A DNA stretch of 55,038 nucleotides from an uncultured Clostridia bacterium (GTDB lineage Bacteria; Bacillota; Clostridia; TANB77; CAG-508). The position numbers were made by a program, and so were the translations under genes. This document shows, in pieces, positions 1-55,038 of this stretch (within the stretch, counting starts at the first letter, position 1; each line of letters begins with the position of its first letter). The notes under the pieces are model-generated. The model was not told the origin of the DNA. It saw only the letters and a list, made by a program, of their open reading frames with translations, and did not search any database. Location: positions 1 to 55,038 of the forward strand of contig CALYBF010000001.1 of assembly GCA_944393755.1 (NCBI GenBank). Reading direction: 5' to 3'.

Positions 1-63
1 TTTGCAATGCTTTTTTATTTTTATTTTTGCAATACAATTTATTAGTATAGGAGGTAATGCAAA

Positions 64-246
64 ATGGCATTTCAAATAAAACCAAATAGAAAAGAAACAG
101 AAAATAAAACAATAAGATTTCCAATACCATTGATAGAAGATATTGAAAAAGCAATAAGGAATAAAGATGTAACTTTTTCAAGATTTGTAATACAGGCTTG
201 TGAATATGCACTAAATAATTTAGAAGATAAGGAAAAAAATACATAA
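64..246 (+). CDS. small ribbon-helix-helix (Arc/CopG-like) DNA-binding protein
   Basis: 60-aa ORF with a GGAGG Shine-Dalgarno upstream. The N-terminal strand-helix pattern (KTIRFPIPLIEDIEKAI...FSRFVIQACEYAL) is typical of RHH repressors. TTTGCAAT is repeated twice upstream (1-10, 27-36). Family call is by recall only. Confidence 0.45.
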   Translation: MAFQIKPNRKETENKTIRFPIPLIEDIEKAIRNKDVTFSRFVIQACEYALNNLEDKEKNT

Positions 247-497
247 AAATCTTGATTTATATTTGTAGTATTATATTAATATAAATTATGCCTCATAATA
301 TTTTTCAATAAAAAAAATAAAGCACATAAAATTTATAAATAAAATTTTACGTGTTCGCTTGATTTTTGGAATAAAATATAGTATATTTATCCCATAGGAA
401 ATAAGAATAGCAGAGTTGGTTGCCACCTAGCTCTTTGATGTATACATACGTGTTTCCACAACTTTAGTTTGTGAGATTGACAACGGAGGTGGTGTTT

Positions 498-614
498 ATG
501 GTAAATACAATTTTATTAACTATCATCAGACTACTTTTCTTAGGATTAGTAGGTGTAACCATTATAAATTTTGCCTTAGTCATCATCATCACGTACTTAC
601 TACATAGGCAATAA
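498..614 (+). CDS. 38-aa hydrophobic peptide, type I toxin-like (copy 1)
   Basis: ATG 498 lies 5 nt after GGAGGTGG. It translates to MVNTILLTIIRLLFLGLVGVTIINFALVIIITYLLHRQ, below the ORF-track size cutoff. It shares the G-V-T-I-I core and short polar tail with the peptides at 8281..8400 and 8807..8929. Confidence 0.55.
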   Translation: MVNTILLTIIRLLFLGLVGVTIINFALVIIITYLLHRQ

Positions 615-694
615 AGATAATAACCATTCTGCTTTGACGAGGGAATGGTTATTCAATATTTTCTCGGCAACCACTTTGTGGTTTCTTGTTTCCT
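610..694 (-). ncRNA. candidate antitoxin sRNA convergent with the 498..614 peptide gene
   Basis: Minus-strand TTGACT (729..724), 17-nt spacer, TATAAT (706..701). The transcript starts ~AGGAAACAAGAAACCACAAAGTGGTTGCC. Hairpin AATAACCATTC/GAATGGTTATT (653..619) plus a U-tract ends at the toxin stop codon. Ends are approximate. Confidence 0.45.
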
Positions 695-810
695 ATAATT
701 ATTATACATAGATTTTTATTAAAAGTCAAACATTTTGATAAAATTTTCCATACTTTTCATATGATTTTTTACTTCTTAACAATTTTATAATAACAACATT
801 TCTTTAGTTA

Positions 811-1722
811 TTGAAAAACTCCTATAAATATTGTAAAATAAAATTGGTGATAATAGTGAAAGAACAAATATACGAAATAGAAAATTTAGACTCATTTGAA
901 TTAAAAGATATATTCGACTGTGGACAATGTTTTAGGTGGAATATAGAAGAAGATGGAAGTTATACAGGTGTTTTTAAAGGAAATGTCCTTAATGTAAAAA
1001 AACAAGAAAATAAAATAACATTTAAAGGAATATGTAATGGGGATATAAAAGAAATTGTAGAAGATTACTTTGATTTAAAAAGAGACTATAAAAAAATAAA
1101 GGAAACATTAAGCAAAATAGATCCTTTTATGGAAGAGAGTATAAAATATGGAAGTGGAATTAGAATATTAAATCAAGATTTATGGGAAACAATAATATCT
1201 TTTATAATATCTGCAAATAATAATATACCAAGAATAAAAGGTATAATAGAAAGATTATCTAAAAACTATGGAAAAGAAATAGATTACAATGGAAAAAAAT
1301 ACTATACATTTCCAACTGCTGAAGAATTAAAAGATGTAAGTGTAGAAAAATATAGAGAACTAGGTTTAGGTTTTAGAGATATTAGATTGTATGAAACAAC
1401 TAAAATGATATTAGAAAACAAAGTAAATTTAAATGACTTACGAAATAATCCAAATACAATGGAAGTAAGAGAAACACTTTTAACACTATCAGGAGTTGGA
1501 CCAAAAGTTGCTGACTGTATACTACTATTTTCAGACCTAAAAAGATTTGAAGTATTTCCAATAGATGTATGGGTAAGAAGAGTAATGAACGACTTATACA
1601 TAAAAAATGAAGATGAAACAAAAGTAAGCAAAAAACAAATAGAAAAAATAGCAAAAGAAAAATTCGGTAATTTAGCAGGGTTAGCACAACAATATTTATT
1701 TTATTGGAGAAGAGAAGCATAA
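811..1722 (+). CDS. ogg: 8-oxoguanine DNA glycosylase / AP lyase (OGG1-type, HhH-GPD)
   Basis: Motifs DCGQCFRW, SGVGPKVADCILLF and FPIDVWVRR. The ORF-track start at 811 is TTG; the true start may be GTG 847 or 856 (VKEQIYEIENL). Confidence 0.8.
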   Translation: MKNSYKYCKIKLVIIVKEQIYEIENLDSFELKDIFDCGQCFRWNIEEDGSYTGVFKGNVLNVKKQENKITFKGICNGDIKEIVEDYFDLKRDYKKIKETLSKIDPFMEESIKYGSGIRILNQDLWETIISFIISANNNIPRIKGIIERLSKNYGKEIDYNGKKYYTFPTAEELKDVSVEKYRELGLGFRDIRLYETTKMILENKVNLNDLRNNPNTMEVRETLLTLSGVGPKVADCILLFSDLKRFEVFPIDVWVRRVMNDLYIKNEDETKVSKKQIEKIAKEKFGNLAGLAQQYLFYWRREA

Positions 1723-1724
1723 AG

Positions 1725-1748
1725 AAGATAAGTAAAGCTTATCTTTTT
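1725..1748 (+). terminator. intrinsic terminator after ogg
   Basis: AAGATAAG-taaag-CTTATCTT followed by a T-run. Confidence 0.6.
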
Positions 1749-1888
1749 CGTAAAATGTGATTTTTGCCTCTTAAAAGTTTTCTAAAAATGTGAAAACCGT
1801 AAACCATAATGTTTCTAAAAATGTGATAAACTTACACCAAACTCTTTATAAAAATGTAGAACATCAGTATTTTCTAAAAGTATATAAT
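1749..1888. repeat. 4-5 direct repeats of T(C/A)TAAAAATGTGA-like motif with 33-nt periodicity
   Basis: AAAATGTGA at ~1752, 1785 and 1818, AAAATGTAGA at ~1851, and a weaker TTCTAAAAGTATA at ~1871. Spacing is 33 nt for the first four. Confidence 0.5.
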
Positions 1889-1946
1889 TTATATATTACG
1901 TTAATTATTTTTTATTATTTCTCTGTTAATAAAAAATAAAGTATAA

Positions 1947-2047
1947 GCAAGTTTTTAGATTAAGTGGTTTTTCGTAGGGAATAAAAAGGGTAGAAAAACC
2001 ACTGGTAAGCGTAAGCTTAAATCTAAAAACTTGCTCTTTTTCCCTAC
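1947..2047. repeat. nested imperfect palindrome / structured element
   Basis: GCAAGTTTTTAGATTAAG (1947..1964) pairs with CTTAAATCTAAAAACTTGC (2016..2034). The inner GTGGTTTTT pairs with AAAAACCAC. GTAGGGAATAAAAAG (1974..1988) can alternatively pair with CTTTTTCCCTAC (2036..2047). Confidence 0.5.
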
Positions 2048-2049
2048 TA

Positions 2050-2095
2050 GATGTGTCCCAAATGCGACTTTTTAGTCGCAAAAGAAACGTCCCTA
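2050..2095 (-). repeat. conserved 3'-flank element, copy 1 (contains the stop codon of the YitT-like gene)
   Basis: Minus sense is TAGGGACGTTTCTTTT-[GCGAC..GTCGC hairpin]-ATTTGGGACACATC. It has the same ends as 21147..21191 but a compensatory different central hairpin. Confidence 0.55.
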
Positions 2096-2965
2096 TTTAA
2101 ACCCTTGCCCGACAACTTCTCTAGAATTAGTAATAATAATAAAACTACGAGGATCTATTTTTCTAGAAATAATCTTAATTCTTGCAACCTCACGTCTAGG
2201 AGCAACACACATAAGCACTAACTTTTGTTTATGAGTATACATACCTTTACCATAAAGCCCAGTAGCACCTCTTTCTACTTTTTCTTCAATCTCTTTTGCA
2301 ATTATTTCACTCTTATCTGAAATAATAATAATTAACTTTGTAAAATCAATACCCTCAAAAAGAATATCAATAACCTTTCCCATAAGATAAATGGCAATAG
2401 CAGAATATAAACCAATTTCAATTTCTCTAAAAGCAATCATATTTAAAGTAACAATAACAATATCAATAATTACAATAATATTACCAGACTGAAGAGCAGG
2501 CTTATATTTTTTAGCAATATAACTGACTAAATCACTACCACCAGTAGAAGAATTAGACTTTAACAAAATAGCAGTACCAATACCTAAAATAATACCACCA
2601 TAAACACAAGCTAAAAATCTGTCATTTGTTAGAGGCTTAAACCTATCTAAAAAGTCAATAAAAAAGGATAAACTCGCAGTACCAATTAAGGTTTTAACAA
2701 AAAAATACTTACCAATTTTAAAAATAGCAAGAGCAAATAAAGGAATATTTACAATTAAAATCATAGTACCCATTGGTATATTTAATAGATAATACGTAAT
2801 AGTTGCAATACCAGAAACACCACCAGAAGATAACTGATTAGGAAGTAAAAATAAAGAAACACCAATTGCCATAACTAAAGCACCTAATATACTTCCTAAT
2901 ATTTCTAAAATAGCCCTTCTTATTCTTTCATTTTTTTCTATATTTTTTTCATTTACAATATCCAT
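2093..2965 (-). CDS. YitT-family membrane protein (DUF2179 C-terminal domain)
   Basis: Multi-TM N-terminal part with SSGGVSGIATI and NIPLF motifs, and a soluble C-terminal domain typical of the YitT/YqfU family. Confidence 0.7.
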   Translation of the reverse strand: MDIVNEKNIEKNERIRRAILEILGSILGALVMAIGVSLFLLPNQLSSGGVSGIATITYYLLNIPMGTMILIVNIPLFALAIFKIGKYFFVKTLIGTASLSFFIDFLDRFKPLTNDRFLACVYGGIILGIGTAILLKSNSSTGGSDLVSYIAKKYKPALQSGNIIVIIDIVIVTLNMIAFREIEIGLYSAIAIYLMGKVIDILFEGIDFTKLIIIISDKSEIIAKEIEEKVERGATGLYGKGMYTHKQKLVLMCVAPRREVARIKIISRKIDPRSFIIITNSREVVGQGFK

Positions 2966-3043
2966 AAAAAATCACCTTTATTTTATTATTGGTAAAATAT
3001 AGGTGATTTATACTTTTTATATTTTTATTGTATTACATTATTT

Positions 3044-4093
3044 TTAATCTGTATACGTTTTAGTAACTTCTATTTTAGATTTACCTTGTTTCATTTTTTC
3101 ATCTTGTTTTAAAACTAAATCAACATCATATGTATCTTTTAATTTTAATACATTTTCCTTTTTATGACCAATTACATTATTTGCGTCTATTGGGTTTACA
3201 GTTACCTCTACTTCTTTTACTTTAACATTTAATTTTTTAATTTTCCCAACTATTGCATCATACCACATAGCAGACTCAACTAGCTGTCTTAAAGCTGGGT
3301 GAAAAGGACCTGCAACTACTTCACTATTCTTACTTCCTGGTTCTGATATTTCATCTGTTGTTTGAAGTCCAATTCTTATTACATCTATTTTTTTATCTGT
3401 GAACATTCTAACTAAATCTTTACAAACTTCTACTGTTTGTACAACAGATAATGGCTTATATTTTCCTTCTTCATATTCCTTTTCAAGTTTTGTATTTTTT
3501 ATAACTAGAGTTGGATAAATTCTTACCATTTTAGGTTTTAATTTTATTAGTTGTTTTGCTGTATTTATTTCATCTAATCTAGTACTTTCAGGAAGCCCAA
3601 CCATCATTTGGTGTCCTAATTTAAAGCCATACCACCTAATCATTTTAGACGCTTTTTTTACGTCTTCAAAAGTATGTCCTCTATTTATTCTATTTAAAAT
3701 ATAATTATTAGCTGATTGAACACCAAGTTCTATTGTTTTTACACCATATTTTTTAAGTCTTTTTAAGATTTCTTTATTAATAGCATCTGGTCTTGTTGAA
3801 ATTCTAATACTATCAACATCTTTAGACTTTACATATTCATATGCTACTTTCAATAACTCTTCTTGTTTTTCTTCCTTTATAGCCGTAAAACTTCCACCAA
3901 AAAATGCGATTTCTATTTTAACACTTTCATTTTCTTTTCTTATACTTTCTAGGTAATTATCTATTATTTCTTTTGCTTTTTCTTTTGTCATTTCTTTTTT
4001 TTGACCACTTATAGATTTTTGATTGCAAAATATACAATCATTTGGACATCCTAAATGTGGTACAAATATTGGTATTATACAATGTTTTTCCAT
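3044..4093 (-). CDS. radical SAM protein, ELP3-like (no GNAT domain)
   Basis: CPNDCIFCN cluster (CxxxCxxC) near the N-terminus, TIM-barrel radical SAM core. It lies immediately downstream of rnc, as is common in Clostridia. Confidence 0.75.
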   Translation of the reverse strand: MEKHCIIPIFVPHLGCPNDCIFCNQKSISGQKKEMTKEKAKEIIDNYLESIRKENESVKIEIAFFGGSFTAIKEEKQEELLKVAYEYVKSKDVDSIRISTRPDAINKEILKRLKKYGVKTIELGVQSANNYILNRINRGHTFEDVKKASKMIRWYGFKLGHQMMVGLPESTRLDEINTAKQLIKLKPKMVRIYPTLVIKNTKLEKEYEEGKYKPLSVVQTVEVCKDLVRMFTDKKIDVIRIGLQTTDEISEPGSKNSEVVAGPFHPALRQLVESAMWYDAIVGKIKKLNVKVKEVEVTVNPIDANNVIGHKKENVLKLKDTYDVDLVLKQDEKMKQGKSKIEVTKTYTD

Positions 4094-4107
4094 AGATTAC
4101 CTCTTTT

Positions 4108-4782
4108 CTAATTTAAATTTTCTAAGGCAAGTTTTGCCGCTCTCATTTGTGCTTCTTTTTTGCTTTTCCCCTTTCCTTTTGCTAAGAATTTTCCATTTAC
4201 TTCTACTTCTACAATAAAGCTTTTATCGTGATCTGGTCCACTTTCTCCTATTGTCTTATACTCTATCTTTACATCTCCATTTTCTTGTAACTTTTCTTGT
4301 AATACTGTTTTATAATCTTTATCTCCTACGTGTTTTGTTGCTTCTCTAATTTCTTCTTTTAAATTTTCTACAATAAATTTTTCGGCTTCCTCTAACCCAC
4401 CATCTAAATATATTGCAGCTATCATTGCTTCTACACTATCTTCTAAAATTGCTGGTCTATTTTCTCCATTTGCTTTTTGTTCTGACTTTCCTAAATATAA
4501 GAAATCACTAAAATTATGCAATTTTGCAACTTTAGATAAACTTCTTCCACAAACTACTGTTGCTCTAACTTTAGTCATTTCTCCTTCTGTTAAATATTTA
4601 TAATTATTATAAATATATTTGCTTGATAAAAACTCTAATATACTATCACCTAAAAATTCTAGCTTTTCATTGCTTTCTAAATTTCTTTCATTTGCGTATG
4701 ATGTGTGTCTTAAAGCTTTTTTTAATAATTCTTTATCTTTAAAAGTATAACCAATGTTTTTTTCTAACACACTTAAGTCCAT
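4108..4782 (-). CDS. rnc: ribonuclease III
   Basis: Signature EKLEFLGDSILEF and a C-terminal dsRBD (GPDHDKSF...GKGKSKKEAQMRAAKLAL). Confidence 0.95.
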   Translation of the reverse strand: MDLSVLEKNIGYTFKDKELLKKALRHTSYANERNLESNEKLEFLGDSILEFLSSKYIYNNYKYLTEGEMTKVRATVVCGRSLSKVAKLHNFSDFLYLGKSEQKANGENRPAILEDSVEAMIAAIYLDGGLEEAEKFIVENLKEEIREATKHVGDKDYKTVLQEKLQENGDVKIEYKTIGESGPDHDKSFIVEVEVNGKFLAKGKGKSKKEAQMRAAKLALENLN

Positions 4783-4958
4783 TTTTTCACCTTCTTTCGA
4801 TTTATTAATACATATAATATTATATACTATTTTAGAAATTTTTCAAGAAAAATAGTAATTTTTTCTAATATGATGTTTTTTATCAAAAAGTGTGGACAAG
4901 TCGTGTTTGTTATTATATAATAAATGTGTATTATTTTATAAAGAAAGAGAGTAAAGCT

Positions 4959-6383
4959 ATGTTAGATGATAAAAATTCTTTTAACTATGATAATAGAAAT
5001 TTATCTGATGTCTTTAGAGAGCTTCAGGAAATAAAAAATAACCCTCAAGCTCAACAAGCATATGTAAAACAAGCAAAAAAGACAAAAAAACCTAAAGTCA
5101 AAGTAAATAATTTTAATAGTAATAAGAAGCAAAAATCTTCTAATTCCTTTGCTTTTAATTTCCATACAAAAGATAAGAAGATTAAGACAAATGATTTAAC
5201 ATTATCAAATATTTTAACAGGTTGTGGAATTTTAGTTGTTTCTATGGCTTTGTTTTTCCCAAAAGATTTAGCTTTTGCTCAAAGTTATGCAAGTACAGAA
5301 ACATCTAAAACTGTTGAAGCTTATGAATTAAACCGCCACAGATTAAATATGCAAAGCATTATTTCTGAAAATGCTGGTATGAATAGAGTTAAAGAACAAG
5401 TAACAGAAGAACGTGATGTTGAGTTTGAAACTACATATAATGATAATGCTTCTTTACCAAAAGGTGAAGAAATAACTGAACAAGAAGGAGTTTTAGGTAA
5501 AGATAGTCTTACAGTTATTAAAACATATGAAAATGGTAATTTTGTAGAAGAAACTATATTATCAAGAACTAATTTAGTTGCACCTACTCCAAAAATCATT
5601 TCACGTGGTACTTCTGAATTCTTGGCAAAACACAAAGTACATATCGGAGATGTAATGTATCTTGTTAAAGCTGATAAATTAAAAGCCGAAGCAAATGATA
5701 CTTCAAATGATGTTGCAGAAGTTAAAGAAAGTATAGATGTTAAATTACTAGAACTTCCTTCTGAAGAGTGGGCTAAAGTTTCTTTTGACGGAGTTGAAGG
5801 TTATATAAAAACTTCTAATTTAACTTCACCTACAACTACACCAAATATTGTAGAGAAAAACAGAATTCAAAGAATTCTTCTAAAAGTTAATATTGGTATG
5901 GCATTAAACAAATCATCTGACTTAACTTTAAATGATTATAAAAAGATATTTACAAATATACCAAATGATAGAAATAAGATTTTCCAAGATAATTACCAAG
6001 TATTTTACAATATGGATAAAAAATATAATATAAATGGTATCTTCTTAGCATCAATTGCAATTCACGAAAGTGGCTGGGGAACTTCTAATATTGCAAATGA
6101 TAAAAACAATTTATTTGGATATGGTGCTTATGATGAATCACCTTATGAATCTTCACAAGATTTTACAAGCTATGCAGACGGTATAGAAACAGTTGCAAAA
6201 TCTTTGGTTAAATATTACCTAAACCCTGCTGGTACTAAAATTTATGGTGGAGAAACAGCAGAAGGTTGGTATTATAATGGACCTACTGTAGAAGGTGTTA
6301 ACACAAGATATGCTTCAGATGATTCTTGGCATACTAAGGTTTATAGCTATATGGAAATGTTATATAAAAGACTAGATTCTTAA
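4959..6383 (+). CDS. secreted/membrane-anchored peptidoglycan hydrolase: G5-like + SH3b-like + GH73 N-acetylglucosaminidase domains
   Basis: C-terminal IHESGWGTSNIANDKNNLFGYGAYD (GH73) and one TM segment (LSNILTGCGILVVSMALFF). The ATG at 4959 (MLDDKN) has an AAGAGAG-type RBS. The track start at 4890 is GTG without an RBS. Confidence 0.7.
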   Translation: MLDDKNSFNYDNRNLSDVFRELQEIKNNPQAQQAYVKQAKKTKKPKVKVNNFNSNKKQKSSNSFAFNFHTKDKKIKTNDLTLSNILTGCGILVVSMALFFPKDLAFAQSYASTETSKTVEAYELNRHRLNMQSIISENAGMNRVKEQVTEERDVEFETTYNDNASLPKGEEITEQEGVLGKDSLTVIKTYENGNFVEETILSRTNLVAPTPKIISRGTSEFLAKHKVHIGDVMYLVKADKLKAEANDTSNDVAEVKESIDVKLLELPSEEWAKVSFDGVEGYIKTSNLTSPTTTPNIVEKNRIQRILLKVNIGMALNKSSDLTLNDYKKIFTNIPNDRNKIFQDNYQVFYNMDKKYNINGIFLASIAIHESGWGTSNIANDKNNLFGYGAYDESPYESSQDFTSYADGIETVAKSLVKYYLNPAGTKIYGGETAEGWYYNGPTVEGVNTRYASDDSWHTKVYSYMEMLYKRLDS

Positions 6384-6408
6384 AACCTAGTTTTACACAA
6401 AAGAAAGG

Positions 6409-7248
6409 ATGAACTTTATGGGAAATTCTAAAATTAAAATTAAAAATGTAAAACTTGCTTTTGTTATTTTAATAATTTTTGCTATTGTGTTATTAATACT
6501 TTATTATAATTTTGTTTTTACACCTGCTTTTTCAAAAAACAATTTTGCAAATCAGATGACTGAAATAGCAGAAGAAAATGAAGAGCCTATTTTCTCAGTG
6601 CAAAAAATAGTAATTTATAGCAGTGCAAATGCGGTTGATAATTCTGAAAATCAATCTTTAAGTAATATGTCTATTTCACAATATAGTGATATTTCTATTT
6701 TTATAAATAATGGTGAGACAATTACTGATTTAACTGATGAAAATACTGTTAAAGAATTATATATTGATGACATTTCGATTGATATAAAATCTGAAAATGG
6801 TACAAAATTATTAAATTATAAGAACCCTTTAAATTTTGGTAAATATAAGGACATTGTAGCTCCTGAAAATGGTAGAATTGATTTTAAGATTGTTAATACT
6901 AATGAACAAAGTGAAAATAATAATTATGATGAACCTACTTTTTATACCGATTGCTCAAACCCTATTTCATTAGGTTTTTTGAATAAAGATTTATTAACGA
7001 ATTACTCTGTCTCTTCTGATAGTAATACAATTTCTTTTAACGGAAAAGTTTTACAAGAGGCTGGTGTTAATTTAGAAGACTTAAATTGTACTTTAACTTT
7101 TACAATTCACATTGTAAATAATTTAAATGAGAAATTTTCATACAATATGAATTTAAATGTAGACCTTAATGGAATTTATGATGGATATACATATAAAGGA
7201 AGCAACACTTCTGGTTCTGAATATTATTTCTTTAAAGAATTAAATTAG
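6409..7248 (+). CDS. hypothetical N-terminally anchored protein (paralog of 46164..46934)
   Basis: Single N-terminal TM, then an Asn/Ser-rich beta-type ectodomain. It is collinear with the 256-aa protein at 46164..46934 (FSVQKIVIYSS vs FEVTKITLISS; NLEDLNCTLTFTI vs NEEDLKSKLTFDL). Confidence 0.6.
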   Translation: MNFMGNSKIKIKNVKLAFVILIIFAIVLLILYYNFVFTPAFSKNNFANQMTEIAEENEEPIFSVQKIVIYSSANAVDNSENQSLSNMSISQYSDISIFINNGETITDLTDENTVKELYIDDISIDIKSENGTKLLNYKNPLNFGKYKDIVAPENGRIDFKIVNTNEQSENNNYDEPTFYTDCSNPISLGFLNKDLLTNYSVSSDSNTISFNGKVLQEAGVNLEDLNCTLTFTIHIVNNLNEKFSYNMNLNVDLNGIYDGYTYKGSNTSGSEYYFFKELN

Positions 7249-7250
7249 TT

Positions 7251-7284
7251 AAAACAAGCCCTGGTAGTAACCAGAGCTTGTTTT
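7251..7284. terminator. bidirectional intrinsic terminator between convergent genes
   Basis: AAAACAAGCCCTGG-tagtaa-CCAGAGCTTGTTTT. Confidence 0.75.
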
Positions 7285-7293
7285 GTAGTAGCT

Positions 7294-8046
7294 TTATGGA
7301 ATATAGAGTGCAACCCTAAACCCTATATAAGGGTCTTTTCTATAGATTGCACGCGAAGTTCTATCAGCAACTGGTTTTCTTTCTCTTGGTGTAACCTTTG
7401 TTCCACCTCTTACCACTGCCAACAATTGTTTAGAGTTTACTCTTTCCTGTGTCCACTCTGCCGTACTTCCAGCAATATCAAAGATATTATTCTCGCTTAA
7501 TATCCTACTATTTGGTAGCGTAATATCTTCAATAGACACAGCTCCTGTCGCAAGAAGCCACTGGAGCATTGTATCATATTCTGCTCCATAAACTAGGTGG
7601 CTTCTTATAGCAGAACCTTCTTCAAAGTGTTCCGCTATTTCCGTTGCACAGTTGAAATCAACATATGTCCAAGGCTTTCTTCCTTCTAGTGATTGTGGTT
7701 TAGCAAAAATGCTTTTTGAAATCTGGTATGTGGAGATATAAAAACCCCCATATTCTCTTACACTATGGAATTGATTCCATATTTCTTGTTTTATAGGCTC
7801 TTCTCCCAACTTTTCATCTTTACCAAACCACTTTCTTCTTCCAAGTCGTTGATCAAACTTTATTCCATCAAATGTTCCGTTATCCTTCAGGCAACTTACA
7901 GGTACAAATGTAAAAAGACTTCCATCTGAAATTCTTTCAATTACATACCCTTCGTTCCACTCTCCATATGCATGCCTATATCCCTTAGGAATTACAGGTT
8001 CTACATATTTCTCTGAATAATAACTTCCTACTACATTCCGACTCAT
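7294..8046 (-). CDS. FGE-sulfatase (SUMF1/DUF323) domain protein
   Basis: C-terminal GFRVAL and internal AEWTQ / RGG motifs typical of formylglycine-generating-enzyme-like folds. Strong AAAGGAGAAG RBS. G+C is about 40% in hand-counted lines versus about 20-28% for neighbours. It contains the only in-frame CGG in an uninterrupted ORF (8040..8038). Confidence 0.65.
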   Translation of the reverse strand: MSRNVVGSYYSEKYVEPVIPKGYRHAYGEWNEGYVIERISDGSLFTFVPVSCLKDNGTFDGIKFDQRLGRRKWFGKDEKLGEEPIKQEIWNQFHSVREYGGFYISTYQISKSIFAKPQSLEGRKPWTYVDFNCATEIAEHFEEGSAIRSHLVYGAEYDTMLQWLLATGAVSIEDITLPNSRILSENNIFDIAGSTAEWTQERVNSKQLLAVVRGGTKVTPRERKPVADRTSRAIYRKDPYIGFRVALYIP

Positions 8047-8183
8047 AATCTTCTCCTTTGATCTTTACGTCGGATAATACAAATATAGCAACCGCTATAA
8101 TATTTATTTTACCATATTTTATGTGAATTTTCAAATTTTAAAAATTTATTGACTTTTTCTATAAATCTGTGTATAATAAGTAT

Positions 8184-8274
8184 AGGAAATGGAGAAACCA
8201 CAAACGTGGTTTGCCTCGTTTATAATATGTAAAACACATCTAAACGGTGCAAATGTTACAGATGTGTTTTTTTA
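8184..8274 (+). ncRNA. candidate antitoxin sRNA (copy 2)
   Basis: TTGACT (8149..8154), 17 nt, TATAAT (8172..8177) with an upstream TG. RNA is ~AGGAAATGGAGAAACCACAAACGTGGTTTGCCTCG. Terminator AAAACACATCT/AGATGTGTTTT plus a T-run ends at ~8274, abutting the toxin stop codon at 8281. Confidence 0.5.
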
Positions 8275-8280
8275 TTGGTT

Positions 8281-8400
8281 TTATTGTTTGCTAATAATTA
8301 CAACTAATGCTATAACTAAGGCAAACGCAATGATAGTTACTGATACAAGACCAGCAAAAAATAATTTTACTATTAATAATAATGCTTCTATTTCTACCAT
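8281..8400 (-). CDS. 39-aa hydrophobic peptide, type I toxin-like (copy 2)
   Basis: ATG at 8400 after AAGGAGGTGAGGCGT. It translates to MVEIEALLLIVKLFFAGLVSVTIIAFALVIALVVIISKQ. The leader has GCCTCC, which can sequester the SD. The longer 8281..8490 track ORF is an in-frame upstream extension without an RBS. Confidence 0.55.
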   Translation of the reverse strand: MVEIEALLLIVKLFFAGLVSVTIIAFALVIALVVIISKQ

Positions 8401-8528
8401 ACGCCTCACCTCCTTGTTGGAGGCAAACCACATCTGCTTATTCTCATTTCCTATGTTTATAAGTATATAATATTTTTTTAGAAAAAACAAGCAAATATGT
8501 AAAATTTTATTTATTGATATTATTTAAT

Positions 8529-8574
8529 AAAAAATCTTGTAACTTAGTATTTTAAATAGTTACAAGATTTTTTT
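8529..8574. terminator. bidirectional hairpin terminator (duplicated copy)
   Basis: AAAAAATCTTGTAAC-ttagtattttaaata-GTTACAAGATTTTTTT, identical to 9059..9104. Confidence 0.6.
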
Positions 8575-8717
8575 AATGGAGGCGACAGTCGTATAGACTA
8601 ATTCTCCTAACTAGCTTATATACTGACTTTTAAGCACTAATATATTTCATTTTAACACATTTGATTTTATTTTGAAAATTATTTGACTTTTTCTATAAAT
8701 CTGTGTATAATAATTAT

Positions 8718-8801
8718 AGGAAATGGAGAAACCACAAACGTGGTTCGCCAGTTTAGTATGTAAAAACACACCTGACTGGGCAAAGTTACAGATGTGTTTT
8801 T
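8718..8801 (+). ncRNA. candidate antitoxin sRNA (copy 3)
   Basis: TTGACT (8683..8688), 17 nt, TATAAT (8706..8711). The first ~55 nt are identical to copy 2. The terminator stem carries one C/A mismatch (ACACACCTG vs CAGATGTGT). Confidence 0.45.
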
Positions 8802-8806
8802 ATTGG

Positions 8807-8929
8807 TTATTTGCTCTTACAAAGTAATATTACAAGTGCTATTATTGAAGTAAGAGCTATGATAGTTACTCCTATTAAAGAATAATATAATATGTATATT
8901 GTTGCAATTAATGTTTGTATTTCTACCAT
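8807..8929 (-). CDS. 40-aa hydrophobic peptide, type I toxin-like (copy 3)
   Basis: ATG at 8929 with the same leader and SD as copy 2. It translates to MVEIQTLIATIYILYYSLIGVTIIALTSIIALVILLCKSK. It is absent from the ORF track, whose 8817..9020 ORF is in another frame. Confidence 0.5.
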   Translation of the reverse strand: MVEIQTLIATIYILYYSLIGVTIIALTSIIALVILLCKSK

Positions 8930-9058
8930 ATGCCTCACCTCCTTGTTGGAGGCAAACCACATCTGCTTTATTCTCATTTCCTATGTTTATAAGTATATAA
9001 TATTTTTTTAGAAAAAACAAGCGAATATGTAAAATTTTATTTATTGATATTATTTAAT

Positions 9059-9104
9059 AAAAAATCTTGTAACTTAGTATTTTAAATAGTTACAAGATTT
9101 TTTT
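9059..9104. terminator. bidirectional hairpin terminator downstream of tRNA-Cys
   Basis: Same 46-nt hairpin as 8529..8574, with T/A tracts on both sides. Confidence 0.65.
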
Positions 9105-9106
9105 GA

Positions 9107-9180
9107 TGGAGGCGAGTGTGGGAGTCGGACCCACCATCAGAGTTTTGCAGACTCGTGCCTTACCGCTTGGCTAACTCGCC
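9107..9180 (-). tRNA. tRNA-Cys (GCA)
   Basis: Minus sense is GGCGAGTTAGCCAAGCGGTAAGGCACGAGTCTGCAAAACTCTGATGGTGGGTCCGACTCCCACACTCGCCTCCA. Anticodon loop is CTGCAAA and the CCA is encoded. Confidence 0.9.
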
Positions 9181-9182
9181 AT

Positions 9183-9256
9183 TGGAGCAGGTAGTGGGAA
9201 TCGAACCCGCAACTAAACCTTGGCAAGGTTTTATTTTACCATTAAACTATACCTGC
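9183..9256 (-). tRNA. tRNA-Gly (GCC)
   Basis: Minus sense is GCAGGTATAGTTTAATGGTAAAATAAAACCTTGCCAAGGTTTAGTTGCGGGTTCGATTCCCACTACCTGCTCCA. It has a normal 7-nt anticodon loop TTGCCAA, discriminator U and an encoded CCA. Confidence 0.9.
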
Positions 9257-9326
9257 ATTTGCTTTCTTATATATATTATGCAAAGACATATTAAATGATA
9301 CCAAAAATACACCATAATGTCAAGTA

Positions 9327-11357
9327 TTATGGTGTATTTTTTTGTGGCTTTTTAATATCTTTTAATTGGCTTTCATCCCATTTTTCTCCTAGTTTTGGTT
9401 TATTCCAAGAAATATATTTACAAGACTTAGGGTTATTTTCACAAACATAAAACTTTCTACCTCTTTTAGATTTTTTAACTATTACCTTTCCACCACAACT
9501 TGGGCAAGGAACATCTATAGTTTCTACTATCGGTTTTGTGTTTTTACACTCTGGATAACCTGGACAAGCTAAAAACTTGCCATATCTACCATATTTATAA
9601 ACCATCATCCTTCCACATTTTTCACAAGGTATATCTGAAACTTCATCTTCTAATTCAACGTGTTCTAAATCTTTTTCTACCTTATCTAATTCTTTCTTAA
9701 ATGGTCCATAAAACTCTCTTATCATCTTTTTCCAAGGTTCTTTACCTTCTGCAATTTCGTCAAATTCATTTTCTATTTTTGCAGTAAATTCAACATTAAT
9801 TATATCTGTAAAATTATCAATTAAAAGTTTATTAACTACCTTTCCAAGTTCTGTTGGCACTAACTGTTTTTGTTCTTTTTCTATATAATGTCTTTCTAGA
9901 ATTGTTGTAATTGTTGGTGAATATGTACTAGGTCTTCCTATTCCCTTTTCTTCTAAAGCTTTAACCAAACTTGCTTCTGTATATCTTGGTGGTGGTTCTG
10001 TAAAGCTTTGTTTAGGGTTAATCTTAATTTTTTTAACTTCTTGATTTTCTTCTAGATCAGGAAGCATACCTTTTTCTTCTTCTTTATTTTCTTCACTTTC
10101 TACATATAATGTCATAAAACCTTTAAATTTTAGATTTTGACCATTGGCTTTAAATGTGTAATTATTAGCATCTATCGTAACAGACATAGTGTTGTAGATA
10201 GCAGAAGCCATTTGACTTGCCATAAATCTATTATAAATTAATTTATACAATTTATATTGGTCTTTTGTTAAAGAAGATTTGATACTATCTGGCTCTAAAT
10301 CTGCATATGTAGGTCTTATAGCTTCATGTGCATCTTGTGAATCTTTGCTTGTTTTATAATATCTATTTTCATAATATTCTTCACCATAAGTAGCAACAAT
10401 ATGCTCTTTAGCAGTTTTTCTTGCTTCTTCTGAAATTCTTGTTGAGTCTGTTCTCATATATGTAATTAAACCTACAGTTCCTTTTCCCTCTATTTTAATT
10501 CCTTCATATAACATTTGTGCGATTGACATGGTTTTCTTTAATGTAAAACCTAATTTTCTTGAAGCCTCTTGTTGCATTGTGCTTGTTGTAAAAGGTGGAG
10601 CTGCATTTCTTTTCTTCTCACCTTTTTTTACTTCTTTTACAATATATTTTGCTCTTTCAATATTTTTAAGTATTTCGTCTATCTCTTCTTTATTATGTAT
10701 TTCTTGTTTTTTGTTATCTTTTCCATAAAACTTTGCTTCAAATTGTTTTTTAGATTTTTCATCTTCTAAATCTACAAATAAATTCCAATATTCTTCTGGT
10801 ATGAATTTTTCAATTTCTTCTTCTCTATCTACTATTAATTTTACAGCAACTGATTGCACACGTCCTGCAGATAAACCTCTTCTTACTTTTTTCCACAAAA
10901 GTGGACTAATCTTATAACCTACAATTCTATCTAAAACTCTTCTTGCTTGCTGAGCATCAACCAAATTTATATCAATAGTTCTTGGTTCTTGAATTGCTTT
11001 TTTTACTGCACCTTTTGTTATCTCATTAAAAGTTACTCTTACTATCTTGTTCTTATCATCATTTAAAATATGTGCTAAATGCCAAGCTATAGCTTCTCCT
11101 TCACGGTCAGGGTCAGTTGCAAGATATATTTTTTTTGCTTTAGAAGCTTCCTTTTTTAAAGATTTAATCAAATCTCCCTTTCCTCTAATATTTATATATT
11201 CTGGTTCGAAATCATTTTCAATATCTACTCCTAATTTAGATTTTGGTAAATCTCTAATATGTCCCATAGATGCAACTACTTTTGTACTTCCACCTAAGAA
11301 CTTCTTAATAGTGTTGGCTTTAGCTGGTGATTCAACTATTATTAATTTATCAGCCAT
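9327..11357 (-). CDS. topA: DNA topoisomerase I (type IA) with C-terminal Zn-ribbon repeats
   Basis: TOPRIM start MADKLIIVESPAKA, DPDREGEAIAWH, the active-site region GLITYMRTDS, and C-terminal CxxC...CxxC fingers. Confidence 0.95.
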   Translation of the reverse strand: MADKLIIVESPAKANTIKKFLGGSTKVVASMGHIRDLPKSKLGVDIENDFEPEYINIRGKGDLIKSLKKEASKAKKIYLATDPDREGEAIAWHLAHILNDDKNKIVRVTFNEITKGAVKKAIQEPRTIDINLVDAQQARRVLDRIVGYKISPLLWKKVRRGLSAGRVQSVAVKLIVDREEEIEKFIPEEYWNLFVDLEDEKSKKQFEAKFYGKDNKKQEIHNKEEIDEILKNIERAKYIVKEVKKGEKKRNAAPPFTTSTMQQEASRKLGFTLKKTMSIAQMLYEGIKIEGKGTVGLITYMRTDSTRISEEARKTAKEHIVATYGEEYYENRYYKTSKDSQDAHEAIRPTYADLEPDSIKSSLTKDQYKLYKLIYNRFMASQMASAIYNTMSVTIDANNYTFKANGQNLKFKGFMTLYVESEENKEEEKGMLPDLEENQEVKKIKINPKQSFTEPPPRYTEASLVKALEEKGIGRPSTYSPTITTILERHYIEKEQKQLVPTELGKVVNKLLIDNFTDIINVEFTAKIENEFDEIAEGKEPWKKMIREFYGPFKKELDKVEKDLEHVELEDEVSDIPCEKCGRMMVYKYGRYGKFLACPGYPECKNTKPIVETIDVPCPSCGGKVIVKKSKRGRKFYVCENNPKSCKYISWNKPKLGEKWDESQLKDIKKPQKNTP

Positions 11358-11448
11358 ATGTGCCTCCTTATCTTCCCTTTTTACTTCATATGCTATTTTA
11401 ACTTAATTTTTAGCTTTTTGCAAGTTTTTTATTAGAATTTTTGTTTTG

Positions 11449-11778
11449 TTATACAGATAATGTACTTTTAGAAATATCTGAAATAACGTCTTTAGTAGTA
11501 ATTGGTGTTACTTCATTTTCTTTTAAAATATTTAAAATCTCCTCTATTTTTTGTTCATTACTTGATAAATATTTTATAGTTTCATCTTCTATTTTTGTAT
11601 CATTTTCTATATATTCTGTTTTAACGACCTTTATTCCATATTTTTCTTTTTCCTTCTTTAACATCTCATCTTCATTAATTATTTTGTAATATTCTAATTT
11701 TATAGGATAGTCTATCCCCGCTTTTTTTAATTCTTCTTTTTTAATAAAAGTTCCTCCATAAAAAATATTCAAAATCAT
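11449..11778 (-). CDS. hypothetical acidic protein
   Basis: 109-aa ORF with a GAGGAGGG RBS. Promoter TTGCAA (11833..11828), 17 nt, TATTAT (11810..11805). No family recognised. Confidence 0.5.
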   Translation of the reverse strand: MILNIFYGGTFIKKEELKKAGIDYPIKLEYYKIINEDEMLKKEKEKYGIKVVKTEYIENDTKIEDETIKYLSSNEQKIEEILNILKENEVTPITTKDVISDISKSTLSV

Positions 11779-11997
11779 CCCTCCTCTTTCGTATCACGTT
11801 TCTAATAATACCATTTTTTTCCAACTGTTGCAAGAACTTTTCATCGCGGGTTTCTACAGGTTTCGACAAACTTTGCATATTTTATGTGTTATAATATAAT
11901 TAATTACAAATTAGTTCTATTTTATTTTTATTTATCAAAAAAAACTTTATTAATCAAAAATAGTAGTAATTTCTAGATTACTACTACTTTCTTTTGT

Positions 11998-12900
11998 TTA
12001 ACTTTCGTTTTTTTCTACGATATTATTATCTCTTAATGTATTATATAATTCAGTCTCAGTTGAGGCTTTATATATATTTACATATAAAATATTTAATAGT
12101 CCAAAGGTGAAAATAGATAATATATACCACAAAATAAATGATATATCTAATAAAAACGCTTTCCATTTATTACCTTTCATCATCTTTTTTGATAATTCAA
12201 AAGCTTCTTTTTTATTAATTCCTGGGTCATTTGCTAAAATAAAAGGTATCATTCTATATTCATAAAATTTAACTATTCCACCTATAATTGTTAAAAACCA
12301 TAGTAAGTTATATAGATTTTTTAAAAACATAACATAAGTAACATTTTTCCAGTTGCCTTTTTTAAAAATTTCTTTCATAACTCCCATTTTAGTGTTTTTC
12401 TCTCTACTTGCAAGAATAAAATATTTTCTTCCTGCAACTCTTAGAGGCTCTGCAATTAAAATTATATAAATTAAAGCTATAATAGAAATTAGTATTAAAC
12501 CAATGCCTAAACCGATTTCGTTTATTCCAAAAGATTTAATTGCATCCCAAATTCTAAATATATATTTTTCTGATTTAAATAAATTATTTATATTAGCTTT
12601 TATTGTCTCCATTATTACTATTTGTAATTGGTTGAAACTAGACTTCTTTTCTTGAAACTCTTCTTCTTTTTCTTTTATTTCATTTAATTCCTCTTTTGCT
12701 TTTTCATTATTAGAAACTATATTTTCTTGTTTTACAATATAATTTGGATCAACACTATCTTCTCCTTGCCATATTAAAACAATTGAAGTTCCAAATTCAC
12801 TTGTAAAAAGTGCAAGTAAGAAACATACAATTAAAGCTGTCCAATAATTACTTTTAACAACTTTCCTTGCTTTAATTTTTAAGTCTTTTCTTTTCCACAT
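11998..12900 (-). CDS. DUF975-family integral membrane protein
   Basis: The N-terminal MWKRKDLKIKARKVVKSNYWTALIVCFLL pattern and TM topology are typical of DUF975. Confidence 0.65.
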   Translation of the reverse strand: MWKRKDLKIKARKVVKSNYWTALIVCFLLALFTSEFGTSIVLIWQGEDSVDPNYIVKQENIVSNNEKAKEELNEIKEKEEEFQEKKSSFNQLQIVIMETIKANINNLFKSEKYIFRIWDAIKSFGINEIGLGIGLILISIIALIYIILIAEPLRVAGRKYFILASREKNTKMGVMKEIFKKGNWKNVTYVMFLKNLYNLLWFLTIIGGIVKFYEYRMIPFILANDPGINKKEAFELSKKMMKGNKWKAFLLDISFILWYILSIFTFGLLNILYVNIYKASTETELYNTLRDNNIVEKNES

Positions 12901-12950
12901 ATACTTTCTCCTTGGATAAATTTACCTTTATTATAGACTATCTCTTATAC

Positions 12951-13481
12951 TTAAGCAAGTAATTTTTTGTATTCTTTATATTTTGGCATATTTTTTTCTA
13001 CTAAATTCCAGAAACTTTTAGAGTGGTTCATATATATTAAATGGCACATTTCGTGTAAAACAACATATTTAATTGCATTTTCATCTTTTGTTGCAAGTTT
13101 AAGGTTTATTGAAATATTTTTATTACTAGAACAACTTCCCCACGCATATTTTAATTCTTTTATTCTTACTTTTTTTGGACTAACATTTAAAATTTTGCTA
13201 TATTTATCTATATTTTCTTTAACTATTTTTGCTAATCTATCTACATCAGTTTTTTCTATTTTCTCTTCCTTCTCTTTTTTTACCCTTTCACAACTTTTAC
13301 TTAAACCATTATATATCCATTTAGATTTTTTATTTACAAATTCTTGTATTTTCTCATTTGAAAGTTTATGTGGTGCTTTTATTATTACTTCTCCATTTTT
13401 TATATAAATATATAGATTTTTAATTCTAGATCTTTCCAACGTATAAGGTATTTCTTTTCCTTCATATTGTATTTTTATCAT
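12951..13481 (-). CDS. YgjP-like metal-dependent hydrolase (DUF45 / M48-related)
   Basis: HEMCHLIYMNHSKSFW zinc-binding motif (HExxH) near the C-terminus. Confidence 0.75.
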   Translation of the reverse strand: MIKIQYEGKEIPYTLERSRIKNLYIYIKNGEVIIKAPHKLSNEKIQEFVNKKSKWIYNGLSKSCERVKKEKEEKIEKTDVDRLAKIVKENIDKYSKILNVSPKKVRIKELKYAWGSCSSNKNISINLKLATKDENAIKYVVLHEMCHLIYMNHSKSFWNLVEKNMPKYKEYKKLLA

Positions 13482-13490
13482 AATTAACCT

Positions 13491-14708
13491 CTATTTTTTA
13501 ATATCTTTTAATTTTAAATAATCTCCTGCGTTCATTTTCCCTGCTCTTGTTATTTTATTATATCCATACTTATTTTTCAAGTTATCTATTACTTTATCCA
13601 ATTTTTCTTGTTTTTCATTACTTTTATTTTCAAATAAAGATATTTGCATATCTTCTTTTTCTATTAAATTATCTACTCTTACACCAACTAACCTTATCGC
13701 CATTGGTTTATGAAACATTTCATTTAATAATTCTTTTGCTATTTTTGATATTTCTTTTGTTGATGATGTTGGCTCTGGTAATTTTTTTTGGTGTGATGTG
13801 TCTTCAAAATCTTTTGTTCTTAATTGTACATTTACTGTTTTTGCAAGTAAATCATATTTTCTTAGTCTAAAAGACACTTGTTCTGATAGTGCTAAAACTA
13901 TTTCTTCCAATTTTTCTAATTCTGTTATATTTTCTGGAAGTGTAATTGAATTTCCAACTCCTTTTGGTTTTTCTTGTTTATAATGTACTTCTGAATCATC
14001 TATTCCATTTGCATATTCCCACATCATAATTCCGTGTTTTCCAAATTTTTTATGAAGCATCTCTTTATTTGCTTTTGCTAGGTCTCCTATTGTTCTAATT
14101 TGCATATTAAGTAGTTTTGGAACTGTTTTTTTACCAAGCATAAATAATTCAGATATAGGAAGTGTCCACATTTTCTTTTCTATTTCGTTTTCAAATAAAG
14201 TATGTACTTTATCTGGTTTTGTAAAGTCAGATGCCATTTTTGCAAGTAACTTATTGTGTGCGACTCCTACATTTACAGTAAAACCTAATTCTTCTTTTAC
14301 TCTTCTATTTATTTCATATGCTTTATTTAGCAAAGTATCTTTCATTAAATATTCTGTCATATCTAAAAAACACTCATCTATACTAAATCTTTCTATTTTA
14401 TCTGTGTACTCTGAAAGCAATTTAAATAGACTATCTGAATATTTTCTATAAATACTAAAATTTGATGGAAATATTTTTATTCCTGGGCATTTCAGTTTTG
14501 CTTGGTATATTGTATCTGCTGTTCTTACTCCGCACTCTTTTGCTTTATTACTTTTTGCTAAAACTATTCCTGACCTTTTTGTTTCATCTCCACCTATTAT
14601 TGCAGGTATTTCTCTTATATCAACACTTGCTCCATTTTTAAGCATTTCTACTGCTGTCCAACTTAGGAAAGCATTGTTAACATCTACGTGTAATATTTGT
14701 TTTTCCAT
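13491..14708 (-). CDS. dinB: DNA polymerase IV (Y-family)
   Basis: ILHVDVNNAFLSW start, SIDECFLD catalytic motif and little-finger domain. An SOS-type promoter lies upstream. Confidence 0.9.
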   Translation of the reverse strand: MEKQILHVDVNNAFLSWTAVEMLKNGASVDIREIPAIIGGDETKRSGIVLAKSNKAKECGVRTADTIYQAKLKCPGIKIFPSNFSIYRKYSDSLFKLLSEYTDKIERFSIDECFLDMTEYLMKDTLLNKAYEINRRVKEELGFTVNVGVAHNKLLAKMASDFTKPDKVHTLFENEIEKKMWTLPISELFMLGKKTVPKLLNMQIRTIGDLAKANKEMLHKKFGKHGIMMWEYANGIDDSEVHYKQEKPKGVGNSITLPENITELEKLEEIVLALSEQVSFRLRKYDLLAKTVNVQLRTKDFEDTSHQKKLPEPTSSTKEISKIAKELLNEMFHKPMAIRLVGVRVDNLIEKEDMQISLFENKSNEKQEKLDKVIDNLKNKYGYNKITRAGKMNAGDYLKLKDIKK

Positions 14709-14723
14709 ATCATCACCAGTTTT

Positions 14724-14752
14724 ATTATAGAATTTTTGTTCGTATTTGTCAA
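14724..14752 (-). promoter_or_regulatory. dinB promoter with embedded LexA (Cheo-type) box
   Basis: Minus sense is TTGACA (14752..14747), 17-nt spacer, TATAAT (14729..14724). The spacer holds CGAACAAAAATTC (14742..14730), which matches CGAAC-N4-GTTC(G) with one perfect half-site. Confidence 0.6.
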
Positions 14753-14816
14753 TAAATTTTATTAAATATTTGATAATTTTAGAAAAAAATAGTAAAATAC
14801 ATATAGGTGATTAATA

Positions 14817-15323
14817 ATGGTAAAAGATAATTTAATTAGTATTTTGCATGAAGTCCAGGATATAACGAAATTTTTTAAATTAGAACCGTTTGATATTTAT
14901 ATTTTAGGCGGTAGTGCTTGTATACTCGGTGAATATACTTCAAGAGCAACTTTAGATGTTGATTTTGTGGATTTAGGTTATCCAGCAAAATATGGAAAAG
15001 TATTTTTACTTCTTAGAGACTATGATATGTTAGATTATCAAAGTACAATACTTTCTCCAAATTATAAAGAAAGAGCTTTAAAATTAGATGAATTTGATTT
15101 TTTAAATATCTATATCCTTTCTAAAGAAGATGTTGCTATAAGTAAAATAATTAGACTGGAGCAAAAAGATATTGATGATTTAGACGAAATAATTCCAAAA
15201 TGTAATAAACAATTATTAAACAAAATAATTGATGAAGTACTAAAAAGAAATGATTTATTTGAAAGTAAGAAAAAAGAATTTATTCGCAAATTAAAAATTT
15301 TTAGGGAGAAATATAATGTATAG
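14817..15323 (+). CDS. minimal nucleotidyltransferase-fold protein (DUF6036-like)
   Basis: ILGGSACILG...TLDVDFVD matches the GS...DxD pol-beta nucleotidyltransferase pattern. Promoter TTGATA-17-TAAAAT and an AGGTGA RBS lie upstream. Confidence 0.55.
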   Translation: MVKDNLISILHEVQDITKFFKLEPFDIYILGGSACILGEYTSRATLDVDFVDLGYPAKYGKVFLLLRDYDMLDYQSTILSPNYKERALKLDEFDFLNIYILSKEDVAISKIIRLEQKDIDDLDEIIPKCNKQLLNKIIDEVLKRNDLFESKKKEFIRKLKIFREKYNV

Positions 15324-15651
15324 AATTTTTTGTGAAAGTTATAATAATTTTTTAAAAACTATAGATGGAGATTGTTATAGAAAAAAAATGTCAGAACCTA
15401 TTGGACTTTTAACTAATATAGATAAATATAATAGAGAAAAAGAAAAAAATACTACTTTATATAAAAAGGCTTCTTGTTTACTTTATTTTATGTATCAGAA
15501 CATAAAAAAATATCCACGTTTTAAAGCATTTTTGTGGACTTTAGAAGCCCGTGATATTGATGAAAAAAATTATAATATTTCAAAGAAAGAAGACTTAGAA
15601 GAACAATTAAAATTAATTAATTCTTTTCTAAAACTTTCTTACTGGTATTAA
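15316..15651 (+). CDS. hypothetical protein, translationally coupled to the nucleotidyltransferase gene
   Basis: The ATG overlaps the upstream stop by 8 nt. A terminator hairpin (15731..15754) follows. No family recognised. Confidence 0.5.
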   Translation: MYRIFCESYNNFLKTIDGDCYRKKMSEPIGLLTNIDKYNREKEKNTTLYKKASCLLYFMYQNIKKYPRFKAFLWTLEARDIDEKNYNISKKEDLEEQLKLINSFLKLSYWY

Positions 15652-15752
15652 TAAAACTAATTTTTAGCTTTTTATTTTAACTTGACAAAGTATAGAATAA
15701 AATTGTTGTTATTTGATTTATAGAAATAATAAAAGTCGGAATTTCCCGACTT

Positions 15753-16316
15753 TTATATATTTTTATTTTTAATAAAACTTTCTTTAAATTCAGATTTTAG
15801 AATATCCATACTTATTTTATCATAGTAGTTACCATTTAAATATATACATTTTCTTCTCCTACCATATTCTTTAAAACCAACTTTTCCATAACATTTTATT
15901 GCTCTTTTATTAAATTCCATAACATCTAAATTTATTTCATTTAAATTTAAATAATTAAAACCAAAATCTAATAATAATTTTATCGTCTCTTTTCCATATC
16001 CTTTATTTCTTTCTTCTTCATCTCCTATAAATATACCAAGCGTTGCTGTTCTATTTATATAATCTACATTTTTTAGTCCACAATTTCCTATTAATTTATC
16101 TTCTTTTAAAGTTACAATCCCTAAATTTACATCTTTGCTTTCTTCTGTAAATTTTTCTAAAAATTTCTTTTCTTTTTCAATACTATATATTTTTGTACTT
16201 TGAGCAATATAATCTGTTGTTTCAAAATCATTTAGCCAATTTGTATAGTTTTCCACATCTTCTACACTAATTGGTGATAAATATATATTTTCTCCTATTA
16301 ATTTTTTAAAATACAT
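15753..16316 (-). CDS. GNAT-family N-acetyltransferase (RimJ/RimL-like)
   Basis: The IFIGDEEERNKGYGKETIKLLLDFGF motif A region is typical of GNAT. Confidence 0.8.
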   Translation of the reverse strand: MYFKKLIGENIYLSPISVEDVENYTNWLNDFETTDYIAQSTKIYSIEKEKKFLEKFTEESKDVNLGIVTLKEDKLIGNCGLKNVDYINRTATLGIFIGDEEERNKGYGKETIKLLLDFGFNYLNLNEINLDVMEFNKRAIKCYGKVGFKEYGRRRKCIYLNGNYYDKISMDILKSEFKESFIKNKNI

Positions 16317-16328
16317 AACAATTCCTCC

Positions 16329-16809
16329 TTATACTTTCATTTCCATTGTTAATTTTTGTACTTTCATACCCATTTTTTCATAAAACTTAATTGCATTTTT
16401 ATTAAAACTCCAACAAGTAAGTTCTATCCTATTACAATTTTCTTTTTTGGCTTTTTTCTTTATTTCATTAATTAAAATTCTTCCATATCCATTTCTTCTA
16501 AATTTTTTATCTACTCCTATTTTTTCTACAATAAGAATTTTACTATTTTTAAGATTTATATGATTTTCTATATTTTTAATAGAAACAATAGGATAAACCT
16601 CTTACTTTGTCATTTTTGTCTATTGTTGCAATCATTTCTTTTTCATTACTACCTAAAATATTCAAAAACTCTTCTTTTGCTATTTTTAACTTTTCTTTTT
16701 TAAAAATATCTTTTCTTCCCTTTATATGTAATTTTTGCATATCAAGTAATATTTTTATTACTTCTTTTTCATCTTCTTTTTTCACATTTCTAATTTCCAA
16801 TTTTATCAT
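16329..16809 (-). pseudogene. GNAT-family acetyltransferase, frameshifted
   Basis: The N-terminal 77-aa ORF (16576..16809) stops. The remainder (VYPIVSIKNIENH...VDKKFRRNGYGRILINEIKKKA...AIKFYEKMGMKV) continues in another frame to the stop at 16331..16329. The shift lies in or near the GGTTTA run at ~16585. No CGG is involved. Confidence 0.7.
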
Positions 16810-16812
16810 CTC

Positions 16813-17304
16813 CTATAATTTATATTTATAACTTACTTCATCATACTCTTTATCACCTATTCTAAATTTTCTTTCTTTATATAAAAACCCCCCCTGTTTT
16901 TCATAGAAATTTCTTCCTGCTCTATTTTCTTTTAAGCACCAAATAATCATTTCTTTATATCCTCTTTCTTTTAATATCTCTTTTGCTTTTTCTACTAGCT
17001 TTTCACCTATTCCACATCTTCTAAATTCATTTTTAATATATAAAGCAATTATTTCTCCTATATTTTCTCCTTCTCTATTTTTTCCGAACCTACAATAACC
17101 TTTTATAATATTATCTTCCACATACACAATTGATTTTTCTTTCTTATATTTTTCTCTTATCATTTTTTCTCTATCTTTATAATTTAGATTTTTTAAATAA
17201 TCTATATCAACTATTCCTTTATATGCTATTTTCCAATCTTCATCAATTATTTTTGCAATTTGCTTAATATCTTCTTTTTCATAATATCTAATCATAAACA
17301 TCAC
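16813..17304 (-). CDS. GNAT-family N-acetyltransferase
   Basis: ALYIKNEFRRCGIGEKLVEKAKEILKERG motif A, 163 aa. Confidence 0.8.
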   Translation of the reverse strand: MMFMIRYYEKEDIKQIAKIIDEDWKIAYKGIVDIDYLKNLNYKDREKMIREKYKKEKSIVYVEDNIIKGYCRFGKNREGENIGEIIALYIKNEFRRCGIGEKLVEKAKEILKERGYKEMIIWCLKENRAGRNFYEKQGGFLYKERKFRIGDKEYDEVSYKYKL

Positions 17305-17308
17305 ACCT

Positions 17309-35044: not shown

Positions 35045-36426
35045 AAATCAATCACCTCTTCTGCTATTTTATAAAACTTCATACCATTTGATGCTTTAAA
35101 TAAAATAACATCATTATTTTTAACTATTTTTTCTAATAAAGGTTTTATCTCTTCTGTTTTTCTTAAATAATAAACCTTTTCTTTATTCGCACTTTCTCTT
35201 GCCACATCTGCTATATATCTCGCATTTTCGCCACAGGATATTAATATATCTATATTATTTTTTACAACCTCTTTACCTACTTTTTTGTGTAGTTCTTCTG
35301 AAAAATCTCCTAGTTCAAACATATCTCCTAGCACTGCTATTTTTCTTTCTTTAAATTCTGATAATACTTTTAATGATGCTGCCATTGACTCTAAACTTGC
35401 ATTATATGCATCATTTATTATTTTTATACCATTTTTTAGTTCTACTATATCCATCCTTTTTTTAGTAAGTTCAAAACTTTCTATTCCTTCTTTTATTTTA
35501 TCTTCTTCTATTTTTAAAACTTCTCCTACTGTTATTGCGCATAAAGCATTTAATATAAAATGTTCTCCACCTACTGGTACATTTATTTTTTCTTCTACAT
35601 TATTTATTTTACAAGTAAATGTACTTTTATTTTCTTCTAATTTAATTTCTTTTGCCATAATATCACTTTGTTCTTTAATTCCATAGGTTTTTATATTATA
35701 ATTTTCTTTATTTTCCTCATACCATTTATGTAATAAATCATTATCATTATTGATAATTACTGCTTCCTTTTTACTTCCTTCTAATATTTCTAATTTTGCT
35801 TTTAATATATTTTCTCTTGACCCTAAATTTCCTATATGTGATGTCCCTATATTTGTTATTATACAAATAGTTGGTTTTGCAATTGATGTAAGCAAAGATA
35901 TTTCTCCAAAATGGTTCATACCCATTTCTATAACAGCTACTTCTTCATCTTGTAATCTTAGTATTGTAAGTGGTAAGCCTATATTATTATTATTATTTCC
36001 TTCTGTTTTTAATGTTTTATATTTTTTAGATACTACATTTGCTACTATGTCTTTTGTACTTGTTTTTCCCACACTTCCTGTTATTGCAATTACTGGTATG
36101 TTATATAGACTTCTTTTATATCTTGCTATACTATACAAAGCTTCTAATGTGTCTTCTACTTTTATTATGTTTTTATCTGCCCATTTTTTTAATTTTTCGT
36201 CTTCGATTTGCACATTTTGTACTATAACTGTGGAAGCTCCATTTTCTAATGCTTTTTCCCAGAATAAATTTCCGTCAAAAGTTTCACCCTTTATTCCTAT
36301 ATAACAATCTCCTTCTTTTATTGTTCTTGTGTCTTTTGAATAACTCATGCAAACATATTCTTCATTTCCTACTAATAATTTTCCTTTTGTTGCTTCTATT
36401 ATATTTTTAATACTTAAATCTTTCAT
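35032..36426 (-). CDS. murF: UDP-N-acetylmuramoyl-tripeptide--D-alanyl-D-alanine ligase
   Basis: ITGSVGKTSTKD P-loop and Mur ligase middle and C domains. It overlaps ddl by 13 nt. Confidence 0.92.
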   Translation of the reverse strand: MKDLSIKNIIEATKGKLLVGNEEYVCMSYSKDTRTIKEGDCYIGIKGETFDGNLFWEKALENGASTVIVQNVQIEDEKLKKWADKNIIKVEDTLEALYSIARYKRSLYNIPVIAITGSVGKTSTKDIVANVVSKKYKTLKTEGNNNNNIGLPLTILRLQDEEVAVIEMGMNHFGEISLLTSIAKPTICIITNIGTSHIGNLGSRENILKAKLEILEGSKKEAVIINNDNDLLHKWYEENKENYNIKTYGIKEQSDIMAKEIKLEENKSTFTCKINNVEEKINVPVGGEHFILNALCAITVGEVLKIEEDKIKEGIESFELTKKRMDIVELKNGIKIINDAYNASLESMAASLKVLSEFKERKIAVLGDMFELGDFSEELHKKVGKEVVKNNIDILISCGENARYIADVARESANKEKVYYLRKTEEIKPLLEKIVKNNDVILFKASNGMKFYKIAEEVIDLWKK

Positions 36427-36613
36427 CTCTTCTCCTTTTCTTCTTTTGGTAAATTATATGTCTTTTTCTCTTCTTTTGCAACTAATTTTAAAATCATTTC
36501 ATAATTTTAATGTGTTTTATTTTTTCAGTTCATAGTTTAATTTAGCATTTTTACCACTTATATTATTATATTTTTTAATTAATTAAGAAAATTAAAAGAC
36601 CTAAATCGGTCTT

Positions 36614-37882
36614 TTAATCTTTTAAACATCCTATGGGAACTACTAATATTCCTTCTTCAGTAGTGTAAGCCATTTCTGTTCCTGTAATTACCATTAAAAA
36701 TTCTGGCTTGCCTAGTTTAGGTTCATTTTCTATTATCAGTTTTTGTAACTCTAATAAATGTTCTTCCGCTTCTTTTACTCTTGTTCCTCCTAACTTTGTT
36801 TCTATTAGTGCATATCTTCCATCGTCAAAATGCACAACATTATCACACTCCAAATTATATCTATCTCTATAATGTTTTAAAGTACCACCTATTGAACTAA
36901 CATATACACTTAAATCTCTATTTACTAAATTCTCAAATAAAAGCCCATATGTTTCAATATCAAGCATTATTTCTTTTGGAGAACATCCTAATGCTGCAAC
37001 TGCTAATGATGGATCTATCATACTTTTTTTATTTGCTGTTCTTATTGATGTTTTACTTCTAATATTAGGATTCCACGCTTCAATTGCATCTATTATATAT
37101 AATCTTTTTAAAATATTCATATAGTCCATTATGGTTCTATCACTAACATCTGAATAATTTGCTCTTACATCTGCAATTATTGACTGATTAGAACCTATTG
37201 TAGAAACTTGTCTTGCATATGCTTTTAATATAGCTCTCGCTAAACTAGGATTTCTTTTTACTCCATCTACTTTTGAAATGTCAGATTCGCATAATACATC
37301 TATATAATTTTTTGCTATTTGCAATGCTTGTTTTTCTGGTAAATTAATAGAACTTGGCCATCCTCCACGACAAAGCACGTGTGCAATTTTTTCATAGTCT
37401 AAATCTGTCCTTATTCCATCTATTTCTCTTTTTCCGTCTAATATATCTTTTAGAGAAATTTTCCCATTAGAATCTCCACTTTCGAATAATGTCATTGGTT
37501 TCATAGTTATAAAAGAAAATCTTCCTACGCCACTATGCATTGTATCATCTTCTTTTGGCGTTGCTGAACCTGTAAGAATATATTGATTGGTTTCTCCTAT
37601 ATTATCTATTGAATATCTAACTGCATTCCATAACTTTGGTACTATTTGCCACTCATCAATTAATCTTGGCTTTTCACCTTCCAGCAACAAAGATGGTCTC
37701 GTATTTGCAAGCTCTATATAATTCTCTTGTAAATCCGGGTTTTGCATTTCTAATACACTTTTTGCAACCTGTTTTGCACTAGTCGTTTTCCCACACCATT
37801 TCGGTCCTTTTATAACTACTGCACCTGATATAGATAATTTTTCTTTTATTTCTTTATCAACTATTCTTTTAATATATTTCAT
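36614..37882 (-). CDS. AAA+ ATPase with DUF4143-type C-terminal region, paralog 2
   Basis: KGPKWCGKTT Walker A, LIDEWQ Walker B, and C-terminal ECDNVVHFDDGRYALIETKLG (PD-(D/E)xK-like). It is collinear with 47606..48883. Confidence 0.7.
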   Translation of the reverse strand: MKYIKRIVDKEIKEKLSISGAVVIKGPKWCGKTTSAKQVAKSVLEMQNPDLQENYIELANTRPSLLLEGEKPRLIDEWQIVPKLWNAVRYSIDNIGETNQYILTGSATPKEDDTMHSGVGRFSFITMKPMTLFESGDSNGKISLKDILDGKREIDGIRTDLDYEKIAHVLCRGGWPSSINLPEKQALQIAKNYIDVLCESDISKVDGVKRNPSLARAILKAYARQVSTIGSNQSIIADVRANYSDVSDRTIMDYMNILKRLYIIDAIEAWNPNIRSKTSIRTANKKSMIDPSLAVAALGCSPKEIMLDIETYGLLFENLVNRDLSVYVSSIGGTLKHYRDRYNLECDNVVHFDDGRYALIETKLGGTRVKEAEEHLLELQKLIIENEPKLGKPEFLMVITGTEMAYTTEEGILVVPIGCLKD

Positions 37883-37920
37883 TTTCTCACCTCTATATTA
37901 TATATTATACACTTTTTAAA

Positions 37921-38031
37921 ATTTTATTTCAATATTTTGAGGTAATTTATTTCGTAATTTTGAGTCATTTTATTTCATATTTTTGCGGTATTTCATTTCC
38001 AACTTTTGCGGTAATTTCTTTTATATTTTTT
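37921..38031. repeat. array of 4-5 tandem ~23-nt repeats upstream of ATPase paralog 2
   Basis: ATTTTATTTCAATATTTTGAGGTA / ATTTATTTCGTAATTTTGAGTC / ATTTTATTTCATATTTTTGCGGT / ATTTCATTTCCAACTTTTGCGGTA / partial copy. Confidence 0.65.
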
Positions 38032-38150
38032 ATCCCCCTTTAATACTATAACTAATACTATTCTTTAATTTCCTCAGAAATTTTATCACATTTTATTTTT
38101 TATTTACTATTTTAAAAGCCTAGAGTTATTACTCTAAGCTTCTTATTTTC

Positions 38151-38315
38151 TTATTCTACTGTTCTATTTGCTATTTCAATTGCTTTTTTTACAATATTCC
38201 CACAGTCTTTAGATGAAACATTTGCCCAAGAACCACCGTCTTTTTTAACTGTGTCATATACTCCTAGTTCTTTTGCTATTTCTTCTCTTAAATTATTTGA
38301 TATTAACTTACTCAT
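38151..38315 (-). CDS. alpha/beta-type small acid-soluble spore protein
   Basis: MSKLISNNLREEIAKELGV...GNIVKKAIEIA carries both conserved SASP blocks. The ATG at 38315 follows a GGAGG SD. The longer track ORF (to 38369) lacks an RBS. Confidence 0.85.
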   Translation of the reverse strand: MSKLISNNLREEIAKELGVYDTVKKDGGSWANVSSKDCGNIVKKAIEIANRTVE

Positions 38316-38507
38316 AATATCCTCCTTGTAAATTTTCTTAAAATAGAAAATTTCATAAATTGGACTCATAAAACTTAAATAAAAGTTTTATAATTATAGT
38401 ATATACAATTTTTAAAAATTTATTTTGACAATTTTTTATATAAATATATATTTTTTTACAAAAAAATATGCTATAATTAAATAGATACTTAGCAAAGGGA
38501 GAGTTAA

Positions 38508-40109
38508 ATGAGCGTTAAAGAAGTTGAAAAAGAAATTAAAGAAGAAGTAAAGCAAGAAAATAAAAAATTAGAAAAAAATTTGAAAACCGAAGAAACTACA
38601 GCTATAGTAAAAAAAGATGAAAATAACGATGTTCTAAAATTTGAACCTTTAAAAAAAGAAAAGAAAAGTGTTTTATCAATTTTAGGTATTTTAGTTTTTA
38701 TTATTATAGCTATTTTTATTATTGCTTTTTTAATTTTTACAGGATACAATGCTTTAAACCAAAATATGGCATTTGGTGTACATATTAAAGGTATTGATGT
38801 TTCAAATATGAGTAAAGATGAAGCAAGAACTACTATTGAAAATTATATTAATCAATCTTTACCACAAGAAATAACTTTAAAACACGGTGATTATCAAGCA
38901 ACTATATCTCTAGAACAAATAGAAACTAGTTTTGATATAAAAGATGCCGTAAATAAAGCTTATAGTGTTGGTAGACAAGGAAATATTTTCCAAAATAATT
39001 TTTATGTTTTATCTTCTATGTTTGGAAATGTTAATATAGAACCAACTGTAAATCTTAATAGCGAGCAATTAACTGCAAATCTTAATGAAATCTCTTCACA
39101 ATTACCTGACAAAGTTATTGAAAGTAGTTATTATATAGAAGATAATAATTTAATAATAACAACAGGAAAAGAAGGTGTAGTTGTTGATATAGATGCTACT
39201 ATAAAAGCTATAAAAAATGGACTTTCTAATTTAGAAACTATAAACCAACCTATAGAAATTGTTGTGGCAAATAAAACACCTACTCCTATTGATATAGATA
39301 AAATACATACTGAAATATATAAAGAGCCAAAAGATGCATATTATACGCAAGATCCATTTTCTGTATATCCTTCTGAAAATGGTTTAGATTTTAATATATC
39401 AGTAGAAGAAGCCAAAGCTATGATTGCAAGTAATTCTTCTGAAGAATATACAATTCCATTAAAAACACTTTATCCAAATGTTACAACTAATATGATAGGA
39501 ACAGAAGCTTTTCCAGACTTACTTGCACAATTTTCAACATACTATTCTACACGTGATAAAGACAGAACTACTAATTTAAGATTAGCTGCAAATAAAGTAA
39601 ATGGTACTGTATTAATGCCTGGTGAGACTTTTTCATATAACAAAGTAGTAGGCGCTAGAACTATTGCTGCAGGTTATAAAGAAGCTCCAATATATGTAAG
39701 TGGAGAAGTTGTTGATGGTTTAGGTGGTGGTATTTGTCAAATATCTTCTACAATTTATAATGCTGTTATATACGCAAACCTTGATATTGTAGAAAGAACT
39801 AATCACCAATTTGTACCTTCATATGTAAAAGCAAGTAGAGATGCAACTGTTGTTTATGGTACACTTGATTTTCAATTTAAGAATAATAGAAATTACCCTA
39901 TAAAAATACTTTGTACCGTTTCTGGCGGAGTTGCAACTTGTCAAATTTTTGGTTTAAAACAAGATGACGACTACGAAGTTGAAATTTCAGCATATGAAAC
40001 TGGTAGAACTGCAAATTCAATTTATTCAGAAGCATATAAGATCTTAAAACGTAATGGGCAAGTAGTTGATAAAGTATTACTTTCAAGAGATACATATAAA
40101 AGACATTAA
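38508..40109 (+). CDS. VanW-family protein (membrane anchored, YoaR-like)
   Basis: N-terminal TM, and a C-terminal VanW core with GGGICQISSTIYNA and NHQF. Confidence 0.8.
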   Translation: MSVKEVEKEIKEEVKQENKKLEKNLKTEETTAIVKKDENNDVLKFEPLKKEKKSVLSILGILVFIIIAIFIIAFLIFTGYNALNQNMAFGVHIKGIDVSNMSKDEARTTIENYINQSLPQEITLKHGDYQATISLEQIETSFDIKDAVNKAYSVGRQGNIFQNNFYVLSSMFGNVNIEPTVNLNSEQLTANLNEISSQLPDKVIESSYYIEDNNLIITTGKEGVVVDIDATIKAIKNGLSNLETINQPIEIVVANKTPTPIDIDKIHTEIYKEPKDAYYTQDPFSVYPSENGLDFNISVEEAKAMIASNSSEEYTIPLKTLYPNVTTNMIGTEAFPDLLAQFSTYYSTRDKDRTTNLRLAANKVNGTVLMPGETFSYNKVVGARTIAAGYKEAPIYVSGEVVDGLGGGICQISSTIYNAVIYANLDIVERTNHQFVPSYVKASRDATVVYGTLDFQFKNNRNYPIKILCTVSGGVATCQIFGLKQDDDYEVEISAYETGRTANSIYSEAYKILKRNGQVVDKVLLSRDTYKRH

Positions 40110-40150
40110 ATTTTTAAATAGGATTCCTAAAATTGGAATCCTATTTTTAT

Positions 40151-41539
40151 TTACATAGCAAGTGTACCATTTGGTGTATTTGTAATTATTAAAATATCTT
40201 CTTCTCTACCATTTTCAGTATTTATATAAACTAAAAATTCTCTATCATCTACTTTACCTTTAAACTCATAACAAAGAATTTCAGACTTCCACTCTGTAGG
40301 AATAACAGCTAAACCACTTGATATTATTTCTAAATCAATATTTAAATCTTTTTTAGCCTCTTCTTCTGATATCTTTATATTACTAATATCTCTATTTTCT
40401 ACGTGATTATTTAGATATCCAGTTGTTTCTATACCTAAAATCTCACCATTATCTAATGCAACTTTTACTTTTATTAAATCTGGATACATTATTACATTAT
40501 CTTGCATATAAGCATAATTGATAGTTACAATCCCTTCTTGTTTTAAAAAGTAAGTTTCTTTCATATTAGGAAAACCTTTAGAAGTTAAAAAATCTTTCCC
40601 TTTTTGATTTGCTTCTTCTTGTGATATTATCTCTGTATTCACTTCTCTATTTGTATTCATATACACTATATGACCACCTTTTTTAGATACAGAAATATTA
40701 ATATTTAAATCTTCATTATTTGTTATAGAAAAATCGTAAGCTGGAATTGTAGCATTTTCTGAATAACCTAAATTATTAGTCTCTTTTATATTATTCTTAT
40801 CTACAAAGTTTTCTGCTATTTCTTTTGCTTTGTTTTCATCTATATCATCACCTGTTAAACCTTTAGGTTCACTACTTGTTAGATGTTCAGAATATGCTCC
40901 ATCATATATTAAACCAGCATATTCGTGGAAGTTTTCTTCTAGATTACTAAAACTTTCTTTAGAAATATTATCAACCTCTTGTGCAAAAGCCACAGTTCCT
41001 TTTTCCGTTAATTCTCCCCATTTAAACCTTCCGTTATTTAAATCTTCTGATAATTGATTTAATGTATTTTCTAAATCTACACTATATGTGTGTAATTCTT
41101 TTAAATTATTTAAGTCATCTTGTGTTAGCTTTTCATCATAAATATTTTTCCTAGATAAACTATAACTATAATCACTAACTTGGTTTAAAAACTTTTCAGT
41201 GCTTGCTAGCTCCTGGCTTTCTATTGGAAGTCTACTTAAATATGCCTGTGCCAAATTTGCTTCTCTCCACAAATTTGTTAAGGTTTCTGCACCGTGCTCT
41301 GGTGTTGATGAAATTAGAGATTTTGCAAGATAAGTTTCCACATTTTGTACATAATCTACTAATTCAAAAAACGCCATATTATAACTGTTTTCTGATGCTT
41401 GTCTATATTCTCGTTGTTTTTTATATAGAATTGCTCCTAATATACCAACAATAATTAGTAAAACACATATAACACTAAGCATATGTCCTTTTTTTAATCT
41501 ATTTTTCCAATCAACTAATATATTTTTCAAAATAATCAT
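40151..41539 (-). CDS. ypeB: germination protein YpeB
   Basis: N-terminal TM, the YpeB-type central region and C-terminal PepSY-like repeats. It lies immediately downstream of sleB. Confidence 0.8.
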   Translation of the reverse strand: MIILKNILVDWKNRLKKGHMLSVICVLLIIVGILGAILYKKQREYRQASENSYNMAFFELVDYVQNVETYLAKSLISSTPEHGAETLTNLWREANLAQAYLSRLPIESQELASTEKFLNQVSDYSYSLSRKNIYDEKLTQDDLNNLKELHTYSVDLENTLNQLSEDLNNGRFKWGELTEKGTVAFAQEVDNISKESFSNLEENFHEYAGLIYDGAYSEHLTSSEPKGLTGDDIDENKAKEIAENFVDKNNIKETNNLGYSENATIPAYDFSITNNEDLNINISVSKKGGHIVYMNTNREVNTEIISQEEANQKGKDFLTSKGFPNMKETYFLKQEGIVTINYAYMQDNVIMYPDLIKVKVALDNGEILGIETTGYLNNHVENRDISNIKISEEEAKKDLNIDLEIISSGLAVIPTEWKSEILCYEFKGKVDDREFLVYINTENGREEDILIITNTPNGTLAM

Positions 41540-41544
41540 CCTTT

Positions 41545-42021
41545 CTATTTACAAAATATATGCTTTCCTATAGTTTTAACTTGTGGTCTTGACCATATCC
41601 ATTTATTTGTAGCAGTATTTGGGTTAAAATAATATATACAACCACCTGTTGGGTCCCAACCGTTCATTGCGTCTTTTGCCGCTTTATATACAGTAGATCC
41701 TTCTTCTATAGGTACATTAATTTGTCCGTCAGATACTGCTGTAAAAGCTCCACTTTGATATATTACACCTGCTATAGTATTAGGAAACTGTGAGCTTTTA
41801 ACTCTATTTAAAATAACAGCCCCAACTGCAACCTGACCTTCGTATGGTTCACCTCTTGCTTCCCCATTTATTGCCCTTGCCATAAGTTGTATATCTGAAG
41901 TGTTGGACGTTGCTGCATAACTGATATTTTGGTTACTTATATCATTATCAAACACAACTATTGTTATAACCCCTAATATTAATATTGTAAATAAAATACA
42001 TATCTTAAATATACTTTTCAA
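41545..42021 (-). CDS. sleB: spore cortex-lytic enzyme SleB/CwlJ-family cell wall hydrolase
   Basis: The Hydrolase_2 core is LMARAINGEARGEPYEGQVAVGAVILNRV...FPNTIAGVIYQSGAFTAV. Confidence 0.8.
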   Translation of the reverse strand: MKSIFKICILFTILILGVITIVVFDNDISNQNISYAATSNTSDIQLMARAINGEARGEPYEGQVAVGAVILNRVKSSQFPNTIAGVIYQSGAFTAVSDGQINVPIEEGSTVYKAAKDAMNGWDPTGGCIYYFNPNTATNKWIWSRPQVKTIGKHIFCK

Positions 42022-42148
42022 AAAACCACCTTTTTCTTTTCCAATTTTTTATTATTTTGTATAAATTTCTTAAGATTTATTCTTTTTTTTGAAATTTTCC
42101 TTTGTATATGTTAAAATAACATCAACAAAATAAAAGGAGAAATTTTTT

Positions 42149-43279
42149 ATGAAAGTTTTAATTTTTTATGCCTCATATGGGGGTGGGCATTTAAATGCTG
42201 CTAAATCAATCGAAAATTGCATTAAAACTAATTATAAAGATATGGATGTAGAAATGATTGATTGTATGAAATATGTAAATAAAACTATCGAAAAAGTTAC
42301 AACTGCTGCATATAGAGAAATGGCAAAAAAAGCACCTTGGGCTTGGGGAAGAATTTATTCAGATGCCCAAAAAGGACCACTTGCTCATATTACAACTAGG
42401 TCTAATAAAATTATGGCAATTAAATTATTAAAATTACTTAGAGAAAAGAAACCTGACTTAATAATTTCTACACACCCATTTGGTAGCCAAATGTGTAGTT
42501 ATTTAAAGAGAAAAAACAAGATAAATTCTAAAATAGCAACTATAATGACAGACTTTGCACCACACGACCAATGGCTTGTAGGTCATGAATATACTGATTA
42601 CTTTTTTGTTGCACATAATAAAATGAAAGATTATCTAATTAATAAAGGAATATCTGAAAGCAAAGTTTTTGATACTGGAATACCTATTTCAGAAAATTTC
42701 CAAAAACAATATAATAAAAAAGAAATTTTTGATAAATATAATTTAGATGAAAGTAAATTCACTATTCTTTTCTTTGGTGGTGGAGAGTTTGGACTAGGTA
42801 AAACTAGAACTGTACAAATTTTTAATAATTTTGTAGAAGAAACTAAAAATAATAATATACAGATAATTGCTATTTCTGGGAAAAACCCTAGAATGAAATC
42901 AGCATTTGAAGAAGTTGTAAATTCTAATAATGCAGGAATTAATGTTAGAATAATAGAATTTTCAAATGAAGTACCAAAACTTATGGCAATTGCAAATTTA
43001 GTTGTAACCAAACCAGGTGGTCTTACTACTTCTGAGAGTTTAGCTTCTCATTTACCTATGGTTGTTATTAACCCTATACCAGGTCAAGAAGAAGAAAATG
43101 CTGAATTTCTAGAGAGTAAAAATATTGCTGTTTGGATAAAAAAATCTGATGATTCTAAAGAAATAATTGAAAGTCTTTTAAATAATAAAGAAAAAATTAG
43201 TATTATGAAAGAAAATACAAAAATACTTGCAAGACCTAATTCAACAAGAGATATTTGTGATGTCTTATTTAAAAGTTAA
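42149..43279 (+). CDS. MGDG-synthase-family glycosyltransferase (GT28; UgtP-like diacylglycerol glycosyltransferase)
   Basis: MKVLIFYASYGGGHLNAAKSI start, and C-terminal TKPGGLTTSESL and QEEENA motifs. Confidence 0.75.
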   Translation: MKVLIFYASYGGGHLNAAKSIENCIKTNYKDMDVEMIDCMKYVNKTIEKVTTAAYREMAKKAPWAWGRIYSDAQKGPLAHITTRSNKIMAIKLLKLLREKKPDLIISTHPFGSQMCSYLKRKNKINSKIATIMTDFAPHDQWLVGHEYTDYFFVAHNKMKDYLINKGISESKVFDTGIPISENFQKQYNKKEIFDKYNLDESKFTILFFGGGEFGLGKTRTVQIFNNFVEETKNNNIQIIAISGKNPRMKSAFEEVVNSNNAGINVRIIEFSNEVPKLMAIANLVVTKPGGLTTSESLASHLPMVVINPIPGQEEENAEFLESKNIAVWIKKSDDSKEIIESLLNNKEKISIMKENTKILARPNSTRDICDVLFKS

Positions 43280-43319
43280 TATAAAAAAGCCACACCTTAA
43301 TAAAATAAGATGTGGTTTT

Positions 43320-43919
43320 TTACATTTCTCTTCTTCCTTCTAGTGCTTTTGTAAGTGTTATTTCATCTGTATATTCTAAATCTCCACCTACTGGTATACC
43401 GTGAGCTATTCTTGTTACTTTTATTCCCAATGGTTTTATCAATTTTGATAAATACATCGCTGTTGCTTCACCTTCTACTCTTGGGTTTGTTGCAAGTATT
43501 ACTTCTTTTACTTCTCCCCCCATTAATCTTGAAAGTAATTCTTTTATTTTAATATCATCTGGACCAACACCGTTCATTGGTGATATTGAACCATGTAAAA
43601 CGTGATATACTCCTTTAAATTCGTGCGTTTTTTCCATTGCTACAATATCTCGTACATCTTCTACAACACATATAACACTCTGGTCTCTTTTAGGATTACC
43701 ACATATAGAACAAGGGTCTGTATCTGAAATATTGAAACATTTACTACAATATTTTAAATTTTTCTTAGCATTAATAATTGAAGAAACAAATTCATTTGTT
43801 TCTTCTTCAGAACAATTTAACATATAAAAAGCTAATCTTGCTGCTGTTTTATGTCCTATACTTGGTAATCTTTCAAAACTTTCTATTAATTTTTCTATTG
43901 ATGGCGAATATAATGACAT
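43320..43919 (-). CDS. recR: recombination protein RecR
   Basis: HhH region [14 protein letters not shown], Zn finger [16 protein letters not shown], and a Toprim domain. Confidence 0.95.
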
Positions 43920-43941
43920 CCTTTATTCCTCCAGTTTTATT

Positions 43942-44289
43942 TTATAAACCTAAGCCTGGTATATTATATTTTCCAAGTGATTGTGCTTGTGCTGAGTCTA
44001 CTTGTCTTAAAGCTTCATTTACACAAGTTAAAATTAAATCTTCTAACATTTCTACATCATCTGGGTCTACCACTTCTGGTTTTATTTTTATTTCTTTTAT
44101 AGTTTTCTCTCCAGAAACTTTAACTGTTATTGCTCCACCACCACTTGATGTTTCAAACTCTTTAACTGCTAACTCTGCTTGTGATTTTTCCATATCTGCT
44201 TGCATCTTTTTTGCTTCTTTCATTAAATTTCCAAGGTTCATACCTCCAAAACCTCCCATACCTCCTGGGAAACCTCCTCTTTTTGACAT
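43942..44289 (-). CDS. ybaB: YbaB/EbfC nucleoid-associated protein
   Basis: [30 protein letters not shown] start. The ATG at 44289 follows AAGGAGGA. The track ORF start (44382) lies inside dnaX. Confidence 0.9.
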
Positions 44290-44320
44290 TATAAATTCCT
44301 CCTTATTTTTTATTTTATAA

Positions 44321-45967
44321 TTAATCAATGACATTAAATGGTATGTCTGAATCATTTGCAAGTTTTTGTAAATTTTCTTCATTTGTTATATTATGAACAT
44401 TACTATTTCCAGAAATATATTTAATTTGCATAGGCTTTCCACAAGCCATAGATACTAGAGTTGAAATTTCTTTTATATTTTCTGGCTTTTCTAAAACAGT
44501 TCTATCAAAAGCGCTCATACCATTTGGAAATTCTATTCCTACAGTCATATCATTAATTTCGTTTGCTTTTGTTCCATTTAAACTGGTACATAATACTATC
44601 TTACCATTTTGTTTTAGCTCACCAACAATTTGTGGCCAATATTCTTCTGCTTTATTTGAAAAATTTCTTGTTGGCTTTTTCTCAGTAATATCTGTACTTG
44701 GCTCTTTTGAACTATTTGTAGTTTGATTATTTTGTACAACTCTATTTATTTGGTTATTTCTTTCAGTAATTACATTTTGTGTTCTATTTATTTGTGTATT
44801 ATTTACATTTATGCCTTTTCCTGATTTTAAATATTTTTCTATTCTTTCTACTCTTTCTTCTAAATCACCCGTAACTTCCGCTTCTTTATTACATAATTTA
44901 ATAATTCCAGCTTGAAATACAATAGTTTTTTGAGTAGACCATTTCACATCACTTTCTAGTTCTGATAATTTATATACAAGGTTTATTAATCTTTGCTTAT
45001 CTAATTTTTCTGACAATACTTCTATTTGTTTAATTTCTTCTTCTGTATATAACTCTAACTTTTTAGAAGTTTTAAAAACTAGAATATCTTTTACATATTT
45101 AATCATTTCCCATAACAGATTAGTAATGTCTCTTCCTTCATTTAATACTATATCTACACCTTCTAAAGCTTTATTTACATCATAATCTATTATACCTTCT
45201 ATAATATTATGTACATATGTTATTTTAGGAATTCCAACTAAATCTCTTATTTTATTTTCATCTATTTTATTTTCTCCATCTTGCACACATCTCTCTAAAA
45301 TAGATAATGCATCTCTCATTGCCCCTTCTGCTAAAACCGCAATCATTTGCATAGCTTCATCTGTTATTTCTATATTGCTTTCTTTGCAAACTATTTTTAA
45401 TCTTTTTATAATGTTTTCATTTGATATTCTTTTAAAATCAAATCTTTGACATCTTGATAAAATAGTTGCAGGCAATTTTTGTGGTTCTGTTGTTGCTAAA
45501 ATAAATTTAACATGTTCTGGTGGCTCTTCTAATGTTTTAAGCAAAGCATTAAAAGCTCCTGTTGATAACATATGAACCTCATCTATAATATATACTCTAT
45601 ATTTTGCTTTTGTTGGTAAAAAATTTACTTCTTCACGAATTGCTCTTATATCTTCAACACTATTATTAGAAGCCGCATCCATTTCAACAATATCTGTTAA
45701 AGAACCATTTATAGCACCTCTACATATTTCACACTCATTACAAGGCTCTCCGTCTTTAGGGTTCAAACAGTTAATCGCTCTTGCTAAAATCTTAGCAGCA
45801 GAAGTTTTACCTGTTCCTCTGCCACCATTAAATAAATATGCGTGTCCTACTCTATTTGCTATAATCTGATTTTTTAATGTTCTTGTTATGTGTTCTTGAC
45901 CAACTATTTCTGAAAATGTAAGTGGTCTAAATTTTCTATAAAGAGCTGTGTATGCCAATATTATCAC
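44321..45967 (-). CDS. dnaX: DNA polymerase III subunit gamma/tau
   Basis: [17 protein letters not shown] and a Zn module CNECEICRG. The real start is probably TTG 45958 ([12 protein letters not shown]), given SD spacing. Confidence 0.93.
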
Positions 45968-45983
45968 ATCCTTTATTAAAAAA

Positions 45984-46123
45984 TGGTAGACACTCTTAAA
46001 TCTCTCTATGGAAAGTATGCCACATAAAGATTACTATTTATTGCTGCTTCCTTCCGGACCTGACAAGGTTCATAGGTCTTTATTGGATACTCTCCATACA
46101 AAGATTCAAGGTATATACCATAT
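45984..46123 (-). ncRNA. ffs: signal recognition particle RNA (ffs/scRNA)
   Basis: Minus sense contains the invariant GTCAGGTCCGGAAGGAAGCAGC domain IV. The 5' ATGGTATATACC... pairs with the 3' ...GTGTCTACCAT plus a U-run. Promoter TTGATA-17-TATAAT lies upstream. The position upstream of dnaX matches Bacillus. Ends are approximate. Confidence 0.85.
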
Positions 46124-46163
46124 GTATTATATACTGAATCTTATATTTTATCAAGTGTAATTT

Positions 46164-55038: not shown

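Follow-up and report, generated by a model that had tools for sequence, protein, structure and literature searches.

Organisation of the three modules

The analysed window, a stretch of 55,038 nucleotides from an uncultured Clostridia bacterium (contig CALYBF010000001.1), contains two tandem units at 8135-8585 and 8669-9115, with a spacing of ~530 bp. As proposed in a preliminary description of this DNA, each unit comprises a promoter with a hairpin-ended small RNA (sRNA) and, convergent with it, a promoter, a leader, and a hydrophobic open reading frame (ORF); all of these features were recovered. In unit 1, the sRNA promoter (TTGACT-17-TATAAT, 8149-8177, plus strand, 11/12 consensus positions) precedes a predicted sRNA of ~91 nt (8184-8274, plus strand) in which a linker connects a 5' hairpin (8195-8212) with a terminator hairpin (8234-8267) that is followed by a U7 run. 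The predicted toxin-1 ORF (8281-8400, minus strand) encodes 39 aa, MVEIEALLLIVKLFFAGLVSVTIIAFALVIALVVIISKQ, with a GRAVY value of 2.2. Its leader (8401-8454, minus strand) has a 5' end near 8454 (AUAGGAAAUGAGAA) and carries the element GCAGAUGUG (8429-8437), an anti-Shine-Dalgarno (anti-SD) segment GCCUCC (8419-8424), and the SD sequence GGAGG (8409-8413). Further upstream on the same strand, the tRNA-operon terminator hairpin recurs as a copy (8529-8573), together with the final 10 nt of tRNA-Cys (TCGCCTCCAT, 8576-8585); both came along with unit 1.

Unit 2 is built in the same order, with an sRNA promoter (TTGACT-17-TATAAT, 8683-8711, plus strand, 11/12 consensus positions), a predicted sRNA of ~85 nt with a hairpin followed by a U-run at its end (8718-8802, plus strand), and a predicted toxin-2 ORF of 40 aa, MVEIQTLIATIYILYYSLIGVTIIALTSIIALVILLCKSK (8807-8929, minus strand, GRAVY 1.7). 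The toxin-2 leader (8930-8984, minus strand, 5' end near 8984) contains the SD GGAGG at 8938-8942 and the anti-SD GCCTCC at 8948-8953. In both units GGAGG lies 8 nt before the ATG, and TTGTTT-17-TATACT was read from the sequence as the toxin promoter (8462-8490, in a register alike in relatives, and 8992-9020; minus strand). The unit-2 flank ends in TCGCCTCCAT at 9106-9115, the last 10 nt of tRNA-Cys; the terminator hairpin of the tRNA-Gly/tRNA-Cys operon (9059-9103) and tRNA-Cys itself (9107-9180), both on the minus strand, are the anchor of the tandem array. The neighbours of the modules are housekeeping genes, and the window also contains an RNase III gene (4108-4782).

The upstream 148-185 nt on the toxin side are 99% identical between the units (8438-8585 and 8968-9115), and the sRNA promoter together with the RNA 5' end is 94% identical over 81 nt (8135-8215 and 8669-8749), whereas the two peptides share only 41% identity. 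Near-identity had been claimed earlier for the toxin-side flank and for the first ~55 nt of the sRNA, and divergence for the peptide cores; the flank and the peptides agree with this, and the sRNA likeness is confined to ~32 nt plus the 3' arm of the terminator. For the leader and sRNA motifs of 27-29 nt, zero chance matches were expected from shuffles. The intrinsic-terminator scan of the sequence did not call the module hairpins, whose loops may exceed the 3-8-nt limit of that scan.

At the DNA level, the sRNA 5' end and the leader form an inverted repeat (8192-8217 and 8420-8445), and for this reason the two RNAs are alike in sequence. The sRNA 1 segment GUGGUUUGCCUC (8206-8217, plus strand) is a sense copy of the toxin-1 leader at 8420-8431 (minus strand), and the toxin-strand reading of 8206-8217, element E2 (GAGGCAAACCAC), is complementary to that leader. 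The leader segment TGTGGTTT (8425-8432) is also the complement of AAACCACA within the sRNA; this 8-nt complementarity arises solely because the sRNA holds a palindromic hairpin.

A third, diverged module of the same superfamily (subtype B) was found at 359-729. It includes a toxin promoter (359-387, plus strand), a leader (394-497, plus strand) with an anti-SD-like GCCACC at 422-427, a ~55-nt insert and an SD at 485-489, and a predicted toxin ORF of 38 aa, MVNTILLTIIRLLFLGLVGVTIINFALVIIITYLLHRQ (498-614, plus strand), homologous to toxin 1 (55% identity, E = 2e-10). On the minus strand, a promoter TTGACT-17-TATAAT (729 to 701) precedes the predicted sRNA 3 (695 to 612; covariance-model match of 52.4 bits, E = 9e-9; fold z-score -2.3). 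Folding of the subtype-B leader yielded no confident structure (z-score +1.0). The joint change of the anti-SD from GCCUCC to GCCACC and of GGAGGUGAGG to GGAGGUGGUG in subtypes B-D had been considered a compensatory pair, and because of this fold result it was downgraded to a possibility.

Coding signature and distribution of the family

The three window peptides (39, 40, and 38 aa; GRAVY 1.7-2.2) belong to a family of peptides of 38-40 aa, predicted to be single-pass membrane peptides with 1-2 terminal charges. The pN/pS ratio of the family ORF is 0.47 in frame versus 0.77 and 1.02 in the shifted frames, and the codon-position entropies are 24.2, 11.2, and 26.1, with the second position varying least. 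The family ORF evolves as a coding sequence. Its start is often misplaced into the leader by gene callers, as MWFASNKEVRRM. The inverted repeat was also considered as the boundary of a MITE-like mobile element. This was rejected: functional promoters are located beyond the repeat, and purifying selection acts on the ORF, so that the repeat does not mark an element end.

The homologue search gave 123 peptide clusters, all unannotated. Homologues of toxin 1 reached E = 1.8e-18, none of them annotated, and toxin 2 was 98% identical to clusters P0001 and P0002. Searches of Pfam, NCBIfam, and PHROG with the peptides returned no family match (in Pfam and NCBIfam at E up to 10, noise only, e.g., DUF3149 with E = 0.53), in agreement with the earlier statement that the peptides could not be placed in a named family; a full-text literature search with the peptide motif YILYYSLIG retrieved 0 papers. 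Proline is absent from all three window peptides and is unconserved among 49 distinct 40-aa family peptides.

The family was collected from 100 genomic stretches in ~90 metagenome-assembled genomes (MAGs) of uncultured gut Clostridia from human, mouse, rabbit, and chicken. Its ~100 modules fall into the subtypes A, B, C, C', and D, which differ in sequence; in C and C', an unrelated hydrophobic peptide is carried on the same RNA chassis. Among 97 complete modules, the ORF is intact in 91, and the sRNA gene accompanies every one of these (91/91); three broken ORFs retain the sRNA, and three remnants have lost both. The sRNA promoter TTGAC[AT]-17-TATAAT and the 5' motif are kept in 94 of the 97. 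The modules are mosaics in which peptide halves and terminator types are mixed. They adjoin tRNA-Gly/Cys in at least nine MAGs, one remnant included, with up to three modules in tandem, and a second locus with a complete module lies beside spo0A. The loci of P0098 and P0069 have canonical leaders, with changes confined to the loop or the SD spacer.

A covariance model applied to the previously collected loci was the main source of additional diverged modules: it added seven loci, among them two orphan sRNA genes and a decayed module. The subtype-B leader pattern gave at least one match in a metagenome scan, and the subtype-B peptide gave one match in a protein search. Comparison of the whole region with plasmid and phage records by blastn returned only short AT-rich chance matches, and the leader pattern had 0 exact matches in IMG/VR; accordingly, the module is not carried by phages or plasmids. 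The large family, the coding signature, and the pairing of the sRNA with the ORF bear out the proposal of unannotated type I toxin-antitoxin-like modules with conserved RNA parts and diverged peptides.

RNA structure and candidate regulatory mechanisms

In the toxin leader, a predicted hairpin pairs AUGUG.GUUUGCCUCC with GGAGGUGAG.GCGUAU, so that both the SD and the AU of the start codon are sequestered, consistent with the pairing of GCCTCC with GGAGG suggested previously. The fold has an energy of -15.7 kcal/mol (z-score -2.9) for toxin 1 and -19.1 kcal/mol (z-score -4.5) for toxin 2, and family variation in the leader is concentrated in the hairpin loop. The first ~17 nt of the toxin mRNA, whose counterpart in par is sequestered by an upstream helix, are unpaired in local folds and, given read-through, pair only with the far 3' UTR. 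The predicted sRNAs fold with z-scores of -3.16 (sRNA 1) and -2.69 (sRNA 2) and match the covariance model with 97 and 84.5 bits, respectively; across the module RNAs of units 1 and 2, z-scores against shuffles ranged from -2.7 to -4.5. An Rfam scan at a permissive threshold detected only tRNAs and the SRP RNA, and the best match within the modules was RAGATH-12 with 17.7 bits versus a threshold of 75.

The terminator helix is 91.8% paired across the family, with two pairs altered on both sides. In the sRNA sense, every one of the 74 distinct modules scored has a U-tract after the hairpin, whereas in the toxin sense the U-run is at most 3 nt in 37 of the 74. The convergent layout with a shared terminator that had been described stands as to the convergence and the common hairpin, but the hairpin is a predicted universal terminator for the sRNA only, and half of the modules have a toxin U-tract. 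The window units have toxin-strand runs of U4 and U5, at which their mRNAs may stop and never include E2.

The hairpins of the overlap pair better in the toxin-strand reading. The 3' UTR in the toxin sense folds with z-scores of -4.4 and -4.3, compared with -3.2 and -2.7 for the sRNAs; the 5' hairpin is 96.6% paired on the toxin strand versus 90.5% on the sRNA strand (29 A.C cells versus 2 G.U cells), and the inner terminator pairs are 80.3% paired versus 42.6%. The leader-E2 duplex of unit 1 has an energy of -25.8 kcal/mol. In the subtype comparison, which was based on ~10 diverged modules, leader-E2 pairing was cognate-specific in 15/15 modules and in 15/15 subtype swaps (A, B, C, C', and D), and leader-E1 pairing in 13/15 (the same subtypes). 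In the relative L114, the leader and E2 are out of register by a 1-nt mismatch. Because the leader is complementary to the antisense of its own sRNA gene, that is, to the toxin 3' UTR, the sRNA is a sense copy of the leader.

The in silico evidence supports a type I toxin-antitoxin reading well. With a probability of about 60%, we consider each unit a chromosomal type I module of a previously undescribed family that would operate through a 3'-UTR duplex. A moderate sigma-A-type promoter would produce the toxin mRNA, whose ~55-nt leader hairpin would hide the SD and the start codon and which would encode the 38-40-aa single-pass membrane peptide. On the opposite strand, a near-consensus promoter would produce an sRNA of 85-91 nt whose Rho-independent terminator lies within the toxin 3' UTR. 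The predicted sRNA is perfectly antisense to this 3' UTR; the overlap would cover at least the ~35-40-nt hairpin and probably most of the sRNA length, as the toxin strand often has no U-tract after the hairpin. The 3' duplex is the likely repressing contact, and its cleavage by RNase III would, as for the 3'-overlap systems of Bacillus, leave the mRNA open to decay, with the leader hairpin keeping translation closed in the meantime. The complementarity of the toxin leader to E1 and E2 of its own 3' UTR, the antisense of the sRNA, may add an unusual extra step: as a sense copy of the leader, an sRNA placed on the 3' UTR would also disrupt any leader-3'UTR interaction.

A tentative extension of this mechanism is that translation or stability of the toxin needs the 5'-3' interaction, and that the antitoxin is a decoy of the toxin's own leader. 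E2 and E1 would then draw the anti-SD arm of the leader off the ribosome-binding site. The sRNA, at once a sense copy of the anti-SD arm and a perfect complement of E1/E2, would titrate the 3' UTR, whereupon the leader would snap shut over the SD and AUG, with the sRNA touching neither the leader nor the start site. On such a decoy principle, the same RNA chassis may carry unrelated toxic peptides (A, B, and D versus C and C').

A par/Fst-like dual contact, to which the preliminary description had likened the units, appears doubtful. Here the sRNA would kiss the shared hairpin, and its 5' arm (GGAGAAACCACA) would then pair with the leader (UGUGGUUUGCCUCC) by the ribosome-binding site and block translation. 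The complementarity behind it (AAACCACA/UGUGGUUU) is real: 8+4 nt are complementary in both units and in all subtype-A modules, with duplexes of ~-14 to -25 kcal/mol, and the sRNA 5' arm AAACCAC and the leader GUGGUUU are nearly invariant while the sRNA's own 3' arm drifts. In L112, a parallel change pairs AACACA with UGUGUU, and the convergent layout and common hairpin also fit a par-like scheme. However, the contact is thermodynamically unfavoured: in cofolds of leader and sRNA both local hairpins stay, and the contact helix never forms in the minimum-energy structures. Shuffled sRNA 5' ends match the real contact in 10 to 184 of 500 trials, placing it weakly above chance, and the GGAG:CUCC extension is only 56% paired in the family. 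Nor does the contact track its cognate in the diverged subtypes. The 5' arms of subtypes B, C' (L072, one of two C' modules), and D bind their own leaders with only -5 to -10 kcal/mol, foreign leaders often being better, and the cognate leader was preferred in 9/15 modules and 10/15 swaps, many of them marginal. Pairing of the 5' arm would moreover engage the anti-SD, which would tend to free the SD instead of closing it. The repeat in the DNA is inverted, and the direct repeats DRa/DRb over the start site that define par are missing; the sole direct repeat, GGAG(GC)AAACCACA, lies 22-36 nt upstream of the ATG and spans the anti-SD, not the SD or AUG. The sRNA as an anti-SD in trans, with its GCCUC on GGAGG, was likewise rejected as a family feature, because most subtype-A and subtype-B sRNAs do not have the CUCC/CACC core (GCC is followed by AGU, GAA, or AAG); the sRNA stretch common to the leader sits just 5' of this core.

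It is unlikely that the leader/sRNA likeness and the matched subtype changes lack an RNA function and stem from events within a 300-bp repeat element, either gene conversion or repeated inverted duplication, with regulation by plain 3' overlap only. Such events would fit the mosaic of peptide halves and terminator types, and the 99% identity between the unit flanks extends even to the tRNA fragment and the tRNA terminator copy, which have no obvious module function; this identity shows recent duplication or homogenisation. Against this, the leader and sRNA copies are non-identical, and their changes are mostly G.U on the toxin strand and A.C on the sRNA strand (29-34 cells versus 2), a strand bias that conversion would not yield. 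The repeat arms are also short (12-40 nt) and interrupted, and E1 and E2 each track the leader separately.

An antisense-regulated module whose peptide is a harmless small membrane protein, such as a modulator of a membrane complex, and not a toxin, seems quite improbable: the peptides have no homology to validated toxins and a very short charged C-terminal tail, and the loci lie amid housekeeping genes, off mobile elements, with no copies found in the phage and plasmid searches, but the copies are multiple and dispersed in arrays of varying number, toxin ORFs always occur with the sRNA while orphan sRNAs exist, burial of the SD and AUG in the leader places a double lock on translation, and an unrelated hydrophobic peptide (C/C') occupies the same RNA chassis, all of which is typical of type I toxins.

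With the 3'-UTR duplex modules, uncultured low-GC gut Clostridia would possess a chromosomal system that is widespread, present in multiple copies, and missed wholly by current annotation, with no Pfam, NCBIfam, or Rfam model. The ~100 modules in five subtypes form a comparative data set with natural swaps of peptide, leader, and terminator, which suggests that the antitoxin masks an interaction of the leader with the 3' UTR, a logic for which, to our knowledge, there is no precedent among type I systems. Such loci can be annotated with the covariance model and the leader pattern, and the tandem arrays that lie downstream of tRNA-Gly/Cys offer a clear example of toxin-antitoxin copy-number variation and mosaic recombination.

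Comparison with known type I systems

The units resemble par of the Enterococcus faecalis plasmid pAD1 (Fst encoded by RNA I, antitoxin RNA II) in the convergent promoters, the hairpin common to both transcripts, a leader stem-loop hiding the SD, a second short complementarity near the 5' ends, and a small single-pass peptide in Firmicutes. Hallmarks of Fst-type peptides are PXXXG within the hydrophobic domain and a C-terminal tail that is charged (PMC7472228). The peptides described here differ from Fst/Ldr in that they match no Fst model, have a tail of 1-2 charged residues, and contain no proline, and hence lack the essential PXXXG. Together with the inverted repeat and the 5' contact missing from the cofolds, this speaks against the par/Fst-like mechanism. 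Further differences from par are an sRNA of 85-91 nt versus ~40 nt, a hairpin that is a predicted family-wide terminator for the sRNA only, a 5' contact without cognate tracking, and, in place of DRa/DRb over the start site, an inverted repeat that makes both RNAs alike.

The Bacillus subtilis systems txpA/RatA and bsrG/SR4 share with the modules the convergent genes, an antitoxin RNA with full complementarity to the 3' end of the toxin, and the expected duplex-triggered decay. We know of no leader complementary to the overlap region in either of these systems. They also differ in that the present peptides show no homology to theirs, or to other Bacillus or Staphylococcus type I toxin families, in Pfam, NCBIfam, and PHROG, and in that the modules lie outside prophage-like elements. 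SR4 is described as also altering translation via a structural change in the toxin mRNA (PMC3834814; review PMC6563280).

CD2517.1-RCd8, CD0956.2-RCd10, and related systems of Clostridioides difficile are similar in their Clostridia host, in the convergent and overlapping toxin and antisense genes, and in formerly unannotated small hydrophobic toxins present in several copies. By description, on which the peptide comparison is based, the C. difficile toxins have 34-59 aa and lysine-rich tails, are prophage-borne or CRISPR-adjacent, and are associated with Sigma-B promoters, whereas the present family has 38-40 aa, 1-2 terminal charges, sigma-A-type promoters, and housekeeping sites (tRNA-Gly/Cys and spo0A). 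Against C. difficile phage records, blastn found only short (50-76-nt) AT-rich matches.

In hok/Sok (plasmid R1) and aapA1/IsoA1 (Helicobacter pylori), as in the present modules, the two ends of the toxin mRNA are complementary to each other, and this complementarity is kept through sequence change. In both of these known systems, the antisense RNA targets the 5' region, and long-distance pairing keeps the mRNA inactive. The modules described here have no peptide homology to them, and their predicted antisense RNA would instead cover the 3' partner of the pairing. Since the leader segment involved is the anti-SD arm, the leader-3'UTR pairing would be expected to open the ribosome-binding site.

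Layout of the tandem units and their surroundings

The region 8135-9115 consists of two direct repeats with a unit of about 450 bp and a spacing of about 530 bp; all unit coordinates were checked base by base. On the forward strand, units 1 and 2 carry predicted small RNAs (8184-8274 and 8718-8802) preceded by TTGACT-17-TATAAT promoters (8149-8177 and 8683-8711, 11 of 12 consensus positions). The convergent predicted toxin ORFs (8281-8400 and 8807-8929) occupy the reverse strand with the SD GGAGG (8409-8413 and 8938-8942), the anti-SD GCCTCC in the leader (8419-8424 and 8948-8953), and TTGTTT-17-TATACT promoters (8462-8490 and 8992-9020). The upstream toxin-side DNA (8438-8585 versus 8968-9115) is 99% identical, and the small-RNA promoter with the first ~32 nt of the RNA (8135-8215 versus 8669-8749) is 94% identical. 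The near identity of the RNA regulatory parts noted in the preliminary description was thus retained, with the shared small-RNA 5' stretch shortened from ~55 to ~32 nt; the diverged peptide cores were evident as well, the ORF cores differing strongly (41% peptide identity).

The array adjoins tRNA-Cys (9107-9180, reverse), beside which tRNA-Gly (9183-9256, reverse) is located at the array end. Each unit (8529-8585 and 9059-9115) repeats the tRNA-operon terminator hairpin along with the final 10 nt of tRNA-Cys (TCGCCTCCAT), which places the start of the duplicated block within the tRNA gene. The neighbours in the window are housekeeping genes, including those for an OGG glycosylase, YitT, a radical-SAM enzyme, RNase III, and topA. 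The RNase III gene rnc (4108-4782, reverse) is 3.4 kb away from the array; its product would be the likely nuclease acting on RNA duplexes, and the closeness of gene and array is probably coincidental. Three module-flanking ORFs had no Pfam match: 64-246 (forward, 60 aa, directly upstream of a third module), 6409-7248 (forward), and 7294-8046 (reverse). The SRP (4.5S) RNA (46003-46099, reverse) and tRNA-Arg(CCT) (47451-47527, reverse) are ordinary housekeeping RNAs.

Compared with dinucleotide shuffles, the folds of the small RNAs (z = -3.2 and -2.7 for units 1 and 2) and leaders (z = -2.9 and -4.5) were more stable, and the toxin-sense 3' UTRs folded better than the small RNAs (z = -4.4 and -4.3). 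In the predicted leader hairpin, AUGUG.GUUUGCCUCC pairs with GGAGGUGAG.GCGUAU, a helix that takes in the SD together with the first two bases (AU) of the start codon, in agreement with the SD-pairing anti-SD proposed earlier.

Family extent, coding signature, and subtypes

A profile built from both peptides recovered 123 protein clusters (best E = 1.8e-18), all unannotated and none with a Pfam domain; in many of them the ORF start was wrongly placed in the leader, giving MWFASNKEVRRM. In human gut metagenomes, the cluster P0059 is encoded downstream of spo0A, in a module that is complete from the leader, ORF, and hairpin to the small-RNA promoter and 5' motif. A 27-nt leader pattern matched at least 100 stretches (labelled L) of species-representative genomes from about 90 assemblies; the conservation of the subtype-A leader, the class of units 1 and 2, is partly set by this pattern, and peptide-based matches show the same leader. 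Among the listed matches, carriers were nearly all uncultured Clostridia or Clostridium sp. (one being Clostridium sp. CAG:567) from human, mouse, rabbit, and chicken gut. The carrier of L099 is labelled a Bacteroidaceae bacterium, although the locus has the low GC and the make-up typical of a clostridial module, probably reflecting a binning or labelling error.

Among the listed leader-pattern matches, 97 complete modules were counted, 91 with an intact 38-46-aa ORF (mostly 40 or 39 aa) and 94 with a convergent small-RNA gene; three were remnants lacking both. The small-RNA gene accompanies all 91 intact ORFs and is also kept beside three disrupted ones (L013, L017, and L025). Codon-position entropy sums were 24.2, 11.2, and 26.1, the second position varying least, and pN/pS was 0.47 in frame versus 0.77 and 1.02 in shifted frames. 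By these measures the family ORF evolves as a coding sequence; the constant small-RNA partner and the in-frame pN/pS support the initial view of unannotated type I toxin-antitoxin-like modules. Each predicted peptide is a single hydrophobic helix that has an acidic third residue and terminates in a short polar stretch (SKQ, SKSK, or SKSE). As anticipated, they fall outside any named family: neither the peptide nor the RNA families matched Pfam, NCBIfam, PHROGs, or Rfam, the module had no match in plasmid, phage, and IMG/VR collections, and the peptide motif was not found in the full-text papers searched.

A lenient motif search and a small-RNA covariance model revealed a third module in the window at 359-729, absent from the preliminary description (52 bits, E = 9e-9, model E-values being rough). 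Its subtype-B toxin ORF (498-614, forward) encodes a 38-aa peptide homologous to toxin 1 (E = 2e-10), and its predicted small RNA runs from 695 to 612 (reverse). The leader of this module is extended and contains GCCACC, an insert of ~55 nt, and GGAGGTGGTG; the subtype-B leader gave no confident fold. At about 286-300, before this module, a degenerate vestige of the tRNA-Cys end (TTATGCCTCATAA) occurs with the motif AATAAAATTTTAC..GTTCGCTTG, which suggests that dispersed copies derive from the tRNA-Cys array. The same searches assigned L014, L052, L094, L111, and L112 to subtype B, the second module of L013 to subtype C, L071 and L072 to subtype C', and L079 to subtype D. Orphan small-RNA genes of other subtypes, with no toxin ORF, were found beside canonical modules (L057 756-850 and L056 724-808); a decayed module with a truncated ORF is present in L021 (2329-2411). 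The subtype C/C' peptide (MEFVLFLIYTLGISLTVNVALLTVIFIMWTNKE; MSLILFLVIALMTSITINVALLTILYIKYVNMIIDKE) is hydrophobic, 33-37 aa long, and ends in NKE or DKE; it has no evident similarity to other family peptides, while the leader and small-RNA chassis is the same. The toxin cargo on the shared RNA chassis therefore appears exchangeable.

At least nine MAGs carry modules directly downstream of tRNA-Gly/tRNA-Cys, including the remnant L071. Their tandem copy number ranges from one to three (L096 and L014 have three, L110 has two), and at least ten MAGs have modules on two different contigs. N-terminal halves, C-terminal halves, and terminator types occur in varied combinations. Since both window peptide types, IATIYILYYSLIG and LLLI[IV]KL[FL]FAGLVS, have near-identical relatives in other MAGs, rapid divergence after duplication was ruled out; the diverged cores with identical flanks are, on this comparison, best described as two old alleles side by side with homogenised flanks.

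The motif (G)TTCGCT, which directly precedes the toxin -35 hexamer and runs into it (TTCGCTTGTTTTTT or TTCGCTAGACAAA), is conserved at unrelated loci (window 356-364, 8485-8495, and 9015-9025; also L013, L014, L052, L057, L094, L111, and L112) and could be an operator or extended promoter element. In six modules (L011, L017, L051, L068, L044, and L091), another conserved sequence, …TAACGCTTACCTG…GGCAGCGTTATAAGCAGATG or …AGGGTCTAGCCGT[GA]ATAAGC…, stands in place of the toxin promoter and the initial ~20 nt of the leader; the other parts of these modules are intact except for the disrupted L017 ORF.

Predicted pairing partners of the leader and the small RNA

An inverted DNA repeat joins the small-RNA 5' end and the leader (8192-8217 versus 8420-8445, and 8176-8191 versus 8445-8460); therefore, the two RNAs share sequence and are not complementary. 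Both start with AUAGGAAAUG(G)AGAA and contain GUGGUUUGCC(UC), and the leader GCAGAUGUG recurs in the 3' arm of the small-RNA terminator, ACAGAUGUG. The 5' contact previously suggested, AAACCACA with UGUGGUUU (which could extend to GGAG with CUCC), arises from the palindromic nature of the small-RNA 5' hairpin around the segment shared with the leader. Three tests spoke against it as the key interaction: in cofolds the local hairpins stayed and this helix never formed, shuffled small-RNA 5' ends paired with the leader equally well in 10 to 184 of 500 trials, and the GGAG:CUC extension was 56% paired across the family. The small RNA is also unlikely to act family-wide as a trans anti-SD, the CUCC or CACC core being absent from most subtype-A and subtype-B small RNAs.

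Pairing was scored in 15 modules of subtypes A, B, C, C', and D, with swaps among six representatives (B divided into B1 and B2), the subtype comparison covering about ten diverged modules. For the leader and the small-RNA 5' arm, the cognate pair was better in 9/15 modules (4/10 outside subtype A) and 10/15 swaps, many marginal. For the leader and E2, the 3' UTR element antisense to small-RNA nt 21-46, it was better in 15/15 modules (-13 to -26 kcal/mol, 6-15 bp) and 15/15 swaps, and for E1, antisense to the terminator 3' arm, in 13/15 modules and 13/15 swaps. The leader and E2 partners are GUGGUUUGCCUC and GAGGCAAACCAC in subtype A, UGUGUUGCC and GGCAACACA in B (L112), GUUGCCACUAC and GUAGUGGUAAC in C' (L072), and GUGCUACCA and UGGUAGCAC in D (L079); those for E1 are AUGUGUUG and CAACACAU in C' and AUGUGG(G)UGC and GCACCACAU in D. 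Because cognate pairing tracks across subtypes for both elements, the conserved partner of the leader is predicted to be the toxin's own 3' UTR, the putative small RNA repeating the leader in sense orientation and being perfectly antisense to that 3' UTR. If the toxin mRNA extended to the small-RNA start, a 31-bp helix would join its first 34 nt to its last 35 nt.

Since the leader segment engaged in the 3' UTR pairing is the anti-SD arm, the most straightforward interpretation is that this pairing would open the ribosome site and that the small RNA would mask E1 and E2, preventing opening. Alternatively, the complementarity may represent an inert, hok-like storage fold. Gene conversion acting on the inverted repeats could produce a similar pattern of tracking; however, it leaves the G.U bias unexplained. 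Counted in the small-RNA sense, the outer pairs of the 5' hairpin include 29-34 A.C mismatches that become G.U on the toxin strand, with 2 in the opposite direction; this hairpin is 96.6% paired on the toxin strand versus 90.5% on the small-RNA strand, and the inner terminator pairs 80.3% versus 42.6%. The small-RNA terminator helix is 91.8% paired in the family, and at two of its pairs both partners change (AU/GC in 14 sequences; AU/CG/GC in 7).

A U-run of at least 4 follows the shared hairpin in the small-RNA direction in 74/74 distinct modules; in the toxin direction, the run is 3 or shorter in 37/74, the window units having U4 and U5. The shared terminator described earlier is accordingly confined: the hairpin is predicted to terminate the small RNA family-wide but the toxin mRNA in only some members.

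Proposed mechanism and known systems

The preferred explanation (probability about 0.6) is that the units are type I toxin-antitoxin modules working as follows. The leader hairpin would keep the ribosome site closed, and the small RNA would pair with the toxin 3' UTR over the shared hairpin at least and probably over most of its length. The duplex would be cleaved by RNase III, leading to decay, as in Bacillus 3'-overlap systems.

The 5'-3' complementarity recalls hok and aapA1, although the antisense RNA of those two systems targets the 5' side. The likeness to par/Fst drawn in the preliminary description held in part: convergent promoters and an SD-hiding stem-loop are common to both, whereas the PXXXG peptide motif, a match to the Fst model, and the DRa/DRb direct repeats over the start site are missing here (PMC7472228). 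Of two further par features, the bidirectional terminator has a counterpart on the toxin strand in part of the modules, as the U-runs indicate, and in place of an upstream helix holding the mRNA 5' end, local folds leave the first ~17 nt unpaired, these nucleotides finding a partner in the far 3' UTR if the mRNA reads through. The layout is nearer to RatA/SR4-type 3' overlaps. In a 2019 review of Clostridia, C. difficile is the sole species listed with validated type I systems, their toxins being in prophages or beside CRISPR arrays; those toxins are unrelated to the present peptides, whose neighbours are housekeeping genes. The modules were filed as a new family within type I toxin-antitoxin systems.
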